64,000 nt of DNA, taken from NCBI RefSeq assembly GCF_053078305.1, contig NZ_CP166879.1; one strand, given 5' to 3'. A program made the translations under genes and the position numbers. Positions within the stretch are counted from its first letter, which is position 1. Each line of letters starts with the position of its first letter. The notes beneath the pieces were generated by a model that searched no databases, was not told the DNA's origin, and was given only the letters and a program-made list of their open reading frames with translations. Below are positions 1-64,000 of this stretch, one piece after another.

Positions 1-73
1 GGCAAACACTGGCAGCAAAAGAAGTGTTCGACTGCCAGACGGACTTTAATATTCACCTCTGGCAGCGTTCTTA

Positions 74-640
74 TTAACCGTGGAAGTGCGTCCAGAGGAT
101 CTGGACGCCGATGCCGATCAGCACCAGCCCGCCGAGAATTTCCGCTTTTTTCCCAATAATTGAGCCGATAAAGCGACCAACCATCATCCCTAATGTCGAC
201 ATAATCAAGGTTGCACAACCAATGGCCAATGCGGTCGCGATAATGTTGACCTGAAGGAAAGCAAGACCAACACCCACAGCCATGGCATCCAGGCTGGTGG
301 CAATCGCGGTGGTTACCAGTAGCCAGAAACCGTGCCGACGGCGCGGCTCTTCATCTTCATCATCTGCGCCACGAAAACCCTCAATAATCATTCGCCCGCC
401 GAGGAATATCAGCAGCACAAACGCAATCCAGTGATTCCATTCAAGGACAAACCGGCTGGCTAACATGCCCATTCCCCAGCCGATCAGCGGCGTCAGGGTT
501 TCGACGGCACCAAAAATAAGGCCGGTTCGCAATGCTTCAGAAAATTGCGGTTTATGGAGGGTGGCACCTTTACCGATTGATGCAGCAAATGCATCCATCG
601 ACATACCAAACGCAAGAAGAACAGTAGCAGTGATATTCAT
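74..640 (-). CDS. mntP: Manganese efflux pump MntP (188 aa)
   Basis: Multi-TM protein with acidic loop DDEDEE; start taken at internal ATG 638-640 with AGGA Shine-Dalgarno; the six-frame ORF 74..883 is an in-frame read-through of the 5' leader. Confidence 0.9.
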
Positions 641-865
641 GACAACGTCCTGACCGGGGTATCCATAAAACACATCATCGCCCCCAGCAAACATGCATAC
701 ATGAACAACAAGCCGCGATGGGTTTTCGCGTTCATGCAGGCATAGCGATTGATGTGCATATGGTCTCGCCTGACTGAAAGTCTTCAGTCCGTACGTGCCA
801 CGTTTTGCAACGAGTATGTTGACACGTACATTTCCGGAATCTGGAAATTGGCTACTCCCCAAATG
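641..865 (-). ncRNA. Long structured mntP 5' leader, consistent with the yybP-ykoY Mn2+ riboswitch
   Basis: About 225 nt untranslated leader directly upstream of mntP start, contains GGGGAGUAGCC-type element; family assignment from established knowledge of mntP leaders, not folded here. Confidence 0.55.
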
Positions 866-1010
866 AGGGCGCAACCTTAACATATTTTGAGAATATAAAA
901 CAACTGTTGGAATATATTATTTTATTGCTTTGTTGATAACGATTTTCATTTAGATTTATATATCAATGAAACGTTAAAATAAATAACAAATAAGGGAAGA
1001 GGTAATATAG

Positions 1011-1063
1011 CCTAAGCTATGTCTGATTATTAAAAATACACTAAACATAGCTTTGGCTAAATT
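1011..1063. promoter_or_regulatory. Candidate MntR operator(s) upstream of mntP
   Basis: AAACATAGCTTTGGCTAAATT at 1043-1063 resembles the MntR box AAACATAGC-N3-GCTATGTTT; inverted partner AGCTATGT at 1015-1022. Confidence 0.45.
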
Positions 1064-1069
1064 AATAAC

Positions 1070-1528
1070 TCATTGAGTTGAAACGAGAAGTTTATAAATT
1101 CTTTCCAGATCGTCGATATTTCGAACGCGGATTAACAGCCGACGCTGTTCTAATTGCATCACCAACACGCCATCTTCCGACAAGTTCATCGCTTTGATTC
1201 GGCTATATTCAATCCAGACATTGGCGAAGAAAAAACCTTTTTGTTTAAAGATGATCTTCGGAACGCGGATCCAGAATATATAAAAACCCATCAGAGCCAG
1301 TGCGCTTAATAACCATGTCGTTATTAACGCACCATGATTCGTGACGTTGTTATAGATAAGAATGACAATCAATCCGACGAAGATAACGCTATCGATGCGA
1401 CCACGCCGGAGCAAAGGAATTGCCAGCAGGGTGGGGCCGTTACGGCGGGGCATGATGAACTGATCGTAGATCGCGAAGGCCAGGAGTGCGGCGATGAAAA
1501 GAATCAGTACCAGGTCCGTGATTGTCAT
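1070..1528 (-). CDS. yobD: UPF0266 inner-membrane protein YobD (152 aa)
   Basis: Full ORF, hydrophobic TM segments, GGAGGA Shine-Dalgarno upstream of ATG; conserved position between mntP and manZ. Confidence 0.85.
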
Positions 1529-1540
1529 TAATCCTCCAGA

Positions 1541-1567
1541 TAAAAAAACGGGGCCAAAAGGCCCCGG
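1541..1567 (-). terminator. Intrinsic terminator downstream of manZ
   Basis: Minus-strand hairpin CGGGGCC-TTTTG-GCCCCG followed by T7 run. Confidence 0.8.
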
Positions 1568-1582
1568 TAGTGTACAACAGTC

Positions 1583-2443
1583 TTACAGTCCCAGCAGGCC
1601 GCAAGCGTAACCAGCGATACCGATGACGAAGAAGCCAACGATGATCCACAGCGGGTTAACTTTTTTGCGCAGTAGCCACATACAAGCAAAGGTCAGCAGC
1701 AGTGGTACCAGGCCTGGCATTAACTGGTCCAGAATAGTCTGGACAGTAGTAACGTGTTCTTTGCCCGTCTGGTCAGTAATGCGAGAGACAACCAGCGGGA
1801 TGTTGACATGTGTCCACTTGTTAACCAATGCCCCCATGACAAACAGGCCGAGGATAGACGCCCCTTCCGTCAGTTTTTGCAGGAAGCCACCACCCATATC
1901 TTTAACGATATCGATACCTTTGGAGTAACCATACGCTACGCCGTAGTAACGGGTTGCCAGACGCACCAGGTTAAACAGGATGAAGAACAGCAGCGGACCT
2001 AACAGGCTGCCGCTCATCGCGATACCGGCACCCAGTGCTGCAAATACCGGACGTACGGTTCCCCAGAAGATCGGGTCGCCTACACCAGCCAGCGGCCCCA
2101 TCAAACCGACTTTGATACCGTTGATAGCACCGTCATCGATCTCTGCGCCATTAGCACGCTGTTCTTCCAGCGCCAGGGTTACGCCGAGAATCGGCGCAGC
2201 CACGAACGGCTGGGTGTTAAAGAACTCCAGGTGACGGCGAATAGCTTGTTTACGAGCTTCGTTGTTCTCAGGGTAGAGGCGACGAATTGCCGGTACCATA
2301 GAGAAGCAGAAACCCAGTGCCTGCATACGTTCGAAGTTCCATGAACCCTGGAAGAGGTTAGAACGCAGGAAGACGCCACGAATATCACTTTGAGTGAGTT
2401 TTTTCTCGGTGGTAGTTTGAGTTGTATCAACCATTTCGCTCAC
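1583..2443 (-). CDS. manZ: PTS mannose transporter subunit IID (ManZ)
   Basis: 286-aa ORF, recognisable ManZ sequence; alternative ATG 9 nt downstream (MVDTT) possible. Confidence 0.92.
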   Translation of the reverse strand: MSEMVDTTQTTTEKKLTQSDIRGVFLRSNLFQGSWNFERMQALGFCFSMVPAIRRLYPENNEARKQAIRRHLEFFNTQPFVAAPILGVTLALEEQRANGAEIDDGAINGIKVGLMGPLAGVGDPIFWGTVRPVFAALGAGIAMSGSLLGPLLFFILFNLVRLATRYYGVAYGYSKGIDIVKDMGGGFLQKLTEGASILGLFVMGALVNKWTHVNIPLVVSRITDQTGKEHVTTVQTILDQLMPGLVPLLLTFACMWLLRKKVNPLWIIVGFFVIGIAGYACGLLGL

Positions 2444-2446
2444 CTG

Positions 2447-3247
2447 TTAGTCCAGTTCGTTATCGAGATCGTTGTTACCAGCTGCCTGAGCAGGCGCACC
2501 GGCTACGCGGTTGTATTTCGGGCTAAGTTGGATGTAGAGCACTGCCATAACAGTACCAATCACACCCAGAGCAACCAGGTTAAAGTTGGTGAATGCTGCG
2601 GTTACGAAGCCGAGGTAGAAGAACGGCATCAGGTAGCCAGCACGCATCATGTTGATAACCATCGCATAACCAACCACCACGATCATGCCACCGGCGATAT
2701 TCAGACCATTGGTCACCACTTCCGGAATCGCATTCAGCATGTTCTGTACTTCGCTGGTACCTACAGACAGCGCAACGATGACGGCCGGAATAGCCACACG
2801 CATTGCTTGCAGGAACAGAGAAGAAACGTGGATCCAGGAAATCGCTGTCAGGTTGCCGTTATCAGCAGCCTTATCCGCAGCGTGCTGGAAAGCAACGGTA
2901 ATAGTACGAACGATGATGGTCAGTACCTGGCCCGCAGCGGCCAGAGGGATTGCCAGTGCAATACCTGCACCAATGCTCTGATGACCTGCGATAACCAGAA
3001 TGGTAGAAATGATAGATGCCAGAGCGGCGTCAGGCGCAACTGCAGCACCGATGTTCATCCAGCCCAGCGCGATCATTTCCAGCGTACCACCGATAATAAT
3101 ACCGGTTTTCATATCCCCAAGAACGATACCCACCAGGGTACACGCGATTAGCGGACGGTGAAACTGAAATTCATCGAGGATTGATCCCATACCTGCGATA
3201 CAGGCTACGATAAATACCAGCACAATTTGAAGAGTGGTAATCTCCAT
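2447..3247 (-). CDS. manY: PTS mannose transporter subunit IIC (ManY)
   Basis: 266-aa polytopic membrane protein, 3 nt after manZ start, operon arrangement. Confidence 0.95.
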   Translation of the reverse strand: MEITTLQIVLVFIVACIAGMGSILDEFQFHRPLIACTLVGIVLGDMKTGIIIGGTLEMIALGWMNIGAAVAPDAALASIISTILVIAGHQSIGAGIALAIPLAAAGQVLTIIVRTITVAFQHAADKAADNGNLTAISWIHVSSLFLQAMRVAIPAVIVALSVGTSEVQNMLNAIPEVVTNGLNIAGGMIVVVGYAMVINMMRAGYLMPFFYLGFVTAAFTNFNLVALGVIGTVMAVLYIQLSPKYNRVAGAPAQAAGNNDLDNELD

Positions 3248-3309
3248 TGTACTTCTCCTGTTTACGTAAGACTAAAGTGTGAAAACTGAGTGATAATCAA
3301 CACAATACG

Positions 3310-4281
3310 TTACTTATCGATTTTGCTGATCAGATCCATCATTTTCAGTTTCGGATCGGTGGAAACCTTACGGACTTCCAGCTCAATACCGCGTGCATTC
3401 AGTTTTTTGAACGCCTCGATATCTTTTTCATCAACCGAAACCGCGTTATTCACCTGGGTTTTACCCTGACGGAATGCCATACCACCGACGTTAACAGAGG
3501 TGATTTTCACGCCGCCTTCAACGAGACGCTCTACATCTGTTGGGTTGGTAAATAACAGCATTACACGTTCGCCAGCATATTTCGGGTTGTTGTAGACGCG
3601 AATCATTTTGGCAACATCAACTACGTGTGCTGTTACGCCCGGAGGTGCAACCTGGGTGAGCAGTGTCTTACGAACGGTATCCGCAGCCACTTCATCACTA
3701 ACAACAATAATACGGGAGACATTGGTTTCTTTGGTCCAGCGGGTGGCGACCTGACCGTGAATCAGACGGTCGTCGATACGCGCAAGGCCAATAACCATGT
3801 AGTCGTTTGGCCCCATTGGTTTTGCCGGAGTTGGAGCCGATTTTGGTGCTGCGGCAGCGGGTGCTGGCGCGGCTTTTTCAACCGGTTTGGCTTTCAGTGC
3901 TTTCACGCCTTCACGGCCTGTTTCTACTGCCAGCGCAACCAGTTCATCAAAGCTTGGGTCATCATCACGAGCCATTAACGTTTCCACGAGCATTGGAATG
4001 TTAACGCCTGCAATGACTTCATAATGCTCTTTGTCGACGACAATGCGGCTGGCAGCATTGAACGGGCTGCCTCCCCATGTATCAACGAGAAACAGCACGC
4101 CTTTAGTGGTGTCGAGTTTTGCCAACTGAGCGTTGTACTTTTCAATCAGCGTTTCGGCATTTTCACCTGGAACGAAATCGATCCAGCCGACGTTTTCCTG
4201 CTCGCCTAACAGCATTTCTGCCGTTTTAAGCAACTGCTCTGCAGCCCAACCATGTGTGCCTATAACAATAGCAATGGTCAC
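3310..4281 (-). CDS. manX: PTS mannose transporter subunit IIAB (ManX)
   Basis: 323-aa two-domain protein with Ala/Pro-rich linker KAAPAPAAAAPKSAPTPAKP. Confidence 0.95.
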   Translation of the reverse strand: MTIAIVIGTHGWAAEQLLKTAEMLLGEQENVGWIDFVPGENAETLIEKYNAQLAKLDTTKGVLFLVDTWGGSPFNAASRIVVDKEHYEVIAGVNIPMLVETLMARDDDPSFDELVALAVETGREGVKALKAKPVEKAAPAPAAAAPKSAPTPAKPMGPNDYMVIGLARIDDRLIHGQVATRWTKETNVSRIIVVSDEVAADTVRKTLLTQVAPPGVTAHVVDVAKMIRVYNNPKYAGERVMLLFTNPTDVERLVEGGVKITSVNVGGMAFRQGKTQVNNAVSVDEKDIEAFKKLNARGIELEVRKVSTDPKLKMMDLISKIDK

Positions 4282-4398
4282 TTGCTACCTCCTTTATTAT
4301 CGTTAACACCTCAACGTGCCAGATGTATTTTTGAATCGTCGTCCACAATCGAATCGATTCAGATAAGGGCTACAACCAAAAACCCCTGCGTTTCGCGA

Positions 4399-4446
4399 TT
4401 TATTTTAGATATCGAAAAAATTATTTTATGTGATGAAGATCCGTAA
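4399..4446. promoter_or_regulatory. Candidate Mlc and CRP operators in the manX promoter region
   Basis: TTATTT-N9-AAAAAA (Mlc/NagC-like spacing) at 4400-4420 and TGTGA half-site at about 4428-4445; assignment by established knowledge that manXYZ is Mlc/CRP controlled. Confidence 0.4.
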
Positions 4447-4743
4447 TTTAACTTTCGATTAGCAGAAATTTCGAAAGGTAAAATATCCTTGTCACATTCG
4501 TTTGCAAAGGAAGGTAAATCTTTGCCAAATCAGAGGCGTCTCTGATATGTTTAACTCCCGTTTAACAACCATGGAGTATAGGGCAGTAGCCCGCAGTATG
4601 GATCGTCACCGACGTCATTTCAGCATCAGGCCTTTTAACGCCTGCCTTTCTGGCACTCTATGCCGCACCTTTCGTTTGCATTTTGTCGTTACGCCTGCAT
4701 TATTTCTGGCGTCGAATAGCTATTCCTTAAGCAGGAGCTTGTC

Positions 4744-6300
4744 ATGGAATTCTTAATGGACCCCTCAATTTGGGCGGGGCTACTCACGCTTGTTGTTCTC
4801 GAAATTGTGCTGGGTATCGATAACCTGGTCTTCATCGCCATTCTTGCTGACAAACTGCCGCCAAAACAACGCGATAAAGCGCGTTTGCTGGGGTTATCAC
4901 TGGCGCTGATTATGCGTCTGGGGCTGCTGTCGCTGATTTCATGGATGGTCACGCTGACCAAACCGCTATTTACCGTCATGGATTTCTCCTTCTCCGGACG
5001 CGACCTGATTATGTTGTTCGGGGGGATATTCTTGCTGTTCAAAGCAACAACCGAACTGCATGAACGGCTGGAAAACCGCGATCATGATTCCGGCCACGGT
5101 AAAGGCTACGCCAGTTTCTGGGTAGTCGTCACACAGATTGTCATCCTTGACGCCGTCTTCTCGTTGGATGCGGTAATTACTGCTGTAGGGATGGTTAACC
5201 ATCTGCCGGTGATGATGGCGGCGGTAGTGATTGCGATGGCGGTTATGTTGCTGGCATCCAAACCGCTGACGCGATTTGTTAACCAGCACCCCACGGTGGT
5301 GGTGCTCTGTCTGAGCTTCCTGTTAATGATTGGTCTGAGTCTGGTGGCAGAAGGTTTCGGTTTCCACATTCCGAAAGGTTACCTGTATGCCGCGATTGGC
5401 TTCTCGATCATCATCGAAGTGTTTAACCAGATTGCGCGTCGCAACTTTATTCGTCACCAGTCGACTTTGCCGCTGCGAGCGCGTACTGCCGATGCCATCC
5501 TGCGTTTGATGGGCGGGAAACGTCAGGCCAATGTTCAGCACGATGCCGATAACCCGATGCCGATGCCGATCCCGGAAGGTGCATTTGCCGAAGAAGAACG
5601 TTACATGATTAACGGCGTACTGACGCTGGCGTCGCGTTCTCTGCGCGGGATCATGACGCCGCGCGGTGAAATAAGCTGGGTTGACGCTAATCTCGGGGTC
5701 GATGAAATCCGCGAGCAGCTGCTCTCCTCACCGCACAGCCTGTTCCCGGTATGTCGCGGTGAACTGGATGAAATCATCGGAATCGTACGTGCTAAAGAAC
5801 TGCTGGTGGCGCTGGAAGAGGGCGTTGATGTGGCGGCGATTGCTTCGGCGTCTCCGGCGATTATCGTCCCTGAAACCCTCGATCCGATCAACCTGCTGGG
5901 CGTGCTGCGTCGTGCTCGCGGGAGCTTTGTTATCGTGACCAACGAGTTTGGTGTGGTACAAGGCTTGGTCACGCCGCTGGATGTGCTGGAAGCCATTGCG
6001 GGTGAATTCCCGGACGCTGACGAAACGCCGGAAATCATTACTGATGGTGACGGCTGGCTGGTAAAAGGCGGTACAGATTTGCATGCCTTGCAGCAGGCGC
6101 TTGATGTTGAGCACCTTGCCGATGACGATGATATCGCGACGGTCGCGGGCCTCGTGATCTCGGCAAATGGTCACATTCCCCGTGTGGGCGATGTGATTGA
6201 TGTAGGGCCACTGCATATCACCATCATTGAAGCCAATGATTATCGTGTTGATCTGGTTCGCATTGTTAAAGAGCAACCGGCGCACGATGAAGATGAGTAA
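4744..6300 (+). CDS. yoaE: TerC-family integral membrane protein with C-terminal CBS pair and CorC-type domain (YoaE)
   Basis: 518-aa ORF, N-terminal multi-TM region and C-terminal soluble domain. Confidence 0.9.
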
Positions 6301-6303
6301 GCG

Positions 6304-7902
6304 TTAACGTAACGGCATAATGGGCGTGATATGTCCATTATGCCGGGCGGGCGGCGGTTGGCTGCCCGCCAGCCATTTGGGAAAATCACGTAGCGGCATC
6401 GGCTGTGCGTACAAATACCCTTGCAAAATATGCACGCCATGACGGCGCAAATACTTCGCTTGTTCTTGCGTTTCCACGCCCTCCGCCACCAGTTCAATAT
6501 TCAGTCTTTGCCCCAGCGCGATGATGATATCGGTCACCGTCGAGTTAACCGCGTCAGAACCTATAGCTGCGGTAAATGACTTATCAATTTTCAGCACGTC
6601 AGGACGTAATGTTTCAAGCCAGGAAAATGAACTGTTGCCGGTGCCGAAGTCATCAATCGCCAGTTTGACATTTTTACGATGCAGCTCGCGGGCAATCCGA
6701 TAATCAACATCCAGTAAGGCATCGCGTTCGGTGATTTCGAGGATCAGTTGCTGAATCGGGTGAGCGCTAAACCAGTACTGATTGAGATCTTTTATCAGCA
6801 CACCACGGCGAAAATGGCTGGGTGCGACGTTAATGCCAACATGAAACTGACTACTCATTGGGAAAACATGGCGCTGACGAATGGTTTCTGCCATCACATA
6901 GCGGGTCAGTGGCACAATTAAATGATGTTCTTCCGCGATAGGAATAAACACATCCGGTGAAATCCAGCCCTGACGCGGATTGTTCCAGCGCAGCAAAATC
7001 TCTACACCAATACATTGCTGGCTGCGCGCATTAAGCAAAGGCTGACAGAACAATTCGAACTCATGTTGCGCCAGGCCCAGATTGATTTCGCGGGAAAAGC
7101 TCATCCGGTAAGCGGTCGCCAGCCAGGCGATGTAGCCCACCAGTAAACTTAGCAGCACCGCCAGCGGTAATTGTGTTGGAAGATAGTGCCATGCCAGCGC
7201 CGTAGCCCCCGGACCATTAACGTTAATGGTAAAAGGAAAGCGTTGCGAAGAAACCTGATAGTTTTCATTGTCTTCAGGTTGCGGAAGGGAATCTACCAGC
7301 CCATTACCATAGAGCAAATGCCGTTTGTCCACCGTCAGGCTGGCGCTACTGATTTGCGGCAGTTGTGGCTCAAGGAGCATTGCCGTCAGTAAGTCGATGT
7401 TAATCATCTCCATGACCCCAGCATTGCTACTGCCCGCTGCAGGCGTCCATTGAATCAAAACCGGACTGCCTTTAATCAGGGCACGGTCGATCGTCAGGCG
7501 TAAAAGTGGTTGCGGTGCAGGAAGTTCAGCCAGAATGTCCACGACGGGCACATTGCGATAACCAAAAATGCTGGAGCAATAGAGTGTGCCGTCTTGCACC
7601 AGGCCAATGGATCGCACAGTTTGGAGTTTTGCCGCCTGTTTACGTAATGGCAAATGGGCGACAGAGCAGGGCAGACCAATCAGCGGAAGCAAGACTTCGC
7701 TACCTGCCTGTAGGGGAAGCAGTACTTTATCTAATTCCTCTACAGCATGATTGGCGAATTGTACTACCCGTTGTTGATTTAAGTTACGCTGTGAAATAAA
7801 TCGCACGCTCAGGGTCGAAGCGAGCGTAACGAGTGCGCAAATCGTACAAACAATCATTCGATTACGGCGATAGGTTTTAATGATCCGTTGTGCTTTTTGC
7901 AT
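6304..7902 (-). CDS. pdeD: c-di-GMP phosphodiesterase PdeD (CSS-motif sensor + EAL domain)
   Basis: 532 aa from ATG 7900-7902; EAL signature in GVEILLRW; track ORF is 10 codons longer. Confidence 0.88.
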   Translation of the reverse strand: MQKAQRIIKTYRRNRMIVCTICALVTLASTLSVRFISQRNLNQQRVVQFANHAVEELDKVLLPLQAGSEVLLPLIGLPCSVAHLPLRKQAAKLQTVRSIGLVQDGTLYCSSIFGYRNVPVVDILAELPAPQPLLRLTIDRALIKGSPVLIQWTPAAGSSNAGVMEMINIDLLTAMLLEPQLPQISSASLTVDKRHLLYGNGLVDSLPQPEDNENYQVSSQRFPFTINVNGPGATALAWHYLPTQLPLAVLLSLLVGYIAWLATAYRMSFSREINLGLAQHEFELFCQPLLNARSQQCIGVEILLRWNNPRQGWISPDVFIPIAEEHHLIVPLTRYVMAETIRQRHVFPMSSQFHVGINVAPSHFRRGVLIKDLNQYWFSAHPIQQLILEITERDALLDVDYRIARELHRKNVKLAIDDFGTGNSSFSWLETLRPDVLKIDKSFTAAIGSDAVNSTVTDIIIALGQRLNIELVAEGVETQEQAKYLRRHGVHILQGYLYAQPMPLRDFPKWLAGSQPPPARHNGHITPIMPLR

Positions 7903-8032
7903 GCGGGCCACCCTGTAAGCGTATGGCGACAAACGCCTGACGCAACAGTGGAAGTGTAGTGGGGAATATTACAGCAGACGAGAAAGCGGGGATAAATTCG
8001 CCCATCCGTTGCAGATGGGCGAGTAAGAAGTA

Positions 8033-9397
8033 TTAGTCACACTGGACTTTGATTGCCAGACCACCGCGTGAGGTTTCGCGGTATTTGGCGTTCATGTCCT
8101 TACCGGTTTCGTACATCGTTTCGATGACCTTATCCAGCGAGACGCGCGGTGCACTGGTGCGGCGCAGAGCCATCCGTGCGGCGTTAATCGCCTTCACAGA
8201 TGCAATGGCATTACGCTCAATGCACGGCACCTGAACCTGCCCTGCAACCGGGTCGCAGGTTAAACCAAGGTTGTGTTCCATGCCAATTTCCGCCGCCACG
8301 CAAACCTGTTCCGGGCTACCGCCCAGCAGTTCTGCAAGACCCGCAGCAGCCATTGAACAGGCAACACCCACTTCGCCCTGGCAACCAACTTCCGCACCGG
8401 AAATAGAGGCGTTCATTTTATACAATGCACCAATCGCGCCCGCTGCCATAAAGTAACGGGTATAGATGTCCGGGCTGACCGATTCAATAAAGTGGTCATA
8501 GTAAGCCAGCACTGCCGGAACGATACCGCAGGCACCGTTGGTTGGCGCAGTTACCACACGACCACCGGCGGCGTTTTCTTCGTTAACTGCCAGCGCAAAC
8601 ATGTTTACCCAGTCAATGACATTCATCGGATCGTTAGACAGTTTATCGCTGGAAACCAGCATCCGGCGCAGGGCAGACGCACGACGTGGCACGCGCAGCG
8701 GGCCTGGCAGTACACCTTCGGTGTTCATCCCGCGATCGATACATGCCTGCATGGTTTGCCAGACATGCGCGAAATACTCGTCGATCTCTTTCTTGCTGTG
8801 CAGCGCCAGTTCGTTCTGCATAGCGAGACCAGACAGCGAATAGCCGGTTTCATTACAGTACGCGAGCAGTTCGGTGGCAGATTTGAACGGATACGGCACG
8901 CTCACTTCGTTGGCAGCATCCTGACCAAAGTGTTCTTCATCGACGATAAAACCGCCGCCGATGGAATAATAAGTTTTGCTGTAGACGACTTCATCGCCGT
9001 TATAGGCGTGGATTTGCATACCGTTTTCATGCAGCGGCAGGTTGCCGTTATGAAAACGCATCCCGTTGTCGCGCGGGAAATCCACTTCATGCCGTCCCTG
9101 TGCCAGCAGCAGACGTTCGCGCTCTTCTACGTCGCGAATAAAACCGGGAATACTGTCGATATCCACGGTGGCAGGTTCGTTACCTGCAAGACCCATAATA
9201 ATGGCGATATCGGTGTGGTGGCCTTTACCCGTCAGCGACAGTGAACCATAAACGTCCACGGCAACGCGAGTAATGCTATCCAGTAAGCCTTTTTCGACCA
9301 GATCATCGACGAACTGTTTACCCGCCTTCATAGGCCCTACGGTATGGGAAGATGAGGGACCAATCCCCACCTTAAACATGTCGAATAGACTAATCAC
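8033..9397 (-). CDS. sdaA: L-serine dehydratase 1
   Basis: 454-aa ORF, Fe-S L-serine dehydratase sequence. Confidence 0.95.
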
Positions 9398-9580
9398 GAT
9401 AATACTCCTGACAAGGTGACTGGACTTCCAGTAACGAACTAATAACAGCGCATAGTGTAAGAGGGAACGCGGCGACTGGCTTAACTATTCACATGAATTA
9501 AACTAATCAAAAACCGCGATTTAACTAATATTGCGATGATTGCCTCAAGTAGTGTTTTGTAGATGTAAAGATAAGTATAG

Positions 9581-10159
9581 TCAGGGTTTCACACCAATTT
9601 GCAGCGCCAGCTCACGAATTATGCCTGCGGTCATTCCCCATACAAAATACTGTTCGTACCAGGACAGCCATACCCGATGTGAATCGCCACGGCGGTAGAT
9701 ATCTAAAGGGTGATAACGACCCAGATGTAATGCCTGGGCGAGCGGCATTTCAAACACCGCCGAGACTTCATCTTCACTGGCGCGATACGGCAGATCGGGC
9801 GGGATAATGCCGACCACTGGGGTTACCTGATAGCCAGTTACGCTATCGACGGGCGGCAGCACGCCGATAACTTCAACGGCGGAAGGCGGTATAGCGACCT
9901 CTTCTTCAGCTTCGCGCAGCGCGGCGGCGATAACTGATGCGTCCGTGTCATCGACTGCACCTCCAGGGAATGCCACTTGTCCAGCGTGTTTACGCAGATG
10001 AATTGAACGCTGAGTCAGCAACAACCCCGGTTGCGGTCGACGGACGATGGGGATTAACACGGCAGCCTGACGATGATTTAGGGTTTCCCGGTTAATTTGC
10101 GGGCGCAAAAGTTGAAAGCGCGATAAAAAATCATCAAGCGTCAGGCTACGGTATTCCAC
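9581..10159 (-). CDS. nudL: Nudix CoA pyrophosphatase NudL
   Basis: 192-aa ORF, GTG start 3 nt after pabB stop (operon). Confidence 0.9.
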
Positions 10160-10162
10160 GTC

Positions 10163-11524
10163 TTACTTCTCCAGTTGGCGTAATATCTTATTAACTTTAT
10201 CAAAAGTTTCCTGATATTCCGCTTCTTCCTGGCTATCGGCGACAATTCCACCGCCCGCAGAGCAGTATATTTGTCCGTTAATGGCAGTCAGCGTGCGGAT
10301 AGTAATGCTGGTATCCATGTTGCCGCAAAAGCTCAAATAGCCAATGCTGCCGCACCAGGCATTACGTCGCTGCGGTTCCAGTTCGTCGATAATTTCCATA
10401 GCCCGTACTTTCGGAGCCCCGGTTATTGAACCACCAGGAAAAGCCGCGCGCAGCAGATCGCTGGCGTGTAACTGTTCTGGTAGTTGCGCCGTTATGGTGC
10501 TGACCAGATGATGCACGGCAGGGAAGGGTTCCACCACGAACAGCTCTGGTACTTTTACCGAACCTGCTACGGCAACACGACCGATATCATTACGCATTAA
10601 ATCGACAATCATCAGATTTTCGGCACGATCTTTCGCTGAGTTCGCCAGTTTTTCCGCTTGTTTGCTATCTTCCTGAGGATCGGGCAGGCGTGGTAGCGTG
10701 CCTTTAATCGGGCGGGTCTGGATTTCACAATTATCACAAAGAATAAACCGCTCTGGCGAAAGGCTTAAAATTGCACCCTGTTCAAGACGTAAAAAAGCGC
10801 TAAATGGCGCGCGGTTGGCCTGATAAAGCTGAAGGAATGCCTGCCATTCATCGCCAGAATAGGTCGCATGAAAACGCTGGGCGAGATTCACCTGATAGCA
10901 ATCACCGCTGTGCAGATATTCCTGTACCTGGCGAAATTTTTCGCCGTACTGCTCGCGGGTCATATTGGATTGCCAGTCGGAAGTGAGCGTGAAATCTTCC
11001 TGCGGCGAGAATTGCTGGCTTTCCAGCCAGGCCCGACGGGCATTGACATCATTATGACTCAGCAAAGAAACTGTATGACGCTGGTGGTCGACAATGAGCG
11101 CCCAATCGTAGATACCCACTGCCATATCCGGCAGAACGATATCTTGTTCCGCAATTTCTGGCAGTGACTCAAAACGGCGGCCCAGATCGTAGCCAAACAA
11201 CCCCAGTGCGCCGCCCTGAAATGGCAAATCTTCGTTATGCGTTGGGCGAATGTCTGCGCGATCCAGCACCTGCTGGAGCACCTGTAGCGGGTCATCAGTG
11301 GTCGTTGTGCGTTTTTCGCTTTCACTAACAACGGTTTCTTTACCTAAAGTGGTTAAAGTGCAAATCGGATCGGCGACCACAATATCAAAGCGGCTATACG
11401 GATGATCGGCATAGCCGGAGTGTAAAAGCATCGCCCACGGCAGGTGGCTTAAGCGGGAGAAATAAAATTCAGCGGCGTCCTGACGCCAGGGTAAAGTAAT
11501 CACAGCGGGAGATAACGTCTTCAT
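10163..11524 (-). CDS. pabB: Aminodeoxychorismate synthase component I (PabB)
   Basis: 453-aa ORF, anthranilate/ADC synthase family sequence. Confidence 0.95.
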   Translation of the reverse strand: MKTLSPAVITLPWRQDAAEFYFSRLSHLPWAMLLHSGYADHPYSRFDIVVADPICTLTTLGKETVVSESEKRTTTTDDPLQVLQQVLDRADIRPTHNEDLPFQGGALGLFGYDLGRRFESLPEIAEQDIVLPDMAVGIYDWALIVDHQRHTVSLLSHNDVNARRAWLESQQFSPQEDFTLTSDWQSNMTREQYGEKFRQVQEYLHSGDCYQVNLAQRFHATYSGDEWQAFLQLYQANRAPFSAFLRLEQGAILSLSPERFILCDNCEIQTRPIKGTLPRLPDPQEDSKQAEKLANSAKDRAENLMIVDLMRNDIGRVAVAGSVKVPELFVVEPFPAVHHLVSTITAQLPEQLHASDLLRAAFPGGSITGAPKVRAMEIIDELEPQRRNAWCGSIGYLSFCGNMDTSITIRTLTAINGQIYCSAGGGIVADSQEEAEYQETFDKVNKILRQLEK

Positions 11525-11597
11525 CAGTCCTGACTCTACTGGCTATGTGCCGGGTAGCATGAAATAATTAGCGCCAACAATTTAGCAGGAGTTAACA

Positions 11598-11777
11598 ATG
11601 TTTGCAGGTTTACCTTCACTCACCCATGAACAGCAGCAAAAAGCTGTCGAGCGGATCCAGGAACTGATGGCACAAGGGATGAGCAGCGGCCAGGCAATCG
11701 CGCTGGTGGCAGAAGAGCTGCGTGCCAACCACTCCGGCGAGCGAATCGTGGCGCGTTTTGAGGATGAAGACGAGTAA
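11598..11777 (+). CDS. yoaH: UPF0181 small protein YoaH (59 aa)
   Basis: ATG 11598, stop TAA 11775-11777; below the ORF-track length cutoff; protein [59 protein letters not shown]. Confidence 0.8.
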
Positions 11778-11831
11778 CACACTAATCCGTATCGATTTCG
11801 TTATAGAAGCCGATGATTATTTGATTGTGAG

Positions 11832-11869
11832 AAAAAGGACGCTTTTTATATGTGATTAAAAGCGTCCTG
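11832..11869 (-). terminator. Hairpin terminator between convergent yoaH and yoaC
   Basis: 10-bp inverted repeat AGGACGCTTT / AAAGCGTCCT; on minus strand followed by T-run. Confidence 0.55.
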
Positions 11870-11896
11870 ACCCATTTATGCTGATATAAATTTAAC

Positions 11897-12196
11897 TCAG
11901 ACCAGTGCTTTTAGTTCTTCCTGCATATATGTTGAAAAGTACTCAGGATTTTTAATCACAGAGCGTTCACCTGTCTCCATTTTTTTTGCCCATCCAACCA
12001 TTTTTTCTGTGAACCCAGGGTTCCAGCCTTCCTGGTCAGCTCGCGCCGTAATATCAGCGGCACTCGCGGGTACTCCCAGTTCTTTTAAATATTTAAAGAT
12101 TCCCTTCGCCGTGCTTTCATTCATCGAACTTGGTGTTGGCGCTGATACATCCATGGCACCAATGAAATCCAGGGCTTTATCTATTACAGCAGGCAT
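11897..12196 (-). CDS. yoaC: DUF1889 protein YoaC (99 aa)
   Basis: Start chosen at internal ATG (AAGGA Shine-Dalgarno 8 nt upstream) rather than track start 12256, which lacks an SD. Confidence 0.75.
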   Translation of the reverse strand: MPAVIDKALDFIGAMDVSAPTPSSMNESTAKGIFKYLKELGVPASAADITARADQEGWNPGFTEKMVGWAKKMETGERSVIKNPEYFSTYMQEELKALV

Positions 12197-12617
12197 ATTC
12201 TTATCCTTAAAATTAACCATGTTATCGATAAGGCTATATATGACCTTAATTTGCATCTAATATCAAAGGGATTATAACGATATGGCACGACTTAACCTGT
12301 TGACATTCAGGTGTTTTAAAGGTAGCAGCTCATGGTGTGTTATCCAGTAAGATGGAGAAAATTAACGGTCAGTCCGCACGCTATAACCAGATTGTTCAGC
12401 TAAGAAAAAAAACCAGAGTTGCTAATCAAAGGGCGAACACAACGGCATGGTTATGTTTATTTATATAGTTAGTTTTATAGATAAAATTGAAATTATAAAA
12501 ATAAATAATGAATTAGCAGAAGCATCAACAGTAATATCTTATTCTCTGGTCGATTTATGTAAAACCGACCAGTATTATCGATAAATTATCGTCTGACTTA
12601 TTTTGCTTCGATAAAGC

Positions 12618-12962
12618 TTACACCGCAGCCACAATCTTAATTTCAACTTTATACTTCGGGTTCATCAAACCCGCTTGTACCGTGCAGCGCACCGGCGCAT
12701 GACCCGCGACAACCCAGGCATCCCACGCTTTATTCATCGCCGCGAAGTCGTTTTTATCGGCCAGGAAAATGGTGGCATCCAGAATACTCGATTTATTGCT
12801 GCCCTGTTTTTCCAGCACGGCGTCAATCTGCGCCAGCGTGTTGGCGGTTTGCTCAAAGGCATCGGCGTCGAGGTTTTCCGGTACACCAGTGTAGTAGAGC
12901 GTGTTGTTGTGGATTACTACATCAGACCAGCGGGCTTCAGCATCGATACGAACGATAGTCAT
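12618..12962 (-). CDS. yoaB: RidA/YjgF-family protein YoaB (114 aa)
   Basis: Start at second ATG of an ATG-ATG pair (GAGGA Shine-Dalgarno); track ORF has 16 extra N-terminal codons. Confidence 0.85.
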   Translation of the reverse strand: MTIVRIDAEARWSDVVIHNNTLYYTGVPENLDADAFEQTANTLAQIDAVLEKQGSNKSSILDATIFLADKNDFAAMNKAWDAWVVAGHAPVRCTVQAGLMNPKYKVEIKIVAAV

Positions 12963-13093
12963 CATTTTGTCCTCATTATCCTTCCATTTTCGTGCTGCAA
13001 AGACTGCCACAATGTGAGGTCGCCGTCACCACTTCAACTGGCGAAAGCGCCCTCATCCTGACATAATCCCTGTTCAAATCAACAGGGGGTAGT

Positions 13094-15004
13094 GTGACGG
13101 ACGATTTTGCACCAGACGGTCAGCTGGCGAAAGCGATACCAGGCTTTAAGCCGCGAGAACCACAGCGACAGATGGCGGTAGCCGTCACCCAGGCGATAGA
13201 AAAAGGCCAGCCGCTGGTGGTGGAAGCAGGAACCGGTACGGGCAAAACCTACGCTTACCTGGCTCCTGCGCTGCGGGCGAAAAAGAAAGTCATTATCTCG
13301 ACCGGCTCAAAAGCGTTGCAGGATCAGCTCTATAGCCGCGATTTGCCGACGGTCTCAAAGGCGTTGAAATACACGGGCAACGTGGCGTTGCTGAAAGGGC
13401 GCTCAAACTACCTCTGCCTCGAACGTCTCGAACAGCAGGCGCTGGCGGGGGGCGATCTTCCGGTACAAATATTAAGCGATGTGATCCTGCTGCGCTCCTG
13501 GTCTAATCAAACAGTCGATGGTGATATCAGCACCTGCGTCAGCGTGGCGGAAGATTCGCAGGCGTGGCCGCTGGTCACCAGCACCAACGACAACTGTCTT
13601 GGCAGCGACTGCCCGATGTATAAAGATTGCTTTGTGGTCAAAGCACGTAAAAAAGCGATGGACGCCGATGTGGTGGTGGTAAACCATCATCTCTTTCTGG
13701 CGGATATGGTGGTTAAAGAGAGTGGATTTGGCGAGTTGATCCCGGAAGCGGACGTCATGATCTTCGACGAAGCCCACCAGCTACCGGACATTGCCAGCCA
13801 GTATTTTGGTCAGTCACTCTCCAGTCGACAACTGCTCGACCTGGCAAAAGACATCACCATCGCCTACCGCACCGAATTAAAAGACACTCAGCAGTTACAA
13901 AAGTGCGCTGATCGTCTTGCCCAGAGTGCGCAGGATTTTCGTCTGCAACTCGGTGAGCCAGGTTATCGCGGTAACCTGCGTGAGCTGTTAGCTAATCCGC
14001 AAATTCAGCGGGCATTTTTACTGCTCGATGACACCCTGGAACTTTGTTATGACGTGGCGAAACTGTCACTGGGGCGTTCCGCCTTGCTGGATGCGGCATT
14101 TGAGCGCGCCACGTTGTATCGCACACGGCTGAAGCGGCTAAAAGAGATCAATCAGCCGGGCTACAGCTACTGGTACGAATGCACTTCGCGCCATTTTACT
14201 CTGGCTCTCACGCCGCTCAGCGTGGCGGATAAATTCAAAGAGTTAATGGCGCAAAAGCCCGGTAGCTGGATCTTCACCTCAGCAACGCTGTCGGTGAACG
14301 ACGATCTGCATCATTTCACCTCGCGGCTTGGGATAGAACAGGCGGAGTCGTTGCTATTGCCAAGCCCGTTTGATTACAGCCGCCAGGCGTTACTCTGTGT
14401 GCCGCGCAACCTGCCGCAAACCAATCAACCGGGTTCCGCGCGGCAACTGGCGGCTATGCTGCGCCCGATCATCGAAGCTAACAACGGTCGCTGTTTTATG
14501 CTTTGTACCTCGCACGCCATGATGCGCGATCTGGCCGAGCAGTTCCGCGCTACCATGACGCTTCCCGTATTATTGCAGGGGGAAACCAGCAAAGGGCAAC
14601 TGTTGCAGCAATTTGTCAGTGCCGGTAACGCGCTTCTTGTGGCAACCAGTAGTTTCTGGGAGGGGGTGGACGTGCGTGGCGATACATTGTCATTGGTGAT
14701 TATCGACAAATTGCCGTTTACCTCGCCTGATGATCCATTGTTAAAAGCGCGCATGGAAGATTGCCGTTTGCGCGGTGGCGACCCGTTCGATGAAGTACAA
14801 CTGCCGGATGCGGTGATTACTCTCAAGCAGGGAGTCGGGCGACTGATTCGCGACGCCGACGATCGCGGGGTTTTGGTAATTTGTGACAATCGGCTGGTGA
14901 TGCGTCCTTACGGCGCGACGTTTCTCGCCAGTCTGCCGCCCGCGCCACGCACCCGTGACATTGCCCGTGCGGTTCGTTTCCTTGCGATACCATCCTCCAG
15001 GTAA
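13094..15004 (+). CDS. yoaA: DinG-family ATP-dependent DNA helicase YoaA
   Basis: 636 aa, GTG start; Walker A AGTGTGKT, DEAH box, four-Cys Fe-S cluster (CLERL, CVSV, CLGSDCPMYKDC). Confidence 0.92.
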   Translation: MTDDFAPDGQLAKAIPGFKPREPQRQMAVAVTQAIEKGQPLVVEAGTGTGKTYAYLAPALRAKKKVIISTGSKALQDQLYSRDLPTVSKALKYTGNVALLKGRSNYLCLERLEQQALAGGDLPVQILSDVILLRSWSNQTVDGDISTCVSVAEDSQAWPLVTSTNDNCLGSDCPMYKDCFVVKARKKAMDADVVVVNHHLFLADMVVKESGFGELIPEADVMIFDEAHQLPDIASQYFGQSLSSRQLLDLAKDITIAYRTELKDTQQLQKCADRLAQSAQDFRLQLGEPGYRGNLRELLANPQIQRAFLLLDDTLELCYDVAKLSLGRSALLDAAFERATLYRTRLKRLKEINQPGYSYWYECTSRHFTLALTPLSVADKFKELMAQKPGSWIFTSATLSVNDDLHHFTSRLGIEQAESLLLPSPFDYSRQALLCVPRNLPQTNQPGSARQLAAMLRPIIEANNGRCFMLCTSHAMMRDLAEQFRATMTLPVLLQGETSKGQLLQQFVSAGNALLVATSSFWEGVDVRGDTLSLVIIDKLPFTSPDDPLLKARMEDCRLRGGDPFDEVQLPDAVITLKQGVGRLIRDADDRGVLVICDNRLVMRPYGATFLASLPPAPRTRDIARAVRFLAIPSSR

Positions 15005-15061
15005 TTTGTTACGGAGTATGGTATGATGCGCGCCTTTTTATTGATCTAAGCACGAAGACCC

Positions 15062-15757
15062 ATGCGAATTCTGGCTATCGATACCGCGACAGAGGCCTGC
15101 TCTGTCGCCCTGTGGAACGACGGTACTGTCAACGCTCATTTTGAGCTTTGCCCTCGTGAACATACTCAACGAATCTTACCGATGGTGCAGGATATCCTGA
15201 CCACCAGCGGAACTTCCCTGACTGATATTAACGCTCTGGCTTACGGGCGCGGCCCCGGTAGCTTTACCGGCGTGCGCATTGGTATTGGCATCGCGCAAGG
15301 GCTGGCGCTTGGCGCGGAATTACCGATGATTGGCGTCTCCACGCTAATGACGATGGCGCAAGGGGCGTGGCGCAAAAACAGCGCAACACGCGTGCTGTCA
15401 GCCATTGACGCGCGAATGGGCGAAGTTTACTGGGCCGAATATCAGCGTGATGAAAACGGTATCTGGCACGGTGAAGAAACCGAAGCCGTACTCAAACCCG
15501 AACTCGTTCATGAACGAATGCAACAGCTTTCCGGGGAATGGGTGACGGTAGGTACAGGCTGGCAAGCCTGGCCGGATCTCGGTAAAGAGAGCGGGCTGGT
15601 TTTGCGCGATGGCGAAGTGTTACTCCCCGCTGCAGAAGATATGCTGCCGATTGCTTGTCAGATGTTTGCCGAGGGTAAAACGGTGGCGGTGGAACATGCC
15701 GAACCGGTTTATTTACGTAACAACGTCGCATGGAAGAAACTTCCGGGCAAAGAATGA
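15062..15757 (+). CDS. tsaB: tRNA threonylcarbamoyladenosine biosynthesis protein TsaB
   Basis: 231-aa ORF, YeaZ/TsaB sequence. Confidence 0.93.
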
Positions 15758-15796
15758 ATCTTAAGAGTATGCCCTGAGAAAAAAAGGAGTCGCATC

Positions 15797-16378
15797 ATGG
15801 CGGTTCAAAAGAATGTTATCAAAGGCATACTGGCAGGTACGTTTGCGCTAATGCTGAGCGGTTGTGTCACTGTGCCGGACGCCATTAAAGGCAGTAGTCC
15901 CACGCCGCAACAAGATTTAGTTCGGGTGATGAGTGCGCCGCAGCTGTACGTTGGTCAGGAGGCACGCTTTGGTGGCAAAGTGGTTGCGGTACAAAACCAG
16001 CAAGGGAAAACCCGCCTGGAAATTGCTACCGTACCGCTGGACAGCGGAGCCAGACCGACGCTGGGAGAACCTTCTCGCGGTCGCATTTATGCCGATGTGA
16101 ACGGTTTTCTGGACCCGGTGGATTTCCGTGGACAACTGGTTACGGTAGTCGGGCCAATCACTGGTGCGGTTGACGGAAAAATCGGCAACACGCCCTATAA
16201 ATTTATGGTGATGCAAGTAACGGGTTACAAACGTTGGCATTTAACCCAGCAGGTGATTATGCCGCCTCAGCCGATTGATCCATGGTTTTATGGCGGTCGT
16301 GGCTGGCCCTATGGCTACGGCGGATGGGGCTGGTATAATCCCGGCCCCGCGAGAGTACAAACAGTTGTAACTGAATAA
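15797..16378 (+). CDS. yeaY: Slp-family outer-membrane lipoprotein YeaY
   Basis: 193-aa ORF, signal peptide with lipobox LSGC. Confidence 0.9.
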
Positions 16379-16398
16379 TTGCTTGTTTTTAAAGAAAA

Positions 16399-16430
16399 AG
16401 AAACAGCGGCTGGTCCGCTGTTTCTGCATT
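16399..16430 (+). terminator. Hairpin downstream of yeaY, overlapping the distal FadR box of fadD
   Basis: AAACAGCGG-CTGGT-CCGCTGTTT inverted repeat followed by CTGCATTCTT. Confidence 0.55.
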
Positions 16431-16510
16431 CTTACGGTAAAGATAAAAATAAATAGTGACGCGCTTCGCAACCTTTTCGTTGGGTAATTATCAAGCTGGT
16501 ATGATGAGTT
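16405..16510 (+). promoter_or_regulatory. fadD promoter region with two candidate FadR operators
   Basis: CTGGTC-containing boxes GGCTGGTCCGCTGTTTC (about 16405-16424) and ATCAAGCTGGTATGATGAGTT (16490-16510). Confidence 0.6.
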
Positions 16511-16582
16511 AATATTATGTTAACGGCATGTATATCATTTGGGGTTGCGATGACGACGAACACGCATTTTAGAGGTGAAGAA

Positions 16583-18268
16583 TTGAAGAAGGTTTGGCTT
16601 AACCGTTATCCCGCGGACGTTCCGACGGAGATCAACCCTGACCGTTATCAATCTCTGGTAGATATGTTTGAGCAGTCGGTCGCGCGCTACGCCGATCAGC
16701 CTGCGTTTGTGAATATGGGGGAGGTAATGACCTTCCGCAAGCTGGAAGAACGCAGTCGCGCGTTTGCCGCTTATTTGCAACAAGGGTTGGGGCTGAAGAA
16801 AGGCGATCGCGTTGCGTTGATGATGCCTAATTTATTGCAATATCCGGTGGCGCTGTTTGGCATTTTGCGTGCCGGGATGATCGTCGTAAACGTTAACCCG
16901 TTGTATACCCCGCGTGAGCTTGAGCATCAGCTTAACGATAGCGGCGCATCGGCGATTGTTATCGTGTCTAACTTTGCTCACACACTGGAAAAAGTGGTTG
17001 ATAAAACCGCCGTTCAGCACGTAATTCTGACCCGTATGGGCGATCAGCTATCTACGGCAAAAGGCACGGTAGTCAATTTCGTTGTTAAATACATCAAGCG
17101 TTTGGTGCCGAAATACCATCTGCCAGATGCCATTTCATTTCGTAGCGCACTGCATAACGGCTACCGGATGCAGTACGTCAAACCCGAACTGGTGCCGGAA
17201 GATTTAGCCTTCCTGCAATACACCGGCGGCACCACAGGTGTGGCGAAAGGCGCGATGCTGACTCACCGCAATATGCTGGCGAACCTGGAACAGGTCAACG
17301 CCACCTATGGGCCGTTGCTGCATCCAGGTAAAGAACTGGTAGTAACGGCACTGCCGCTGTATCACATTTTTGCCCTGACCATTAACTGCCTGCTGTTTAT
17401 CGAACTGGGTGGGCAGAACCTGCTTATCACTAACCCGCGTGATATTCCAGGGTTGGTAAAAGAGTTAGCGAAATATCCGTTTACCGCTATCACTGGCGTT
17501 AACACCTTGTTCAATGCGTTGCTGAACAATAAAGAGTTCCAGCAGCTGGATTTCTCCAGTCTGCATCTTTCCGCAGGCGGTGGGATGCCAGTGCAGCAAG
17601 TGGTGGCAGAGCGTTGGGTGAAACTGACAGGACAGTATCTGCTGGAAGGCTATGGCCTTACCGAGTGTGCGCCGCTGGTCAGCGTTAACCCATATGATAT
17701 TGATTATCATAGTGGTAGCATCGGTTTGCCGGTGCCGTCGACGGAAGCCAAACTGGTGGATGATGATGATAATGAAGTACCACCGGGTCAACCGGGTGAG
17801 CTTTGTGTCAAAGGACCGCAGGTGATGCTGGGTTACTGGCAGCGTCCGGATGCTACCGATGAGATCATCAAAAATGGCTGGTTACACACCGGCGACATCG
17901 CGGTGATGGATGAAGAAGGGTTCCTGCGCATTGTCGATCGTAAAAAAGACATGATTCTGGTTTCCGGTTTTAACGTCTATCCAAACGAGATTGAAGATGT
18001 CGTCATGCAGCATCCTGGCGTACAGGAAGTCGCGGCTGTTGGCGTACCTTCCGGCTCCAGTGGTGAAGCGGTAAAAATCTTTGTAGTGAAAAAAGATCCA
18101 TCGCTTACCGAAGAGTCACTGGTGACTTTTTGCCGCCGTCAGCTCACGGGCTACAAAGTACCGAAGCTGGTGGAGTTTCGTGATGAGTTACCGAAATCTA
18201 ACGTCGGAAAAATTTTGCGACGAGAATTACGTGACGAAGCGCGCGGCAAAGTGGACAATAAAGCCTGA
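16583..18268 (+). CDS. fadD: Long-chain-fatty-acid--CoA ligase FadD
   Basis: 561 aa from TTG at 16583 preceded by AGAGGTGAAG; track ORF starts 22 codons upstream. Confidence 0.92.
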
Positions 18269-18286
18269 GCGTTAAGTCAGTCGTCA

Positions 18287-18313
18287 GACGCCGGTTAATC
18301 CGGCGTTTTTTTT
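18287..18313 (+). terminator. Intrinsic terminator downstream of fadD
   Basis: ACGCCGG-TTAAT-CCGGCGT hairpin followed by T8. Confidence 0.85.
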
Positions 18314-18337
18314 GACGCCCACTAAAGAGAATACAAT

Positions 18338-19465
18338 TTGAATTACCAAATGATTACCACGGACGATGCGCTGGCTTCTTTGTGTGAAGCCGTCCGTGCC
18401 TTTCCGGCGATAGCCCTGGATACTGAATTTGTTCGTACGCGCACTTATTACCCGCAGCTGGGGTTGATTCAACTTTTCGATGGCGAGCATCTGGCGCTAA
18501 TTGATCCTCTCGGGATCACCGACTGGTCACCGCTGAAAGCGATCCTGCGCGATCCGTCTATCACAAAATTTCTCCATGCAGGCAGTGAAGATCTGGAAGT
18601 GTTCCTCAATGTCTTTGGCGAATTACCACAACCCCTGATTGACACGCAAATCCTTGCTGCCTTCTGCGGACGCCCGATGTCATGGGGTTTCGCTTCCATG
18701 GTGGAAGAGTATTCCGGCGTTACGCTGGACAAGAGTGAATCGCGCACCGACTGGCTGGCCAGACCGCTGACCGAACGTCAGTGTGAATATGCAGCGGCGG
18801 ATGTCTGGTATCTGTTACCGATCACCGCCAAGCTTATGATAGAAACGGAGGCCTCCGGCTGGCTACCAGCGGCGCTGGATGAATGCCGCCTGATGCAAAT
18901 GCGTCGTCAGGAAGTCGTTGCGCCGGAAGATGCCTGGCGTGATATCACCAATGCCTGGCAATTACGCACACGCCAACTGGCCTGTCTGCAACTGTTAGCC
19001 GACTGGCGACTGCGCAAGGCGCGTGAGCGCGATCTGGCGGTGAACTTTGTCGTGCGTGAAGAGCATTTGTGGTCGGTAGCGCGTTATATGCCGGGAAGTT
19101 TAGGCGAACTGGACAGCCTGGGTTTATCCGGTAGCGAAATCCGCTTTCACGGTAAAACGCTGCTGGCGCTGGTGGAAAAAGCGCAGACATTGCCGGAAGA
19201 GGCCTTACCGCAGCCGATGCTTAACCTGATGGACATGCCGGGTTATCGTAAAGCGTTTAAAGCGATTAAGTCGCTGATTACTGACGTGAGCGAAACGCAC
19301 AAGATCAGCGCCGAATTGCTGGCATCGCGTCGGCAAATCAACCAACTGCTGAACTGGCACTGGAAACTGAAACCGCAGAACAATTTGCCGGAGCTGATTT
19401 CCGGCTGGCGTGGTGAGCTGATGGCGGAAGCATTACACAATTTATTGCAGGAATATCCGCAGTAA
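18338..19465 (+). CDS. rnd: Ribonuclease D
   Basis: 375-aa ORF with TTG start, DEDD exonuclease plus HRDC sequence. Confidence 0.93.
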   Translation: MNYQMITTDDALASLCEAVRAFPAIALDTEFVRTRTYYPQLGLIQLFDGEHLALIDPLGITDWSPLKAILRDPSITKFLHAGSEDLEVFLNVFGELPQPLIDTQILAAFCGRPMSWGFASMVEEYSGVTLDKSESRTDWLARPLTERQCEYAAADVWYLLPITAKLMIETEASGWLPAALDECRLMQMRRQEVVAPEDAWRDITNAWQLRTRQLACLQLLADWRLRKARERDLAVNFVVREEHLWSVARYMPGSLGELDSLGLSGSEIRFHGKTLLALVEKAQTLPEEALPQPMLNLMDMPGYRKAFKAIKSLITDVSETHKISAELLASRRQINQLLNWHWKLKPQNNLPELISGWRGELMAEALHNLLQEYPQ

Positions 19466-19471
19466 AATCTT

Positions 19472-19514
19472 CCGAAGCCGGACTGGGCGCGCTCAGCGCC
19501 ACATCCGGCTTCGG
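19472..19514. terminator. Inverted repeat between convergent rnd and yeaX (probable bidirectional terminator)
   Basis: CCGAAGCCGGA ... TCCGGCTTCGG arms flanking an internal GGCGCGCTCAGCGCC palindrome. Confidence 0.5.
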
Positions 19515-19518
19515 CAAA

Positions 19519-20484
19519 CTACAAATCCAACACCAGGCGTTTACCCTTCGCACGCGAACAACAGATCAACATACTTTGCTGGCTGGCACGCTCTTCATCG
19601 CTAAAATACTGATCCCGATGGTCAGCTTCACCTTCCAGTATTGCCGTTTCGCAGGTTCCGCATACCCCTTCACGACATAAACATTCCACTTTCGCGGCTT
19701 TATTATTTTCAATAACCTGCAAAATAGTCATCTCTTCCGGCACCACAAACTCTTTTCCGGAACGGGCAAGCACCAGGGTAAATGCATCGCCGGTTTTGTC
19801 TTCGATAGCAAATTGCTCAAAGTGCAGCGTATCGGCGGCGATGTCCAGACGCGCAGCTTCACTTCTTACCGCTTCAATTAGCGCCTCGGGGCCACAGGTA
19901 TAAACGTGTGTGCCAGGTTCGATATCCGCCAATAATCGCGCTAATTCCAGTCGTGTTCCGGTTGATGAATGATGCAAATGGACTTTCTCAGCCTGCGGAT
20001 GCTGGACTAGCTCATCACGAAATGCGCAACTTTCTGGATTTCGCGAGCAGTAATGTAGCTGCCAGTCGACGTTGCTGTGTTGCAACTCTGCCATGTGCGA
20101 CAGGAAAGGGGTGATACCAATACCGCCCGCGATAAACAGATGCTTTCTGGCTGAGGGAATTAGCGCAAACAGGTTATTAGGCGTTGAGATCGTTAACCGA
20201 TCGCCCACTTTTACCTGCTGATGCAAAAAGCGGGAACCGCCGCGCGAGTTTTCTTCCAGTCGAACGGCAATCTGATAACTAGAGGTGTTATGCGGTGAAC
20301 TCAGTAGTGAATACGCATTGCTGTACTGGTTATCACCATCGCTCATCTGCACTATGATGTGACTTCCTCCGGTGAACGCAGGCAGCGGTTTGCCATCGGT
20401 TGCCACCAGCGTGAAGCGTTTCACCTGTTCGGTAAGCGGTTCCACCTGACTCACCTGTACTTCAAACATTTGATAGTCTGACAT
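19519..20484 (-). CDS. yeaX: Carnitine monooxygenase reductase subunit (FNR-like flavoprotein with 2Fe-2S ferredoxin domain)
   Basis: 321-aa ORF; C-terminal CREGVCGTC ferredoxin cysteine motif. Confidence 0.9.
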   Translation of the reverse strand: MSDYQMFEVQVSQVEPLTEQVKRFTLVATDGKPLPAFTGGSHIIVQMSDGDNQYSNAYSLLSSPHNTSSYQIAVRLEENSRGGSRFLHQQVKVGDRLTISTPNNLFALIPSARKHLFIAGGIGITPFLSHMAELQHSNVDWQLHYCSRNPESCAFRDELVQHPQAEKVHLHHSSTGTRLELARLLADIEPGTHVYTCGPEALIEAVRSEAARLDIAADTLHFEQFAIEDKTGDAFTLVLARSGKEFVVPEEMTILQVIENNKAAKVECLCREGVCGTCETAILEGEADHRDQYFSDEERASQQSMLICCSRAKGKRLVLDL

Positions 20485-20539
20485 TGCTGTACTCCATCAA
20501 AAATCAGCCCGGCGGCGGAAAATACCGCCGCCGATGTCA

Positions 20540-21664
20540 TTAGTCCTTAAATACCTGCGCCAGCAGATTATGGAAATGGGCGATACCATGTTCGGAAATG
20601 CCGCTACCGCTACTGTCGGCCATGATGCGCCCCTGACCACGATAGCCACGCGATTTCAGCCCTTTCTGTACGCTTTCAACCAGACGTAAATCTTCCGGAC
20701 GGAACACATCGCGATACCACTCAATCAGCGATTTTTGCTCGTCGGTTAACTCTTCATTGGTGAAGTAAATATCGTAGTTTTGCAGGGTAGTTTCAGAATC
20801 CACCGGGAATTCATAAATGACCGTCATCATCCCTTTGATCGGGGTGACGTTCAGCATCGTGCACGGCCACAGCCAGAAACCGTGGAATGCCGCATCCGTA
20901 CCCTCTTCAAATTTAAACGACTGTTCGGACGGTTTGGCGAAACCGTATTGCAGCGTCCAGTTACCGTGCATGGTGTGCCAGTAACGATCAACCTGTACGG
21001 AGTCGGAGAAACCTGGATGCGCCGGACCACAGTGATAGCACTCGAGATAGTTATCGACAATGTTCTTCCAGTTGGCAGGCGTGCGGGTGGTAAAGCGGGC
21101 CGCCAGTTTCAGATCGTGGACTTCCGGGCAGGCTTCCAGCACTTTCGCGCCCAGACCGGGTAACTGATCTTCTACGCTGGTGGCGTTGGGGTCCATGTTG
21201 ATGAAGACGAATCCGGCATATTCTTCCAGACGCACCGGAACCAGTTGCGCTTTGTCGCTATCGAAATTGGCGACGTTTTCGCAGTTACGTGCATGGGCCA
21301 GGTTGCCATCGAGTTTGAATGCCCATGCGTGATATGGGCAGGTAATCACATTTTTTGCTTTTCCTTCACCGCTCAACAACTGATGACCACGGTGCGGACA
21401 CACGTTATAGAACGCGCGCAAAACCTTATCACGACCGCGTACCAGCACGATGCTTTCGCCAATGATCTCACGCGTCACATAATCATTGGCATTCGCCAGT
21501 TCGCTGCTGTGAGCGACGCAAATCCAGCTTTTGGCGAAGACGTTCTCTTTTTCGTGTTCAAAGGCGTTCTGATCGGTATAAAAACGGGCAGGAATGGTCC
21601 ACGCCTCTTGCGGGTTAGCGCAAAAATTTTCGGGTAGTACAAAGTCAGGGCTCAGATTGCTCAT
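20540..21664 (-). CDS. yeaW: Carnitine monooxygenase oxygenase subunit (Rieske-type)
   Basis: 374 aa from ATG 21662-21664; Rieske motifs CPHRGH and CPYHAW; track ORF extends 40 codons upstream. Confidence 0.9.
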   Translation of the reverse strand: MSNLSPDFVLPENFCANPQEAWTIPARFYTDQNAFEHEKENVFAKSWICVAHSSELANANDYVTREIIGESIVLVRGRDKVLRAFYNVCPHRGHQLLSGEGKAKNVITCPYHAWAFKLDGNLAHARNCENVANFDSDKAQLVPVRLEEYAGFVFINMDPNATSVEDQLPGLGAKVLEACPEVHDLKLAARFTTRTPANWKNIVDNYLECYHCGPAHPGFSDSVQVDRYWHTMHGNWTLQYGFAKPSEQSFKFEEGTDAAFHGFWLWPCTMLNVTPIKGMMTVIYEFPVDSETTLQNYDIYFTNEELTDEQKSLIEWYRDVFRPEDLRLVESVQKGLKSRGYRGQGRIMADSSGSGISEHGIAHFHNLLAQVFKD

Positions 21665-21695
21665 AGGGATACCTTTATCGTTAGGATGATGGCGC

Positions 21696-23306
21696 TCAGT
21701 TGTCGCCTTTGAATACGGTTCCCGCAGGGAGCACTGGTGTTTTTTCCAGGGCTTCAACCGGTGTCTGCGGGAGATAATGTTCAACTTGATGAGCCGGAAT
21801 GTCGGCGTAATCCTGTTTCAGCCAGCGAATAAATCCGCCAACTTTCACCAGTAAAATGACGAGGAAGGGAAGGGCTGTGAGCACGACGGTGGTTTTCATC
21901 GTTTCCAGCGAAGCACCAGTAAACAAGATGGAAAGCGGGATCAGAGTGATCACCACGCACCAGAAAAGACGCAGCCCACGGTCAGGATCGTCACCTTCCT
22001 GGAGATTACGCGTACTGGTCGCCGCCATGGTGTAGGCCACTGCATCCATATGCGAGGCAAGGAAAATAATCATCACGCCCAGGTATGCGGCGAGGAACAA
22101 TTTACCGGCTGGCAACGACATCAGAACTTGCTGTACAGCTGTTTCGCCGCCCAGTGTTTCCAGCACCTGTGGGACGTTGATTACACCATTGATAAACTGG
22201 TGAATGGCATAGCTTTCCATTACGCCGAAGAAGAACCAGCAACCGACGGTGCTGCCGAGGATCAGTCCCCAGATAACTTCTTTAATCTTACGACCGCGGG
22301 AAACGCGGGTGACAAACATTGCTACGCCAGGCGTGTATGAGATCCACCACAGCCAGTAGAAAACGGTCCAGTTGCGGGTAAATGAACCATCGCCAAGCGG
22401 ATCGGTGAATAAGCTCATTTGCAGGAAGTTTTGCGTGGTCAGGCCGATGGCATTGATGATGCTGTTGGTAATAAATTCGGTTGGGCCGACAATCAGCACC
22501 AGTAATGGCAGCAGGAACGCGCCCCAGCCAACCATTTTGCTCAGACGTTGCAAACCGTTGTTGATACCAATCCACGAGCTTAGGCAAAAAATGCCGCCGG
22601 AAAGCAGTATCACAAATGCCTGCACGGTGAAGTTATCGGGTAAACCGGTCAGCGCGGAAAGCCCACGAGTAAAGGTTGCTGCGGTGACAACAAGGGAAAT
22701 AGTCAGTGCGCCGACAGTGGCGATCAGGAACATCAAATCAACCAGTTTTCCCCATGGGCCTTGCGGGCGAACGCCGGTAATCGCGGCAATAATGCCGGAA
22801 AGACTCAGACCTTTGTTTTTACGCACATGAAAGTGATAAGCCATGATTAATGAGGCCAGCGTATAAGTTGCCCAGGCGCTGATGCCCCAGTGGAAGAAGG
22901 AGTAAGGGACGCTAAATTCGAGTGCCTGTTGTGAACGCGGTGCGATATTTAATCCAGGCGTTTGATAATAATAGGCCCATTCAGCAACCCCCCAATAAAG
23001 CGTAGAAGAACCTAAACCGGCACAAATAAACATAAACAGCCAGGAGAGCGTGCTGTATTCCGGTTTTCCTTCGCCAAGACGAATATTGCCGTATTTACTG
23101 GTGGCTAAATAAATCACCAGTCCCATTGCCAGCAAAACCAATACCTGTACGGCGGAACCTAACGTACGCGTAACAAAAGTGTATATTGCGTTGGCCGCGT
23201 CGGCCGATTGTTGTGGGAAAAGGCTTAATGCAGCTGCGATGAAAAGAATGGCCACCAGGCTGATGCTTATCAGCGGCACATCTTTTTTCTTAACATTGCT
23301 CATCAT
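21696..23306 (-). CDS. yeaV: BCCT-family (betaine/carnitine/choline) transporter YeaV
   Basis: 536-aa ORF from ATG with AGGAGA Shine-Dalgarno; N-terminus carries a hydrophobic first TM segment resembling the CaiT N-terminus. Confidence 0.85.
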
Positions 23307-23510
23307 GAGTCATCTCCTGGGCATAAAAGCCCGTCTCTGGCTTTTGCCAGTTGTAATTATTTGCAGGGTAATGAGTTGTATGTTGTGTTTAACAAATTGA
23401 TTATTTGCATGCTACATAAATTAAACAATTAAGAATACGGAAAGCCATAAAACACGAAACGGAAACAATAAAAGGTGAAATGACGCAGGTTATTAACTGC
23501 AAAGAACGAA

Positions 23511-23538
23511 TAAAAAAAACCGCGTCAGTGACGCGGTT
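23511..23538 (-). terminator. Intrinsic terminator downstream of yeaU
   Basis: Minus-strand hairpin ACCGCGTCA-ctg-ACGCGGT followed by T8-9. Confidence 0.8.
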
Positions 23539-23557
23539 CAAATAAACTGGTTTGACC

Positions 23558-24643
23558 TTAACGCAAAATAATTTTGCAAATCGCGTCGGCAACCTGTGGC
23601 GTGGTGGCACTGCCTTTCATATCCGGTGTTTTCGGCCCGTGAGCAATCACTTCTTCAATCGCTGCCAGAATACCGTTATGCGCTTGCTGGAAACGCTCAT
23701 CGCCATTGCCGAGAAAATCGAGCATCATTGCACCGGCCCAAATTGTGGCGATAGGGTTAGCAATATTTTTCCCGTAGATATCCGGCGCGGAACCGTGGAC
23801 AGGCTCGAAGAGCGACGGGAAAGTGCGTTCCGGATTCAGGTTGGCGGATGGGGCAATGCCAATGGTGCCGGTGCAGGCTGGGCCAAGATCGGAAAGGATA
23901 TCGCCAAACAAATTGGAGGCCACCACCACATCGAAGCGTTCCGGCTGCATCACAAAACGCGCGCAGAGAATATCAATATGCTGCTTGTCCCAGCGGATCT
24001 CCGGGTAATTCTCGGCCATTGCTTCCACTCGCTCATCCCAGTACGGCATGCTGATGGCTAAACCGTTTGATTTAGTGGCAGAAGTTAGCGTCTTACGTGG
24101 GCGGCTTTGCGCAAGTTCGAAGGCATAACGCAAAATGCGATCGACACCACGACGCGTAAATACCGATTCCTGAATGACGACTTCATGCTCTGTACCTTCA
24201 TTCACTCTACCGCCGAGCGAGGAATATTCGCCTTCGGTGTTTTCCCTGACCACGTAAAAATCGATGTCGCCAGGCTGTTTTCCCGCCAGCGGGCAGGGAA
24301 CGCCAGGAAAGAGACGAACCGGGCGCAGGTTGACGTACTGGTCGAATTCACGACGAAATTTCAGCAGCGAACCCCACAACGAAATATGGTCCGGAACGGT
24401 GTCCGGCCAGCCGACGGCACCAAAATAGATGGCGTCGAAACGGCTAAGTTGCTCATGCCAGTCGTCCGGCATCATTTTACCGTGATGGCTGTAATACTCG
24501 CAGCTCGCCCACTCCATTTGCTCAAAACTCAAGGCGAAGCCCCAGCGCTCAGCGGCAGCCTGTAACACGCGAATCCCTTCAGGAAGGACTTCTTTGCCAA
24601 TCCCGTCTCCCGGGATCGCAGCAATACGCATCGTTTTCATCAT
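23558..24643 (-). CDS. dmlA: D-malate/tartrate dehydrogenase (decarboxylating), isocitrate/isopropylmalate dehydrogenase family
   Basis: 361-aa ORF, recognisable YeaU/DmlA sequence. Confidence 0.92.
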   Translation of the reverse strand: MMKTMRIAAIPGDGIGKEVLPEGIRVLQAAAERWGFALSFEQMEWASCEYYSHHGKMMPDDWHEQLSRFDAIYFGAVGWPDTVPDHISLWGSLLKFRREFDQYVNLRPVRLFPGVPCPLAGKQPGDIDFYVVRENTEGEYSSLGGRVNEGTEHEVVIQESVFTRRGVDRILRYAFELAQSRPRKTLTSATKSNGLAISMPYWDERVEAMAENYPEIRWDKQHIDILCARFVMQPERFDVVVASNLFGDILSDLGPACTGTIGIAPSANLNPERTFPSLFEPVHGSAPDIYGKNIANPIATIWAGAMMLDFLGNGDERFQQAHNGILAAIEEVIAHGPKTPDMKGSATTPQVADAICKIILR

Positions 24644-24745
24644 TGGGTTCTCACTTCCTGACCATCAAAATTGACAACATCACCATCCTATAATTGACTG
24701 AAAAGGAATTAATCCCCGTAACTGGTGAAACATAAAACACGAATC

Positions 24746-25669
24746 ATGAATAATTTACCGCTGCTGAATGATTTGCGCGTCTTTATGCTGGTGGCTCGCC
24801 GGGCTGGTTTTGCCGCCGTGGCGGAAGAACTGGGCGTTTCACCGGCGTTCGTCAGCAAGCGCATCGCCTTGCTGGAGCAAACGCTAAACGTGGTGTTGTT
24901 ACACCGCACCACCCGCCGCGTCACCATTACCGAAGAAGGAGAGCGGATTTATGAATGGGCGCAGCGGATTTTGCAGGATGTCGGTCAGATGATGGACGAA
25001 CTTTCTGACGTGCGTCAGGTGCCACAGGGGATGCTGCGTATTATCAGCAGCTTTGGTTTTGGACGACAGGTGGTGGCTCCGGCGTTATCAGCGCTGGCGA
25101 AGGCGTATCCGCAACTGGAATTACGTTTTGATGTGGAAGACCGGCTGGTCGATTTGGTCAATGAAGGTGTCGATCTCGATATTCGCATTGGCGATGACAT
25201 CGCCCCTAATTTAATCGCCCGCAAACTGGCGACCAATTACCGCATTCTCTGCGCGTCGCCGGAATTTATTGCGCAACATGGCGCGCCGAAACATTTAACC
25301 GATCTTTCTGCATTGCCGTGCCTGGTCATTAAAGAGCGCGATCATCCTTTTGGTGTCTGGCAATTACGCAATAAAGAAGGCCACCATGCGATTAAAGTCA
25401 CCGGCCCACTGTCGTCTAATCATGGAGAAATTGTCCATCAGTGGTGTCTCGATGGGCAGGGGATTGCTCTGCGTTCCTGGTGGGATGTTAGCGAAAACAT
25501 TGCCAGTGGTCATTTAGTGCAAGTGCTACCGGAATATTACCAGCCAGCGAACGTCTGGGCCGTTTATGTTTCAAGGCTGGCGACGTCAGCGAAAGTGCGG
25601 ATAACGGTAGAATTTTTACGCCAGTATTTTGCCGAGCACTACCCGAATTTTTCACTGGAGCATGCCTGA
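24746..25669 (+). CDS. dmlR: LysR-family transcriptional regulator DmlR (YeaT)
   Basis: 307 aa from ATG 24746, N-terminal HTH; divergent from dmlA. Confidence 0.9.
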   Translation: MNNLPLLNDLRVFMLVARRAGFAAVAEELGVSPAFVSKRIALLEQTLNVVLLHRTTRRVTITEEGERIYEWAQRILQDVGQMMDELSDVRQVPQGMLRIISSFGFGRQVVAPALSALAKAYPQLELRFDVEDRLVDLVNEGVDLDIRIGDDIAPNLIARKLATNYRILCASPEFIAQHGAPKHLTDLSALPCLVIKERDHPFGVWQLRNKEGHHAIKVTGPLSSNHGEIVHQWCLDGQGIALRSWWDVSENIASGHLVQVLPEYYQPANVWAVYVSRLATSAKVRITVEFLRQYFAEHYPNFSLEHA

Positions 25670-25726
25670 TTAATGATTCAATTATCGGGTTGATATCAGG
25701 TTAAAACCTGATTTTCTCCTTTCTAA

Positions 25727-26434
<708 letters not shown>

Positions 26435-26517
26435 TGCTTTCAGCCCGCGTTGTCGCGGGCTTCCCATCTATAATCCTCCCTGATTTTTCTCTGATATGGT
26501 GCTAAAAAGTAACCAAT

Positions 26518-26540
26518 AAATGGTATTTAAAATGCAAATT
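26518..26540 (+). promoter_or_regulatory. Candidate NsrR operator upstream of yeaR-yoaG
   Basis: AAATGGTATTTAAAATGCAAATT resembles NsrR consensus AAGATGCATTTAAAATACATCTT. Confidence 0.5.
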
Positions 26541-26606
26541 ATCAGGCGTACCCTGAAACGGCTGGAATAAACCGTTTTCAGCGCATTCACCGAAGGAGGG
26601 AAAAGG

Positions 26607-26966
26607 ATGCTGCAAATCCCACAGAATTATATTCATACGCGCTCAACGCCTTTCTGGAATAAACAAACTGCGCCTGCCGGAATATTCGAACGTCATCTTG
26701 ATAAAGGAACGCGCCCGGGGGTTTACCCACGCCTTTCCGTTATGCATGGGGCGGTCAAATATCTCGGCTACCCTGATGAACACAGTGCAGAGCCTGATCA
26801 GGTGATCCTTATCGAAGCGGGGCAGTTTGCGGTGTTCCCTCCAGAAAAGTGGCACAACATTGAAGCCATGACTGACGATACTTATTTCAACATTGACTTC
26901 TTCGTTGCTCCTGAAGTCCTGATGGAAGGCGCGCAACAACGGAAAGTCATTCATAACGGGAAATGA
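26607..26966 (+). CDS. yeaR: DUF1971 protein YeaR
   Basis: 119-aa ORF with GGAGGG Shine-Dalgarno. Confidence 0.85.
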   Translation: MLQIPQNYIHTRSTPFWNKQTAPAGIFERHLDKGTRPGVYPRLSVMHGAVKYLGYPDEHSAEPDQVILIEAGQFAVFPPEKWHNIEAMTDDTYFNIDFFVAPEVLMEGAQQRKVIHNGK

Positions 26967-26969
26967 ATC

Positions 26970-27152
26970 ATGGGCAAAGCAACGTATACCGTGACCGTCA
27001 CCAATAACAGCAATGGCGTTTCTGTCGATTATGAAACAGAGACGCCGATGACTTTGCTGGTGCCAGAAGTGGCGGCTGAAGTGATAAAAGATCTGGTGAA
27101 TACCGTGCGTTCTTATGACACGGAAAACGAACATGATGTTTGTGGTTGGTAA
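26970..27152 (+). CDS. yoaG: DUF1869 small protein YoaG
   Basis: 60-aa ORF 3 nt after yeaR stop (operon). Confidence 0.8.
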   Translation: MGKATYTVTVTNNSNGVSVDYETETPMTLLVPEVAAEVIKDLVNTVRSYDTENEHDVCGW

Positions 27153-27299
27153 TTATCACTGATCGTTGATGGCGCAATTTCTGCGCCATCGCAAAAAAAT
27201 CCTCCGTGATGCTCGTCACAAATCTTGCCCTCCCGATGTTGTGCTATGCTTTTTATCAGCGACTAACCCGCTAATGCAAAACAGATAAGTGAGGAAACA

Positions 27300-27548
27300 A
27301 TGGGCATTCTGTCATGGATTATTTTTGGGCTTATTGCCGGTATTCTGGCGAAGTGGATCATGCCAGGTAAAGATGGTGGTGGATTCTTTATGACTATCCT
27401 GCTGGGGATAGTCGGTGCCGTAGTCGGCGGATGGATCAGCACGCTGTTTGGCTTTGGTAAAGTCGATGGCTTCAATTTTGGCAGCTTCGTGGTTGCCGTT
27501 ATTGGTGCGATTGTCGTGCTATTTATCTACAGGAAGATTAAAAGTTAA
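27300..27548 (+). CDS. yeaQ: GlsB/YeaQ/YmgE-family small membrane protein
   Basis: 82-aa ORF, glycine-rich TM segments, GAGGAA Shine-Dalgarno. Confidence 0.85.
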   Translation: MGILSWIIFGLIAGILAKWIMPGKDGGGFFMTILLGIVGAVVGGWISTLFGFGKVDGFNFGSFVVAVIGAIVVLFIYRKIKS

Positions 27549-27562
27549 CGCGTAAATTGCAC

Positions 27563-27596
27563 AAAGGCTGCACACAGGCAGCCTTTGCTATTTTTT
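27563..27596 (+). terminator. Intrinsic terminator downstream of yeaQ
   Basis: AAAGGCTGC-acacag-GCAGCCTTT hairpin followed by GCTATTTTTT. Confidence 0.85.
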
Positions 27597-27606
27597 AGAG
27601 GTGACG

Positions 27607-27681
27607 TTACCACCATCCCAGCTCAGTGCCGAGAACGACAATAATCGCCACACCCATCATAATAATCGTTGTTTTTTTCAT
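27607..27681 (-). CDS. yoaJ: Tiny membrane protein YoaJ (24 aa)
   Basis: Not in ORF track; minus-strand ATG..TAA encoding MKKTTIIMMGVAIIVVLGTELGWW. Confidence 0.6.
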   Translation of the reverse strand: MKKTTIIMMGVAIIVVLGTELGWW

Positions 27682-27683
27682 CT

Positions 27684-27782
27684 TTATGCCCCCGGAGCAG
27701 CATAGCCGCCAATAAAAAACCATGCTAAAAATACGACCGCTGTAATGAAGATTACAACCGGAAAAATAATACCGATTCGCAT
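27684..27782 (-). CDS. yoaK: Tiny membrane protein YoaK (32 aa)
   Basis: Not in ORF track; encodes MRIGIIFPVVIFITAVVFLAWFFIGGYAAPGA; stop lies 2 nt from yoaJ start. Confidence 0.6.
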   Translation of the reverse strand: MRIGIIFPVVIFITAVVFLAWFFIGGYAAPGA

Positions 27783-27814
27783 GTTATCACCAATCAAAAG
27801 GATGTGAATACGCC

Positions 27815-28840
27815 TCAGGAATGTAGCGCTGGATGCGCGACAAAAGGTGTTTTCTGTTTGTGTTTTTTCTCCTGATACATCGCGATATCGGCAGCATGCA
27901 GGGCACTGTCTGCATCGGTCGTTTCAGGATCGACTTCTACTATGCCAAGACTGGCACCAGGATAATACAAATCAACATCACCTAAGTGATATTCTCCACG
28001 TATTTGCTGTTGAATACGTTCTCGCAGCGACGAAATATCCGCATTCTCGTTGTTTAGTGAAACAACCAAAAACTCATCACCACCGAGACGACCAATAACT
28101 TCGCCATTTTGCTGGAGCGTATTAAGGCGCTCGCCAACCTGAATGAGAAACAGATCGCCACTATTATGACCAAAACGATCGTTGATTAATTTGAAGTTAT
28201 CCAGGTCGATAAACGCGATCATTATCTTATGGTTAAGATGCCGGGCGAGAGAAAACAGCGTCGTCAGATTTTCAAAAATCGCCCGCCGATTTGGTAACCC
28301 GGTTAACGAGTCGGTATACGATTGCGCTATCAGCGCGGCATTGGCTTCGCGCAGCTGTTCTACCAGCGCCTCTTTTTGAATATATTGTGCAATCAGTCCG
28401 GCGAATAACTGCAAAACCTGTTCCGCGCGTTCACTCCACTGGCGCTTCTCACTGCTGGCGGCGCAAAGCGTGCCATAGAATGATCCATCCGGTAAGTGAA
28501 TTGGCGTGCTCAGAAATGTGGTGATGCCAAGATTGCGTGCCGCAATACAGTCGCCCCAACGGTCGGGGACTTCATCGCTGAAAAAGCAGTTTTCATCAAT
28601 GGCGCGTTTGCATAACGAGTAATCCCACGAGACGGTAAAATTCTCCGGGATGTGCATTTTCTGGCTGTTACGGGCAAACATTATATGCTGCAGGCGCGCT
28701 TCGACATCCACTTTGGTCAGGTAGGTTGATTCCATATCAGTGACCATTTCCAGCATCTCCAGAAGCTGTCGGACCAGGCTTTCCAGTGACTGTTCTTTGG
28801 CAAGGGATTGCGAGACGCGGGCGATAATCTGATCTGACAC
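27815..28840 (-). CDS. dgcP: Diguanylate cyclase DgcP (GAF + GGDEF)
   Basis: 341 aa from GTG 28838-28840; intact RLGGDEF motif; track ORF has 43 extra codons. Confidence 0.88.
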   Translation of the reverse strand: MSDQIIARVSQSLAKEQSLESLVRQLLEMLEMVTDMESTYLTKVDVEARLQHIMFARNSQKMHIPENFTVSWDYSLCKRAIDENCFFSDEVPDRWGDCIAARNLGITTFLSTPIHLPDGSFYGTLCAASSEKRQWSERAEQVLQLFAGLIAQYIQKEALVEQLREANAALIAQSYTDSLTGLPNRRAIFENLTTLFSLARHLNHKIMIAFIDLDNFKLINDRFGHNSGDLFLIQVGERLNTLQQNGEVIGRLGGDEFLVVSLNNENADISSLRERIQQQIRGEYHLGDVDLYYPGASLGIVEVDPETTDADSALHAADIAMYQEKKHKQKTPFVAHPALHS

Positions 28841-29022
28841 GAAACAACTCCAGGATACGGCGGGTAAATGCTGATTATTTAATCTTTGCAGGCATGATAA
28901 AACATCATCAACAAAGATGAAACAAGGCGTAATATGATTTGAGTGAATGTAATAAAAATAGTGCTGCAAAACAAAACGATACCGCGATACTCTAAGCTTG
29001 GATAAATATGTGAGATCAATAA

Positions 29023-29277
29023 ATGAAAATTATCAGTTTTGTTCTGCCTTGCTTGCTGGTTCTGGCTGGTTGTTCAACCTCTTCTCAGCCAGAAGCACCT
29101 AAACCGCCGCAGATTGGTATGGCAAATCCGGCGTCGGTCTATTGCCAGCAGAAGGGCGGGACGCTCATTCCAGTGCAGACAACGCAAGGGGTCAGCAACA
29201 ATTGCAAATTACCGGGCGGTGAAACGATTGATGAATGGGCATTGTGGCGACGGGACCATCCGGCTGGTGAAAAATAA
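29023..29277 (+). CDS. yoaF: DUF333 lipoprotein YoaF
   Basis: 84-aa ORF, signal peptide with lipobox LAGC. Confidence 0.85.
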   Translation: MKIISFVLPCLLVLAGCSTSSQPEAPKPPQIGMANPASVYCQQKGGTLIPVQTTQGVSNNCKLPGGETIDEWALWRRDHPAGEK

Positions 29278-29298
29278 CCGCCGGATGCTGTACTAAAA

Positions 29299-29646
29299 TC
29301 ACAAGCTACGTAGCCAGTCGGCCAGCACCAGCGCATGGTTCTGCGTGGTGTTTTTTGCTGAGTAAAGCAGGGTCAGCGGCTGTTTTTTGGCGATGTCCGC
29401 CAGCCGCTTTCCTTCTTGCTCGTGTTGCGCCAGTTCTGCAAGATATTGCTCGCGAAAGGTTGCAAAATCGACGACTTCGCCGTGAAAGGCTTTGCGCAGT
29501 TCCGTTGACGGCGTGATTTCTTTATCCCACTCATCAAGGGCTAAATCGGTTTTTTTGATACCACGCGGCCAGAGGCGGTCGACCAGTACGCGATAACCAT
29601 CGCTCTGTTCTGCCGGATCATAAACGCGTTTGCACTGAATATTCAT
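29299..29646 (-). CDS. yeaO: DUF488 protein YeaO
   Basis: 115 aa from ATG 29644-29646; track ORF is 7 codons longer. Confidence 0.85.
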   Translation of the reverse strand: MNIQCKRVYDPAEQSDGYRVLVDRLWPRGIKKTDLALDEWDKEITPSTELRKAFHGEVVDFATFREQYLAELAQHEQEGKRLADIAKKQPLTLLYSAKNTTQNHALVLADWLRSL

Positions 29647-29700
29647 CGTGTTTGTTCTCCCTTTCACGCATGATTTGTCACGTCACTATAGCACCGGATA

Positions 29701-30882
29701 TTAGCGAATTTCTTTGTCTCTCCCGGCGCAAAGTCCGAAAATCGCCATCAGTAGTGACAGTATTGCAACACCCATTAGTGGTACGGACCAGTCACCGTTA
29801 GCATCGTGTATTTTACCCATCAGCGGCGGCCCACAGGCTGCCAGCAAATACCCGACGGATTGTGCCATCCCCGAGAGTGCCGCCGCCTGATGCGCAGAAC
29901 TTGCCCGAAGACCAATGAACGTCAACCCCAGTATCATTGTTGCGCCGGAACCAAAACCGAAAAGCAGAGTCCAGGTGATCGCGTGTGCTGGCATAAAGCA
30001 GAGCCCAACCGCGCCCACTGCGCACATCAAGGCAACGAACGCTGCAATACCACGCTGATCTTTCACATGATGTAAGAAAAGTGGGATCAGCAAACCGGGA
30101 GCTGCTGTGGCTAGTTGCAGCAAACCATGCAGTGAACCCGCCTGTGCTTCGCTATAGCCGTGACTGATGAGGATCGCCGGAAGCCAGCCAATAATTACGT
30201 AATAGATCAGTGAGTTGATCCCAAGAAACAATGTTACCTGCCAGGCAAGCGGCGAACGCCAGATACCCCGAGTATGTAAGGCGCGCGAGGTACTCAAATT
30301 TGCATGTTGTTGACTTCGCCACTGTGGCAGCCATAAAAAAAGAGCCAGCAGAGGAAAACACATCAGCATGAGCAACGCGCCTTGCCAGCCAAAACCGTTC
30401 AAAGCCAGTGGCACTACCATAGCCGATCCCAGTGCCGCCGCAGCTCCCATTGTCAGGGAATATGCGCCGGTAAGTCTGGCGACGGAATGAGGGAAATCGC
30501 GTTTAATTAATCCTGGCAGTAAGACATTGCCTAATGCAATCCCACCGCCAATGACCGCTGTACCGCCAAATAATAAGTAAGGCGAAGGGAGAGAGCGAAT
30601 TGCGATACCTGCACAGATCAAAAGTAACGCGGCAAACAGGCTACGTTCCATACCAAAACGTCGAGCCACCGGGGCAGCCAGAGGTGAGATTAGCGCAAAG
30701 GCCAATAATGGCAGGGTGGTCAATAAGCCGGTTTGCGCAGTCGTCAGCGAGTAAGCGGAACGAATCGTATCGAGTAACGGTGCTGCGCCGGTGAAGGTGA
30801 CGCGTAATGTAGTGGCAATCATCAGAATGCCAGCGATAAGGACAATCCTGTTTTTGCCGCTTAATGAAGTTGAACAGGTCAT
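29701..30882 (-). CDS. yeaN: MFS transporter YeaN (NimT)
   Basis: 393-aa 12-TM-type hydrophobic protein. Confidence 0.9.
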   Translation of the reverse strand: MTCSTSLSGKNRIVLIAGILMIATTLRVTFTGAAPLLDTIRSAYSLTTAQTGLLTTLPLLAFALISPLAAPVARRFGMERSLFAALLLICAGIAIRSLPSPYLLFGGTAVIGGGIALGNVLLPGLIKRDFPHSVARLTGAYSLTMGAAAALGSAMVVPLALNGFGWQGALLMLMCFPLLALFLWLPQWRSQQHANLSTSRALHTRGIWRSPLAWQVTLFLGINSLIYYVIIGWLPAILISHGYSEAQAGSLHGLLQLATAAPGLLIPLFLHHVKDQRGIAAFVALMCAVGAVGLCFMPAHAITWTLLFGFGSGATMILGLTFIGLRASSAHQAAALSGMAQSVGYLLAACGPPLMGKIHDANGDWSVPLMGVAILSLLMAIFGLCAGRDKEIR

Positions 30883-30978
30883 ATGCTTCTCATTGTTACA
30901 AACGAGGCTGTACCTTACCGTTTTTATTGTTATGTTGAATCAAGCTAAAATGACAAATTATCGCTAAATTCGGACAAA

Positions 30979-43799: not shown

Positions 43800-43994
43800 C
43801 TATTTGTTAGTGAATAAAAGGTTGCCTGTAAAATTACAAAAACCTTACGCAGCGTCAAGCGGAATCGTGTCAATCATTGCGACAAATCAATCCTGTGCCT
43901 AAGCATTACGCGACTGACTCGCCTCACTCTTCCTTTGGGCTTGAGACCACATGGGGTCGGCGCCCCGAATTTTAAAGGGCAATTACGATAAAAA

Positions 43995-44009
43995 TGTGAT
44001 TTTCATCAC
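43995..44009. promoter_or_regulatory. Near-consensus CRP-type palindrome in the gapA-msrB divergent region
   Basis: TGTGA-TTTTCA-TCACG against consensus TGTGA-N6-TCACA. Confidence 0.45.
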
Positions 44010-44128
44010 GATTTAGGTGCAGCCATTTCGTCGAGATCAAGTTTAGGACAAAATTTTGCCAGTTGGTGTTAATGTTTTGTTAGAATCAGTCACGTAATGT
44101 GAGCACGATTAAAGTGAGATGTGAGCAA

Positions 44129-44542
44129 ATGGCTAATAAACCTTCGGCAGAAGAACTGAAAAAAAATTTGTCCGAGATGCAGTTTTACGTGACGCAGAAT
44201 CATGGGACAGAGCCGCCATTTACGGGTCGTTTACTCCATAACAAGCGTGACGGCGTATATCACTGTTTGATCTGCGATGCCCCGCTGTTTCATTCCCAAA
44301 CCAAGTATGATTCCGGCTGTGGCTGGCCCAGTTTCTACGAACCGGTGAGTGAAGAATCCATTCGTTATATCAAAGACTTGTCACATGGAATGCAGCGCAT
44401 AGAAATTCGTTGCGGTAACTGTGATGCCCATCTGGGGCATGTCTTCCCTGACGGGCCGCAGCCAACGGGCGAACGTTATTGTGTTAACTCTGCTTCTTTA
44501 CGCTTCACTGATGGTGAAAACGGCGAAGAAATCAACGGTTGA
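44129..44542 (+). CDS. msrB: Peptide methionine sulfoxide reductase MsrB
   Basis: 137 aa from ATG 44129; two CxxC zinc pairs ([21 protein letters not shown]). Confidence 0.95.
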
Positions 44543-44583
44543 AAAAACGATTCAGCAACTTATTCCACAGGAGCGGAAAAATT

Positions 44584-44856
44584 ATGAATCTTGATGACAT
44601 TATCAACAGCATGACGCCTGAGGTATACCAGCGTTTGTCGACCGCTGTTGAACTGGGGAAATGGCCTGATGGCGTTGCGTTGACCGAGGAACAAAAAGAG
44701 AACTGCCTGCAACTGGTAATGCTGTGGCAAGCCCGCAATAATACCGAAGCACAGCATATGACAATTGACACAAATGGTCAGATGGTCATGAAGAGCAAAC
44801 AGCAGTTAAAAGAAGATTTTGGTATCTCAGCAAAGCCTATTGCCATGTTTAAGTAA
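44584..44856 (+). CDS. yeaC: DUF1315 protein YeaC
   Basis: 90 aa from ATG 44584 with GGAG Shine-Dalgarno; track ORF is 15 codons longer. Confidence 0.85.
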   Translation: MNLDDIINSMTPEVYQRLSTAVELGKWPDGVALTEEQKENCLQLVMLWQARNNTEAQHMTIDTNGQMVMKSKQQLKEDFGISAKPIAMFK

Positions 44857-45225
44857 GTGGTTCATCCCCTTTTTGCCGCGGCTATGAAGGGGATAGCCAA
44901 CAATGACCCCACGACTCATCTCAATTATCTCGCCATGACCTGGCTAAGTCCCAGTCCGATCTCTTGCCGTCGCGTTCACGCCTGAATGACTTCTCCTGAA
45001 CTTAAGTCTCAGACCTATTTGGCCGGTAATCCCTCTCAAATTTGCTCCTTTTGCGTTCCGCCTTCCATCAACCTGTAACAGAACCAGCCATTTTTTGCGT
45101 AATTGTGATCTGAGTTGTAAAACGCAGATCATTATCTGTGTTTTACAGATTTAATGTTGACCTCAAAAATCATGTGGGTAAGTATGATGACCATCTAAGC
45201 AAAACAAAACACAGAGGATGACGCA

Positions 45226-46302
45226 ATGAAAGCACTGGCTCGGTTTGGCAAGGCCTTTGGCAGCTACAAGATGATTGATGTCCCACAACCCATGTGTGGC
45301 CCGGAAGATGTAGTGATTGAAATTAAAGCCGCGGCAATCTGCGGCGCAGACATGAAGCACTACAATGTCGATAGCGGTTCTGATGAGTTTAACTCTATCC
45401 GCGGCCATGAGTTCGCAGGTTGTATTGCGCAGGTTGGTGAAAAAGTCAAAGACTGGAAAGTGGGGCAACGCGTCGTGTCGGATAACAGCGGTCACGTTTG
45501 CGGCGTTTGTCCGGCCTGTGAACAGGGTGATTTTCTGTGTTGTACAGAAAAAGTAAACCTTGGTCTGGATAACAATACCTGGGGCGGTGGTTTTTCCAAA
45601 TATTGTCTGGTTCCTGGTGAAATTCTCAAAATTCATCGTCATGCCTTGTGGGAAATCCCTGATGGTGTTGATTATGAGGACGCAGCCGTACTTGACCCTA
45701 TCTGTAATGCCTACAAATCCATCGCGCAGCAATCGAAATTCCTTCCTGGTCAGGATGTGGTCGTCATCGGCACTGGCCCACTCGGGTTGTTCTCCGTACA
45801 AATGGCGCGGATTATGGGGGCGGTAAATATCGTCGTCGTTGGTCTGCAAGAAGATGTGGCGGTCCGCTTCCCGGTTGCAAAAGAACTGGGTGCGACGGCA
45901 GTAGTAAATGGTTCTACCGAAAATGTGGTGGCGCGCTGCCAGCAAATATGTGGCAAAGACAATCTGGGACTGGTGATTGAATGCTCCGGTGCCAATATCG
46001 CATTGAAACAAGCCATCGAAATGCTCCGCCCGAACGGGGAAGTGGTACGCGTTGGAATGGGCTTCAAACCTCTTGATTTCTCGATTAATGACATTACCGC
46101 CTGGAACAAAAGCATCATTGGGCATATGGCCTATGACTCAACCTCATGGCGTAACGCTATCAGGCTATTAGCCAGCGGCGCTATCAAAGTCAAACCGATG
46201 ATCACGCATCGTATCGGCCTGTCGCAATGGCGCGAAGGGTTTGATGCGATGGTCGATAAAACCGCAATCAAAGTGATCATGACTTACGACTTTGATGAAT
46301 AA
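45226..46302 (+). CDS. ydjL: Zinc-dependent medium-chain dehydrogenase YdjL
   Basis: 358-aa ORF, MDR/sorbitol-dehydrogenase-like sequence. Confidence 0.9.
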   Translation: MKALARFGKAFGSYKMIDVPQPMCGPEDVVIEIKAAAICGADMKHYNVDSGSDEFNSIRGHEFAGCIAQVGEKVKDWKVGQRVVSDNSGHVCGVCPACEQGDFLCCTEKVNLGLDNNTWGGGFSKYCLVPGEILKIHRHALWEIPDGVDYEDAAVLDPICNAYKSIAQQSKFLPGQDVVVIGTGPLGLFSVQMARIMGAVNIVVVGLQEDVAVRFPVAKELGATAVVNGSTENVVARCQQICGKDNLGLVIECSGANIALKQAIEMLRPNGEVVRVGMGFKPLDFSINDITAWNKSIIGHMAYDSTSWRNAIRLLASGAIKVKPMITHRIGLSQWREGFDAMVDKTAIKVIMTYDFDE

Positions 46303-46328
46303 CAACTTTCCTGAAGGAACGTTATCGC

Positions 46329-47708
46329 ATGGAACAGATAACAAAACCGCATTGTGGTGCACGGCTGGATCGCTTACCGGATTGCCGCTGGCATTCATCA
46401 ATGTTTGCCATCGTCGCGTTTGGCTTGCTTGTCTGCTGGAGTAATGCCGTTGGTGGCTTGATCCTCGCGCAGCTGAAAGCGTTGGGCTGGACAGATAATT
46501 CCACCACAGCCACATTCTCAGCAATCACGACCGCCGGAATGTTTCTCGGTGCGCTGGTGGGCGGCATCATTGGCGACAAAACCGGTCGCAGAAATGCGTT
46601 CATCCTCTATGAGGCCATTCATATTGCCTCGATGGTTGTCGGTGCTTTCTCACCGAATATGGATTTCCTTATTGCCTGCCGTTTTGTGATGGGAGTTGGG
46701 CTGGGAGCTTTACTGGTTACGCTGTTTGCTGGTTTCACCGAATATATGCCCGGTAGAAATCGTGGAACGTGGTCAAGTCGGGTTTCCTTTATTGGCAACT
46801 GGTCATATCCGCTCTGTTCATTGATAGCGATGGGACTCACGCCGCTGATTAGTGCAGAGTGGAACTGGCGGGTACAACTGCTTATCCCTGCAATATTGTC
46901 GCTTATCGCTACGGCGCTGGCCTGGCGCTACTTTCCTGAATCCCCGCGCTGGCTGGAATCGCGCGGACGGTATCAGGAAGCCGAGAAAGTCATGCGGAGT
47001 ATAGAAGAAGGCGTCATACGCCAGACAGGTAAACCTTTGCCGCCCGTGGTTATTGCTGATGACGGTAAAGCACCACAAGCGGTGCCATATTCAGCCTTAC
47101 TGACAGGAGTATTACTGAAACGCGTGATATTAGGCTCTTGTGTGCTGATTGCCATGAACGTTGTGCAGTACACACTAATTAACTGGTTGCCAACGATATT
47201 CATGACCCAGGGGATTAATTTAAAAGACTCGATTGTTTTAAATACCATGAGTATGTTTGGCGCGCCATTTGGCATTTTTATTGCCATGCTGGTGATGGAT
47301 AAAATTCCGCGTAAAACAATGGGTGTGGGGCTATTAATCCTGATTGCGGTGCTCGGATATATCTATTCACTGCAAACCAGCATGTTGCTCATAACGTTGA
47401 TTGGTTTCTTCCTGATTACTTTCGTCTATATGTACGTTTGCTATGCCTCGGCAGTGTATGTCCCTGAGATCTGGCCGACAGAGGCCAAACTCCGTGGCTC
47501 CGGTCTGGCGAATGCGGTAGGGCGAGTCAGTGGTATTGCCGCACCTTATGCCGTTGCAGTGCTGCTCAGTAGTTATGGCGTTACGGGAGTCTTTATTCTT
47601 CTGGGGGCGGTTTCAATTATTGTCGCAATTGCTATCGCCACCATTGGAATCGAAACCAAAGGTGTCTCCGTTGAAAGTTTAAGTATTGATGCAGTAGCCA
47701 ATAAATAA
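46329..47708 (+). CDS. ydjK: MFS sugar-type transporter YdjK
   Basis: 459-aa polytopic ORF. Confidence 0.9.
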   Translation: MEQITKPHCGARLDRLPDCRWHSSMFAIVAFGLLVCWSNAVGGLILAQLKALGWTDNSTTATFSAITTAGMFLGALVGGIIGDKTGRRNAFILYEAIHIASMVVGAFSPNMDFLIACRFVMGVGLGALLVTLFAGFTEYMPGRNRGTWSSRVSFIGNWSYPLCSLIAMGLTPLISAEWNWRVQLLIPAILSLIATALAWRYFPESPRWLESRGRYQEAEKVMRSIEEGVIRQTGKPLPPVVIADDGKAPQAVPYSALLTGVLLKRVILGSCVLIAMNVVQYTLINWLPTIFMTQGINLKDSIVLNTMSMFGAPFGIFIAMLVMDKIPRKTMGVGLLILIAVLGYIYSLQTSMLLITLIGFFLITFVYMYVCYASAVYVPEIWPTEAKLRGSGLANAVGRVSGIAAPYAVAVLLSSYGVTGVFILLGAVSIIVAIAIATIGIETKGVSVESLSIDAVANK

Positions 47709-47724
47709 TACGGGTGGATTCAAA

Positions 47725-48768
47725 ATGAAAAATTCAAAAGCAATATTGCAGGTGCCGGGCACAATGAAAATTATTTCAGCAGAAATACCAGTGCCTAAAG
47801 AAGATGAAGTTTTGATTAAAGTAGAATATGTCGGTATTTGTGGTTCAGATGTACATGGTTTTGAATCAGGTCCGTTTATTCCGCCTAAAGACCCAAATCA
47901 AGAAATTGGCCTGGGTCATGAATGCGCCGGGACGGTTGTGGCTGTGGGAAGCCGCGTGCGCAAATTTAAACCGGGGGATCGGGTAAATATCGAACCTGGC
48001 GTTCCTTGCGGTCACTGTCGTTACTGTCTGGAAGGCAAATATAACATCTGCCCGGACGTTGATTTTATGGCGACACAACCCAACTACCGCGGCGCATTAA
48101 CGCACTATCTGTGTCATCCGGAGAGCTTTACTTACAAACTGCCCGACAATATGGACACGATGGAAGGGGCGCTGGTGGAGCCTGCCGCAGTCGGGATGCA
48201 TGCCGCGATGCTGGCAGATGTTAAACCGGGTAAGAAGATAATTATTCTGGGAGCGGGTTGTATTGGTTTGATGACGTTGCAAGCGTGCAAATGCCTGGGA
48301 GCAACGGAAATTGCCGTCGTTGATGTGCTGGAAAAACGTCTGACAATGGCGGAACAGCTTGGTGCGACAGTGGTTATTAACGGCGCAAAAGAAGACACTA
48401 TTGCACGCTGTCAGCAATTTACCGAAGACATGGGCGCAGATATTGTTTTCGAAACAGCGGGTTCTGCGGTCACCGTTAAACAGGCACCTTATCTGGTAAT
48501 GCGCGGCGGTAAAATTATGATTGTTGGTACTGTACCCGGCGATTCGGCAATCAATTTCCTCAAAATCAATCGCGAAGTCACTATCCAGACGGTATTCCGC
48601 TATGCCAATCGTTATCCGGTCACGATTGAAGCTATTTCTTCAGGGCGATTCGATGTGAAATCGATGGTGACACATATTTACGATTACCGTGATGTACAAC
48701 AGGCATTTGAAGAGTCGGTTAACAACAAACGCGACATTATTAAAGGCGTTATTAAAATTAGCGATTAA
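47725..48768 (+). CDS. ydjJ: Zinc-dependent medium-chain dehydrogenase YdjJ
   Basis: 347-aa ORF, MDR family with structural-zinc Cys cluster CGHCRYC. Confidence 0.9.
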   Translation: MKNSKAILQVPGTMKIISAEIPVPKEDEVLIKVEYVGICGSDVHGFESGPFIPPKDPNQEIGLGHECAGTVVAVGSRVRKFKPGDRVNIEPGVPCGHCRYCLEGKYNICPDVDFMATQPNYRGALTHYLCHPESFTYKLPDNMDTMEGALVEPAAVGMHAAMLADVKPGKKIIILGAGCIGLMTLQACKCLGATEIAVVDVLEKRLTMAEQLGATVVINGAKEDTIARCQQFTEDMGADIVFETAGSAVTVKQAPYLVMRGGKIMIVGTVPGDSAINFLKINREVTIQTVFRYANRYPVTIEAISSGRFDVKSMVTHIYDYRDVQQAFEESVNNKRDIIKGVIKISD

Positions 48769-48788
48769 TTAATACGGGAGAACAGAAC

Positions 48789-49625
48789 ATGCTCGCAGAT
48801 ATCAGATATTGGGAAAACGATGCCACAAATAAACATTATGCAATTGCCCATTTTAACGTATGGAATGCAGAAATGTTGATGGGCGTTATCGACGCAGCCG
48901 AAGAAGCGAAATCCCCGGTTATTATTTCTTTTGGTACAGGTTTTGTCGGCAACACCTCATTTGAAGATTTCTCTCACATGATGGTATCAATGGCACGAAA
49001 AGCAACTGTGCCGGTAATAACTCATTGGGATCATGGTCGGAGTATGGAGATTATTCATAACGCCTGGACTCATGGTATGAATTCATTAATGCGTGATGCT
49101 TCCGCATTTGATTTCGAAGAAAATATTCGTTTAACCAAAGAGGCTGTTGATTTCTTCCATCCGCTGGGTATTCCGGTAGAGGCGGAATTAGGGCATGTCG
49201 GTAATGAAACCGTTTATGAGGAAGCTCTGGCGGGCTATCACTATACCGATCCTGACCAGGCGGCTGAATTTGTTGAACGTACGGGCTGTGACTCATTGGC
49301 TGTCGCCATCGGCAACCAGCATGGGGTTTATACGTCAGAGCCACAATTGAACTTTGAGGTCGTCAAACGCGTACGCGATGCCGTGTCTGTTCCGCTGGTT
49401 TTGCATGGCGCATCGGGGATCAGTGATGCCGACATTAAAACTGCAATTTCGTTAGGTATCGCGAAAATCAACATCCATACGGAGCTCTGTCAGGCCGCAA
49501 TGGTCGCAGTGAAAGAAAACCAGGATCAGCCTTTCCTGCATTTAGAACGTGAAGTACGTAAAGCTGTAAAAGAACGGGCATTGGAAAAAATTAAACTGTT
49601 CGGTTCTGATGGCAAAGCGGAATAA
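48789..49625 (+). CDS. ydjI: Class II ketose-bisphosphate aldolase family protein YdjI
   Basis: 278-aa ORF, aldolase family sequence. Confidence 0.9.
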   Translation: MLADIRYWENDATNKHYAIAHFNVWNAEMLMGVIDAAEEAKSPVIISFGTGFVGNTSFEDFSHMMVSMARKATVPVITHWDHGRSMEIIHNAWTHGMNSLMRDASAFDFEENIRLTKEAVDFFHPLGIPVEAELGHVGNETVYEEALAGYHYTDPDQAAEFVERTGCDSLAVAIGNQHGVYTSEPQLNFEVVKRVRDAVSVPLVLHGASGISDADIKTAISLGIAKINIHTELCQAAMVAVKENQDQPFLHLEREVRKAVKERALEKIKLFGSDGKAE

Positions 49626-49629
49626 TGAT

Positions 49630-50577
49630 ATGGATAATCTCGACGTTATTTGTATAGGTGCCGCTATTGTTGATATTCCATTGCAACCGGTCAGTAAAAA
49701 TATCTTTGATGTGGATTCTTATCCTCTTGAAAGAATCGCAATGACCACCGGGGGTGATGCAATAAATGAAGCAACAATTATTTCTCGTCTGGGCCATCGT
49801 ACAGCATTAATGAGTCGTGTTGGTAAAGATGCCGCAGGACAATTTATTCTCGACCATTGCCGCAAAGAGAATATTGATATTCAAAGCCTGAAACAGGACG
49901 TCAGCATAGATACCTCTATTAACGTTGGACTGGTGACGGAGGATGGCGAGCGGACGTTTGTCACAAACCGTAACGGCAGTCTGTGGAAATTGAATATTGA
50001 CGATGTTGATTTTTCGCGGTTTTCTCAGGCGAAATTATTATCACTGGCCAGTATTTTCAACAGTCCTCTATTGGATGGTAGAGCGCTAACAGAAATTTTT
50101 ACGCAAGCTAAAGCCCGGCAGATGATTATCTGTGCCGATATGATCAAACCGCGGTTGAATGAAACGCTGGATGATATTTGCGAAGCATTGAGTTATGTCG
50201 ATTATCTGTTTCCTAATTTTGCCGAGGCAAAATTACTCACCGGGAAAGAGAGACTGGATGAAATTGCTGACTGCTTTCTTGCGTGCGGCGTAAAAACGGT
50301 GGTGATTAAAACGGGTAAAGACGGCTGCTTTATCAAGCGTGGTGACATGACGATAAAGGTGCCAGCGGTCGCAGGAATAACCGCCATCGACACCATTGGC
50401 GCGGGCGATAACTTTGCTTCAGGTTTTATTGCGGCACTGTTAGAAGGCAAAAATCTGCGTGAATGCGCACGCTTTGCCAATGCAACGGCGGCTATCTCAG
50501 TTCTAAGCGTCGGTGCCACCACCGGTGTAAAAAACAGAAAGCTGGTCGAACAATTGCTGGAAGAATACGAAGGATAA
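49630..50577 (+). CDS. ydjH: PfkB-family sugar kinase YdjH
   Basis: 315 aa from ATG 49630; GAGDNF motif. Confidence 0.9.
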   Translation: MDNLDVICIGAAIVDIPLQPVSKNIFDVDSYPLERIAMTTGGDAINEATIISRLGHRTALMSRVGKDAAGQFILDHCRKENIDIQSLKQDVSIDTSINVGLVTEDGERTFVTNRNGSLWKLNIDDVDFSRFSQAKLLSLASIFNSPLLDGRALTEIFTQAKARQMIICADMIKPRLNETLDDICEALSYVDYLFPNFAEAKLLTGKERLDEIADCFLACGVKTVVIKTGKDGCFIKRGDMTIKVPAVAGITAIDTIGAGDNFASGFIAALLEGKNLRECARFANATAAISVLSVGATTGVKNRKLVEQLLEEYEG

Positions 50578-50586
50578 TGAAGGCAA

Positions 50587-51567
50587 ATGAAAAAGATACC
50601 TTTAGGCACAACGGATATAACGCTTTCGCGAATGGGTTTGGGGACATGGGCCATTGGCGGCGGTCCTGCATGGAATGGCGATCTCGATCGGCAAATATGT
50701 ATTGATACGATTCTTGAAGCCCATCGTTGCGGCATTAATCTGATTGATACTGCACCAGGATATAACTTTGGCAATAGTGAAGTTATCGTCGGTCAGGCGT
50801 TAAAAAAACTGCCCCGTGAACAGGTTGTAGTAGAAACCAAATGCGGCATTGTCTGGGAACGAAAAGGAAGTTTATTCAACAAAGTTGGCGATCGGCAGTT
50901 GTATAAAAACCTTTCCCCGGAATCTATCCGCGAAGAGGTAGAAGCCAGCTTGCAACGTCTGGGTATTGATTACATCGATATCTACATGACGCACTGGCAG
51001 TCGGTGCCGCCATTTTATACGCCGATCGCTGAAACTGTCGCAGTGCTTAATGAGTTAAAGGCTGAAGGGAAAATTCGCGCTATAGGCGCTGCTAACGTCG
51101 ATGCTGACCATATCCGCGAGTATCTGCAATATGGTGAACTGGATATTATTCAGGCGAAATACAGTATCCTCGACCGGGCAATGGAAAACGAACTGCTGCC
51201 GCTATGTCGTGATAATGGCATTGTGGTTCAGGTTTATTCCCCGCTAGAGCAGGGATTGTTGACCGGCACCATCACTCGTGATTACGTTCCGGGCGGCGCT
51301 CGGGCAAATAAAGTCTGGTTCCAGCGTGAAAACATGCTGAAAGTGATTGATATGCTTGAACAGTGGCAGCCACTTTGTGCTCGTTATCAGTGCACAATTC
51401 CCACTCTGGCACTGGCGTGGATATTAAAACAGAGTGATTTAATCTCCATTCTTAGTGGGGCTACTGCACCGGAACAGGTACGCGAAAATGTCGCGGCACT
51501 GAATATCAACTTATCGGATGCAGACGCAACATTGATGAGGGAAATGGCAGAGGCCCTGGAGCGTTAA
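50587..51567 (+). CDS. ydjG: Aldo-keto reductase YdjG
   Basis: 326-aa ORF, AKR family sequence. Confidence 0.9.
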   Translation: MKKIPLGTTDITLSRMGLGTWAIGGGPAWNGDLDRQICIDTILEAHRCGINLIDTAPGYNFGNSEVIVGQALKKLPREQVVVETKCGIVWERKGSLFNKVGDRQLYKNLSPESIREEVEASLQRLGIDYIDIYMTHWQSVPPFYTPIAETVAVLNELKAEGKIRAIGAANVDADHIREYLQYGELDIIQAKYSILDRAMENELLPLCRDNGIVVQVYSPLEQGLLTGTITRDYVPGGARANKVWFQRENMLKVIDMLEQWQPLCARYQCTIPTLALAWILKQSDLISILSGATAPEQVRENVAALNINLSDADATLMREMAEALER

Positions 51568-51703
51568 ATACTCAACACGATTCACCTCTGTTTCTGTGAA
51601 AACTGTGATGAAAATCTGTGATTCAAACAGGTTATTTTGAAAGTAAACATCGGTTATGCGATAATCGCGCTAATGTGATGTAAAAAGATACAGGGGTGTA
51701 ATC

Positions 51704-52462
51704 GTGGCGGCAAAAGACAGGATTCAGGCAATTAAGCAAATGGTTGCCAACGATAAAAAGGTGACAGTCTCAAATTTGAGTGGGATTTTTCAGGTAACCG
51801 AAGAAACCATTCGCCGCGATCTTGAGAAGCTGGAAGATGAAGGCTTTTTGACCAGAACCTATGGTGGTGCTGTTTTAAATACAGCGATGTTGACGGAGAA
51901 TATCCATTTTTATAAGCGCGCTTCATCGTTTTATGAAGAGAAGCAGCTTATTGCACGCAAGGCACTACCCTTTATCGACAATAAAACCACCATGGCAGCC
52001 GATTCCAGTAGTACCGTAATGGAATTGCTCAAATTGTTACAGGACCGTAGTGACCTGACGTTGCTAACCAACTCGGCGGAAGCGATTCATGTTCTGGCTC
52101 AGTCAGAAATTAAAGTCGTTTCAACGGGTGGGGAACTAAACAAAAATACACTTTCACTGCAAGGAAGAATTACTAAAGAGATCATCAGCCGCTATCATGT
52201 CGATATCATGGTAATGAGTTGTAAAGGTCTTGATATTAACAGCGGCGCGCTGGACTCTAATGAAGCGGAAGCTGAAATCAAAAAGACAATGATCCGTCAG
52301 GCGACAGAAGTTGCGTTATTGGTTGATCACTCTAAGTTTGATCGCAAAGCTTTTGTCCAGTTAGCTGACTTTAGTCATATTAATTACATAATAACTGATA
52401 AATCACCGGGTGCAGAGTGGATAGCATTTTGCAAAGACAATAATATCCAGCTGGTGTGGTAA
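51704..52462 (+). CDS. ydjF: DeoR-family transcriptional regulator YdjF
   Basis: 252-aa ORF with GTG start, N-terminal HTH. Confidence 0.9.
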   Translation: MAAKDRIQAIKQMVANDKKVTVSNLSGIFQVTEETIRRDLEKLEDEGFLTRTYGGAVLNTAMLTENIHFYKRASSFYEEKQLIARKALPFIDNKTTMAADSSSTVMELLKLLQDRSDLTLLTNSAEAIHVLAQSEIKVVSTGGELNKNTLSLQGRITKEIISRYHVDIMVMSCKGLDINSGALDSNEAEAEIKKTMIRQATEVALLVDHSKFDRKAFVQLADFSHINYIITDKSPGAEWIAFCKDNNIQLVW

Positions 52463-52579
52463 TTTAAGCACACGTTGTCAATATTATTTGTTCCTGCGCC
52501 TGGAAATAAAATGATGATAAAGATGCGGCAAGTGAATTTGCCGCAATTGCTACCTTTTTTAGCAAATCCGAGGCACCCA

Positions 52580-53938
52580 ATGGAACAATATGATCAAATT
52601 GGCGCAAGACTGGACCGCTTGCCTTTGGCCCGGTTTCATTATCGTATATTTGGTATTATAAGCTTTAGTCTGTTATTAACAGGGTTTTTGAGTTACTCCG
52701 GTAATGTCGTCTTAGCAAAGCTGGTAAGCAATGGATGGTCAAATAATTTCCTCAATGCCGCCTTTACCTCGGCATTAATGTTTGGTTATTTCATCGGCTC
52801 TCTTACCGGTGGGTTCATCGGTGATTACTTTGGGCGGCGCAGGGCGTTTCGCATAAATCTTCTCATCGTCGGTATTGCTGCAACAGGGGCCACTTTTGTC
52901 CCTGATATGTACTGGCTCATCTTCTTTCGCTTCCTGATGGGAACAGGAATGGGTGCGCTGATTATGGTTGGCTATGCCTCATTTACGGAGTTTATCCCCG
53001 CGACGGTGCGTGGAAAATGGTCCGCGCGGCTCTCATTTGTTGGTAACTGGTCGCCCATGCTGTCTGCGGCGATAGGTGTGGTGGTTATCGCTTTTTTTAG
53101 TTGGCGGATAATGTTTCTGCTGGGTGGTATTGGCATACTGTTAGCCTGGTTTCTTTCAGGTAAATACTTTATTGAGTCGCCACGATGGCTGGCAGGGAAA
53201 GGGCAAATCGCAGGTGCAGAAAGCCAACTTCGTGAAGTAGAGCAGCAAATTGAAAGAGAGAAGAGTATTCGTTTACCCCCGCTTACTTCGTATCAGAGCA
53301 ACAGCAAGGTTAAAGTAATCAAGGGTACTTTCTGGCTCCTGTTTAAAGGTGAAATGTTACGACGTACATTAGTCGCGATTACTGTTTTAATTGCAATGAA
53401 CATTTCGCTTTATACCATCACCGTATGGATACCGACCATATTTGTTAACTCCGGCATTGATGTCGATAAATCAATATTAATGACCGCTGTTATTATGATT
53501 GGCGCTCCGGTAGGAATATTTATTGCGGCATTAATTATTGATCATTTTCCTCGTCGGTTATTTGGCTCCACCTTACTTATTATTATTGCCGTGTTAGGCT
53601 ATATCTATTCAATTCAGACTACAGAGTGGGCGATTTTAATCTATGGCCTGGTGATGATCTTCTTTTTATACATGTATGTTTGCTTCGCGTCGGCGGTTTA
53701 TATCCCGGAGCTTTGGCCAACGCATTTACGCCTGCGCGGTTCGGGTTTCGTTAATGCCGTCGGACGGATCGTCGCAGTCTTCACGCCCTATGGCGTTGCG
53801 GCATTATTAACACATTATGGGTCGATCACGGTGTTTATGGTACTTGGTGTCATGTTATTGCTCTGTGCGCTGGTTCTCTCCATTTTTGGCATCGAAACGC
53901 GGAAGGTGTCGTTGGAAGAGATTTCTGAGGTGAATTAA
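52580..53938 (+). CDS. ydjE: MFS transporter YdjE
   Basis: 452 aa from ATG 52580; track ORF has 35 extra codons. Confidence 0.85.
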   Translation: MEQYDQIGARLDRLPLARFHYRIFGIISFSLLLTGFLSYSGNVVLAKLVSNGWSNNFLNAAFTSALMFGYFIGSLTGGFIGDYFGRRRAFRINLLIVGIAATGATFVPDMYWLIFFRFLMGTGMGALIMVGYASFTEFIPATVRGKWSARLSFVGNWSPMLSAAIGVVVIAFFSWRIMFLLGGIGILLAWFLSGKYFIESPRWLAGKGQIAGAESQLREVEQQIEREKSIRLPPLTSYQSNSKVKVIKGTFWLLFKGEMLRRTLVAITVLIAMNISLYTITVWIPTIFVNSGIDVDKSILMTAVIMIGAPVGIFIAALIIDHFPRRLFGSTLLIIIAVLGYIYSIQTTEWAILIYGLVMIFFLYMYVCFASAVYIPELWPTHLRLRGSGFVNAVGRIVAVFTPYGVAALLTHYGSITVFMVLGVMLLLCALVLSIFGIETRKVSLEEISEVN

Positions 53939-53990
53939 ATCTTTCGTTGATGGCATCAATTGCCAGATGTGCCACTGACGTGTTTTATTT

Positions 53991-54021
53991 GGCCTACAAT
54001 GCCAGTACAGAATTGTAGGCC
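53991..54021. terminator. Inverted repeat between convergent ydjE and pncA
   Basis: GGCCTACAAT ... ATTGTAGGCC 10-bp arms, REP-like tail. Confidence 0.45.
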
Positions 54022-54030
54022 AGCGTAAAA

Positions 54031-54528
54031 TTACCCCTGTGTCTCTTCCCAGTCTGCCAGCGTATATAGCGTTGCCCCAGCAGCTGACATCTCCATAAAC
54101 GCGTGCGCACTGTCCTGTGGCTGGATATTCACGCCACGACAACCATCGGTAATCACGTTTACCTTATAACCTAACTGTAACGCGTCCAGCACGGTAAACT
54201 TCACGCAATAGTCAGTAGCCAGGCCCATAACGATCAATTCATCGATTTCATGATCGCGTAACCAGTCATCGAGAGAGGTTTTCTGCCGACGGCCGTTATC
54301 AAAAAAGGCACTGTAACTGTCAACTAAAGGATTTTCGCCTTTATGGAACACCGCTGCGATCGCTTTTTGGTGCAGTAACGGATGTAATACCGCTTCACCG
54401 CGCGACTGGCACCAGTCAATCAGGCGGTTAGCGACATCCACCGTACTGTCACCTTCCGGCACGGCGAGCGCGCCACCAGCACAGAAATCATTTTGTAAAT
54501 CGACCAGTAACAGGGCGCGAGGGGGCAT
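54031..54528 (-). CDS. pncA: Nicotinamidase/pyrazinamidase PncA, internally shortened allele (165 aa)
   Basis: ATG 54526-54528 with AAGGAG Shine-Dalgarno; isochorismatase-like N-terminus VDLQNDFC; product jumps from ...SRGEAV to LHPLLHQK..., skipping the segment that carries the metal-binding His residues in homologues. Confidence 0.8.
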   Translation of the reverse strand: MPPRALLLVDLQNDFCAGGALAVPEGDSTVDVANRLIDWCQSRGEAVLHPLLHQKAIAAVFHKGENPLVDSYSAFFDNGRRQKTSLDDWLRDHEIDELIVMGLATDYCVKFTVLDALQLGYKVNVITDGCRGVNIQPQDSAHAFMEMSAAGATLYTLADWEETQG

Positions 54529-54538
54529 TGCAGTCTCC

Positions 54539-55555
54539 TTAATCATCCGGCGTCAGTTCGCCGCGCAGGTTTTGGCTCATGGCCTTGCGAATGGTTTCAG
54601 TATCCAGTTCCTGGCTAAGCAGGTAATGCAGTTTGGTTAGCGTGGCTTCTACAGTCATATCTGCACCGCCAATAACGCCAGCATGGGCGAGGGCGTTACC
54701 GGTGGCATAACCACCCATATTCACTTTACCGGACATACATTGTGTCAGGTTGACCACCACAATACCGCGATCGCTGGCTTCTTGTAATTCCTGCAGGAAG
54801 GCTTTGTTTTGTGGCGCATTACCCACGCCATATGAGCGCAGAATCAATGCTTTCACCGGTTGGCGCAGAAAATTGCGCACGACGTCAGCAGAAATCCCTG
54901 GATAAATCGTCACTACGCCAATTGGTTGTGGGGTGATTGGATGAACGATTAATTCCCCTTCACCGTGCGGGGCGGGTGGCGTATTCAAACGACGAATATG
55001 GATACCTGCTTCCAGTAACGGAGGAAGGTTTGGAGAGGCAAACGCATCAAAACCATCGGCATGGGCTTTGGTAGTGCGGTTGCCGCGATACAATCGGTTA
55101 TTGAAAAAGAGCGTTACTTCGTTGATCGGATAATTCGCCGCAACGTACAACGCATTCAGGAGATTAATTTGTCCGTCAGAGCGTAACTCAGCTAGCGGGA
55201 TTTGTGACCCTGTCACAATGACCGGTTTACCGAGATTTTCGAGCATGAACGACAGCGCAGAGGCGGTATACGCCATCGTGTCGGTGCCGTGCAGAATGAC
55301 AAAACCATCATAGTCGTCATAGTGCGCTTTAATATCTTCAGCAATATGCTGCCAGTCTTCCGGCGTCATATCTGAAGAATCCATCAGCGGCGTATATTCA
55401 TGAATGGTGAAATCTGGCATCTCCGGGCGATGGAATTCCGGCATCAGCGCCAGTTGGCGTTGTAGATGACCTGACACCGGAATATAACCCTGCTCGGAAC
55501 GCTGCATCCCGATGGTCCCGCCCGTGTAGGCAACGTAAATTGATTTCTTTTGCAT
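54539..55555 (-). CDS. ansA: L-asparaginase 1 (cytoplasmic)
   Basis: 338 aa from ATG 55553-55555; catalytic TGGTIGM motif; track ORF has 47 extra codons. Confidence 0.95.
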   Translation of the reverse strand: MQKKSIYVAYTGGTIGMQRSEQGYIPVSGHLQRQLALMPEFHRPEMPDFTIHEYTPLMDSSDMTPEDWQHIAEDIKAHYDDYDGFVILHGTDTMAYTASALSFMLENLGKPVIVTGSQIPLAELRSDGQINLLNALYVAANYPINEVTLFFNNRLYRGNRTTKAHADGFDAFASPNLPPLLEAGIHIRRLNTPPAPHGEGELIVHPITPQPIGVVTIYPGISADVVRNFLRQPVKALILRSYGVGNAPQNKAFLQELQEASDRGIVVVNLTQCMSGKVNMGGYATGNALAHAGVIGGADMTVEATLTKLHYLLSQELDTETIRKAMSQNLRGELTPDD

Positions 55556-55708
55556 GATATTGATATGAATGATATCGAAAGAGCAAAAGTATATACGTGA
55601 GGCAGGGGGAGCGCACCTGATACTATGCGGATAAGGAAATATGGGGCGAGACAGCGGGAAGAGGATTAAAAATATGGCCGACGATCTGTCGGCCACTCAG
55701 TACAAGAC

Positions 55709-57565
55709 TTAACGCACGTTGGCGCAGGTCAGGCAAAACGCATAACGGTTTTGTGGGTCGTTAAACGCGGCCAGCTTGTCACTTTCACTTTTAACGATAG
55801 AGGCTACCGAGGCAAGCGGTGCAGGTAACATGGCCTGGAACGCATCTGGCAACATTGCCCGGACAGAACCAGACATGTTGTCCATCACTTTGTCGAAGAA
55901 GGTCGGTTCATCAACGTAATATTCCAGATGCCACTGTTTCACTTTTGCCAGCTCTGCTGCTTTGGCGACCGCATCATCGAAATCCCCGAGACTATCGACC
56001 AGCCCATTAGCTTTTGCATCCTGACCGGTCCAGACGTGGCCCTGGGCGATTTTATCAATCTGCTCCGGCGTCGAATGACGCGCATCAGCAACCAGCGTGA
56101 TAAAGCGTTTATAGCCATTCTCAATGCTTAACTGCATCATCTGCTGCGCTTCCGGCGGCAGTGCCCTGGTGATAGAAACATCTGCCAGCGGTGAAGTTGA
56201 GACACCATCAGTATGAACACCAATCGAATCCAGACTATTTTCTACGGTGGTGATCACGCCGAAGATACCGATAGAACCGGTCAGGGTGCTGGGGTTAGCC
56301 ACAATGTAATTAGCTGGCGTAGAAATCCAGTAACCACCAGATGCCGCCATGCCGCCCATCGATACAACCACAGGCTTACCCGCTGCCCGGGCTGCTGCCA
56401 GTTCAGCGCGAATCACTTCAGACGCGGTAACGCTGCCGCCTGGGCTATTAACACGCAGGACAATCGCTTTCACTTTCGGGTCAAGGCGAGCGTCGCGGAT
56501 TTGTGCCGCAGTGGTATCACCGCCAACATTCCCCTGAGTTTCCTCGCCATCCATAATTGCGCCATTAGCGAAGACGACACCGATGCTGTCACCGGTATCT
56601 GCCGGCGTTTTCAATGCGTAATCGTAATAACTGATGGCGCGATAATTTTTATCAGTCTTACTCCAGCCGAACTCTTTGGTCAGTGCTTTTTCGATTTCCG
56701 CACTCGATGCCAGTGCATCGACCAGCTTGTTTTCCAGTGCATATTTCGCGGTATCGCCACCGGTTTTGGTTAAACCCTCAAGCAACCCTTGCGCGCCAGG
56801 GAATACCTGCTGAGCAGGGATCTGCCGGTTAGCGGCAACAGTATTCAGATAGTTTTGCCACAGCTCACCAATCCAGCGGCTGTCAGCTTCGCGGGCTGCC
56901 GGTGACATGTCATCACGAATAAACGGTTCAACGGCAGATTTATACGTACCCACGCGGAACACATGGGTGGAAACTTTCAGCTTATCCAGCAACGATTTGT
57001 AGTACAGACCGTTGGTAGCAAAACCGTGCAAATCCACCACGCCTTGCGGTGACAGCCAAATTTTATTGGCGAAACTGGCGAGATAATATTGCCCCTGGCT
57101 GTAGTTCTCGCCAACGGCATAAACCGGTTTCCCGCTGTCACGAAACTCTTTCAGGGCTTTGCCGATGTACTGCATAGACGGCTGGTCGCCGCCTGCGAAG
57201 TTTTTCAGATCCATCACGATACCGGTGATATTGCGGTCGTCCTTCGCCTGGCGAATGGTGTTGACGATATCAAACAGTGAGTTTTCCTGCAGACGATCGG
57301 AACTGGCACCAAGTAGTTGGCGGCTTAATTTACTAAACCGCTGAGAACTGTCGGGTTTATCGACGATTACACCAGAAATGTCCAGCAGCAGTGCACCACG
57401 ACTGGCCGTTTCTTTCGAATCACCACCACTGACCTGCATCCAGATCCCCACACCAACCAGCACGAGAAAAATAAAGAACAGGTTAAGTACCATTTCACGG
57501 ACGAAATTCAGCAGACGCCACGTCCATTTAAAAAATCCGGCAATAAATCGCCAAAGGGTTCGCAT
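55709..57565 (-). CDS. sppA: Signal peptide peptidase SppA (protease IV)
   Basis: 618 aa from ATG 57563-57565; track ORF has 48 extra codons. Confidence 0.93.
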
Positions 57566-57725
57566 GTATTCTCCCAACTTAAGGTCACACCTGTCACAGG
57601 CGCAATAGATGTGGTTATCGTAATGACCCAACCGACACTTGTCAGCAGGAATTGCGGACTGTGCTGTAACAAAATCCACTCTCGTGTTAATTTTGTGAAT
57701 AAATATCATGACAGGAGTTAATCAA

Positions 57726-58277
57726 ATGGATGCACTCGAACTATTGATCAATCGCCGTAGCGCCTCCCGCCTGGCTGAACCCGCGCCAACGGGTGAACAA
57801 CTGCAAAACATCCTGCGTGCGGGTATGCGTGCGCCGGACCATAAGTCCATGCAACCGTGGCATTTTTTTGTGATTGAAGGGGAAGGGCGCGAGCGTTTCA
57901 GCGCCGTACTGGAGCAGGGGGCGATTGCTGCCGGTAGTGATGACAAAGCCATCGACAAAGCGCGTAATGCGCCGTTCCGCGCACCGCTCATCATCACGGT
58001 GGTGGCGAAATGCGAAGAAAATCATAAAGTCCCGCGCTGGGAACAGGAAATGTCTGCCGGATGCGCGGTCATGGCGATGCAAATGGCAGCCGTTGCCCAG
58101 GGTTTTGGCGGCATCTGGCGCAGTGGCGCATTAACTGAAAGCCCGGTAGTGCGTGAAGCATTCGGTTGCCGTGAGCAGGATAAAATTGTCGGTTTTCTCT
58201 ACCTCGGTACGCCGCAGTTGAAAGCATCTACGTCGATAAACGTCCCGGACCCGACGCCGTTTGTGACTTATTTCTGA
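57726..58277 (+). CDS. ydjA: NAD(P)H nitroreductase-family protein YdjA
   Basis: 183 aa from ATG 57726; divergent from sppA. Confidence 0.9.
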
Positions 58278-58393
58278 TAATTGTCGCGAAACTGTCTGGA
58301 TTGTGAGCAAAGGCGCAGGAATTCAGACACTCTCACTTATCACTTCACGGAATGAGGGTTACCATACCCGGATTGCATTGACAGGAGATGTCC

Positions 58394-59437
58394 ATGAGCG
58401 AGAACTCGATTCGTTTGACCCAATACAGCCACGGAGCTGGTTGCGGCTGTAAAATTTCCCCAAAAGTGTTGGAAACCATCCTGCACAGTGAGCAGGCGAA
58501 GTTTGTTGATCCGAATTTGCTTGTGGGTAATGAAACCCGCGACGATGCGGCGGTGTACGATCTGGGCAATGGCACCAGCGTTATCAGTACCACCGACTTC
58601 TTTATGCCGATCGTTGATAATCCTTTCGATTTTGGCCGCATTGCGGCGACTAACGCCATCAGCGATATCTTCGCGATGGGGGGCAAACCGATTATGGCGA
58701 TTGCGATCCTCGGCTGGCCGATTAACAAACTTTCCCCAGAAATTGCCCGCGAAGTAACCGAAGGTGGACGCTATGCATGCCGTCAGGCGGGTATTGCGCT
58801 GGCTGGCGGTCACTCCATCGATGCGCCGGAGCCGATTTTTGGTCTGGCGGTAACGGGGATCGTACCGACCGAGCGGGTGAAGAAAAACAGTACCGCACAA
58901 GCCGGATGCAAACTGTTCCTGACGAAACCGCTGGGGATCGGCGTTCTTACCACGGCTGAGAAAAAATCACTGTTGAAACCAGAACATCAGGGACTGGCGA
59001 CGGAAGTGATGTGCCGGATGAACATCGCAGGTGCGTCCTTTGCCAACATCGAAGGCGTAAAAGCGATGACCGACGTTACTGGTTTTGGTCTGCTGGGCCA
59101 TTTGAGCGAAATGTGTCAGGGCGCAGGTGTGCAGGCGCGCGTTGACTATGACGCGATCCCGAAATTGCCGGGGGTTGAAGAGTACATTAAGTTGGGCGCA
59201 GTGCCTGGCGGCACCGAACGTAACTTTGCCAGCTACGGTCATCTGATGGGTGAAATGCCGCGTGAAGTGCGCGATTTGCTGTGCGATCCGCAAACTTCTG
59301 GCGGTTTGCTGCTGGCGGTCATGCCGGGAGCAGAAAATGAGGTTAAAACTACAGCCGCCGAGTTTGGCATTGAACTGACGGCGATTGGCGAACTGGTGCC
59401 AGCGCGCGGCGGTCGTGCCATGGTTGAGATCCGTTAA
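58394..59437 (+). CDS. selD: Selenide, water dikinase (selenophosphate synthase)
   Basis: 347 aa from second ATG; glycine-rich GAGCGCK N-terminal segment. Confidence 0.95.
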
Positions 59438-59441
59438 TTCA

Positions 59442-61403
59442 ATGCGGTTGTTTATTGCCGAAAAACCGAGTCTGGCGCGCGCCATTGCGGATGTCCTGCC
59501 CAAACCGCACCGTAAAGGCGATGGCTTTATCGAGTGCGGTAATGGTCAGGTGGTGACCTGGTGTATCGGTCACCTGCTTGAGCAGGCGCAGCCAGACGCC
59601 TACGACAGCCGCTATGCGCGCTGGAATCTTGCGGATTTGCCGATTGTCCCGGAAAAGTGGCAATTACAGCCCCGACCCTCCGTGACCAAACAACTTAACG
59701 TCATCAAACGGTACCTGCATGAAGCCAGCGAAATCGTTCACGCCGGGGACCCGGATCGCGAAGGGCAACTGCTGGTGGATGAAGTGCTGGACTATCTACA
59801 ACTGGCACCGGAAAAGCGCCAGCAGGTGCAGCGTTGCTTGATAAACGACCTGAACCCGCAGGCGGTTGAGCGGGCGATCGACCGTCTTCGTTCCAACAGT
59901 GAGTTTGTACCGCTGTGCGTTTCTGCGCTGGCGCGAGCGCGTGCCGACTGGCTATACGGCATCAACATGACCCGTGCGTATACCATTCTCGGTCGCAATG
60001 CCGGTTATCAGGGCGTACTTTCCGTGGGACGCGTGCAGACACCCGTGCTCGGGCTGGTGGTGCGCCGCGATGAAGAGATTGAAAACTTCGTGGCGAAAGA
60101 CTTCTTTGAAGTCAAAGCGCATATCGTGACACCTGCCGATGAGCGGTTTACCGCTATCTGGCAACCGAGCGAAGCGTGTGAACCGTACCAGGATGAAGAA
60201 GGGCGCTTGTTACATCGTCCACTGGCGGAGCATGTGGTTAACCGCATTAGTGGTCAACCGGCTATAGTCACTAGCTATAACGATAAACGGGAATCAGAAT
60301 CCGCGCCGCTGCCTTTTTCGCTTTCGGCGTTGCAGATTGAAGCGGCAAAACGTTTTGCTCTGAGTGCGCAGAACGTGCTTGATATCTGCCAGAAGCTGTA
60401 CGAAACACACAAGCTAATCACTTATCCGCGTTCCGATTGTCGCTATTTGCCAGAAGAACATTTTGCCGGACGCCACGCGGTGATGAATGCCATCAGCGTT
60501 CATGCACCAGATCTGTTGCCGCAGCCAGTGGTAGATCCAGATATACGCAACCGCTGTTGGGATGACAAAAAGGTCGATGCGCACCACGCCATCATCCCGA
60601 CCGCACGGAGTTCTGCGATCAACCTGACGGAGAACGAAGCGAAGGTCTATAACCTTATTGCCCGTCAGTACTTGATGCAGTTCTGCCCGGATGCGGTGTT
60701 CCGCAAGTGTGTTATCGAACTGGACATTGCCAAAGGCAAATTTGTCGCTAAAGCGCGTTTTCTTGCTGAAGCAGGTTGGCGCGCGCTGTTAGGCAGCAAA
60801 GAGCGCGATGAAGAAAACGACGGCACGCCACTGCCTGTGGTGGCGAAAGGCGATGAGTTGCTGTGTGAAAAAGGTGAAGTGGTAGAGCGGCAAACCCAGC
60901 CGCCTCGCCATTTTACCGATGCAACACTGCTTTCGGCGATGACCGGGATCGCGCGCTTTGTGCAGGACAAAGATCTGAAAAAGATCCTTCGTGCGACCGA
61001 TGGTCTGGGGACAGAAGCAACGCGTGCCGGGATTATTGAACTGTTGTTCAAGCGTGGTTTCCTCACCAAAAAAGGGCGCTATATCCACTCCACCGACGCC
61101 GGAAAAGCGTTATTCCATTCGCTGCCAGAAATGGCTACGCGACCGGACATGACCGCGCACTGGGAATCGGTGCTGACGCAAATCAGCGAAAAGCAGTGTC
61201 GCTATCAGGACTTTATGCAGCCGCTGGTGGGGACGCTATATCAGCTTATTGATCAAGCCAAACGTACTCCGGTGCGGCAGTTTCGCGGCATTGTGGCTCC
61301 GGGCAGTGGTGGCAGTGCTGATAAGAAAAAGGCTGCACCGCGTAAACGTAGTGCGAAAAAAAGTCCGCCAGCAGATGAAGCCGGAAGCGGGGCGATAGCG
61401 TAA
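59442..61403 (+). CDS. topB: DNA topoisomerase III
   Basis: 653 aa from ATG 59442, 4 nt after selD stop; Toprim N-terminus and Lys-rich C-terminal tail. Confidence 0.95.
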
Positions 61404-61530
61404 GCGAGCGAATCTTTCGTGCTATTCGAGTCATATTCTGAAATATCCAGCGGATCAAGAAAATTCGTTGGATATTTTTTTTGCATGGATAAAATTATCG
61501 CCTCTAAAGTATGTAATAACAGGGAATGTG

Positions 61531-62571
61531 ATGAAAAAAGTTTTATTACAAAACCATCCTGGGAGCGAGAAGTATTCTTTTAATGGCTGGGAAATATTTA
61601 ATAGTAATTTTGAACGGATGATTAAAGAAAATAAGACCATGCTGCTTTGTAAGTGGGGGTTTTATTTAACATGTGTTGTCGCTGTAATGTTTGTATTCGC
61701 AGCGATAACATCCAACGGTTTGAATGAAAGAGGCCTGATTACCGCGGGATGCTCTTTTCTTTATCTATTAATTATGATGGGGCTTATTGTTCGGGCCGGT
61801 TTTAAAGCAAAAAAAGAACAGCTGCATTATTATCAGGCTAAAGGTATTGAGCCGCTCAGTATCGAGAAATTACAGGCGCTACAATTGATCGCACCTTATC
61901 GATTCTATCATAAGCAATGGTCTGAAACGCTGGAGTTCTGGCCGCGAAAGCCTGAACCTGGCAAAGATACCTTCCAATATCATGTGCTTCCTTTTGACTC
62001 GATCGATATCATAAGTAAAAGACGCGAGTCTTTAGAGGATCAATGGGGTATCGAAGATAGCGAAAGTTATTGTGCCTTAATGGAGCATTTTCTTTCTGGC
62101 GACCATGGAGCCAATACCTTTAAAGCAAACATGGAGGAAGCCCCAGAGCAGGTTATCGCCTTGTTGAATAAATTTGCTGTTTTTCCCTCAGACTATATCT
62201 CTGATTGCGCTAATAATCGCTCCGGTAAATCCTCGGCGAAGCTAATATGGGCGGCGGAATTATCATGGATGATCTCGATATCAAGCACAGCTTTTCAAAA
62301 CGGGACAATTGAAGAAGAACTGGCCTGGCATTATATAATGCTTGCTTCTCGAAAGGCGCACGAGTTGTTCGAAAGCGAAGAAGATGATCAAAAAAATAGT
62401 CTAATGGGATTTCTTTACTGGCATATCTGCTGCTATCGCAGAAAGTTAACGGATGCTGAACTTGAAGCGTGTTATCATTACGATAAGCAGTTTTGGGAGC
62501 ACTACAGTAAGAAATGCCGTTGGCCCATAAGAAATGTTCCCTGGGGAGCATCATCTGTTAAATACTCATAA
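61531..62571 (+). CDS. ynjI: DUF1266 protein YnjI
   Basis: 346 aa from ATG 61531; AT-rich coding sequence. Confidence 0.85.
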   Translation: MKKVLLQNHPGSEKYSFNGWEIFNSNFERMIKENKTMLLCKWGFYLTCVVAVMFVFAAITSNGLNERGLITAGCSFLYLLIMMGLIVRAGFKAKKEQLHYYQAKGIEPLSIEKLQALQLIAPYRFYHKQWSETLEFWPRKPEPGKDTFQYHVLPFDSIDIISKRRESLEDQWGIEDSESYCALMEHFLSGDHGANTFKANMEEAPEQVIALLNKFAVFPSDYISDCANNRSGKSSAKLIWAAELSWMISISSTAFQNGTIEEELAWHYIMLASRKAHELFESEEDDQKNSLMGFLYWHICCYRRKLTDAELEACYHYDKQFWEHYSKKCRWPIRNVPWGASSVKYS

Positions 62572-62585
62572 ACGCCTGAAATTTT

Positions 62586-62678
62586 GCCGGGGGCGCTGCG
62601 CTTGCCCGGCCTACATTAGAGCGTAACTGCAATGAATTGTGCCCATTTGTAGGCCTGATAAGCGTAGCGCCATCAGGC
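62586..62678. repeat. Pair of REP (palindromic unit) elements between ynjI and gdhA
   Basis: GCCGGGGGCGCTGCGCTTGCCCGGCCTACA and TGTAGGCCTGATAAGCGTAGCGCCATCAGGC in opposite orientation. Confidence 0.7.
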
Positions 62679-62687
62679 ATTTACAAC

Positions 62688-64000
<1,313 letters not shown>

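Follow-up and report, generated by a model that had tools for sequence, protein, structure and literature searches.

What controls the manganese exporter gene mntP, and at how many levels manganese acts on it, is the question raised by positions 641-1063 of the window, the whole 64,000-nucleotide stretch of DNA that was analysed. This region very probably exerts a two-layer manganese control of mntP, in which MntR operators are combined with a Mn2+ riboswitch. The elements in the sequence, with their statistical significance, degree of conservation and helix covariation, were computed here; the Mn response, the roles of MntR, Fur and H-NS, and Rho termination are taken from the literature on Escherichia coli K-12.

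The mntP locus and the limits of its leader

Positions 560-1120 of the window, which is E. coli O157:H7 DNA, are 100% identical to strain TR01 of this serotype; of 5,422 complete E. coli genomes, almost all show 95-99% identity to them. The synteny yobD-mntP-rlmA is that of the 100%-identical O157:H7 chromosome, with manZ, yobD (1070..1528) and mntP following one another in this order on the minus strand and rlmA convergent to them. The coding sequence of mntP corresponds to WP_001296134.1 in the RefSeq entry for the same O157:H7 record; its product matches the Pfam family Mntp (PF02659, E=1.5e-55) and 80 orthologues can be aligned with it from residue 1. Comparisons were based on mntP loci from 80 species-level Enterobacteriaceae genomes, with 78 sequences in the leader alignment.

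The 5' end of the transcript was positioned by means of the published numbering, in which A11 lies in L1 and A48 is the first nucleotide of L3 (PMC12153347); applied to the present sequence, this numbering puts the predicted transcription start site (TSS) at window position ~866, six nt upstream of GGGG. The sequence-only reading had held that a leader extending from 641 to about 865 is long enough for a Mn2+ riboswitch, in agreement with both this TSS and the covariance-model match to RF00080 that lies inside the leader (see below).

The same stretch is traversed by an uninterrupted, ATG-initiated open reading frame (ORF) of 269 codons (74..883, minus strand), so that mntP could in principle be a longer gene, with a coding leader and an N-terminally extended product. 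The chance of this is practically negligible: Pfam Mntp covers only residues 112-263 of the conceptual protein, whose extension matches nothing and overlaps covarying RNA structure; indels in the leader are not multiples of three; the ATG at 883-881 falls inside the predicted -10 region, upstream of the predicted TSS; and the RefSeq gene encodes a protein of 188 aa, not 269 aa. The ORF had already been described as artificially long, and the Pfam span, the RefSeq start and the position of the predicted TSS all identify it as a chance extension of mntP. The RNA leader that precedes the 188-aa gene is thus the subject of what follows, and its elements, together with those upstream of it, are collected in Table 1.

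On the other side of the gene, matches to the cspA thermoregulator (RF01766; ~131-134 bits) were observed in three of the orthologous loci (L049, L056 and L057; ~2930-3414, minus strand), which belong to Kosakonia, Enterobacter and Trabulsiella. They lie beyond rlmA, by K-12 cspC synteny, at least ~900 nt downstream of the end of mntP, and presumably reflect a cspC homologue.

Table 1. Features of mntP and its control region, in window coordinates; negative positions are relative to the predicted TSS
Feature	Position	Strand	Details
mntP coding sequence (Mn2+ exporter)	74..640	-	188 aa; start ATG 640-638
40-codon ORF in leader	637..759	-	TGA overlaps mntP ATG; judged non-coding
mntP 5' leader	641..866	-	~226 nt in O157, 225 nt in K-12 (one base fewer)
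Expression platform	647..763	-	RNAalifold consensus structure
Shine-Dalgarno-like CAGGAC	647-652	-	
ACCCCGGU	653-660	-	
Long platform helix	arms 745-763 and 663-681	-	Consensus structure
G-run GCUGGGGGC	680-688	-	
Inner platform hairpin	692-744	-	Lineage-variable
Mn2+ riboswitch aptamer (yybP-ykoY)	760..866	-	RF00080 match and covariation
3' L1/P1.1 strand	760-771	-	AGGCGAGACCAU
Strand opposite L1	762-771	-	AGGCGAGACC with GAGA
P4	772-790	-	
P3	791-829	-	L3 CAACAUAC at 814-821
P2	830-848	-	
P1.2	849-851 with 768-770	-	GCC with GGC
L1 5' strand	852-862	-	GGGGAGUAG at 852-860
Putative sigma-70 promoter	874..903	-	-35 TTGTTT (898-903), 18-nt spacer, extended -10 TGTTAAGGT (874-882)
AT-rich upstream DNA	880..1000		20.7% G+C, against 49% for the window
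Fur-box-like site	935..953	-	CTAAATGAAAATCGTTATC; centre near -78
Conserved palindrome	970..977		TTAACGTT; ~90-100% conserved in 78 species, flanks variable
Proximal MntR operator (predicted)	1005..1022		ATATAGCCTAAGCTATGT; centre ~-147.5; 1 mismatch to ACATAGC-N4-GCTATGT
Distal MntR operator (predicted)	1045..1062		ACATAGCTTTGGCTAAAT; centre ~-187.5; 2 mismatches to the same pattern

The riboswitch aptamer and its expression platform

With default settings, Rfam scanning of the whole window yielded no riboswitch and only sroD. The latter is a full-length match to RF00370 at 18227-18312 (plus strand; 115 bits, E=1.4e-22). When positions 500..1200 were scanned permissively, RF00080 was matched at 772..868 (minus strand) with a score of 40.1 bits and an E-value of 2.3e-9; because this score is below the curated gathering score of the family (45), the default scan misses the mntP riboswitch. 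RF00080 was likewise matched by all 19 orthologous enterobacterial leaders that were scanned, at 35.5-55.6 bits, and since nine of these leaders are above the cut-off and ten below it, a single orthologous group is bisected by the threshold. The covariance search that the sequence-only reading had proposed as a check on the riboswitch is therefore positive, if sub-threshold; the outcome that it had named as telling against the riboswitch, namely no match to the model, would have led to a wrong dismissal at the default setting, whereas the permissive scan provides the match. For the RF00080 family, the absence of an Rfam hit is an unsafe refutation, about half of the enterobacterial orthologues being missed by default.

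Independent evidence comes from the alignment of the 78 leaders. The metal-binding loops L1 GGGGAGUAG, with the strand opposing it (GGCGAGACC), and L3 CAACAUAC (ACAUAC) are invariant or nearly so across the 78 species, and helices P1.2, P2, P3 and P4 are all recovered by RNAalifold. Over the 51 proposed pairs (those of the aptamer and the platform helix, plus an alternative hairpin), 98.7% of the cells of the 78-species alignment are paired, compared with 28-44% in slid controls, and compensatory changes are found in 27 of the 51; the observed values were reached by none of 500 shuffles. Within the aptamer, P1.2, P2, P3 and P4 are 94-100% paired and contain 2, 3, 4 and 7 compensatory pairs, respectively: those of P3 are distributed between its outer segment (three) and its inner segment (one), while every one of the seven pairs of P4 covaries. 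P1.1 is invariant and, as such, uninformative for covariation. Folding of the leader itself is more stable than that of shuffled sequences (z=-3.2) and recovers the aptamer helices.

The resulting architecture consists of two coaxial legs (P1.1/P1.2/P2 and P3/P4) that meet at a four-way junction and are supported by covariation, and the aptamer lies directly 5' of the Mn2+-transport gene mntP; these are among the features by which membership of the family was judged. In K-12, the mntP leader is a Mn-responsive translational riboswitch (PMC12153347, PMC11647493, PMC8632737), and both Mn2+ binding and expression switching have been reported for this ~98% identical orthologue (PMC12153347, PMC11647493, PMC9603457). 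The assignment of a Mn2+ riboswitch to the mntP leader, made at the outset from the letters of the DNA, is borne out by the RF00080 match, the invariant L1 and L3, the covariation of the helices and the 19 of 19 orthologous leaders. Our analysis supports a yybP-ykoY riboswitch in this leader, which by analogy with its K-12 orthologue would respond to Mn2+.

A natural deletion affecting this region was observed in E. coli B1172 (L086, NZ_CP120549.1, ~1471-1660). Homology with the window ends at ~848, inside the aptamer, where the mntP side is joined to a truncated manZ pseudogene; the strain has thereby lost yobD, the two MntR boxes and the mntP promoter, as well as the L1 strand on one side and the C-terminal part of manZ on the other. 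In B1172, mntP could then only be expressed by read-through from manXY.

Downstream of the aptamer, the long platform helix (alignment columns 156-168 with 233-245) shows compensatory changes in nine of 11 pairs, and its 5' arm opens with CCAU, the 3' strand of P1.1. The inner hairpin (columns 169-220 of alignment A2) is found in Escherichia, Citrobacter, Salmonella, Klebsiella and Raoultella; it is wholly absent in Enterobacter, Lelliottia, Kosakonia, Cedecea and others and is therefore dispensable for the conserved switch, its presence or absence by lineage accounting for the range of leader lengths across the orthologous loci (164 to 223 nt). In the O157-type leader, the terminator scan flagged the CGCGA-loop-UCGCG stem of this region (714-730, minus strand), which is followed by GCUUGUUGUU.

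The unconstrained consensus fold pairs L1 UUGGGG (857-862) with CCCCGG (654-659), adjoining the Shine-Dalgarno-like (SD) sequence, and this agrees with the published disruption of P1.1/L1 without Mn. Specifically, co-transcriptional probing showed that P1.1 undergoes strand invasion when the transcript is ~205 nt long; at that point P1.1/L1 is disrupted in the absence of Mn, and the switch helix pairs within the platform (PMC12153347). A mechanism may be proposed in which, without Mn2+, the weak P1.1/L1 region would open, its CCAU strand joining the helix between 745-763 and 663-681 and the UUGGGG of L1 becoming free to pair with CCCCGG immediately 5' of the SD. This putative off state, the exact pairing of which we infer, would initiate translation poorly and then suffer Rho termination of the untranslated leader; Rho-dependent termination in the untranslated mntP leader is a documented additional layer in K-12 (PMC11647493). 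With Mn2+ bound, docking of L1 on L3 would lock P1.1 and block the long-range closure, and mntP would be translated.

Constraining the fold from a free to an aptamer-locked state raises the predicted accessibility of the SD from 0.37 to 0.53 in E. coli; the same procedure yields a change of ~0 in Enterobacter and Klebsiella and a reversed one in Cedecea, so that the effects are small and inconsistent. Because no clear effect of Mn on the ribosome-binding site (RBS) was seen in a 2025 probing study either, the step from aptamer to RBS is not explained by simple sequestration. A tentative and rather doubtful suggestion is that the state of the aptamer might reach the RBS by an exchange of partners instead, CCCCGG pairing either with the UUGGGG of L1 or with a conserved G-run nearby, ACUGGGG/GCUGGGG (682-688). 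The two pairings survive in a divergent group of four sequences (two Cedecea, one Buttiauxella MAG and one 'Enterobacter sp.') in which the tract reads CCCCAA, a group that amounts effectively to a single evolutionary event.

Control of the leader could also be sought in translation of an upstream ORF (uORF), either the 40-codon ORF of Table 1 or a short ORF from the conserved AUGs at ~664-675, by way of termination-reinitiation coupling or protection from Rho. The 40-codon ORF ends with ATGA across the mntP start and is annotated by PGAP as a hypothetical protein (WP_000547919.1) in some O157 records, an SD-like G-run lies 5' of the conserved downstream AUGs, and Rho does act on the mntP leader; nevertheless, several observations make this explanation very unlikely. 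In K-12, whose RefSeq record contains no such protein, a 1-nt deletion frameshifts the 40-codon ORF into one of 27 aa that ends 34 nt before the mntP ATG; its AUG at +108 occurs only in Escherichia and in a small number of Citrobacter loci (L018, L026, L038); it has no Pfam match; and the literature search returned no paper linking mntP to a uORF. As for the downstream AUG, which is invariant in the 78 species, its frame coincides with that of mntP in 22, enters mntP out of frame in a further 24 and meets a stop codon at the start of mntP in the other 32, a split that leaves no frame constraint on it, and the nucleotides of the AUG region are conserved as partners in covarying helices. A regulatory uORF in the mntP leader was rejected on the ground that its reading frame is not conserved, and the 40-aa WP_000547919.1 is probably an annotation artefact, not a gene.

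Operators and promoter upstream of the leader

Further upstream, AAACATAGCTTTGGCTAAATT at 1043-1063 and AGCTATGT at 1015-1022 had been singled out by the sequence-only reading as palindromes resembling MntR operators. Both are present exactly at these positions; AGCTATGT is indeed of MntR type but is only the right half-site of the 18-bp ATATAGCCTAAGCTATGT, which constitutes the proximal box. The distal box begins 8 nt beyond the stop codon of yobD (1070-1072), and both boxes have the form by which operators were recognised here, an 18-bp inverted repeat A[CT]ATAGC-N4-GCTAT[GA]T. The pattern used for comparison, ACATAGC-N4-GCTATGT, is one that we take to be that of the mntH operator; as a check on it, K-12 was examined and matches were found in the promoter regions of mntH (0 mismatches) and mntS (2 mismatches). 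A search for ACATAGCNNNNGCTATGT at up to two mismatches yields exactly two matches in the 64 kb, 1005-1022 and 1045-1062, against 0.14 expected by chance, and in none of 100 shuffles were two matches obtained.

The boxes are also conserved with the locus. The proximal one is found at up to two mismatches in 78 of 78 orthologous loci, 158-163 nt upstream of L1, and the distal one at up to three mismatches in 72 of the 78, with a start-to-start separation of 40-45 bp. In these 78 loci the cores of the boxes are 90-100% conserved, variation is seen in the middle of the N4 spacer and between the boxes, and the distance from the proximal box to L1 is fixed while the length of the leader floats. With only two matches in the window, a pattern shared with mntH and mntS and this degree of conservation, the suggested resemblance to MntR operators is upheld, and the upstream palindromes are supported as predicted sites that fit the MntR operator motif. 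MntR-dependent activation of mntP has been described in K-12 (PMC11647493, PMC8632737), and MntR sites are marked in the mntP promoter in Fig. 1 of PMC9806134. Mn2+-loaded MntR dimers would occupy the two operators 40 bp, or about four helical turns, apart, at ~-148 and ~-188.

Any palindrome can by its nature pair with a second copy of itself, and the inverted repeat that the two boxes create (1003-1064) might instead be taken for an RNA stem-loop at the yobD 3' end, a terminator or stabiliser rather than protein-binding DNA. Its predicted folding energy is -24.1 kcal/mol (z=-4.65), its start is only a few nt beyond the stop codon of yobD and it draws weak matches to miRNA-precursor models. 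We nonetheless regard an RNA role as highly improbable, for the AU-rich stem is followed by UAUUACCUCUUCCC and not by a U-tract, the terminator scan did not call the hairpin, and only the two operator cores are conserved, with variable sequence in the inter-box 'loop' and on the flanks; moreover, the boxes keep a fixed distance from the mntP promoter, and the same motif recurs at the promoters of mntH and mntS, sites at which no gene terminates. The weak miRNA-precursor matches (993-1074, both strands) were discarded as an artefact of the hairpin formed by the two palindrome copies, and the 59% complementarity of the inter-box spacer is uninformative since each box is itself an extended palindrome.

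Between these MntR boxes and the leader, a conservation profile over the 240 nt upstream of L1 reveals a series of islands: the box cores, TTAACGTT, a Fur-like block and a promoter block. The last of these (871-904) is the best-conserved non-coding block upstream of the leader, with 80-100% conservation per column in 78 species, and contains a conserved extended -10 located 7-8 nt upstream of the predicted TSS. A simple sigma-70 consensus scan did not call a promoter at 874-903; conservation and position with respect to the literature-derived TSS suggest that this element, including the hexamers listed in Table 1, is a weak extended -10 promoter.

The palindrome TTAACGTT has the proximal MntR box on one side and the Fur-like block on the other. 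Compared with the 19-bp Fur consensus GATAATGATAATCATTATC, the site at 935-953 matches at 14 of 19 positions, a score equalled by 4.9% of shuffles of the AT-rich region and hence marginal by motif alone; the 26-nt block that holds it is 90-100% conserved in 78 species, and Fur is known to regulate mntP (PMC11647493, PMC8632737). The site is a candidate Fur box, as judged from its sequence and conservation.

According to the passage of the review PMC8632737 that cites Dambach 2015, H-NS represses mntP and this repression is relieved by MntR and Fur, as in a proposed counter-silencing model. The AT-rich DNA at 880..1000 is a plausible candidate for the H-NS-silenced region, and MntR boxes centred at ~-148 and ~-188, too far from the promoter for classical activation, fit the published model of relief from H-NS silencing (PMC8632737). 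MntR, together with Fur at its candidate box, would then counteract H-NS silencing of promoter DNA with a G+C content of 21%.

Comparison with known systems

The closest known system is the K-12 mntP (yebN) riboswitch, a member of RF00080 ('Manganese') at the same locus and upstream of the same gene. The two control regions are ~98% identical over 561 nt, with 12 differences in 561 aligned columns, and have L1, L3, the helices of the four-way junction and the platform helix in common. Relative to K-12, the O157-type leader carries a G->A change at 849 and a U->G change in the P4 loop, as well as one extra C and an A->G change in the inner hairpin, which create a perfect 5-bp CGCGA...UCGCG stem in place of the weaker K-12 stem; this variant of the leader is found exactly in 920 of 5416 complete E. 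coli genomes.

The MntR operators of E. coli mntH and mntS are the same 18-bp palindrome as the mntP boxes. At mntH and mntS, however, the box is close to the promoter or the start codon, consistent with repression, whereas the two boxes of mntP lie ~148 and 188 bp upstream of its TSS, and activation is what has been reported for this gene. At the K-12 mntH locus (L083), the perfect MntR box (2222-2239) was observed to lie inside the small ORF ypeD (b4819, 2188-2277), a reading frame overlapping the start of mntH; unlike mntP, the gene for the Mn importer thus has an annotated small ORF upstream.

The E. coli alx riboswitch belongs to the same aptamer family and also exerts translational control of a Mn exporter, but it differs in having a three-way junction, U as the first nucleotide of L3, a platform of several helices that includes an intrinsic terminator, and a response to pH; mntP is characterised by a four-way junction and a single-helix platform (PMC12153347).

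Every functional element discussed here matches what is already known of K-12 mntP, including its MntR-activated promoter, Fur and H-NS input, riboswitch and Rho termination. We did not find described the TTAACGTT block, the two alternative partners of CCCCGG or the O157-type indel that strengthens the inner hairpin. In itself, finding the mntP control region again adds no new biology; its by-products are the caveat on the Rfam threshold and the PGAP 40-aa artefact. What the region offers is a textbook-level case of layered metal homeostasis, in which a transcription factor, a riboswitch and Rho converge on one exporter gene.

Follow-up and report, generated by a model that had tools for sequence, protein, structure and literature searches.

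The manX–yoaE intergenic region

The genes manX and yoaE are divergently oriented and separated by 462 bp in the stretch of E. coli chromosome analysed here (64,000 nucleotides at its full length, referred to below as the window). A preliminary description of the locus had reported this arrangement, and both the list of open reading frames and the annotation confirm it. The domain architecture assigned to the yoaE product rests on the Pfam domains of YoaE homologues. The spacer between the two genes matches that of K-12 MG1655 base for base and, by megablast, is present in 5,423 of 5,426 complete E. coli genomes. In all the E. coli matches listed by megablast, a further gene, yoaL, is annotated beneath it. 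The genes and the features that we located between them are collected in Table 1.

Table 1 Genes and sequence features of the manX–yoaE region (positions in the window)
Feature	Position	Strand	Basis and remarks
manX CDS (PTS mannose IIAB)	3310–4281	−	GTG start at 4281; ORF list and RefSeq annotation
Mlc/NagC-like operator TTATTT-N9-AAAAAA	4400–4420		Lone match in the window, 0.04 expected
Putative CRP-like site TGTGA-N6-TCCGT, for manX	4429–4444		Sequence; function conjectural
CpxR box GCAAA-N5-GTAAA	4504–4518	+	Upstream of the −35 element; sequence and footprinted Salmonella homologue
Predicted sigma-70 promoter of yoaL–yoaE	4522–4551	+	Promoter scan, TG-preceded match
PhoP box TGTTTA-ACTCC-CGTTTA	4548–4564	+	Covers the −10 element and predicted +1; sequence and footprinted Shigella counterpart
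Shine-Dalgarno-like AGGAG (TGGAG in E. coli)	4572–4576	+	21 nt upstream of the yoaL AUG; ribosome-binding role presumed
Hairpin GGGC-AGUA-GCCC	4581–4592	+	Between AGGAG and the yoaL AUG; 100% of cells paired
yoaL (b4751), 52-codon leader ORF	4598–4756	+	RefSeq and K-12 annotation; published translation
Hairpin CGUC-ACC-GACG	4604–4614	+	yoaL codons 3–6 (Arg-His-Arg-Arg); invariant in Enterobacteriaceae
HP1, CAGGC-8 nt-GCCUG	4627–4644	+	Inside yoaL; covariation AU 36 / UA 8 / GC 6, among others
HP2, GGCA-CUCUA-UGCC	4652–4664	+	Inside yoaL; closing pair covaries GC 27 / AU 23 / GU 7
HP3, ACGCC-12 nt-GGCGU	4691–4712	+	Inside yoaL; compensatory CG-to-UA changes
yoaE Shine-Dalgarno AGGAG	4733–4737	+	6 nt ahead of the ATG; GGAG invariant in all leaders
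yoaE / mgpA (TerC + CBS pair + CorC_HlyC cation transport protein, 518 aa)	4744–6300	+	ORF list and annotation

The preliminary description had also proposed that a long, GC-rich leader lies directly upstream of yoaE and might carry a structured regulatory element. The regulatory leader stands. What had been overlooked is that it is filled by an annotated protein-coding gene, yoaL (b4751), a reminder for genome scanning that a long leader that seems empty can conceal an annotated small ORF. The yoaL gene proves a leader of at least 146 nt, and the promoter predicted below would extend it to ~185 nt. The supposed GC richness of 4500–4743 did not hold: its GC content (0.44–0.52) is similar to that of the flanking genes (0.47–0.58), and the segment looks GC-rich because the AT-rich promoter zone at 4350–4500 (0.26–0.37) adjoins it. 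Of the elements picked out earlier, GGAGTATAGGGCAGTAGCCC is present at 4573–4592, and GGAGUAUAGGGCAGUAGCCC sits within the best-conserved portion of the yoaE leader.

Both motifs previously assigned to the manX control region were found. TTATTT-N9-AAAAAA occurs once in the 64-kb window, at 4400–4420, against 0.04 matches expected by chance. From what is known of the manX promoter, we take it to be the Mlc/NagC site, and the likely manX −10 element (TAAAAT, the reverse complement of 4402–4407) presumably overlaps it. The TGTGA half-site, at 4429–4433, belongs to a putative CRP-like site whose centre lies ~40 bp upstream of the probable manX transcription start (~4396). The block around this site, TTATGTGATGAAGATCCGTAATTT, is kept across genera in the alignment.

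A predicted yoaL–yoaE promoter with CpxR and PhoP boxes

The promoter predicted for yoaL and yoaE consists of a −35 element, TTGCCA (4522–4527), an 18-nt spacer and an extended −10 element, TGATATGTT (4543–4551), in which the hexamer TATGTT follows a TG. Each of the 78 leaders from Enterobacteriaceae retains the extended −10 pattern TGnTAnnnT, and the Pantoea-type loci of the Erwiniaceae have it as TGATACATT. Because this element is conserved in all genera examined, transcription probably starts near 4558 (~4557–4560); a literature search returned no mapped yoaE transcription start.

A tandem repeat of the CpxR type lies immediately upstream of the −35 element. It reads GCAAA-GGAAG-GTAAA, one mismatch from GTAAA-N5-GTAAA, and the TTGCAAA at this box is conserved in the leader alignment. 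In Salmonella, CpxR-P binds the homologous site (−235 to −262) and gives a footprint there, and induction of yoaE was reduced in a cpxR mutant, identifying CpxR as an activator of yoaE (PMC6952189). The PhoP box has the form of the direct repeat (T/G)GTTTA-N5-(T/G)GTTTA and is one base off the strict consensus, its second half-site opening with C instead of T or G. A Shigella sequence identical to 4548–4564 was gel-shifted and footprinted with PhoP-P, and the ratio of yoaE expression in the phoPQ mutant to that in wild type was 7.14 on an array (7.1-fold) and 3.18 by qRT-PCR (3.2-fold) (PMC5775216). Since yoaE is higher in the mutant, PhoP represses it. A box over the −10 element and the start is in the position of a repressor site, which fits this repression.

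High Mg2+ turns PhoPQ off, and alkaline pH activates Cpx. Relief of PhoP repression could explain the induction of yoaE by high Mg2+, and CpxR would be a plausible transcriptional route for the alkaline-pH part of that induction. The question bears on physiology: a 2025 mBio paper renamed YoaE as MgpA, found that it protects Salmonella from excess Mg2+ and is needed for egg-white survival and virulence, and reported that an mgpA'-'lacZ fusion in Salmonella is induced by 10 mM Mg2+ at neutral or alkaline pH (PMC12421838). Its authors called the mechanism of mgpA regulation unknown, suggested that YoaL may take part, and did not weigh PhoP as an mgpA regulator in the high-Mg2+ induction (PMC12421838). 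Combined with the phoPQ data from Shigella, the position of the PhoP box provides an explanation for this induction that is both simple and testable.

Conservation of the yoaL reading frame

The reading frames of yoaL and yoaE differ, and yoaL shares 13 nt with the start of yoaE; the UAA stop of yoaL (4754–4756) falls 10–12 nt inside yoaE. YoaL is translated and has been detected as a small protein (bioRxiv 10.1101/511675). In the same study, Weaver et al. built a lacZ fusion that contained the complete 5' UTR, yoaL and the initial codons of yoaE behind an arabinose-induced heterologous promoter, and changing the yoaL start codon to a stop strongly lowered expression of yoaE-lacZ (10.1101/511675). 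They placed the original yoaL start 13 codons upstream of the likely start (10.1101/511675); the in-frame ATGs in our sequence lie 9 and 17 codons upstream of 4598, at odds with that figure.

We compared 80 YoaE-encoding loci from Enterobacteriaceae genomes, which yielded 77 distinct leaders in most counts and 78–79 in some. Erwiniaceae examples were added through a 17-mer metagenome scan and homologue look-ups. A protein search with E. coli YoaE returned close relatives only and did not reach other families, and the comparison covers the Enterobacteriaceae and Erwiniaceae. Most hits of the 17-mer scan were chance matches in GC-rich DNA; about 16 were genuine, and all those complete enough to judge lie upstream of a yoaE homologue. 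All usable loci contain an ORF starting Met-Asp-Arg-His-Arg-Arg, bar variants: a few have Pro at position 3, and the ORF of Erwinia amylovora and Mixta starts Met-Asp-Cys-His-Arg-Ser.

The yoaL AUG is invariant, and its frame is open in all 77 leaders, compared with 15 and 0 of 77 for the other two frames. YoaL varies in length from 40 to 55 codons. The distance from the yoaL ATG to the yoaE ATG takes nine values, every one of them equal to 2 modulo 3. In 77 of 79 leaders the stop codon falls 10–12 nt beyond the yoaE ATG, and in the remaining two it is either immediately ahead of the ATG or 9 nt beyond it; in Pantoea-like loci and in Mixta, stop and start overlap as UAAUG or UGAUG. The exact stop position in Enterobacteriaceae is forced by the Leu-Met codons of YoaE, and the conserved C-terminus of YoaL is likewise dictated by the ribosome-binding site and start of yoaE, which overlap it.

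Between its two ends, the frame is conserved as a frame only. Across the 42 leaders of equal length, yoaL codons 8–42 diverge by 0.46, 0.43 and 0.41 at codon positions 1, 2 and 3, with no coding periodicity. The corresponding values for yoaE are 0.05, 0.02 and 0.45, and the body of yoaL thus changes at about the synonymous rate of yoaE (0.45). Only codons 2–7 have a coding-type pattern (0, 0.02 and 0.24). Residues 8–42 of YoaL share 36% amino-acid identity, compared with 57% identity at the nucleotide level. This pattern of frame and divergence therefore indicates that selection maintains an uninterrupted, in-frame ORF that finishes at the yoaE start. A conserved start and an open frame are joined to a stop at or near the yoaE start, and the frame relation is kept despite insertions and deletions, as in a coupled leader ORF. 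Judged from the alignment, the amino acids beyond the first six residues appear unconstrained, which is the signature of a cis-acting leader ORF and not of a functional small protein.

Covarying hairpins inside yoaL

The body of yoaL, although free to vary in sequence, contains three small hairpins (HP1–HP3) that recur at equal relative positions with differing sequences among species. Folding z-scores were −1.67 for the HP1 window across 76 species, −1.30 for HP2 and a modest −1.01 for HP3, compared with −0.2 to −0.6 for control windows in the yoaE coding sequence (~70 species). HP2 is missing in lineages with a 12-nt deletion, which comprise several genera. In a sequence-based alignment, 84.5% of cells pair in the hairpins, compared with 33–43% when the partners are slid, and there are 106 double-sided changes, compared with 23–57 for slid partners; none of 500 shuffles reached the observed score. 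RNAalifold recovered the same set of hairpins independently from 40 ungapped leaders. On the gapped alignment of 77 sequences, in which the variable region is not structure-aligned, it gave a weak consensus (−7.2 kcal/mol).

Several larger structures were considered and rejected. A pairing between AGGAGU (4572–4577) and AUUCCU (4722–4727) fails in Klebsiella and Raoultella, where the 3' partner changes and the 5' side does not follow. The long-range pairs that RNAalifold placed between 4573–4577 and 4760–4763 in the 40 leaders join two conserved segments without covariation and were disregarded. We set aside a chain in which the GGC/GCC hairpin arms pair alternatively, because HP2 is deleted in several genera. 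A stable hairpin hiding the yoaE ribosome-binding site would be the simplest coupling mechanism; the one present in the E. coli fold (4722–4750) is, across species, no stabler than shuffled sequence (z = +0.31), leaving it unsupported, and we dropped it. As for the yoaE start itself, it owns an invariant, strong ribosome-binding site, and its sequence alone does not account for the dependence on yoaL. The calculated opening energies of both initiation regions were ~10–11 kcal/mol, uncalibrated values that carry no weight here.

Coupling of yoaE expression to translation of yoaL

Combined with the published fusion data, the comparison leads us to conclude that ~4558–4743 is probably the 5' leader of a yoaL–yoaE mRNA, in which translation of yoaL through to the yoaE start is required in cis for good yoaE expression. 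Transcription would proceed from the extended −10 promoter, starting at about 4558, with CpxR activating from its box just upstream of the −35 element and PhoP repressing from the box over the −10 element and transcription start. Ribosomes initiating at the yoaL AUG would traverse the leader and stop 10–12 nt inside yoaE or, in the Erwiniaceae, often on the overlapping UAAUG or UGAUG. What would count is translation in cis, not the YoaL peptide. The terminating ribosomes may be handed to the yoaE start, and ribosomes on the leader may shield its C-rich, G-poor RNA from early Rho termination; we rank neither effect as dominant.

The body of yoaL is 32% C, 31% T and 20% G, and C exceeds G in 100% of the sequences. 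Its C/G ratio is 1.65 over ~115 nt, compared with 0.84 in the yoaE coding sequence. A composition of the rut type (at least 80 nt, C-rich and G-poor) is thus seen in the leader, together with the conserved hairpins, and by its composition the body of yoaL resembles a Rho-loading site. A literature search returned no report of Rho termination in the yoaE leader. The dependence of yoaE on yoaL might be mainly a matter of transcriptional polarity, with Rho loading on a ribosome-free, pyrimidine-rich leader and terminating before or early in yoaE while re-initiation plays a minor part. The universal excess of C over G points this way, as does the lack of a stable structure masking the yoaE ribosome-binding site. 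We nevertheless regard this explanation as doubtful. It argues from base composition, the conserved hairpins would lower the access of Rho, and the tight, conserved stop–start overlap is a hallmark of ribosome hand-over that would be needless for merely blocking Rho.

An invariant block at the start of yoaL

The strongest conservation in the leader falls at its 5' end. A block of ~50 nt (4572–4615) is near-invariant and has the form AGGAG, 4 nt, GGGC-loop-GCCC, 5 nt, AUG GAY CGU CAC CGA CGY. It is nearly invariant across Enterobacteriaceae and Erwiniaceae, while the remainder of the leader is free to vary, and no E. coli genome contains it more than once. Across 77 leaders, the three G residues of the AGGAG motif (G16, G17 and G19) do not vary, and its two A residues (A15 and A18) reach at least 90% conservation; the motif is kept in Erwiniaceae too. 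Every variant of the GGGC/GCCC hairpin keeps its pairing (five G-U and one compensatory U-A), and its loop varies. The hairpin formed by the arginine codons, CGUC-ACC-GACG, is partly disrupted in both Erwinia amylovora and Mixta. In Enterobacteriaceae, the third positions of Arg3 (CGU) and Arg5 (CGA), both fourfold degenerate, are fixed. The yoaL AUG itself is without a nearby ribosome-binding site: AGGAG lies 21 nt upstream, and the hairpin stands between them.

Together, the block and the N-terminal codons exceed what simple coupling needs, which hints at an extra control step. The hairpin would then bring the distant ribosome-binding site near the AUG, and/or the nascent N-terminus or the rare CGA codon would modulate early elongation, so that a signal (e.g., Mg2+, polyamines, arginine supply or pH) would set the ribosome traffic on yoaL and hence the output of YoaE. 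Such regulated entry would suit a block that stays near-invariant across two families while other parts of the leader drift, its fixed geometry of 4 nt, hairpin and 5 nt, and a start codon with no close ribosome-binding site. It would also suit codons whose divergence is of the coding type and whose third positions at Arg3 and Arg5 are nonetheless fixed, and it is in keeping with the attention that the mBio authors, who lacked a mechanism, drew to YoaL (PMC12421838). However, no signal is known to act post-transcriptionally, and the predicted folding of the block is no more stable than that of shuffled sequence (z = −0.29). The arginine-codon hairpin is broken where the protein starts Met-Asp-Cys-His-Arg-Ser, and the conservation could just reflect an unusual but constitutive initiation region. 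On this evidence we consider regulated entry at yoaL unlikely. A further reading, improbable in our view, is that the block is a previously unrecognised cis sensor, tuning ribosome entry or clearance at the yoaL start to cytoplasmic cations (Mg2+, polyamines), arginine supply or pH, and so setting MgpA production post-transcriptionally.

Riboswitch and attenuator models

We then considered the leader as a ligand-sensing riboswitch, such as a Mn2+ element related to yybP-ykoY, which was the structured leader envisaged in the preliminary description. The general case for it is that the product of yoaE is a cation transporter with a TerC domain, that the gene responds to high Mg2+ and alkaline pH by induction (PMC12421838), and that its leader is long and contains covarying hairpins. 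The covariance-model scan suggested earlier was run with cmscan over 3500–5500, using permissive filters, a threshold of E ≤ 10 and 4227 Rfam families; neither yybP-ykoY (RF00080) nor any other of these families matched within 4282–4743. The E. coli leader folds no better than its dinucleotide shuffles (z = +0.57 and +0.73), and over 77 species the mean z is −0.74, with 5% of the leaders below −2.

The preliminary description had named conserved structure in homologous leaders as one of two deciding points. Small covarying hairpins are indeed conserved, but a riboswitch-like core is not. The hairpins are independent stems of 4–7 bp whose loops vary and whose junctions lack conserved nucleotides, several lineages do without HP2, and the alignment of 77 leaders contains no invariant column from yoaL codon 8 up to the ribosome-binding site of yoaE. 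Moreover, the leader is translated along its whole length and its effect on yoaE needs that translation (10.1101/511675), and both reported inducing signals have plausible transcriptional routes through PhoP and CpxR. A riboswitch is thus unsupported at this locus, and we consider it very improbable. A classical attenuation leader of the trpL/hisL type was also rejected: no intrinsic terminator was predicted in 4200–4850, and the ORF runs on into the structural gene.

It is equally hard to believe that YoaL is a functional small protein acting in trans (e.g., by binding YoaE or another membrane protein) from an ordinary operon position, since, although it is translated and detected and its first six residues are conserved, its residues 8–42 diverge neutrally with amino-acid identity below nucleotide identity, its length varies by 15 residues (40–55), no NCBIfam model matches it, and the conservation of its C-terminus is imposed by the yoaE ribosome-binding site and start. 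The comparison thereby narrows the options for yoaE: the peptide body does not matter, what is conserved is translation as far as the yoaE start, and a riboswitch is unlikely.

Comparison with other leader ORFs

The closest relatives of this arrangement are other E. coli leader smORFs. In pssL–pssA, baxL–baxA, argL–argF and evgL–evgA, the smORF is likewise out of frame and overlaps the start of the main gene, and blocking its translation alters main-gene expression; yoaL–yoaE was itself among the tested pairs (10.1101/511675). Within that set, yoaL had the strongest positive effect, whereas baxL and argL act negatively (10.1101/511675). The invariant 5' block, the unconstrained body and the covarying hairpins were found here and are absent from the description by Weaver et al. 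(10.1101/511675). That yoaL is a leader needed for yoaE expression is already published, as are the main regulators; the conservation pattern, the covarying hairpins and the reading of Mg2+ induction as relief of PhoP repression at the −10 element are new here.

The mgtL ORF is short and proline-rich and ends far upstream of mgtA, and its promoter is activated by PhoP. Control of mgtA operates through alternative stem-loops, with Rho-dependent termination as part of the mechanism. Like mgtL–mgtA of Salmonella and E. coli, yoaL–yoaE combines a leader ORF before an Mg2+-related transporter with a link to PhoP/PhoQ and a C-rich leader (PMC12421838). In contrast to mgtL, yoaL runs into its main gene and has no proline run, and PhoP represses, an inverted logic in which yoaE is on at high Mg2+. 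An mgtL/mgtA-type Mg2+ leader was rejected on these grounds: the missing proline run, the overlap with yoaE and the higher yoaE expression in the phoPQ mutant.

In E. coli, the yybP-ykoY Mn2+ riboswitch (RF00080) precedes alx, which belongs to the TerC family, and mntP. The yoaE leader resembles these in being a long leader before a TerC-family membrane protein (alx) with a metal or alkaline-pH response. It differs in having no sequence or structure match to the riboswitch, in being translated and in having no conserved multi-helix core.

Hairpin-bridged ribosome-binding sites, ~20 nt from the AUG, occur in genes 38 and 25 of phage T4. The small hairpin before the yoaL AUG may likewise shorten the effective distance, a role suggested by its conserved geometry and its pair-preserving variants.

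In tnaC–tnaA, speFL–speF and mdtU–mdtJI, leader ORFs counter Rho: their peptides stall the ribosome on a ligand, and the sensor residues are conserved. With these, yoaL shares a translated, C-rich and G-poor leader that controls a downstream gene. It differs in that it has no known stalling or ligand and that its conserved codons are the first six only. Two of the three examples concern amine or polyamine metabolism or export, near the excess-cation role of MgpA.

Linkage of the leader to yoaE

In Erwinia amylovora (locus L202), an rlmA-like methyltransferase gene, not manX, lies upstream of yoaE, and the yoaL-type leader is nevertheless retained. That L202 keeps a yoaL-type leader beside the rlmA-like gene indicates that the leader moves together with yoaE, not with the manX control region. 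Many genera of Enterobacteriaceae retain TTATGTGATGAAGATCCGTAATTT, the manX control block, in the alignment of the loci. Judging by its TAAAAT −10 element and the CRP-like site, manX would be transcribed from near 4396, leaving about 115 nt of 5′ UTR.

Features of the region around yoaE (window coordinates)
Feature	Position	Strand	Remarks
manX control block	4400–4444		
PhoP box	4548–4564		
Ribosome-binding-like element and extra ATG	4571–4576		
HP1 3′ arm	4643–4646		UGCC
HP2 5′ arm	4652–4655		GGCA
19-codon ORF inside yoaL	4660–4719		yoaE frame; ATG 4660, TAG 4717–4719
ORF, probably pdeD	6304–7932	−	name from K-12 record

Start codon and internal features of yoaL

The K-12 YoaL protein record stands at version.2, indicating that the yoaL start was revised at some point. 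In the K-12-identical sequence, ATGs in the yoaL frame are found at 4547 and 4571, respectively 17 and 9 codons before the conserved ATG at 4598. The second of these lies within the ribosome-binding-like element, which reads AGGAG in most genera but TGGAG in E. coli and its closest relatives; it is this change that creates the additional in-frame ATG in the latter group.

Inside yoaL, the arms of HP1 and HP2, two small covarying hairpins, are made of GGC/GCC repeats, so that the 3′ arm of HP1 and the 5′ arm of HP2 could pair as an alternative middle hairpin. Several genera lack HP2, one partner in this candidate pairing.

The unusually long YoaE database entries P0001, P0012, P0062 and P0217 (555–605 residues, compared to the usual ~519) probably reflect gene calls reaching into leader sequence, or else fusions to yoaL by frameshift.

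Effect of PhoP on yoaE

Published statements on PhoP present a conflict. A Salmonella paper (PMC6952189) cites a Shigella study as showing that PhoP upregulates yoaE; the Shigella table itself, however, lists a mutant/wild-type ratio of 7.14 (PMC5775216), which means that PhoP represses yoaE in Shigella. The positions also disagree: the Shigella footprint is reported at −107 to −83 (PMC5775216), whereas the PhoP box in the window lies at −196 to −180 relative to the yoaE ATG.

Downstream neighbour of yoaE

The probable pdeD ORF and yoaE are convergent (window 6300–7932), with their stop codons approximately 3 nt apart. The pdeD–yoaE pair is among published candidate overlapping-transcript pairs (PMC12288877).

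Follow-up and report, generated by a model that had tools for sequence, protein, structure and literature searches.

The spacer between yoaB and yoaC of Escherichia coli is most probably a composite of regulatory elements, the non-coding half of an insertion seen here in Escherichia alone; it combines a hairpin at the 3′ end of yoaB, AT-rich DNA bound by regulators, a sigma70/sigmaS promoter for yoaC, a conserved leader, and a weak promoter on the plus strand. The stretch of E. coli chromosome under analysis, hereafter the window, spans 64 kb; the yoaB-yoaC intergenic region occupies its positions 12197-12617, flanked by yoaC (11897-12196) and yoaB (12618-12962), both on the minus strand. The spacer measures 421 bp, has a GC content of 32.5%, against 49.3% for the whole window, and bears no annotation in either the K-12 RefSeq record or strain A16; the segment was found in 5381 of 5426 complete E. 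coli genomes. A previous sequence-only reading had described it as an AT-rich, gene-free spacer, and this was borne out, with no support for any of its ORFs or for any RNA family. Overall, the spacer is ordinary control DNA, made of the yoaB hairpin, a regulator-bound region, and the mapped yoaC promoter with its leader, and these elements are already present in published genome-wide data sets.

Regarding the promoter (12312-12346, minus strand), the transcription start of yoaC, 1892041(+) in the published coordinates (1894017 in K-12 NC_000913.3) and an A at 12312 in the window, was recorded with 21 reads in one table (Kim 2012) and with 4268 reads, bound by sigma D and sigma S, in a second (Cho 2014), both tables coming from one laboratory and covering few growth conditions; the SMRT-Cappable-seq data hold no entry for yoaC. 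Transcription thus begins inside the spacer, in line with the general idea of the sequence-only reading that the yoaC promoter resides here and with the start-site mapping proposed as its check; the outcome named as its refutation, a region devoid of initiation, did not occur. The promoter is kept in five of six Escherichia lineages. Its extended −10 element, GCTACCTTTAA (12326-12316), is of the sigmaS type and qualifies as a −10 element, with A at −11, T at −7, C at −13, and TAA at −6 to −4, while the hexamer within it, TACCTT (12324-12319), agrees with TATAAT at three of six positions. The −35-like TGGATA (12346-12341), separated from the hexamer by 16 nt, is weak, with four of six positions matching, and a consensus promoter scan, which returned 2 promoter-like sites against 3.4 expected and was uninformative, missed the mapped promoter altogether. 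Given this weak −35 element and the poor −10 hexamer, the assignment relies on the mapped start and on the ChIP of the sigma factors, not on sequence.

In its details, the promoter resembles those that depend on sigmaS: GCTACCTTTAA, at −14 to −4, matches 9 of 11 positions of KCTAYRCTTAA, the extended −10 consensus reportedly given for sigmaS by Weber and co-workers in 2005, and the −35 element is weak. Other shared traits are the presence of both sigma70 and sigmaS at the start site and the lower amount of yoaC mRNA in the ΔrpoS mutant (Cho 2014); the core hexamer is instead poor for this class, and the decrease in log2 expression, from ∼12.1 in the wild type to ∼9.7 in the mutant, comes with a p value of 0.058 (Cho 2014, Table S7). 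RNA polymerase gives a ChIP-exo signal at yoaC (Gao 2018), and a table of O157:H7 growth-transition genes includes yoaC with a value of 2.05 in cluster 2, whose entries are mostly positive. A promoter of the sigma70/sigmaS type would start the yoaC mRNA at 12312, and such a promoter fits both the lower expression in ΔrpoS and the apparent rise at the transition to the stationary phase.

As for the TATAAT hexamer on the minus strand at 12276-12271 (ATTATA on the plus strand at 12271-12276), which precedes the yoaC ATG by 75 nt and falls within the mapped transcript, at +37 to +42, the sequence-only reading had regarded it as fit for a yoaC promoter. The hexamer does exist inside the spacer and is conserved, but the mapped start at 12312 uses GCTACCTTTAA, and TATAAT has no −35 partner and occurs at chance level: Markov simulations of the spacer gave a mean of 1.5 copies for the two strands together and a probability of 0.54 that a given strand has one or more, and a second copy is found at 12497-12492. 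That this TATAAT is the −10 element of yoaC, main or condition-specific, with a start near 12264 and a leader of ∼68 nt, is conceivable but doubtful. Such a role would suit a hexamer that matches the consensus in full, has G at −14, and is invariant in Escherichia except for GATAAT in E. whittamii; it would also suit its location, exactly where the homology of the yoaC cassette between genera begins, namely at the upstream limit of what travels with yoaC in other genera, where little intergenic space lies upstream (∼110 nt in Citrobacter) and −10-like hexamers such as GACAAT and GATAAA occupy the position aligned with TATAAT. However, the tables of Kim 2012 and Cho 2014 list no start 6-8 nt past the hexamer (near 12264), against the 4268 reads at 12312; the best −35 candidates match two of six positions, the bases just upstream are CGT and not TGn, the promoter scan is silent here, and chance alone places a copy on that strand with P ∼ 0.54. 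The correction is then that the mapped promoter is a different one from the conspicuous TATAAT and that yoaC has a sigmaS-like promoter with a leader of 116 nt; the hexamer could represent a secondary −10 element or an ancestral one, and it could act as a conditional second promoter.

The yoaC 5′ UTR extends from the start at 12312 to 12197, next to the K-12 start codon at 12196. The segment proximal to the gene (12197-12270) is conserved in an alignment of 17 yoaC loci from five genera and has 2.4% variable columns within E. coli; its blocks are YTTTGAWAT, GGNCATA, and GGTTAATTTTAAGGATAAGA, the last of which contains the Shine-Dalgarno sequence AAGGA (12208-12204). The mRNA would then carry a 116-nt leader comprising the ribosome-binding site and TATAAT, whose last ∼75 nt accompany the gene in all genera examined. 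At the opposite end of the leader, the perfect dyad ACCTG-N8-CAGGT (12295-12312) covers +1 to +18 of the transcript and includes TTGACA on the plus strand (12300-12305); it is conserved apart from one G-U change and one mismatch, it is unused in the minimum-free-energy fold, and it may be a 5′-terminal stem-loop or an operator. No significant fold was found for the leader (z 0.29), with z ∼ 0 for single-sequence folds, and RNAalifold on 14 leader loci gave −0.6 kcal/mol and zero covariation. Two candidate control devices were discarded: a helix sequestering the start codon and the Shine-Dalgarno sequence (GGNCAUAU with AUAUGCC, and CCUUA with UAAGG) did not rise above shuffled sequences, and a CsrA-type GGA pair is not sustained, the upstream GG motif never being GGA in any genus.

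Upstream of the promoter, an AT-rich region (12351-12540, −40 to −230 relative to the yoaC start) evolves fast: among eight E. coli strains it has 14.2% variable columns versus 6.3% in the yoaC coding sequence, it aligns poorly between Escherichia species, and ∼150 bp of it are deleted in Escherichia sp. MOD1-EC7003. The pattern of conservation across the spacer is hence one of a conserved promoter and leader and a variable middle. Two regulators are connected with this DNA. The first is YhaJ: yoaC is cited as a YhaJ-regulated gene, with a ChIP-seq peak in the spacer in both EHEC and UPEC (Connolly 2019), and it is not included in Palevsky 2016. The centers from two UPEC replicates, CFT073 2045445 and 2045463 (Connolly 2019, SI Tables S3 and S4), fall at 12538-12556 once mapped via the positions of yoaB and yoaC, and the EHEC center would lie at about the same place; the PS values of the peak are 10.4 and 21.1 in EHEC and 7.2 and 2.3 in UPEC (Connolly 2019). 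In the same work, TTATAGATAAAATTGA (12475-12490, plus strand), 65-66 bp from the peak center, was proposed as the LysR-type (T-N11-A) box of YhaJ; this sequence (12478-12490 as scanned) is a weak match, with two mismatches in six to TCA-N7-TGA, and it sits inside an imperfect AT-rich dyad (12456-12508). Scanning the spacer with TCA-N7-TGA returned no site free of mismatches, the best having one in six (12307-12319 and 12330-12342), a score shared by 294 sites in the 64 kb. Closer to the ChIP center, TCAACAGTA (12525-12533, plus strand) shares all of its 9 nt with the beginning of the YhaJ box listed for ybiJ, TCAACAGTACAATTGA, and might be a YhaJ site; with a rough chance estimate of ∼0.03 for such a 9-mer match, it is a lead only.

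Compared with the promoters that YhaJ controls at yqjF, ybiJ, yhaK, and yhhW, yoaC shares the peak in both EHEC and UPEC and the proposed T-N11-A box, but differs in its weak matches to TCA-N7-TGA and in the location of the peak, whose center is ∼230-245 bp upstream of the yoaC start, unusually far for a LysR-type activator. The second regulator, YeiE, activates yoaC and binds upstream of the RNA polymerase site in ChIP-exo experiments (Gao 2018), probably within 12351-12540. Control of yoaC would then involve YhaJ bound at the yoaB-side edge of ∼190 bp of AT-rich DNA, with YeiE acting from upstream of the polymerase as an activator, and binding of the nucleoid protein H-NS with subsequent counter-silencing may take place in the spacer as well.

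The edge of the spacer facing yoaB holds the end of the yoaB mRNA. A Term-seq 3′ end at K-12 1893787(+), detected in two conditions (Adams 2021, supplementary file 1), corresponds to 12542 in the window and defines a 3′ UTR of 76 nt (12542-12617). The inverted repeat CTGGTCG...CGACCAG, already noticed in the sequence-only reading but given no role there, is a hairpin at this 3′ end; the repeat itself is real and beyond chance, only the coordinates having been off by one. Its arms, CTGGTCG at 12546-12552 and CGACCAG at 12566-12572, extend to 11 nt each, so that the hairpin (12546-12572, minus strand) has an 11-bp stem, with one G-U pair in the yoaB sense, and a 5-nt loop. The 69-nt stretch around it folds on the minus strand with −17.9 kcal/mol (z −4.5; none of 200 shuffles as good), and on the plus strand with −12.7 kcal/mol (z −1.95), and six Escherichia lineages display three compensatory pairs together with G-U variants.

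The stable stem-loop with its GC-rich base, its position in a 3′ UTR, the RNA end 4 nt past the stem, and the compensatory pairing are all traits of intrinsic terminators and of stem-loops that stabilize 3′ ends. Unlike intrinsic terminators, the yoaB hairpin has no U-tract right after the stem in E. coli (tail AGAGAAUAAG / AGAGAAUAAGAU) and does not fit the canonical definition, and the mapped end may come from exonucleolytic trimming; a consensus-type scan, which missed this hairpin, gave zero terminators and no terminator-like site with a T-run, and a U-rich tail appears in only some of the other Escherichia lineages, such as UGUUUUAG. No Rho-dependent region at the yoaB end is listed in Adams 2021. 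We infer that the hairpin is most likely a non-canonical terminator or a stop for 3′ exonucleases; by either route, it would insulate yoaC from yoaB, the more strongly transcribed gene.

Just beyond the hairpin, a weak promoter is found on the plus strand (12573-12585), with TATTAT as the −10 element (12573-12578) and a sigma70 start at 12585, or 1891768(−), supported by 12 reads (Kim 2012, Cho 2014); it would produce a low-level transcript antisense to yoaB. In the published work, the transcript from 12585 was assigned to yoaA with a 509-nt leader (Kim 2012, Cho 2014). This RNA, antisense to yoaB, heads toward yoaA, a DNA-repair helicase gene.

The vicinity of this promoter bears on whether the palindrome at 12546-12572 acts mainly as DNA, as an operator for YhaJ or another protein that controls the plus-strand promoter at 12585 or the distant yoaC. 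The YhaJ peak centers do map onto it (12538-12556), the hairpin has no U-tract, and the palindrome overlaps the −35/spacer region of the start at 12585. Even so, an operator is distinctly improbable, because the arms co-vary with pairing maintained and the G-U variants pair only in RNA of the yoaB sense, the fold is far better on the minus strand, and the RNA ends 4 nt past the stem; in addition, the arms do not resemble TCA-N7-TGA, and offsets of 65-93 bp between ChIP center and motif occur at other YhaJ targets too, including the characterized yqjF. A hairpin of the yoaB mRNA accounts better for these data.

A search for a small RNA had also been suggested for the spacer, and it found no support: matches to Rfam over 11000-14000 at E ≤ 10 were chance snoRNA- or TLS-like hits with E > 3, and Term-seq places a single 3′ end in the spacer, that of the yoaB hairpin. 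With the middle of the spacer being its least conserved part, the features of a small RNA gene are missing. Those of a small protein gene are missing as well, since none of the ORFs is both intact and changed by substitutions of the coding type. The spacer has six ORFs of 22-45 amino acids, with no Pfam match for any of them; those of 43 and 45 amino acids are interrupted by stop codons or a frameshift in other strains of E. coli, whereas the 22-residue ORF (12282-12350) is intact in eight E. coli strains. In the latter, every change is non-synonymous, the frame overlaps the conserved promoter, and the ATG is missing in other Escherichia. An unannotated gene for a small RNA or a small protein, which a long AT-rich intergenic region with two transcription starts, six ORFs, and an intact 22-residue frame might bring to mind, is therefore extremely improbable: Rfam and Pfam give no match, the Term-seq end belongs to the yoaB hairpin alone, the two longest frames are broken, the substitution pattern and the loss of the ATG speak against the short one, and nowhere in the locus is polymorphism higher than in the middle of the spacer.

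The origin of the spacer emerges from the comparison with other genera. The stop codons of yoaH and yoaB are separated by 5 bp in Salmonella, 7 in Citrobacter, 0 in Klebsiella, and 5 in Enterobacter; with this distance at 0-7 bp in four sister genera, the 840 bp found here between the two stop codons (11778-12617), which carry yoaC, the yoaC terminator, and the entire spacer, represent an insertion at this site only in Escherichia. Escherichia is the only one of the genera compared in which yoaC has yoaB on one side and yoaH on the other, and the neighborhoods of yoaC differ among Buttiauxella, Citrobacter, Lelliottia, and Klebsiella; consistently, the ortholog table for K. pneumoniae has b1809 beside b1811 and b1810 located elsewhere (Kim 2012). 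Since related genera lack it at the orthologous junction and its composition is atypical, the segment is classed as an islet. It shares with small AT-rich islets acquired horizontally, which are single-gene insertions and typically xenogeneically silenced, a GC content lower than that of the surroundings, the absence from the junction, and the varied neighborhoods of yoaC; it differs from them in having no integrase, tRNA site, flanking repeats, or phage or plasmid counterpart. Indeed, the 840 bp had no match in phage records, the matches in plasmid records were mislabeled chromosomes or the yoaC coding sequence alone, and the edges present no convincing terminal repeats or target duplications. 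The 10-bp palindrome TTATCGATAA is present at both 12222 and 12575; as it is not conserved in other Escherichia, it was treated as chance.

An insertion of this type also raises the question of whether the AT-rich middle is a decayed gene or the remnant of a mobile element that arrived with yoaC and has no present function, with protein binding being incidental. In its favor, the middle diverges faster than the neighboring coding sequence does with synonymous and nonsynonymous changes taken together, ∼150 bp of it are dispensable in Escherichia sp. MOD1-EC7003, and its base composition looks foreign. On balance, this origin is improbable: similarity to phages or true plasmids, terminal repeats, and target duplications were all looked for and not found, no protein family appears among the ORFs of at least 20 amino acids beginning with a start codon, the YhaJ peaks reproduce in two pathotypes, and activation dependent on YeiE has been reported. 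The AT-rich middle is then better regarded as regulatory DNA, and through the insertion yoaC would have come to separate yoaH and yoaB, convergent genes that used to abut, the spacer being the non-coding half of the inserted DNA.

A bolder proposal is that yoaC and its ∼75-nt leader form a single-gene cassette that entered different sites in five genera with no recognizable mobility machinery and that in Escherichia landed exactly between abutting stop codons; the accompanying DNA would now be a two-way control region, in which the YhaJ zone centered on the yoaB hairpin could govern both the distant sigmaS promoter of yoaC and the plus-strand promoter (start at 12585). As a whole, this is a long shot.

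In conclusion, the practical value of the analysis is limited but concrete, and it raises no new question of general interest. It fixes the annotation of the control region of yoaC, a poorly understood gene of the YhaJ and YeiE regulons that encodes a DUF1889 protein and whose loss renders E. coli markedly sensitive to boric acid, and it provides yoaB with a defined 3′ hairpin devoid of a U-tract. Finally, its evolutionary value lies in the example of a gene inserted between tail-to-tail genes, with the flanking mRNAs now ending at hairpins on both sides.

The sequence is E. coli chromosome in the orientation opposite to that of K-12. The spacer at 12197-12617 (421 bp; K-12 equivalent NC_000913.3 1893712-1894132) separates yoaB (12618-12962, minus) from yoaC (11897-12196, minus, taking the K-12 start codon, which gives 99 aa), with pabB (10163-11524, minus) and yoaH (11598-11777, plus) on the yoaC side and yoaA (13094-15004, plus) beyond yoaB. 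It is carried at ≥95% identity by 5381 of 5426 complete E. coli genomes; strain J2 is one of the ~45 without most of the segment, and at 4105-4871 of its locus (L027) an IS1A stands in place of the whole of yoaB, the larger part of yoaC and the 5' portion of yoaA.

The description of the spacer as AT-rich and gene-free was borne out: its GC content is 32.5% vs 49.3% for the window, RefSeq places no feature inside it in either K-12 or strain A16, no RNA family was found by an Rfam search, and none of its ORFs had a Pfam match. ORFs of 43 and 45 aa were rejected as genes, since their frames are broken in other E. coli strains by stop codons or a frameshift; so was an intact 22-aa ORF, which overlaps the conserved promoter, has only non-synonymous differences and loses its ATG in other Escherichia. 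Besides the yoaB end discussed below, the Term-seq data of Adams et al. 2021 list no RNA 3' end in the spacer. A hidden gene is very unlikely.

Regarding transcription of yoaC, a sigmaS-type extended -10, GCTACCTTTAA, is located at 12326-12316 (minus), with a weak -35-like TGGATA at 12346-12341 (minus). The sigmaS extended -10 consensus is KCTAYRCTTAA; GCTACCTTTAA agrees with it at 9 of 11 positions, among them C at -13 and TAA from -6 to -4. The promoter core is kept in five of six Escherichia lineages, and E. coli strains rarely differ in it (4.3% of columns variable). The sequence-only reading had proposed mapping of transcription starts, and published tables indeed place two within the spacer, at 12312 (minus) and 12585 (plus). 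The former, downstream of GCTACCTTTAA, is the single yoaC TSS of Kim et al. 2012 (NC_000913.2 1892041(+), 21 reads), found at the same base by Cho et al. 2014 with 4268 reads, sigma factors D and S bound and a monocistronic yoaC unit; 12312 follows both from converting the coordinate and from locating the printed 51 nt of upstream sequence. Expression of yoaC (log2) was ~12.1 in the wild type and ~9.7 in delta-rpoS (p = 0.058; Cho et al. 2014), in agreement with the sigmaS-type -10. In an O157:H7 table of genes changing at a growth transition, yoaC is entered with a value of 2.05 in cluster 2, where its fellow entries are mostly positive. Cho et al. 2014 also list two weak TSSs inside yoaC on the same strand, assigned to pabB (NC_000913.2 1892273, 18 reads, and 1892323, 6 reads), corresponding by arithmetic conversion alone to about 12080 and 12030 (minus).

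The yoaC promoter had earlier been placed at a TATAAT element. The hexamer is present (ATTATA on the plus strand at 12271-12276, TATAAT on the yoaC strand, 75 nt ahead of the ATG), but the mapped promoter uses another hexamer and, with the TSS at 12312, TATAAT falls within the 116-nt leader, at +37 to +42. A role as a secondary or ancestral yoaC promoter is possible but unlikely: it has no -35, neither Kim et al. 2012 nor Cho et al. 2014 lists a TSS for it, and its chance occurrence per strand at this AT-richness has P ~0.54 (a second copy is at 12497-12492), even though it is identical throughout Escherichia except E. whittamii (GATAAT) and sits right at the point from which the sequence shared with the yoaC loci of other genera starts, with -10-like hexamers aligned there.

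As for the leader transcribed from the 12312 start, the blocks YTTTGAWAT, GGNCATA and GGTTAATTTTAAGGATAAGA are conserved in five genera, the last containing the Shine-Dalgarno AAGGA (12208-12204, minus), and no other part of the locus varies as little within E. coli as the conserved leader (2.4% of columns). Conserved RNA structure is unsupported in it, as single-sequence folds had z about 0 and RNAalifold gave no covariation; a start-codon-sequestering helix that we considered was no better than shuffles. Most simply, the leader would be a translation-initiation region under constraint; it might instead be the binding site of some factor. The yoaC frame stays open for 20 further codons upstream, and the ATG at 12256 (minus) would give the 119-aa form of the older annotation, used by Kim et al. 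2012 and in the YhaJ ChIP distance columns. Several genera lack the in-frame ATG at 12220, whereas the Shine-Dalgarno and the 12196 ATG never vary, which supports the 99-aa form. In E. coli O18ac:H14 873.10 (L030), yoaC is annotated as frameshifted, with 1 bp lost from a T8 run at ~11980 (window 11977-11984).

The best-supported element of the spacer is the inverted repeat, reported with coordinates one base off: CTGGTCG at 12546-12552 and CGACCAG at 12566-12572, extending to 11-nt arms around a 5-nt loop. In yoaB-sense RNA it folds at -17.9 kcal/mol (z = -4.5; equalled by none of 200 shuffles), far beyond chance expectation, and the opposite strand folds more poorly (-12.7 kcal/mol, z = -1.95). 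Across six Escherichia lineages, three stem pairs are preserved by two-sided changes, and three more variants are G-U, able to pair in yoaB-sense RNA only. Under two conditions (scores 6544 and 1225), Term-seq (Adams et al. 2021) lists RNA ending at K-12 1893787(+), that is, at 12542 (minus) by both coordinate and printed flanking sequence, 4 nt past the stem and 76 nt past the yoaB stop; the 'orphan' label of this 3' end is due solely to its lying >50 bp from the ORF. The hairpin thus marks the yoaB mRNA 3' end. In E. coli no U-tract follows the stem and a consensus scan called no terminator; therefore, it is not an intrinsic terminator in the canonical sense, and the Rho-dependent regions of Adams et al. 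2021 have no entry for this end. The hairpin could be either a non-canonical terminator or a stop to which longer transcripts would be trimmed.

On the other strand, Kim et al. 2012 and Cho et al. 2014 report a weak sigma70 TSS, 1891768(-) with 12 reads, at 12585 (plus), preceded by a well-matching -10, TATTAT, at 12573-12578; the transcript, assigned in the published tables to yoaA with a 509-nt leader, runs antisense to yoaB. This -10 is not kept in the other Escherichia aligned. Two copies of a perfect 10-bp palindrome, TTATCGATAA, lie 353 bp from each other, in the yoaC leader (12222-12231) and at the plus-strand TSS (12575-12584); neither copy is conserved in other Escherichia species.

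The AT-rich middle (12351-12540) varies more than any other part of the locus: in eight E. coli strains 14.2% of its columns are variable, vs 6.3% in the yoaC CDS; across Escherichia species it is barely alignable, and ~150 bp are absent in Escherichia sp. MOD1-EC7003. In that strain (L003, 2729-3001) the yoaB-yoaC gap is just 271 bp; the middle is deleted and the sigmaS-type -10 replaced (CAGTAAAAT), with hairpin, TATAAT and leader retained. Protein binding to the middle is documented despite its divergence. Connolly et al. 2019 count yoaC as one of the genes known to be under YhaJ control and list a YhaJ ChIP-seq peak in the spacer (shape scores 10.4 and 21.1 in EHEC, 7.2 and 2.3 in UPEC), with TTATAGATAAAATTGA as proposed box, here at 12475-12490. 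The CFT073 peak centres, 2045445 and 2045463, map via the yoaB and yoaC positions to 12556 and 12538. This puts them on the hairpin, 65-66 bp away from that box; for ybiJ and yqjF, too, the tables give peak centres 72-93 bp from the motif. A motif scan found no strong TCA-N7-TGA site anywhere in the spacer. Nearer the peak, TCAACAGTA (12525-12533) matches bases 1-9 of the ybiJ box of Connolly et al. 2019 exactly and is, as a sequence match, only a lead to a closer candidate box. YeiE, another LysR-type regulator, bound upstream of the RNA polymerase site at yoaC, which Gao et al. 2018 used as their example of activation.

Regarding its origin, when one genome was scanned per species, yoaC lay between yoaB and yoaH in Escherichia only. 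In Salmonella, Citrobacter, Klebsiella and Enterobacter, yoaH and yoaB lie tail to tail with stop codons 5, 7, 0 and 5 bp apart, respectively, and in the K. pneumoniae ortholog table of Kim et al. 2012 b1809 adjoins b1811, with b1810 (yoaC) at another place. The near-abutting stops imply that 11778-12617 (840 bp) is an insertion, seen at this site in Escherichia only, containing the yoaH/yoaC bidirectional terminator, yoaC and the entire spacer with the yoaB hairpin. In other genera yoaC has unrelated neighbours (a diol-dehydratase reactivase gene and an aconitase-family gene in Citrobacter, fis-dusB in Buttiauxella, an AIPR gene in Lelliottia, an MFS transporter gene in K. pneumoniae), and cross-genus homology is limited to the yoaC CDS and ~75 nt of leader. 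The insertion lacks terminal repeats; it has no counterpart in phages, nor a genuine one in plasmids. Its terminator, a hairpin with 14-nt arms at 11836-11868, is flanked by Term-seq ends on both strands, at 11872 (+) and 11831 (-) (K-12 1894457(-), score 94187, and 1894498(+); Adams et al. 2021). The yoaC-yoaH gap is 119 bp in E. coli, 551 bp in Escherichia sp. E1V33 and E. whittamii (L004 and L005, 3300-3852) and ~305 bp in two other lineages (L003 and L007, about 3300-3610), the extra sequence lying downstream of yoaC. Neither a reference-like E. coli genome nor E. fergusonii was among the yoaC matches of the genome contig scan; the YoaC of a locus labelled E. coli SCPM-O-B-8794 is just 87% identical, so this looks like a divergent clade.

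In conclusion, there is no dedicated study of the spacer, despite its genome-wide records: its TSS, sigma assignment, RNA 3' end and YhaJ and YeiE occupancy are already in published datasets, and it is an ordinary composite control region.

Follow-up and report, generated by a model that had tools for sequence, protein, structure and literature searches.

Two experimentally validated FadR sites, 68 bp apart, are found at the fadD promoter of E. coli (Feng & Cronan 2012, PMC3460868). In that study, FadR shifted the probes of both fadD sites and oleoyl-CoA released it from both, in agreement, according to the authors, with the DNase I footprints made in 1992 by Black et al. Site 1 bound FadR about as strongly as the fadL sites, the binding to site 2 was more than 10-fold weaker than that to site 1, and the two sites of fadD were found to confer modest repression only. 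The same study reported an ArcA site overlapping site 2 by 1 bp, classed the CRP site of fadD as Class I, and described both FadR sites and their spacing as "largely conserved" in Citrobacter, Klebsiella, and Enterobacter. The terms "terminator" and "palindrom" have no occurrences in its text. A 2022 review (PMC9329746) considers -100 a surprising position for a repressor site such as site 2, and states that no in vivo test exists. As the FadR boxes of fadD belong to the textbook sites, finding both again matters little in itself. The comparison presented here has the modest value of addressing site 2, which that review leaves as an unexplained oddity.

FadR sites in the yeaY-fadD spacer

The window, i.e., the whole stretch of 64,000 nucleotides that we analyzed (contig NZ_CP166879.1), carries on its plus strand the yoaA-tsaB-yeaY-fadD-rnd region of E. 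coli. The locus was matched in 5425 of the 5426 complete E. coli genomes, with flanks annotated as yeaY (Slp-family lipoprotein) and fadD (long-chain-fatty-acid--CoA ligase). Their equivalents in MG1655, b1806 and b1805, respectively, are on the reverse strand, and coordinates were converted by taking the MG1655 position as 1906329 minus the window position. The coding sequence of yeaY extends from 15797 to 16378 on the plus strand (ORF list and RefSeq b1806), with its stop TAA at 16376-16378. That of fadD, encoding 561 aa, extends from 16583 to 18268 on the same strand (RefSeq b1805 coordinates), with a TTG start at 16583-16585. The SD of fadD, AGAGGTGA (16571-16578, plus strand), is invariant in the Enterobacteriaceae alignment, and the start codon is TTG (about 75) or GTG (4) in all 80 loci compared, never a synonymous Leu codon.

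Between the two genes, the CRP-cAMP site probe region spans 16437-16484, where the primer fadD-CRP-site-F matches, with a conserved core around 16449-16475; this block is nearly invariant among the 52 sequences aligned. The -10 region of fadD (TAATAT/TATTAT) and the transcription start near A16523 lie in a plus-strand block, 16510-16523, that is invariant in the alignment. We take the start to be 60 nt upstream of the TTG. Black et al. are said to have given the start as 60 bp upstream of the start codon, OD1 as -13 to -29, and OD2 as -99 to -115, positions that presumably map to window 16494-16510 (OD1) and 16408-16424 (OD2). These positions fit the probes and spacing of PMC3460868 as well as the -100 of PMC9329746, and a start near 16523 agrees with the -100 that the review gives for site 2 and with the site spacing of about 68 bp. 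A promoter scan also gave an alternative sigma-70-like pair, TTAATA-18-TATCAT, at 16509-16538, which is found in genomic SELEX too.

Other features of the fadD leader were observed along the way. The block TGGGGTTGCGATGACGACGAAC (16541-16562) is almost invariant among the 52 Enterobacteriaceae sequences, matching the FadR and CRP sites in conservation. There is an in-frame ATG exactly 11 codons 5' of the fadD TTG (window 16550-16585). Its distance and the stop-free frame are kept in about 65 of the 80 Enterobacterales loci, with third-position-like changes, and the peptide read from it is common in Enterobacteriaceae, with different residues elsewhere. This conserved upstream ATG suggests that there is either a FadD isoform with a longer N terminus or an in-frame leader that is translated.

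FadR site 1 (OD1), AGCTGGTATGATGAGTT at 16494-16510, covers the fadD core promoter (-29 to -13). It lies inside the published site-1 gel-shift probe (window 16484-16519; PMC3460868) and is the best match to the FadR PWM in the whole 64-kb window. The first-pass annotation of this DNA had noticed a CTGGT box at 16490-16510, which is indeed present as site 1, but had put it beside the fadD TTG; it is actually 73 nt upstream of the TTG, over the promoter. FadR site 2 (OD2), GGCTGGTCCGCTGTTTC at 16408-16424, is centered at about -107 from the fadD start and lies inside the published site-2 probe GAAACAGCGGCTGGTCCGCTGTTTCTGCATTCT, which corresponds to window 16400-16432, i.e., to the hairpin described below (PMC3460868). 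The CTGGTC core pointed out in this hairpin by the same annotation is found at 16410-16415. Compared with the 17-bp palindromic consensus aaCTGGTCnGACC(T/A)Gtt, taken from PMC9329746, the left half of site 2, CTGGTC(C)G, is perfect and its right half is degenerate. About 107 bp separate its center, at 16416, from the start near 16523 downstream, which places the site away from the -35, -10, and +1 positions that FadR sites overlap at repressed fad promoters.

Judged by sequence alone, the FadR box of the hairpin is within chance expectation. It departs from the 17-bp consensus AACTGGTCNGACCWGTT at seven positions, a match that 1338 17-mers of the window equal or surpass; its PWM score ranks 74 among the 127,968 of the window, where site 1 ranks first, and CTGGTC occurs 44 times in these 64 kb. 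The credibility of site 2 comes from the published binding experiments and not from the motif. The first-pass annotation had named a lack of FadR binding at 16405-16424 as the outcome that would speak against its proposal; the published gel shift is positive at this place and the footprint agrees with it (PMC3460868). With respect to FadR, the finding repeats published fadD sites and was already known. Repression by way of site 2, where binding is weak in vitro, is a candidate role. A literature search for in vivo FadR occupancy gave no usable ChIP-exo paper, and PMC8963472 is without promoter-site tests. Separately, we observed that the site-2 probe is strongly self-complementary, such that annealed oligonucleotides could partly fold as intramolecular hairpins. 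Such self-folding might be part of the reason why site 2 seemed to bind FadR more than 10-fold more weakly.

The hairpin downstream of yeaY

The hairpin starts 20 nt past the TAA of yeaY and is made, on the plus strand, of the 5' arm AGAAACAGCGG (16399-16409), the loop CTGGT (16410-16414), and the 3' arm CCGCTGTTTCT (16415-16425). The arms of 11 nt form a perfect inverted repeat (100% complementary, 6 GC pairs) around the 5-nt loop, and the covariation of the stem described below concerns both. The loop, which varies between species, at the same time provides FadR site 2 with the core of its left half-site. A stem-loop of 9 bp after yeaY had been described at first pass; it is real and represents the inner portion of the 11-bp stem. 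The RNA fold has an energy of -16.8 kcal/mol (z = -5.2), a value equaled by none of 200 shuffles, and the fold of the minus strand reaches -20.0 kcal/mol (z = -5.3). The stem base is overlapped by a weak U-tract, TTTCTGCATTCTT (16421-16433, plus strand), presumably the region of transcript release. In E. coli, this tract has 7 T among the 12 nt past the core arm CCGCTG, with a longest T-run of 3, for a median of 9 T in 53 species.

The hairpin element is single-copy, each of 5425 E. coli genomes having it at one place, which excludes REP/BIME or another dispersed repeat. Rfam covariance models gave no matches at E <= 1 between 15700 and 16700 on either strand, and a known structured RNA family was excluded by this absence of match. 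Two E. coli genomes show rearrangements in the neighborhood. In APEC E12049, a copy of IS200C sits just upstream of the hairpin (junction around window 16393) and parts it from yeaY. In PEC301, which has two places, the match begins only around window 16448, suggesting that the yeaY-fadD spacer was rearranged in this strain as well.

Conservation of the stem and variation of the loop

To place the element in a broader context, we compared 80 fadD loci of species representatives across Enterobacterales, a set without Salmonella, Klebsiella, and Shigella. In 79 of them yeaY is directly upstream of fadD on the same strand, and the contig is too short in the remaining one. Nearly all of the loci have a hairpin past the yeaY stop. 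The hairpin region aligns gap-free across 50 distinct Enterobacteriaceae sequences, among which the stem core ACAGCGG/CCGCTGT is invariant and the outer stem varies by compensation. For example, pair 15-35 is AU in 29 sequences, GC in 15, and GU in 6; pair 16-34 is AU in 43, GC in 3, and GU in 4; and pair 13-37 is GC in 38, CG in 5, GU in 3, UA in 2, UG in 1, and unpaired in 1. Changes on both sides were found for 8 of the 15 stem pairs in these 50 sequences. Covariation scored 0.170, compared with 0.104 +/- 0.010 for shuffles (none of 500 reach it) and 0.056-0.111 for slid controls.

Outside this group, Yersinia, Serratia, Pectobacterium, Brenneria, Erwinia, Pantoea, and others have an unrelated GC hairpin followed by a T-run at the same place after yeaY. 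Orthologous hairpins of other genera have T-runs of 5-7, and the terminator scan called plus-strand terminators at this position in Enterobacter, Raoultella, and Pectobacterium. The scan missed the hairpin of Yersinia rohdei, apparently because its T-run is inside the maximal stem. The weakest T-tracts of the set are those of E. coli and Citrobacter, with 6-7 T in the 12 nt past the core arm (the median of the 53 species being 9). Hence, the conserved feature at this position is a terminator-type hairpin, of which E. coli has a degraded and probably leaky version.

The FadR box in the loop has a different history. We counted 19 loop variants among 53 species, with CTGGT in 8 of them, Citrobacter having, for example, CTCGT and Enterobacter GGCTCAGCC. 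In the full intergenic alignment, the fractions of the majority base at positions 16411 to 16414 are 0.6, 0.3, 0.7, and 0.6, the value of 0.3 being that of the first G of TGG. By comparison, CTGGTA of site 1 is shared by all of the 52 sequences, and there is little or no variation in the -10 region and the CRP core. A substitute distal box is rare in species whose hairpin lacks the FadR box. Among single loop variants, CTGGT ranks first together with CTCAG, and it turns up in several scattered genera; it is also the "central" loop sequence, since most variants are one base away from it. Because of this central position and recurrence, there may be weak selection for FadR binding on the loop. 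In Enterobacter sp. 10-1 (also in locus L015), we observed a FadR-like box, TTCTGGTCTGATAAGAA, just 3' of the hairpin (around 2347-2363 of locus L013) and none inside it. This box resembles fadL site 2 (CACTGGTCTGATTTCTA) and may be of independent origin.

The loop is also polymorphic within E. coli. An exact-word search of the 5426 complete genomes found CTGGT in 4381 and CCGGT, resulting from the change T16411C, in 1024 (19%). The CCGGT allele is present in IHE3034 and many other genomes and was seen in B2-type strains; in one E. coli strain, a G at the top of the stem is replaced by A. The CTGGT/CCGGT polymorphism is a natural test of the importance of site 2. For the bases of site 2 that are critical to FadR, the alignment of 53 species contradicts the description "largely conserved" of PMC3460868, and the region around the site would be conserved because of the stem. 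What is new here is this comparative result, in which the stem is kept and the FadR box is not.

Termination, FadR binding, and related systems

Direct evidence for termination in E. coli was sought in published 3' ends and in a terminator scan. The scan called the E. coli hairpin on the minus strand only, with the tail TTTTCTTTAA, the tail of the plus strand being T-poor. The Term-seq data of Adams et al. 2021 have no 3' end between MG1655 1888017 and 1893787 on the minus strand and so none after yeaY, a negative of little weight given the low expression of yeaY and the fact that dominant ends alone are tabulated. The TERMITe tables also have no 3' end after yeaY, and neither has the supplement of the terminator-prediction paper. 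The Term-seq end assigned to fadD/sroD (MG1655 1888017-1888020) corresponds to window 18309-18312 or thereabouts, in the fadD-rnd spacer, where there is a canonical terminator, GACGCCGGTTAATCCGGCGTTTTTTTT; the 3' end of fadD is also where the sRNA SroD is annotated.

Upon sigma-E induction, yeaY was reported to increase 2.8-fold, fadD 2.2-fold, and rnd 1.5-fold, as one putative unit, and a second sigma-E study gave log2 changes of 1.1 for yeaY and 1.0 for fadD. This co-induction of fadD with yeaY suggests strong read-through. We rejected it as proof of read-through, since genomic SELEX has peaks of the sigma-E, sigma-28, and sigma-70 holoenzymes within the yeaY-fadD spacer and these allow a local promoter. 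Two sigma-E-like motifs are of note here. One, GAAACTT-N16-TCTTA (15736-15763), is upstream of yeaY within the end of tsaB and is consistent with yeaY being a reported member of the sigma-E regulon. The other, GCAACCT-N16-TCAAG (16468-16495), is weaker and lies in the fadD promoter, overlapping the CRP site and FadR site 1; it could explain the sigma-E response of fadD without read-through, but a motif this loose is found about 180-215 times per strand in the window. A terminator function is supported by the comparison between species, through the covariation and the positionally equivalent hairpins with T-runs, and termination in E. coli is probably leaky because its U-tract is poor.

On balance, we think it fairly probable that 16399-16425 is mainly the terminator hairpin of yeaY, and that site 2 is a weak FadR half-site, incidental or at best auxiliary. 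A polymerase coming from yeaY would transcribe the inverted repeat 20 nt past the stop codon, and the 11-bp hairpin, with the U-rich stretch UUUCUGCAUUCUU, would release part of the yeaY transcripts. In double-stranded DNA, the loop and the first bases of the 3' arm make CTGGTCCG, a perfect left half-site for FadR, to which the dimer binds weakly because the right half-site, GCTGTTTC, is degenerate; this is the published site 2/OD2. The repression of fadD proper would come from the strong and invariant site 1 (16494-16510) over the core promoter, and we infer that site 2 has no part in it. The same 27 bp would then act at two levels, RNA and DNA, uncoupled by selection, and site 2 would exist because this loop sequence happens to occur.

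The original proposal was that one element serves both termination and repression. In its stronger form, the element would be the yeaY terminator and also a selected second FadR operator that adds to the repression of fadD. This is unlikely in our view; the effect could come about, e.g., by a higher local FadR concentration or by an interplay with the adjacent ArcA site. FadR does bind the hairpin sequence in vitro and acyl-CoA releases it, an overlap of 1 bp with an ArcA site has been reported, fadL likewise has two FadR sites, and the loop most often seen, in several genera, is CTGGT (tied with CTCAG). However, the affinity is more than 10-fold weaker, the two sites yield modest repression only, and the site is centered around -107 with no in vivo role on record according to PMC9329746. 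The TGG bases are also unconserved across species, the core T is polymorphic in 19% of the E. coli genomes, and species without the box generally lack a substitute distal one. Hence, FadR binding, which is published, and the terminator, which the comparison favors, stand from the original proposal, whereas a selected dual function is unsupported because the FadR-critical loop bases vary between species and within E. coli. A more elaborate possibility, which we regard as very improbable, is that FadR bound at 16408-16424 acts as a roadblock, stalling a sigma-E-driven polymerase at the weak terminator and so raising termination and insulating fadD. Were it true, transcription started by sigma-E under envelope stress would continue from yeaY into fadD and rnd only after acyl-CoA has removed FadR. 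The element would then be a protein-assisted, ligand-controlled terminator, which would account for a repressor site 100 bp upstream of the promoter. Such a position would indeed suit the blocking of an incoming polymerase better than promoter repression. The E. coli U-tract is among the weakest of the 53 species, there is a sigma-E-like promoter upstream of yeaY (15736-15763), and the co-induction decays from yeaY to fadD to rnd (2.8, 2.2, and 1.5-fold). But FadR-dependent termination is a conjecture, the stronger site 1 would block too and make site 2 redundant, and the response of fadD to sigma-E may stem from a spacer promoter. In addition, Citrobacter, with its weak U-tracts, is mostly without CTGGT, and several species with CTGGT have strong U-tracts. 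Accordingly, the idea that CTGGT loops compensate for weak U-tracts was rejected, as no such pattern exists in the 53 species.

Other explanations leave FadR aside. The E. coli hairpin could be a 3' stabilizer or processing structure of a longer yeaY-fadD transcript, or a minus-strand terminator for divergent or antisense transcription from the symmetric fadD -10 region, which we consider improbable. It would fit with the scan calling the minus strand only (tail TTTTCTTTAA), with the energy of the minus-strand fold (-20.0 kcal/mol, z = -5.3), and with the co-induction of fadD by sigma-E in the absence of a plus-strand 3' end in Term-seq. Yet the Term-seq tables do not have a 3' end on the genome plus strand near 18899xx either, the plus-strand T-run is strong and called by the scanner in most other species, and a place 20 nt past a stop codon, with the genes on both sides in the same direction, is the usual setting of a forward terminator. 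Regarding the symmetric promoter, we observed that TTAATATTAT (16509-16518), in the fadD -10 region, comes close to being self-complementary. Since the T-run of the hairpin is also better on the minus strand, a short divergent transcript stopping at the hairpin is a possibility, and the Term-seq tables contain no supporting 3' end for it. Finally, a chance palindrome without function has the weak T-tract in its favor and nothing else. This reading has hardly any probability, considering the z-score of -5.2 against shuffles, the compensatory covariation, and the conservation of a hairpin across the order; the covariation effectively refutes it.

The simplest answer to the oddity of site 2, judging from 53 species and 5426 genomes, would be that the sequence is kept as the 3' hairpin of yeaY, the FadR half-site being a lineage-specific accident of its loop. 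Regulon databases in which any footprinted site counts as functional should therefore be read with caution, and it should be kept in mind that the apparent conservation of a site may really reflect an overlapping RNA structure.

Among known systems, the closest is FadR OD2, i.e., fadD site 2 itself (PMC3460868; PLoS One 7:e46275), whose DNA is identical to ours, the published probe being window 16400-16432. The element resembles enterobacterial intrinsic terminators in its GC-rich stem-loop, the A-tract upstream and T-rich tract downstream, the covariation, and the canonical orthologues. Unlike them, it has in E. coli an interrupted T-tract (TTTCTGCATTCTT), failed the plus-strand rule of the scan, and has no mapped 3' end in accessible data. 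The original footprint of fadD OD2 is reportedly that of Black et al. 1992 (J Biol Chem 267:25513). Repressor-mediated roadblocks are known to stop elongating polymerases in read-through transcription. The likeness to these systems is that of a DNA-bound repressor in the path of the polymerase of an upstream gene, where a block of elongation by FadR is only a possibility. The other obvious relative is fadL, the only other fad promoter with two FadR sites, which are 8 bp apart and also give modest repression (PMC3460868). The fadL sites are equal in affinity and both at the promoter, whereas site 2 of fadD, with its more than 10-fold weaker binding, is found within the 3' hairpin of the neighboring gene, some 86 bp upstream of site 1.

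Follow-up and report, generated by a model that had tools for sequence, protein, structure and literature searches.

A conserved hairpin of apparent msadh–cntB ancestry upstream of yeaX in the carnitine monooxygenase operon of Escherichia coli

The window, by which we mean the whole 64-kb stretch of DNA that was analysed, carries five contiguous genes at 19519–25669: dmlR, dmlA, yeaV, yeaW and yeaX. In the ORF list, yeaV, yeaW and yeaX follow one another in that order on the minus strand. The features of the locus are listed here by position.

19472–19514, no strand assigned: long GC hairpin lying between rnd and yeaX, which converge (−35.5 kcal/mol, then GAUUUU on the yeaX strand); by its modelled fold, the likely operon end
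19519–20484, minus: yeaX (cntB), PDR/VanB-type reductase subunit (FMN, NADH, plant-type 2Fe-2S), 321 aa; from Pfam and cysteine ligands
20482–20495, minus: yeaX Shine-Dalgarno GGAG (20492–20495) and AUG (20482–20484), invariant in alignment A1
20485–20539, minus: yeaW–yeaX spacer, 55 nt, homologous to the msadh–cntB spacer of three-gene (cntA-msadh-cntB) clusters; from alignment A1 and raw spacers
20499–20503, minus: run of five U, 5 nt past the 10-bp stem; columns 70–73 invariant in 16 of 16 Escherichia/Citrobacter spacers
20509–20534, minus: intercistronic RNA stem-loop with 9 G-C pairs (20510–20518 with 20525–20533), a closing U·G pair and the loop UAUUUU (20519–20524)
20540–21664, minus: yeaW (cntA), Rieske/mononuclear-iron oxygenase subunit of carnitine monooxygenase, 374 aa; from Pfam, PDB match and K-12 identity
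21665–21695, minus: yeaV–yeaW spacer, 31 nt, with no hairpin in the sequence and no promoter-like site in the scan
21696–23306, minus: yeaV, full-length BCCT-family transporter, 536 aa; from ORF, Pfam and NCBIfam
23307–23557, minus: dmlA–yeaV spacer, with the dmlA intrinsic terminator (23517–23539), blocks of conserved sequence and a weak promoter candidate
23558–24643, minus: dmlA, decarboxylating D-malate dehydrogenase, final enzyme of the carnitine-to-pyruvate route; from annotation
24725–25669, plus: dmlR, LysR-type regulator divergent from dmlA; ORF as listed, with the RefSeq start 21 nt downstream

A preliminary description had placed a BCCT gene, a Rieske oxygenase gene and a flavin/2Fe-2S reductase gene on one strand, with limits that the ORFs match exactly, all on the minus strand. 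The motifs that it cited are present (CPHRGH at YeaW residue 89, CPYHAW at 109 and CREGVCGTC at YeaX residue 270), and its assignment of the genes to a carnitine-to-trimethylamine (TMA) module is supported by the RefSeq labels for the matching E. coli locus (BCCT transporter YeaV; carnitine monooxygenase subunits YeaW and YeaX), near-identity to the K-12 proteins, the published in vitro activity of the latter, and the presence of all published cofactor ligands. In vitro, K-12 YeaW and YeaX act as a two-component Rieske carnitine monooxygenase forming TMA (PMC9508527). YeaW of the window is 100% identical to this biochemically characterised protein; judged by that identity, yeaV–yeaW–yeaX is thus the already known and well-studied E. 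coli carnitine-to-TMA gene set. No NCBIfam equivalog model reached its cutoff for YeaW or YeaX (best matches GbcA, 154 bits against a cutoff of 670, and PRK10684, 125 bits against 383), so their identity rests on the PDB match, the K-12 identity and the RefSeq names.

For yeaW, the mechanically called ORF opens with a TTG at 21784, upstream of the ATG at 21664 that is both annotated and conserved as the start and that yields 374 residues. YeaW contains Pfam Rieske (9.7e-24) and Ring_hydroxyl_A domains, and residues 4–371 match the A. baumannii CntA structures 6Y8J/6Y9D (E = 9e-197). All Rieske 2Fe-2S ligands were found in the CXH...CXXH pattern (C89, H91, C109 and H112), as were the mononuclear iron ligands H211, H216 and D325 with the bridging E208. 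These iron-site residues are named in PMC9508527, and the replacement of the bridging Asp by Glu is a signature noted in PMC5433236. YeaX combines Pfam FAD_binding_6, NAD_binding_1 and Fer2 domains and retains all C-terminal plant-type 2Fe-2S cysteines (Cys270, Cys275, Cys278 and Cys308); it is needed for activity (PMC9508527). In YeaW, O2 is activated and the C–N bond broken by the Rieske cluster together with the mononuclear iron, yielding trimethylamine and malic semialdehyde; published work has demonstrated these steps with proteins that are identical or nearly so. Carnitine-dependent TMA formation by YeaW of this strain is predicted from its identity to the K-12 protein.

YeaV matches Pfam BCCT (PF02028, 1.9e-121) and, along its entire length (1–536 of 536), NCBIfam PRK09950 (1033 bits, cutoff 647), and scores 346 against the CaiT model, below that model's cutoff of 541. 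It shares 54% identity with the BCCT gene of Acinetobacter carnitine clusters, and L-carnitine, or a quaternary amine related to it, is its presumed import substrate. YeaV is still classed as uncharacterised, the sole hint to its substrate being an untargeted metabolomics result (PMC10971958). Upstream of yeaV, the sigma-70 scan scored no promoter on the minus strand. One weak candidate, TTGTTT (23423–23428), 17 nt and AATAAT (23400–23405), falls below the scan threshold and was read by eye from blocks of the dmlA–yeaV spacer that are conserved across Escherichia and Citrobacter.

The closest known system is the E. coli K-12 YeaW/YeaX carnitine monooxygenase, described in PMC9508527 and reportedly by Koeth et al. 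2014. Gene order is equal in K-12, the cofactor ligands and docking residues are complete in the window, and YeaX is identical at 317 of 321 residues, with four changed. Two features set the window apart from K-12: its yeaV is full-length and retains its upstream region, and its hairpin between yeaW and yeaX has nine G-C pairs, against a stem with one G·U pair in the K-12 allele. In K-12 and B, a 224-bp deletion (equivalent to window 23179–23402) truncates yeaV, leaving K-12 with a 481-aa ORF that starts at TTG; the deletion takes away the yeaV start together with part of the likely promoter. This deletion occurs in ~27% of complete E. coli genomes, K-12 and B included, and ~19% are without the yeaVWX operon. 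Transporter work based on yeaV cloned from K-12 was done with a truncated allele.

The functional unit reaches past yeaV into dmlA and dmlR (dmlR / dmlA–yeaV–yeaW–yeaX). The dmlA gene is conserved beside BCCT, cntA and cntB genes in Enterobacteriaceae, Pseudomonas, Acinetobacter and Vitreoscilla, and a dmlR homologue is divergent from the cluster in most loci with a flank long enough to show it. In the single operon-less genome examined, dmlA and dmlR were deleted together with the operon. Zhu et al. 2014 reportedly described an A. baumannii carnitine catabolic cluster, carR / mdh-bcct-..-cntA-msadh-cntB. The window resembles it in having a LysR regulator, D-malate dehydrogenase, BCCT transporter, CntA and CntB, and its proteins are 72–74% (YeaW), 49–53% (YeaX), 69–72% (DmlA) and 53–58% (YeaV) identical to those of Acinetobacter loci. 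It differs in gene order, in a strong terminator between dmlA and yeaV, and in the absence of msadh, the malic-semialdehyde dehydrogenase gene, from between cntA and cntB. The D-malate route from carnitine to pyruvate has been published for A. baumannii (PMC11353897); we found no literature linking yeaV with DmlR.

In most relatives, msadh sits between cntA and cntB. No gene lies between yeaW and yeaX, and a tblastn search of the 64-kb window with a Citrobacter MSA-DH query (1e-3), whose best PDB match is the A. baumannii MSA-DH 8S33, found no homologue. Independent losses of msadh number at least two, one in Escherichia and one in a subclade of Citrobacter, and the hairpin was retained each time. 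The preliminary description was silent on the dmlA/dmlR extension, on the missing msadh and on the msadh–cntB origin of the hairpin.

That description did report a GC hairpin between yeaW and yeaX, which is real; its limits were given as 20511–20532, and the paired region extends one base further on each side, to 20510–20533. The arms, CGGCGGCGG and CCGCCGCCG, form a perfect 9-bp all-G/C stem around a 6-nt loop, and the U·G pair brings the stem to 10 bp. Folding, a check that had been suggested, yields a stable stem-loop of −21.7 kcal/mol, more stable than the dmlA terminator (−15.1). In the sense mRNA it begins 5–6 nt past the yeaW stop codon and ends 27 nt ahead of the yeaX AUG, followed by GCUGAUUUUU, the Shine-Dalgarno GGAG and the AUG. 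A search of the 64-kb window for perfect hairpins of ≥9 bp gave 13 distinct ones, where 30 dinucleotide-preserving shuffles averaged 1.9 hits, and no other of the 13 has all-G/C arms. The 91-nt spacer context folds to −32.2 kcal/mol (z = −3.2), a value that none of 200 shuffles matched. An Rfam 15 scan of 19000–25000 (E ≤ 1) gave no hit at gathering score; the only two matches, isrK (19.8 bits, plus strand) and, on the dmlA terminator, anti-hemB, were sub-threshold and at chance level and were rejected.

The E. coli spacer aligns with the msadh–cntB spacers of Citrobacter, sharing GGGCTGATTTTT..GGAGT..GC.ATGTC, and does not align with the 18-nt cntA–msadh spacer. The alignment thus indicates that the hairpin descends from the msadh–cntB junction of an ancestral three-gene arrangement. 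Within the stem, five of nine pairs have changed on both sides and 94% of cells are paired, a value reached in none of 500 shuffles and compared with 31–51% in slid controls; these figures derive from 16 Escherichia/Citrobacter spacers of few clades, and shuffle controls overstate significance for sequences so related. Stem variants comprise 13 G·U cells against 2 A·C cells, a pattern that points to sense RNA, as opposed to DNA or antisense RNA, as the selected molecule. Compared with E. albertii, the spacer differs at 3 of 55 positions, all in the loop, and at 0 of 49 positions outside it; third codon positions are 62–69% identical (31–38% diverged). Two alleles, which differ by one C-to-U change that keeps the pair, account for 96% of 4371 spacer-bearing E. 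coli genomes. Taking the covariation, the loop-only differences from E. albertii and the retention through both msadh losses together, we infer that the hairpin is a sense-strand RNA element under purifying selection, although part of the spacer conservation could stem from the yeaX ribosome-binding region alone. The strong conservation of this hairpin and its origin as the relic of a lost adjacent gene are the sole fresh detail at an otherwise known operon.

These data bear on two readings in which the RNA structure itself would have no present role. Derivation from the msadh–cntB junction would suit a hairpin left behind neutrally when msadh was deleted, or a former msadh terminator now functionless, with selection on the ribosome-binding site alone, and Xenorhabdus, Serratia and the A. 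baumannii group manage with short or unstructured spacers upstream of cntB. Such a relic would, however, hardly show covarying pairs with tolerated G·U, between-species Escherichia substitutions confined to the loop, complete non-loop identity with E. albertii where third codon positions have diverged by about 35%, and retention in two independent deletions, and we consider it highly unlikely. A DNA-level element, either a palindromic protein-binding site or a dispersed-repeat copy such as REP, is suggested by the perfect GC palindrome with its 6-bp centre. Against it, the arm sequence shifts between genera while complementarity is maintained, G·U variants become A·C mismatches on the other strand and leave the half-sites non-identical, no Rfam family matches, and the hairpin is single-copy, occurring at a median of 1 and at most 2 places per E. 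coli genome. This single copy rules out REP/BIME identity, and we give a DNA-level role almost no credence.

Intercistronic stem-loops set differential expression within several operons, including the malEFG REP, Rhodobacter puf and E. coli pap. The yeaW–yeaX hairpin resembles these in being a stable GC structure between cistrons, just ahead of the one expected to differ in expression, and in keeping its structure while its sequence varies; unlike the malEFG REP it is single-copy. Covariation of the stem, strong purifying selection on the spacer and a terminator-like shape together make plausible the earlier proposal that it sets the YeaW:YeaX expression ratio. Thus, we favour, with somewhat better than even confidence, a known carnitine monooxygenase operon within a wider dml cluster whose hairpin, inherited from msadh–cntB and selected, tunes yeaX on one transcript. 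The hairpin probably lowers or insulates reductase expression, so that yeaX would be expressed below, or tuned apart from, yeaV–yeaW. Possibly, it could act as a leaky terminator, or as a 3′-end barrier that would stabilise the upstream mRNA once the transcript has been cut within the neighbouring GAUUUUU tract; it would not create a separate transcription unit. Two observations count against this reading: the U-run begins 5 nt past the stem, which is non-canonical for an intrinsic terminator, and YeaX was supplied in threefold excess over YeaW in the published in vitro assays, which give no sign that little reductase suffices. No 3′ end at the yeaW–yeaX spacer appears in an E. coli Term-seq dataset (PMC7815308), which has solely an antisense 3′ end inside yeaX, and these genes are missing from PMC12207403; as negative evidence this is weak, because laboratory conditions give poor expression of the operon and the yeaV promoter region of K-12 is damaged.

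The GC-rich 9–10-bp stem, 6-nt loop and downstream five-U run also resemble a Rho-independent terminator, and the scan, a lenient one that the offset U-run passes, rated the hairpin terminator-like (10 pairs, 9 G-C, tail GCTGATTTTT). It might then end the yeaV–yeaW transcript efficiently, with yeaX transcribed from its own promoter. In L016 and L018, two of the loci compared, the U-run abuts the stem, and in Paraburkholderia a stem with a T-run is followed by a gap of 70–170 nt ahead of cntB, room for a promoter. In E. coli, by contrast, the U-run is displaced by 5 nt, and the 27 nt between the stem and the AUG of an essential downstream cistron include the Shine-Dalgarno. The scan found no promoter-like site in those 27 nt or in the yeaW 3′ end, and a promoter within yeaW would face the same hairpin. 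Efficient termination would also disable the enzyme, since YeaX is required for activity (PMC9508527). We therefore regard this alternative as very improbable.

Another alternative is that the hairpin mainly controls translation: either its 5′ flank (UGACAU) would pair with AUGUCA in the yeaX start region, or its 3′ flank (CUGAU) with GUCAG there, and initiation would be coupled to ribosomes finishing yeaW and opening the structure. The proximity of the yeaW stop codon to the stem would suit such coupling. In the minimum-energy fold for E. coli, UGACAU is bound to AUGUCA and the yeaX Shine-Dalgarno is sequestered (unpaired probability 0.07). RNAalifold predicts a consensus helix CUGAU:GUCAG, 89.5% paired, closing over the yeaX start region, and the wobble position of codon 2 takes part in one covarying pair, which is U-A in Escherichia and A-U in six sequences from Citrobacter. 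This helix nevertheless has only 5 bp and three U·U cells (L007, L008 and L010). The outer helix UGACAU:AUGUCA is a possibility, of which most Citrobacter share GACA:UGUC alone, and informative variation is absent. The E. coli mini-hairpin that sequesters the Shine-Dalgarno (GCUGAUUUU with GGAGU.CAGC) is not conserved in Citrobacter and was not adopted. A modelled terminating ribosome lifts Shine-Dalgarno accessibility from 0.07 to 0.22 at most and leaves the AUG closed, and the ancestral upstream gene would have been msadh rather than cntA. Translational control as the main role is accordingly unlikely.

Beyond Escherichia and Citrobacter, stable stem-loops of unrelated sequence recur closely upstream of cntB in Yersinia, Pseudomonas, Paraburkholderia and Neisseriaceae. 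The Pseudomonas stems have no U-run, and a single mechanism across lineages does not appear to fit. A bolder proposal, which we offer tentatively and think much more apt to fail than to hold, is that cntB/yeaX is preceded by a conserved stem-loop acting as a translation-sensitive attenuator, derived from the msadh–cntB junction, kept through at least two msadh deletions and setting reductase relative to oxygenase output, and that the analogous stems do likewise in the cntAB clusters of those other lineages. If true, an attenuator stem would be a general design rule for the cntAB two-component oxygenase.

Gut-bacterial conversion of carnitine to TMA feeds the formation of TMAO, a cardiovascular risk marker, a link already established, and the points added here on the known operon are modest but useful. 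For the expression or engineering of yeaWX from native DNA, the 55-nt spacer carries a selected hairpin of −21.7 kcal/mol that probably limits reductase expression. For the species, the presence of cntA alone overstates the capacity of E. coli, in which the cluster lacks msadh and many genomes additionally carry the yeaV deletion or are without the operon.

The three genes lie on the minus strand and run, along transcription, from transporter to oxygenase to reductase; an ORF listing returned exactly the outer limits of the preliminary description, and the motifs it had cited were found in the proteins (CPHRGH and CPYHAW at residues 89 and 109 of YeaW, CREGVCGTC at residue 270 of YeaX). The features concerned, in plus-strand coordinates, are:

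19519–20484, minus strand: yeaX (cntB, reductase subunit), ORF of 321 aa
20510–20533, sense (mRNA) strand of the operon: hairpin CGGCGGCGG-UAUUUU-CCGCCGCCG
20540–21664, minus strand: yeaW (cntA, Rieske oxygenase subunit), ORF of 374 aa counted from the conserved ATG
21696–23306, minus strand: yeaV (BCCT transporter), ORF of 536 aa
23517–23539, minus strand: strong intrinsic terminator of dmlA, AACCGCGTCACTGACGCGGTT then a run of T
23558–24643, minus strand: dmlA, D-malate dehydrogenase, upstream of yeaV on the same strand
24725–25669, divergent from dmlA: dmlR, LysR-type regulator

The mechanical ORF of yeaW extends back to a TTG at 21784, within yeaV. Pfam assigns YeaV to BCCT (1.9e-121), YeaW to Rieske plus Ring_hydroxyl_A, and YeaX to FAD_binding_6, NAD_binding_1 and Fer2. 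The 4.1-kb region is up to 99.6% identical to E. coli chromosomes, where RefSeq annotates YeaV as a BCCT family transporter and YeaW and YeaX as subunits of carnitine monooxygenase. YeaW is identical to its K-12 counterpart, YeaX differs from it at 4 of 321 residues, all ligands and docking residues named in PMC9508527 are present, and YeaW matches A. baumannii CntA crystal structures (E = 9e-197). The reading as a carnitine-to-trimethylamine module was therefore correct, and this identity is already known: the operon is the YeaVWX/CntAB system. YeaV is still entered as "uncharacterised", with a single metabolomics hint to its substrate (PMC10971958). Within Escherichia, YeaX evolves much faster than YeaW (86–95% versus 98–100% amino acid identity to the window in loci L003–L006), and one sampled E. 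coli genome (L090) carries a frameshifted yeaX.

Among 80 loci encoding YeaW relatives, sampled at one genome per species, dmlR, dmlA, a BCCT gene, cntA and cntB are co-located in Enterobacteriaceae, Pseudomonas, Acinetobacter and others. This set matches the A. baumannii route in which L-carnitine yields trimethylamine and malic semialdehyde, the latter being converted through malic-semialdehyde dehydrogenase (MSA-DH) to D-malate and by D-malate dehydrogenase to pyruvate (PMC11353897). Most of the loci carry a gene of ~1.45 kb between cntA and cntB. Among solved structures, its Citrobacter product is closest to A. baumannii MSA-DH (8S33, 710 bits), and E. coli GabD (3JZ4, 704 bits) scores nearly as high. 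Escherichia lacks this msadh gene between yeaW and yeaX, and no homologue occurs within the 64-kb window. The unit is larger than yeaVWX and one enzyme short, and corresponds to the A. baumannii carnitine cluster without msadh; the variable context of cntA clusters and the possible absence of msadh have been discussed previously. The dmlA terminator, whose sequence hardly varies between Escherichia and Citrobacter, stands between dmlA and yeaV; although dmlA shares a pathway with yeaVWX, the two are therefore probably transcribed separately. In Acinetobacter (loci L028–L036 and L050–L065, positions 2865–4000), the BCCT gene and cntA are ~1.1 kb apart, and the gap contains an extra gene with no counterpart in the E. 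coli cluster.

The absence of msadh bears on the origin of the 55-nt yeaW–yeaX spacer (20485–20539). This spacer is unrelated to the 18-nt cntA–msadh spacer of Citrobacter and aligns instead with the msadh–cntB spacer: E. coli TGACAT-[stem-loop]-GGGCTGATTTTTGATGGAGTACAGCAATGTC against TGACAGGT-[stem-loop]-CTGATTTTTAAGGGAGTGCTGCGATGTC in Citrobacter R56. A second msadh-less group comprises Citrobacter portucalensis, C. braakii, C. youngae ATCC 29220 and others, in which the last three msadh codons and stop (CCAGAGGCTGTAA) are kept as a scar directly 3' of the cntA stop, followed by the same hairpin region. Loci with msadh (L007–L011, L016–L018) were compared with loci without it (L012–L015, L080), and trees were built by neighbour joining from yeaV, yeaW, yeaX, dmlA and their concatenation. 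The msadh-less Citrobacter nest within the msadh-containing Citrobacter clade, apart from Escherichia (no bootstrap; four genes agree), which indicates that msadh was deleted at least twice independently. Hairpin, U-run and Shine–Dalgarno block were retained in both deletions, that of Escherichia and that of the Citrobacter subclade. Additional msadh losses were seen in Yersinia, Serratia, some Xenorhabdus and one Pseudomonas. C. braakii ATCC 51113 has both cluster types (L013 without msadh, L016 with it).

The preliminary description had placed a GC hairpin between yeaW and yeaX at 20511–20532; the hairpin exists, and its span is one base wider on each side, with a closing U·G pair lengthening it to 20509–20534. 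It lies in the sense strand, 5–6 nt past the yeaW stop; after it come GCUGAUUUUU, GGAG and, 27 nt from the stem, the AUG. Its predicted free energy is −21.7 kcal/mol, against −15.1 for the nearby and clear-cut dmlA terminator, which is thus less stable; the 91-nt context of the hairpin scores z = −3.2 against shuffles. Counting distinct perfect hairpins of 9 bp or longer, the window has 13, compared with a mean of 1.9 in dinucleotide-preserving shuffles, and this hairpin alone among them has all-G/C arms. No Rfam family matches the element. It is single-copy in E. coli genomes, which sets it apart from REP repeats.

Across 16 Escherichia and Citrobacter spacers, 94% of cells in the 9-bp helix are paired and five of the nine pairs have changed on both sides; none of 500 column shuffles reached these values, and slid controls pair at 31–51%. 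Wobble cells are asymmetric (13 G·U, 2 A·C), as would be expected of a sense-RNA structure rather than of DNA or antisense RNA. In E. albertii, third codon positions are only 69% (yeaW) and 62% (yeaX) identical to the window, while the spacer has three differences, all within the 6-nt loop, and is identical at the remaining 49 positions. The spacer is constrained along its whole length. It was found in 4371 of 5426 complete E. coli genomes: 3781 carry the exact K-12 allele, which differs from the window allele by one C-to-U that turns a G-C pair into G·U, 420 carry the exact window allele and 170 carry other sequences. A disruptive G-to-A in the 5' arm occurs in one sampled genome (L091). The new points are small: that the spacer derives from the msadh–cntB junction, that it outlasted independent deletions, and a measure of the constraint on it.

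Turning to function, yeaX is probably co-transcribed with yeaV and yeaW, since the yeaV–yeaW gap is 31 nt and free of signals, a promoter scan scored none in the yeaW 3' end and there is no room for one past the hairpin. The hairpin, an ordinary element of the intercistronic stem-loop or leaky-terminator kind, probably lowers or separately tunes yeaX expression. Two ways of doing so fit equally well. It could be a leaky terminator: it passes the criteria of the terminator scan, and the U-run adjoins the stem in loci L016 and L018; in E. coli the position of the U-tract departs from that of a strict intrinsic terminator. Alternatively, it could be a processing and stability barrier that would shield the upstream yeaVW fragment from 3' exonucleases; GA/UUUUU beside the stem resembles RNase E sites. 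Stable stems of unrelated sequence lie just 5' of cntB in Yersinia, Neisseriaceae, Pseudomonas (without a U-run) and Paraburkholderia (which also has a T-run and a long gap), and stems follow cntA in Acinetobacter and Pseudomonas; what the lineages have in common is the stem, not the U-tract. A translational role for the region is a real rival: RNAalifold closes a 5-bp helix, CUGAU:GUCAG, in which one pair shows covariation with the codon 2 wobble base, over the U-run, Shine–Dalgarno and AUG, and the E. coli fold pairs the yeaX Shine–Dalgarno (unpaired probability 0.07); these helices are weak and conserved only in part. Published assays used a threefold YeaX excess (PMC9508527), which counts against the idea that less reductase is needed. 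Two Term-seq supplements list nothing at the yeaW–yeaX spacer (PMC7815308, PMC12207403). One such table (PMC7815308) does list an RNA 3' end antisense to yeaX (plus strand, ~19657 in the window, K-12 coordinate 1886672), ~190 nt beyond the rnd stop, pointing to rnd transcripts that pass the convergent hairpin at 19472–19514 and continue antisense into yeaX.

Several stretches upstream of yeaV (23307–23516) do not vary among Escherichia and Citrobacter, TTATT.TTTCCGTT.CGTGTTTTAT, ATTGTTTAATT.A.G and AAATAAT among them, and a small conserved hairpin, CGGGC-loop-GCCC, adjoins the yeaV Shine–Dalgarno. These are candidates for a weak promoter and for binding by DmlR or another activator. K-12 MG1655, B and DH5alpha lack 224 bp at the 5' end of yeaV and upstream of it (window 23179–23402; junction at 1152/1153 of the K-12 locus L085); the lost stretch takes in part of a candidate −10 element, the 5' UTR, the ribosome-binding site and yeaV codons 1–43. 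In K-12 the deletion allele is annotated as a 481-aa ORF beginning at a TTG, in B and DH5alpha as a pseudogene (PGAP); published K-12 yeaV work thus used a truncated gene. The segment is kept in 2930 of the 4371 operon-bearing genomes, so that the deletion is apparently present in ~1440 of all 5426 complete genomes of E. coli. The whole yeaVWX operon is missing from ~1050 of the 5426. In the one operon-less genome examined (E. coli MS20659, L083 5067–5608), most of dmlA and dmlR is deleted too, with a 156-nt and a 168-nt fragment remaining. This joint loss of dmlA, dmlR and yeaVWX is consistent with a single functional unit of five genes.

Follow-up and report, generated by a model that had tools for sequence, protein, structure and literature searches.

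The gene yeaV is listed as 481 amino acids long in the Escherichia coli K-12 reference genome and as 536 amino acids long in the DNA analysed here. This raises the question of where yeaV begins and why the two lengths differ. The window, meaning the whole stretch of 64,000 nucleotides that was analysed, is from contig NZ_CP166879.1 (RefSeq assembly GCF_053078305.1). The ORF listing gave a minus-strand frame at 21696-23306 which opens with ATG and runs for 536 codons before the stop. The minus-strand read across the yeaV start is cccAGGAGAtgactcATGATG. The features that bear on the start codon are as follows.

21696-23306, minus strand: yeaV coding sequence, full-length BCCT-family transporter, 536 amino acids and stop (ORF list)
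23313-23318, minus strand: Shine-Dalgarno sequence AGGAGA, 6 nt ahead of the first ATG (sequence read)
23304-23306, minus strand: ATG1, the most likely start codon (conserved column, first residue of orthologues, RefSeq CDS of 1611 nt)
23301-23303, minus strand: ATG2, codon 2, a possible but less likely start (same Shine-Dalgarno sequence, 3 nt farther away)
23139-23141, minus strand: internal TTG, codon 56 (Leu56 here), the start of the b1801 CDS in K-12
23124-23126, minus strand: internal ATG, codon 61, giving a 476 amino acid form; the start in other pipelines on the K-12-type allele

The original prediction had placed the start at the paired ATG codons (23301-23306) behind AGGAGA, and this was borne out. 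When the 20 nt upstream of each candidate were paired with the 3' end of the 16S rRNA the duplex energy was -7.4 kcal/mol at the ATG pair, compared to -3.8 kcal/mol at TTG56 and -3.3 kcal/mol at ATG61. The background of the region was -2.0 ± 2.3 kcal/mol with a 5th percentile of -5.6 kcal/mol, and the energy at the ATG pair was at approximately the 1st to 5th percentile of this background. The features of the yeaV start exceed chance. In the DNA alignment the Shine-Dalgarno sequence GCCCAGGAGAT was kept in only two of the three groups compared, unaltered in Klebsiella and carrying a single change in Citrobacter/Salmonella. ATG1 was invariant in Klebsiella, Citrobacter/Salmonella and Serratia. 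The second ATG is specific to E. coli, since at codon 2 both Klebsiella and Citrobacter/Salmonella had TTG and Serratia had CAG. In the protein alignment M1 of YeaV was placed against the first residue of the orthologue in 11 of 14 cases. The RefSeq annotation of the intact allele (WP_000987525.1, 1611 nt, 536 amino acids) also starts at the upstream ATG.

Initiation at the second ATG (23303-23301) would give a protein of 535 amino acids, one residue shorter and with unchanged biology. Both ATG codons share one Shine-Dalgarno sequence with equal predicted duplex energy, and the second, 9 nt from AGGAGA, is still within a usable distance; the sequence alone does not separate the two. This start is considered improbable given that the three other genera keep ATG1 and have TTG or CAG at codon 2, that M1 matches the first residue of most orthologues, that the 6 nt spacing of ATG1 is closer to the usual optimum and that PGAP also chooses ATG1. 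ATG1 is therefore most likely the yeaV start codon.

The internal codons were weighed as true or additional starts in the window. Initiation at TTG56 or ATG61 would yield 481 or 476 amino acids and leave the upstream 55 codons untranslated or as a separate leader. The shorter length is used by the K-12 reference and by names derived from UniProt, and the match to the TIGR00842 bcct subfamily model begins only at residue 55. Codon 56 was CTG in Klebsiella, Citrobacter/Salmonella and Serratia, and therefore the internal start codon TTG has no counterpart there. The weak Shine-Dalgarno pairing of both codons also argues against them, as do the conservation and the predicted structure of the first 55 residues.

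Orthologues found by database search were 528 to 572 amino acids long and came from Klebsiella, Enterobacter, Citrobacter/Salmonella, Shimwellia, Serratia, Yersinia, Xenorhabdus, Pseudomonas, Aeromonas, Crenobacter, Cupriavidus, Achromobacter and Helicobacter. Their N-termini, from more than 10 genera, aligned with the window YeaV from residue 1. Among 63 orthologues L12, P31 and A38 were invariant and D9, T46, G50 and Q54 were nearly so. Residues 1-55 alone gave an ungapped alignment with the same residues of a Pseudomonas orthologue (identity: 45%, E = 3e-14). The dN/dS ratio of codons 1-55 was 0.14-0.20 between E. coli, Klebsiella and Citrobacter/Salmonella, with about 23 of 41 differences at third positions. 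Codons 1-55 are thus coding and under purifying selection. The Pfam BCCT profile (PF02028) matched residues 14-499 over profile positions 3-485 of 485 with 406 bits against a cut-off of 27, and this complete coverage is reached only when the protein starts upstream.

A hydrophobic first transmembrane segment, removed by a start at TTG56, had been claimed for the N-terminus, and both hydropathy and structure prediction agreed with it. Hydropathy peaks were present at residues 10-30 and 47-70. An AlphaFold2 model was built from a 63-sequence alignment (mean pLDDT 84.7, pTM 0.85; residues 1-4 below 50) and placed two helices in this part of the protein.

23220-23279, minus strand: transmembrane helix 1, codons 10-29 (AlphaFold2 helix, block pLDDT 86-89; hydropathy maximum at 12-30)
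23100-23216, minus strand: long helix 2, a periplasmic extension and transmembrane helix 2, codons 31-69 (AlphaFold2, pLDDT 83-94)

Residues 1-55 make up BCCT transmembrane helix 1 and the leading part of helix 2. According to the model a protein initiated at L56 would be without transmembrane helix 1 and would start halfway along helix 2. The N-terminus had also been likened to that of CaiT, and the likeness was found: the CaiT family model aligned from YeaV residue 16 and the sequence of the crystal structure from residue 26. The advice to align the 536 amino acid translation to related carriers gave the same CaiT sequence alignment and a fold match to BetT; in Foldseek the YeaV model matched CaiT, BetT, TmaT and BetP with TM-scores of 0.84-0.85 over 483-515 columns. 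A start at TTG56 or ATG61 in the window is very improbable. The Shine-Dalgarno sequence, the orthologue alignment, the selection on codons 1-55 and the model all favour the upstream ATG that had been proposed. On the evidence of the sequence yeaV in the window begins there, with the internal TTG read simply as Leu56.

The full-length protein belongs to a described family. The NCBIfam YeaV equivalog NF007412 matched residues 1-536 over positions 1-536 of 536 with 1033 bits against a cut-off of 647. The window YeaV is the same protein as the RefSeq/NCBIfam YeaV (NF007412/PRK09950; WP_000987525.1-type, 536 amino acids), the standard annotation of the intact allele, with no difference and at the same place between dmlA and yeaW. 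It was 100% identical to the representative of a cluster of 10327 members named 'BCCT family transporter YeaV' (536 amino acids). The Trp-rich signature of transmembrane helix 8 in BCCT carriers is WTxFYWxWW...RxSRGR, and it was present at residues 312-339, with W313, W321, R334, S336, G338 and R339 invariant in the 63 orthologues. The AlphaFold2 model and the Foldseek matches showed the 12-helix LeuT/APC fold of the BCCT family as its architecture is described (PMC11323884). In these carriers helices 3-7 and 8-12 form the inverted-repeat core and helix 2 contributes to the trimer contact (PMC11323884). YeaV would accordingly be a 12-helix BCCT secondary transporter of 536 amino acids in which residues 10-29 form helix 1, residues 31-69 end as helix 2 and helices 3-12 form a LeuT-type inverted-repeat core.

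Three related models scored below their cut-offs, namely the CaiT equivalog NF002887 (346 bits against 541), the glycine betaine BCCT model NF047988 (312 against 650) and the BetT model NF007399 (227 against 695). By the NCBI curated cut-offs YeaV is classed as neither CaiT nor BetT nor a glycine betaine carrier. CaiT, an L-carnitine/gamma-butyrobetaine antiporter (PDB 2WSX, 3HFX, 2WSW, 4M8J), shared the fold (TM-score 0.84, 27-28% identity over 483-486 columns) and differs in its setting, as it lies in the cai operon while yeaV lies in the dml/yeaWX cluster. The best match by sequence to a solved structure was DddT (PDB 21fh, 21ff and related entries; E = 3e-100), with YeaV residues 16-498 aligned to chain residues 14-498, transmembrane helices 1 and 2 included. 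DddT is an importer of DMSP. Its substrate specificity cannot be transferred to YeaV.

The length of 481 amino acids given for the reference had been equated with a start at the TTG of codon 56 (536 - 55 = 481), and the CDS of b1801 in K-12 does start at that codon. It begins TTGGTTTTGCTG in NC_000913.3 and is listed as 'putative transporter YeaV' (1446 nt, 481 amino acids). The premise implied by this comparison, that the reference has the same DNA and a different choice of start, failed. In a search of complete genomes the K-12 MG1655 sequence covered only 88% of the region, as two pieces. A three-way DNA alignment and an analysis of the junction defined the missing part.

23179-23403, minus strand: 225 bp segment, present in the window and deleted in K-12-type alleles

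The placement of the 225 bp is ambiguous by 1 bp, with 23178-23402 as the alternative. The deleted DNA comprises 97 bp ahead of the gene, in which the Shine-Dalgarno sequence lies, codons 1-42 with both ATG codons, and 2 nt of codon 43. An in-frame TAA is present in K-12 four codons upstream of the deletion junction, and for this reason TTG56 is the first start codon left. After the deletion TTG56 would thus be the first start available and ATG61 the next. The K-12 protein (b1801, NP_416315.1, UniRef YEAV_ECOLI) is from the same locus and is identical to residues 57-536 of the window YeaV. It differs in being without the 225 bp that hold the Shine-Dalgarno sequence, the start codon and codons 1-43, so that its CDS is drawn from TTG56. 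A lesion (stop or frameshift) in the reference between 23142 and 23306 had been named as evidence against the upstream start. Such a lesion is literally present in K-12, and the start call for the window stands unrefuted.

The junction had a microhomology of 1 bp only. Recombination between 7 bp TTTGTTA repeats that lie 219 bp apart was considered as a mechanism and rejected, as it would not yield the observed junction. The bare difference in length would by itself also fit an insertion of 225 bp in the lineage of the window, with K-12 ancestral. This reading is scarcely credible and was already refuted by the outgroups, since a homologous N-terminus is present in Klebsiella, Citrobacter/Salmonella, Serratia, Yersinia, Xenorhabdus, Pseudomonas, Aeromonas, Cupriavidus and others; the segment is moreover coding sequence under selection. 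The deletion is the derived state because the long form is found in every outgroup genus.

The deletion allele was labelled 'pseudogene; incomplete; missing N-terminus' by PGAP in 25 of 25 other genomes inspected, including another MG1655 assembly and the B-lineage strain C41(DE3). The 481 and 476 amino acid forms of YeaV are each on at least 1000 contigs in public protein collections. The K-12 junction was carried by 13 of 14 sampled public loci annotated with 481 or 476 amino acids, among them five of the six sampled with the 476 amino acid form. The remaining locus (L020) had the intact segment with a 1 bp insertion which shifts the frame near codon 25. Every sampled 481 or 476 amino acid annotation was therefore a deletion allele or a frameshifted allele, which argues further against an internal start in the window. 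No intact allele mis-annotated from TTG56 or ATG61 was found among these 14 loci. A yeaV feature overlapped the 225 bp segment in 19 of 19 sampled full-length matches.

The distribution of both alleles was surveyed in 5426 complete E. coli genomes. The yeaV region was present in 4374 genomes and the locus was absent from about 1050. The 225 bp segment was present in 2930 genomes and the exact K-12 junction in 1439, including K-12 and a B-lineage strain. The junction was queried as a 52-mer (26 + 26 nt), a design in which no match can be seeded by an intact allele. Added together, the genomes with the segment and those with the junction came within 5 of the number of region-bearing genomes. About one in four sequenced E. 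coli thus has the deletion. The difference between 481 and 536 amino acids reflects a polymorphism between strains, not an error in the start site. It is very likely that the window holds intact yeaV from the ATG at 23306 and that the 481 amino acid reference form is the product of the derived 225 bp deletion of K-12.

The deletion also reaches into the DNA upstream of the gene, where two features were recorded.

23387-23420, minus strand: upstream block shared with Klebsiella and Citrobacter/Salmonella, a candidate promoter or operator (from alignment)
23517-23539, minus strand: terminator-like hairpin and T-run after dmlA (terminator scan; stem of 10 pairs, 6 of them GC)

The terminator-like hairpin after dmlA implies a promoter of yeaV's own within 23307-23516. 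A -10-like AATAAT is present in the block at 23400-23405, with TTGTTT 17 nt upstream at 23423-23428. No sigma-70-like site was reported in 23100-23650 at the thresholds of the promoter scan, so TTGTTT-17-AATAAT is a candidate yeaV promoter that the scan did not support. The left edge of the K-12 deletion is inside the AATAAT hexamer. Two small hairpins just 5' of the Shine-Dalgarno sequence had a z-score of -2.5 as single-strand RNA. No compensatory changes were found in them across three species, and they were rejected as an RNA element on that ground. A sub-threshold Rfam match to anti-hemB in 23250-23600 (23 bits against 49.5) fell on the dmlA terminator hairpin and was put down to chance.

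With its start region removed the K-12 transporter is most likely inactive, and expression of the operon may also be weakened. The state of the remnant was examined by comparing alleles. Between K-12 and the window the shared 493 codons had 21 synonymous and 0 non-synonymous changes, and the K-12 remnant is therefore without gross decay. No internal stops were found in 22 uninterrupted deletion alleles. The overall ratio of non-synonymous to synonymous changes was 10:21 in the remnant operon and 10:21 in the flanking genes. Among 20 natural deletion-allele genomes singletons in the yeaV remnant, yeaW and 5' yeaX were 8 non-synonymous to 3 synonymous, and in the flanking leuE, dmlR and dmlA of the same genomes 6 to 14 (one-sided Fisher p = 0.028, for a grouping made post hoc and in deletion-allele genomes only). 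Variants shared between genomes in the remnant operon were 2 non-synonymous to 18 synonymous. The excess of non-synonymous singletons hints that constraint on the operon was relaxed recently. Additional lesions in deletion alleles were IS1A at two different sites and a 1 bp deletion at codon 385. Intact alleles had lesions too, namely ISVsa5 in one strain, the L020 frameshift, and IS1B in place of yeaV-yeaW in one strain.

Published work on K-12 bears on the same point. Knockout and overexpression of yeaV were reported to change the uptake of pantothenate, kynurenate, carnitine and others in a metabolomics study (PMC10971958), the strains behind these data being confirmed as Keio and ASKA. If the transport phenotypes are real the truncated remnant is not dead. 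K-12, BL21 and DH10B have been tabulated as formers of trimethylamine from carnitine (PMC6200775), and on that account YeaV is not required for carnitine to enter the cell and yeaWX remains expressed or expressible in deletion strains.

These observations leave room for a remnant without transmembrane helix 1 and half of helix 2 that is made from TTG56 or ATG61 and works, in which case the lost helices would be dispensable and the protein a short isoform and not a pseudogene. Loss of a helix pair would preserve the topology of the helix 3-12 core, which is the transport unit (PMC11323884), and the altered uptake of several metabolites including carnitine in K-12 strains (PMC10971958) would fit, as would the lack of non-synonymous differences and of internal stops. 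Against it, the Shine-Dalgarno sequence is gone and the remaining start codons are weakly paired, helix 2 takes part in the trimer contacts of BCCT carriers (PMC11323884), and every orthologue keeps the N-terminus with its invariant residues. The singleton contrast between yeaV-yeaW-yeaX and the flanking genes (p = 0.03, post hoc) and the IS1 insertions and frameshift within the remnant also count against function, and the compounds of the metabolomics study are broad and chemically unlike BCCT substrates. A working short isoform is unlikely. The wider proposition, that the deletion leaves either a working transporter which starts at TTG56 or ATG61 without helix 1 and half of helix 2, or a silenced yeaVWX carnitine-to-trimethylamine operon, is rather doubtful. 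Inactivation of the transporter in K-12 is the preferred reading.

The likely role of the intact protein was taken from its gene neighbourhood.

23558-24643, minus strand: dmlA, D-malate/3-isopropylmalate dehydrogenase, upstream neighbour (ORF list, RefSeq)
20540-21664, minus strand: yeaW (cntA), carnitine monooxygenase oxygenase subunit, 31 bp downstream of yeaV (RefSeq layout)
19519-20484, minus strand: yeaX (cntB), carnitine monooxygenase reductase subunit (ORF list, RefSeq)

The listed ORF of yeaW extends to a TTG at 21784 and its annotated start is the ATG at 21664. A divergent LysR-type gene beside dmlA is dmlR. The order dmlR-dmlA-yeaV-yeaW-(ALDH)-yeaX was kept in Klebsiella, Serratia and Citrobacter/Salmonella, where the clusters have an extra aldehyde dehydrogenase between yeaW and yeaX. 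The locus has the make-up of a carnitine-catabolic cluster, with yeaV beside cntA/cntB, a LysR regulator and a malate dehydrogenase. In Acinetobacter baumannii the BCCT carrier Aci01347 was shown experimentally to take up carnitine and to be required for growth on it, and its cluster encodes a LysR regulator, a tartrate/malate dehydrogenase, CntA/CntB and a malic-semialdehyde dehydrogenase (PMC6562126). A role of YeaV in carnitine uptake is suggested because the BCCT gene of this cluster of the same content is a carnitine importer. The likeness is drawn from the gene content of the clusters and not from sequence; Aci01347 (551 amino acids) was absent among the best 120 matches to YeaV. The clusters also differ in that the malic-semialdehyde dehydrogenase of Acinetobacter has no aldehyde dehydrogenase counterpart in the E. 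coli cluster. The most likely substrate of YeaV is L-carnitine or a closely related quaternary amine, imported for the YeaW/YeaX monooxygenase, an assignment that would follow from gene context. In O157:H7 Sakai, whose lineage has the intact allele, yeaV and yeaW are among the genes reported to rise when growth shifts between phases in glucose minimal medium (PMC2241611).

The 536 amino acid start is already the standard RefSeq annotation, so no correction is needed for the window. The only record open to revision is b1801 in the K-12 reference, where the remnant is listed as an ordinary CDS. A literature search on yeaV/b1801 found no paper describing the K-12 truncation. Experiments on yeaV that relied on the Keio knockout or the ASKA clone examined a 5'-truncated remnant without ribosome binding site, transmembrane helix 1 and half of helix 2. 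Studies using K-12 yeaV reagents include the transporter-deorphanisation metabolomics (PMC10971958) and a trimethylamine-perception screen (PMC3884056). Negative or odd results obtained with these reagents would have little bearing on the real transporter. The practical value of the finding is modest and concerns users of K-12 yeaV reagents and the curation of b1801. The 52 nt junction provides a simple strain-typing marker. For studies of carnitine-to-trimethylamine conversion in gut E. coli a strain with the intact allele is advisable. If the deletion does silence the operon, the formation of trimethylamine from carnitine would be specific to certain lineages of the species, with the junction as its marker.

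The window is not the K-12 reference, although the original prediction appears to have assumed that it was. Across positions 12000-36000 the closest complete E. coli genome was strain ES5 (99.7% identity), while K-12 matched the yeaV region at about 98.6%, so the window belongs to a strain that this genome collection does not include.

Two short features were found upstream of yeaV.

Sequence features upstream of yeaV
23319-23350: a pair of small GC hairpins, CTGGC-AAAA-GCCAG and GGGC-TTTTAT-GCCC, directly 5' of the yeaV Shine-Dalgarno sequence
23400-23405, minus strand: -10-like AATAAT within a conserved block

The sequence of both hairpins is kept in Klebsiella and Citrobacter/Salmonella, and the region (23319-23350) had a folding z-score of -2.5. 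No compensatory changes were seen in the hairpins across the three sequences, and an Rfam search gave no match to them. The alignment also showed that Klebsiella and Citrobacter/Salmonella share a conserved block, TTTATGTAGCATGCAAATAATCAATTTGTTAAAC, at window 23387-23428, 5' of yeaV. In this block TTGTTT lies 17 nt upstream of the AATAAT hexamer, and the K-12 deletion has its left end within this hexamer. A consensus promoter scan of 23100-23650, which included the block, reported nothing. The block may be the promoter of the operon or a site for a regulator.

The longest yeaW ORF starts with TTG at 21784 and encodes 414 amino acids (window 20540-21784), overlapping the 3' end of yeaV. Annotation and homology place the start at the ATG at 21664, giving 374 amino acids. 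Within the window, yeaW is a second case in which the ORF called mechanically departs from the real gene.

The clusters of Klebsiella, Serratia, and Citrobacter/Salmonella encode an aldehyde dehydrogenase (PF00171, 482-483 amino acids) between yeaW and yeaX, whereas E. coli has none there.

Aldehyde dehydrogenase genes (PF00171) in the fetched loci
L005 (Klebsiella), 6788-8236
L006 (Serratia), 6809-8257
L007 (Citrobacter/Salmonella), 6787-8238

The E. coli yeaX-yeaW gap is only 55 bp (window 20485-20539), and in carnitine breakdown the E. coli cluster therefore lacks the step presumed to be that of malic-semialdehyde dehydrogenase.

The yeaV region had no match whatever in about 1050 of the 5426 complete E. 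coli genomes, yet all but one had partial matches to the 24 kb around it; in some E. coli lineages, therefore, the cluster has suffered a larger loss. One copy of the yeaV region is plasmid-borne. Additional lesions at the yeaV locus are many and independent of one another.

Additional lesions at the yeaV locus (L, fetched loci; H10, a genome match)
L023, 3404-4176: IS1A in the deletion allele, first site
L027, 3575-4344: IS1A in the deletion allele, at a second, different site
L035, codon 385: 1-bp deletion in one yeaV remnant
H10, strain W444: ISVsa5 (IS4-like) in an intact yeaV allele
L020, near codon 25: 1-bp insertion in another intact yeaV allele
L022, strain SL124, 3288-3985: IS1B in place of yeaV-yeaW

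Variants from leuE to yeaX were counted in 20 deletion-allele genomes (L024-L045). Singletons in what remains of yeaV, in yeaW, and in the 5' portion of yeaX comprised 8 non-synonymous and 3 synonymous changes, compared to 6 and 14 in leuE, dmlR, and dmlA (p = 0.028, with the grouping made post hoc). Within the operon, shared variants numbered 2 non-synonymous and 18 synonymous. This pattern hints that, since the deletion, constraint has been relaxed on the whole operon and not on yeaV alone.

Follow-up and report, generated by a model that had tools for sequence, protein, structure and literature searches.

The inverted repeat at 26553-26581, upstream of the Escherichia coli yeaR-yoaG operon, lies across the transcription start site; it folds no better than expected by chance, is unsupported by natural variation and is not a feature of the mRNA. 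This is a correction to a first-pass annotation of the same DNA, made from the sequence alone, in which the repeat was described as a hairpin in the leader, and it is the main outcome of our analysis. Overall, we consider it very likely that the yeaR-yoaG regulatory region consists of a weak sigma-70 promoter that is activated by NarL and repressed by NsrR, a repeat that straddles the start site, and a separate hairpin at +1. Control by NsrR and nitrate is known at textbook level and adds nothing new; the alternative hairpin at +1, for which our findings are suggestive, is the only mildly new item, and a modest effect is expected of it. For inverted repeats near promoters in general, the position relative to the transcription start is needed before the label "leader hairpin" is applied.

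The yeaR-yoaG locus and its core promoter

The window analysed here, a stretch of DNA of 64,000 nucleotides (64 kb), is E. coli chromosome. The 801 bases around the site match 5,419 of 5,426 complete E. coli genomes, in which they are annotated as leuE, yeaR and yoaG, and the RefSeq annotation of the matching genomes gives the neighbourhood gene order as dmlA-dmlR-leuE-yeaR-yoaG-yeaQ. A narrower segment of 121 bases (26500-26620) is present in 5,416 genomes, with an identity of at least 99% in 3,927 of them. Open reading frames together with this RefSeq annotation place leuE at 25796-26434, yeaR at 26607-26966 on the + strand (DUF1971/TehB-like; Pfam PF09313 found on its orthologues) and yoaG at 26970-27152 on the + strand (DUF1869; Pfam PF08956 found on its orthologues), and thus bear out the original assignment of the locus to yeaR-yoaG. 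The region under study (26518-26606) sits within the 172-bp intergenic region between leuE and yeaR. Reading from the sequence, a Shine-Dalgarno element, AAGGAGG (26593-26599, + strand), is found 7 nt 5' of the yeaR ATG at 26607; its GAGG is kept in the orthologue alignment, and the element lies outside both of the hairpins considered below (26553-26581 and 26561-26582).

Directly past the leuE stop codon is a further, strong hairpin, GCCCGCG-TTGT-CGCGGGC (26443-26460), in a region (26436-26475) that folds at -16.4 kcal/mol. Citrobacter and Salmonella have a similar hairpin at the corresponding position. The E. coli hairpin is followed on its 3' side by a poor U-tract (TTCCCATCT), and the terminator scan made no call here, so that read-through from leuE into the yeaR promoter is possible.

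The yeaR promoter is well studied and serves in biosensors of gut inflammation; its complex with NarL and RNA polymerase has been resolved by cryo-EM at 3.2 Å, and nitrate control of yeaR via NarL is documented (PMC10853779). The published NarL 7-2-7 site, TAACCAATAAATGGTA, is centred at -43.5, just 5' of the -35 element (PMC10853779; also PMC7419079), a position for which PMC10853779 relies on its citations of Lin 2007 and Squire 2009. In the window the identical activator site, TAACCAA-TA-AATGGTA, is found at 26510-26525 (+ strand). Deriving the transcription start from its centre gives G26561 on the + strand as +1 (MG1655 position 1879994, minus strand). Upstream of this derived +1 are a -10 hexamer, TACCCT (26549-26554, + strand; -12 to -7), and, after a 17-bp spacer, a -35 hexamer, TTTAAA (26526-26531, + strand), which was inferred from the position of the NarL site, matches the consensus at 4 of 6 bases and is contained in the NsrR operator. 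Another paper puts the NarL site at -38 to -47, which leaves a doubt of about 1 nt on +1, with G26560 as the alternative start. A sigma-70 scan of the yeaR promoter region found no strong promoter, as would fit a weak, activator-dependent one. In the genome-wide start-site supplement of PMC3415461, b1797 is listed in the orthologue table only, without a start site.

Among promoters that are controlled by NarL only, yeaR has a single 7-2-7 site beside the -35 element and is independent of FNR, whereas ogt requires two tandem 7-2-7 sites (PMC10853779, PMC7419079).

The NsrR operator is promoter DNA

The palindrome that the first-pass annotation had matched to the NsrR operator pattern is the 23-mer AAATGGTATTTAAAATGCAAATT (26518-26540, centre 26529), an 11-1-11 inverted repeat (AAATGGTATTT-A-AAATGCAAATT) in which 8 of the 11 half-site positions are self-complementary. 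We scored the window with a symmetric NsrR weight matrix built from the 19 other sites in Table 4 of PMC5320621, leaving the yeaR site out. At 22.4 bits, the 23-mer ranked first among 63,978 positions and lay within the 13-31 bits spanned by the training sites, and none of 200 simulated 64-kb windows reached this score. With the identical 23-mer given as the predicted yeaR NsrR site in the same Table 4 (PMC5320621), the match to the operator pattern stands. A search of the whole window with the strict consensus AAGATGCATTTNAAATGCATCTT, allowing up to 3 mismatches, returned no matches, because the yeaR site has 6 differences from the perfect ytfE palindrome. The second-best matrix match in the window, AAAATACACTTTCACTGCAAGGA at 52143-52165, scored 11.2 bits. 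This is less than any training site reached (13.3 bits or more) and less than the top score of a simulated 64-kb window, which averaged 13.9 bits, and the match is probably not an NsrR site.

In the account of PMC5320621, NsrR regulation of yeaR is called known, with a citation of Lin et al. 2007. NsrR ChIP-seq in strain CFT073 missed the yeaR site, a result that the authors regard as a false negative, and yeaR and yoaG were up about 160-fold in nitrate-grown CFT073 (PMC5320621). As NarL regulation is published as well (PMC10853779), the NsrR operator and the control of yeaR-yoaG by nitrate and nitric oxide, which had been read correctly from the sequence, are already established.

What had been misplaced is the position of the palindrome, which was put in the leader. 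By arithmetic from the NarL centre of -43.5, the operator is centred at -32 and spans -43 to -21, and it is therefore promoter DNA and not leader. It shares 8 bp with the right-heptamer side of the NarL site and covers the entire -35 hexamer (26526-26531), all upstream of +1. This agrees with Lin et al. 2007, who reportedly place the NsrR operator at -32.

The yeaR site has the same 11-1-11 architecture as the operators of the E. coli NsrR regulon (ytfE, hmp, hcp and ygbA), and, like them, it overlaps the core promoter of genes that are induced by nitrate- or NO-related stress. It differs from them in being a weaker palindrome than that of ytfE, in having gone undetected by ChIP-seq in CFT073 (PMC5320621), and in being interleaved with an activator site, such that NsrR would compete with NarL and RNA polymerase.

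We propose that transcription starts at G26561 from a weak sigma-70 promoter (-35 TTTAAA, 17-bp spacer, -10 TACCCT), which phospho-NarL at the 7-2-7 site (-43.5) switches on, as shown in the literature, and which NsrR at the -32 operator, lying over the right NarL heptamer and the -35 element, would keep off. Since the operator overlaps both of these elements, bound NsrR is expected from the geometry to keep NarL and RNA polymerase out. Repression is relieved by nitric oxide, which inactivates NsrR.

To follow these sites across species we sampled 27 loci with YeaR relatives from one-genome-per-species contigs and another 10 via protein homologues. The NarL site is kept in Escherichia, most Citrobacter and Salmonella. 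In these genera the spacer is divergent except for a conserved core, which is made up of the block TAACCAATAAATGGTATTTnAAATGC and the -10 element TA[AC][CT]CT; this -10 element is kept in 26 of the 27 aligned orthologous regions. NsrR sites of 14.7-29.2 bits were found 72-90 nt 5' of the ATG in 20 of the 24 ortholog loci scored. The site of S. diarizonae is weaker (11.4 bits), and the matrix scan of these 24 loci found none in K. pneumoniae, Leminorella and the host of P0023; for K. pneumoniae (locus L033) the called start of the gene is apparently too far downstream, and what lies 5' of it does not compare with the other loci. Sites of 22-29 bits occur without a NarL site in Silvania, Yokenella, Pantoea, Lelliottia and two other hosts, and in three Citrobacter genomes the NarL site is gone and the NsrR site kept. 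Given distant orthologues with NsrR sites and without NarL sites, predicted NsrR control is an older and more general feature of the operon than NarL control.

Several lineages depart from the E. coli arrangement. In C. sedlakii and C. amalonaticus-like genomes (L007, L011 and L024), TGCCCCTTTTGGTGTA replaces the NarL 7-2-7 site about 90 nt 5' of yeaR and the NsrR site is retained at 20 bits; these lineages may have lost nitrate control, with NO control remaining. In the Salmonella loci L016, L020 and L029 the right NsrR half is degenerate (AAATGCTGTTT or AAATACTGTTT; 11-15 bits) and the NarL site is intact. Within E. coli, A26525G (strains AR436 and 98207) falls in the right NarL heptamer as well as in the left NsrR half-site, and T26533A (strain 107) alters the right NsrR half-site; yeaR expression, basal or induced, may not be the same in strains with such operator variants.

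No convincing -35/-10 pair was found in Pantoea, Lelliottia, Silvania and two other hosts, and these loci, having no assigned promoter, were left out of the analysis of the +1 hairpin described below. A common motif, [CA]GTGGTGAAATA, occurs 45-55 nt 5' of the ATG in the distant orthologue loci L031 (1148-1170), L035, L030, L036 and L027, at a position homologous to the E. coli start site; its E. coli counterpart is CGGCTGGAATAAA. The motif resembles an extended -10 element in several genomes (TGnTGAAAT or TGnTGTAAT), and in Pantoea it is flanked by the inverted repeat GTTTAGT...ACTAAAC. Lelliottia (L032) and Leminorella (L034, 1201-2100) carry two tandem TehB-like (PF09313) genes 5' of the DUF1869 gene. 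The Leminorella trio has no NsrR site upstream and lies directly 3' of norV/norW-like genes, which suggests that it is co-transcribed with an NO reductase operon.

An inverted repeat across the start site

The repeat CTGAAACGG-N10-CCGTTTTCAG occupies 26553-26581 on the + strand, with arms at 26553-26561 and 26572-26581, or -8 to +21. The first-pass annotation had reported stem-forming arms about 10 bp downstream of the palindrome. A stem is indeed present, with 9 pairs and one bulged U, a folding energy of -7.4 kcal/mol and a z-score of -2.85 when taken alone; it starts 12 bp past the palindrome. Its assignment to the 5' region of the mRNA fails, as the 5' arm (26553-26561) runs from -8 to +1 and is made up of the last two bases of the -10 element, the discriminator and the start base. 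This arm is thus upstream of the transcript, so that transcripts from this promoter cannot form the stem. The fold is also no better than chance: 10.9% of the 29-nt windows of this sequence fold at least as well, and an 81-nt context does no better than shuffled sequences (z +0.21).

Natural variation points the same way. The bases CCG at 26572-26574 are TGG in E. coli E69, CGG in E. whittamii and ACG in E. coli SCPM, which breaks inner pairs of the stem in all three and weakens the fold from -7.5 to -1.9, -4.6 and -4.7 kcal/mol, respectively, without compensation. Over the Escherichia variants as a whole, the weakened folds have energies of -1.9 to -5.7 kcal/mol, compared to -7.5.

In its placement between promoter and start codon, the yeaR stem-loop is like a leader terminator or attenuator. 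This reading was rejected: the yeaR stem is AU-rich, unlike those of intrinsic terminators and attenuators, and a terminator scan at 26553-26590 found no terminator. The sequence 3' of the stem is CAGCGCATTC; a U-tract is absent 3' of both stems (CAGCGCAUUC), so that there is no intrinsic terminator or attenuator. Rfam covariance models, run over 26300-27400 on both strands, gave no match up to E = 10.

Both arms would be transcribed only in RNAs that start 5' of 26553, which requires read-through from leuE or an unmapped upstream promoter. That such transcripts carry CTGAAACGG/CCGTTTTCAG as an attenuator, a stabiliser or a translational element is, in our estimation, very unlikely. The repeat itself is real and its z-score is low when it is taken alone, the stem would dominate the 30-nt ensemble if its 5' arm were transcribed (P = 0.91), and some read-through past the uncalled leuE hairpin is plausible. 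However, the published start puts the 5' arm at -8 to +1, and even in a hypothetical longer read-through RNA it is the +1 hairpin that wins, at about 0.5 versus 0.2-0.3 for the 26553-26581 stem. The frequency of equally good folds, the inner pairs broken in Escherichia without compensation, the absence of a U-tract and the lack of an Rfam match argue further against a leader stem. A DNA-level role, in which the same repeat (-8 to +21) is a palindrome for a further dimeric regulator bound across the start, we regard as extremely unlikely. The antisense strand folds at least as well as the sense strand (-10.3 versus -7.4 kcal/mol), inverted repeats cross the predicted start also in the C. freundii group and in Pantoea, and residual activation in vivo suggests that other factors act at the promoter (PMC10853779). 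Yet the arm sequences differ wholly between genera, which does not indicate one conserved site for a protein, the 3 inner base pairs vary even within Escherichia, and repeats of such quality are common. In the yeaR promoter literature cited here, no regulator is reported at 26553-26581.

A hairpin at the 5' end of the mRNA

The 3' arm of this repeat is also used by a different hairpin, GCUGGAA-UAAACCGU-UUUCAGC (26561-26582, + strand; +1 to +22), which begins exactly at the derived +1 and has 7 pairs, one of them G.U, and an energy of -7.0 kcal/mol. Folding of the first 120 nt of the mRNA gives its pairs probabilities of 0.95-0.97, and 3.1% of 22-nt windows fold as well. Our findings indicate that a small 5'-terminal hairpin is probably maintained at this position. 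Among 12 Escherichia sequences, 14 of 46 leader positions vary, and only one of these 14 variable sites falls in the 14 positions of the stem (hypergeometric P = 0.022), while 3 of the 8 loop positions vary. The sole stem change, G26565A in strain E400634, replaces G.U with A-U pairing and brings the energy to -7.5 kcal/mol; across all Escherichia variants the hairpin stays at -7.0 to -7.5 kcal/mol.

Hairpins built from different sequences are found at the same place in other genera, where the start sites are predictions from the conserved -10 element. The C. freundii group has CAGCGA/UCGCUG, a second Citrobacter group GCAGCG/CGCUGC and Salmonella CAGCGAU/AUCG[CU]UG, all starting at +2 or +3. 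In Escherichia, both of these Citrobacter groups and Salmonella, 0-2 unpaired nt separate the hairpin from the predicted +1. The C. amalonaticus-like genomes have GCGGUU/[AG]A[UC]CGC, a weak stem of -3.7 to -6.7 kcal/mol that starts only at +5. When each leader was compared with its own dinucleotide shuffles, the stability of the 5'-terminal hairpin gave p-values of 0.003-0.06 for four groups out of five; the C. amalonaticus-like group fell outside the criterion used, owing to its start at +5.

The fold also favours one strand. In Escherichia the +1 hairpin has -7.0 kcal/mol on the sense strand versus -2.2 on the antisense strand, and the corresponding values are -6.4 versus -0.1 in S. arizonae and -7.0 versus -1.9 in S. 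diarizonae. The sense strand folds much better in three of four C. amalonaticus-like genomes as well, and nowhere does the antisense strand have an advantage of more than 1.3 kcal/mol. This asymmetry points to RNA rather than to a DNA palindrome.

In a start-anchored, N-padded alignment that was registered by hand to the structure, 73% of cells can pair, compared to 24-58% when the partners are slid. Covariation in this same alignment, whose registration leans towards the structure, scores 0.42, compared to at most 0.18 for slid partners. Pairs 5-7 hold in 25 of 25 sequences of the hand-registered set. Changes on both sides of the stem are seen in pairs 3, 4, 6 and 7, all of them on the single branch that separates Escherichia from the rest. 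RNAalifold, run on an unbiased MAFFT alignment, returned no consensus structure; MAFFT had set the stems of different genera out of register.

A hairpin at this position invites comparison with stabilising stem-loops, which act through the 5'-end dependence of RppH and RNase E. The ompA 5'-UTR hairpin is reportedly such a 5'-terminal stabilising stem-loop, as described by Emory, Bouvet and Belasco in 1992. In such stem-loops some 0-4 nt at most precede the stem. Like the ompA hairpin, the yeaR hairpin is at or near the 5' end, is separate from and 5' of the Shine-Dalgarno element, and has no U-tract; it is much shorter and weaker (7 bp, -7 kcal/mol), and the resemblance is one of position only. 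By this analogy, the 7-bp hairpin with which the mRNA begins (+1 to +22) might shield its 5' end against RppH and RNase E, giving the mRNA a longer life; this role as 5' stabiliser is the likeliest function for it, and one that we consider possible, if somewhat doubtful. A fuller version of this proposal is that the stem-loop was selected, was rebuilt in Citrobacter and Salmonella, and would protect the yeaR-yoaG mRNA from 5'-end-dependent decay, with read-through RNA in Escherichia giving two mutually exclusive folds depending on where transcription originates; this we offer tentatively and think rather unlikely to hold as a whole.

It is quite possible, though short of probable, that neither hairpin is functional, that the +1 hairpin is a small structure that arose by chance and was passed on by descent, and that only the protein-binding sites matter. 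The modest energy of the hairpin (-7.0 kcal/mol, matched by 3.1% of windows) would fit such an account, as would the empty RNAalifold result on the MAFFT alignment and the tracing of the compensatory changes to one branch. The hairpin is, moreover, weak or displaced in C. amalonaticus-like genomes and not evident in Pantoea and the host of P0024. Descent alone, however, does not readily explain a stem in Escherichia that is invariant next to a variable loop and downstream leader (P = 0.022), with a lone change that improves pairing, nor the recurrence of differently built stems within 0-2 unpaired nt of the predicted start in four lineages. The asymmetry in favour of the sense strand and the much lower scores of the slid-partner controls likewise speak for a maintained hairpin.

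If the +1 stem-loop does have such a role, it would add a post-transcriptional layer to a promoter that is widely used as a nitrate/NO biosensor. PyeaR constructs that are cut at or near +1, or that have an insulator such as RiboJ placed after it, remove or alter this small conserved 5'-terminal hairpin. Should the hairpin stabilise the mRNA, its loss could change the output and the dynamic range of these constructs.

In E. coli strain 98207 (L044), a tandem duplication of about 47 bp lies in the yeaR leader, at the equivalent of 26582-26606 in the window. In this strain GCGCATTCCCCGAAGGAGG... is present twice and the Shine-Dalgarno region is duplicated.
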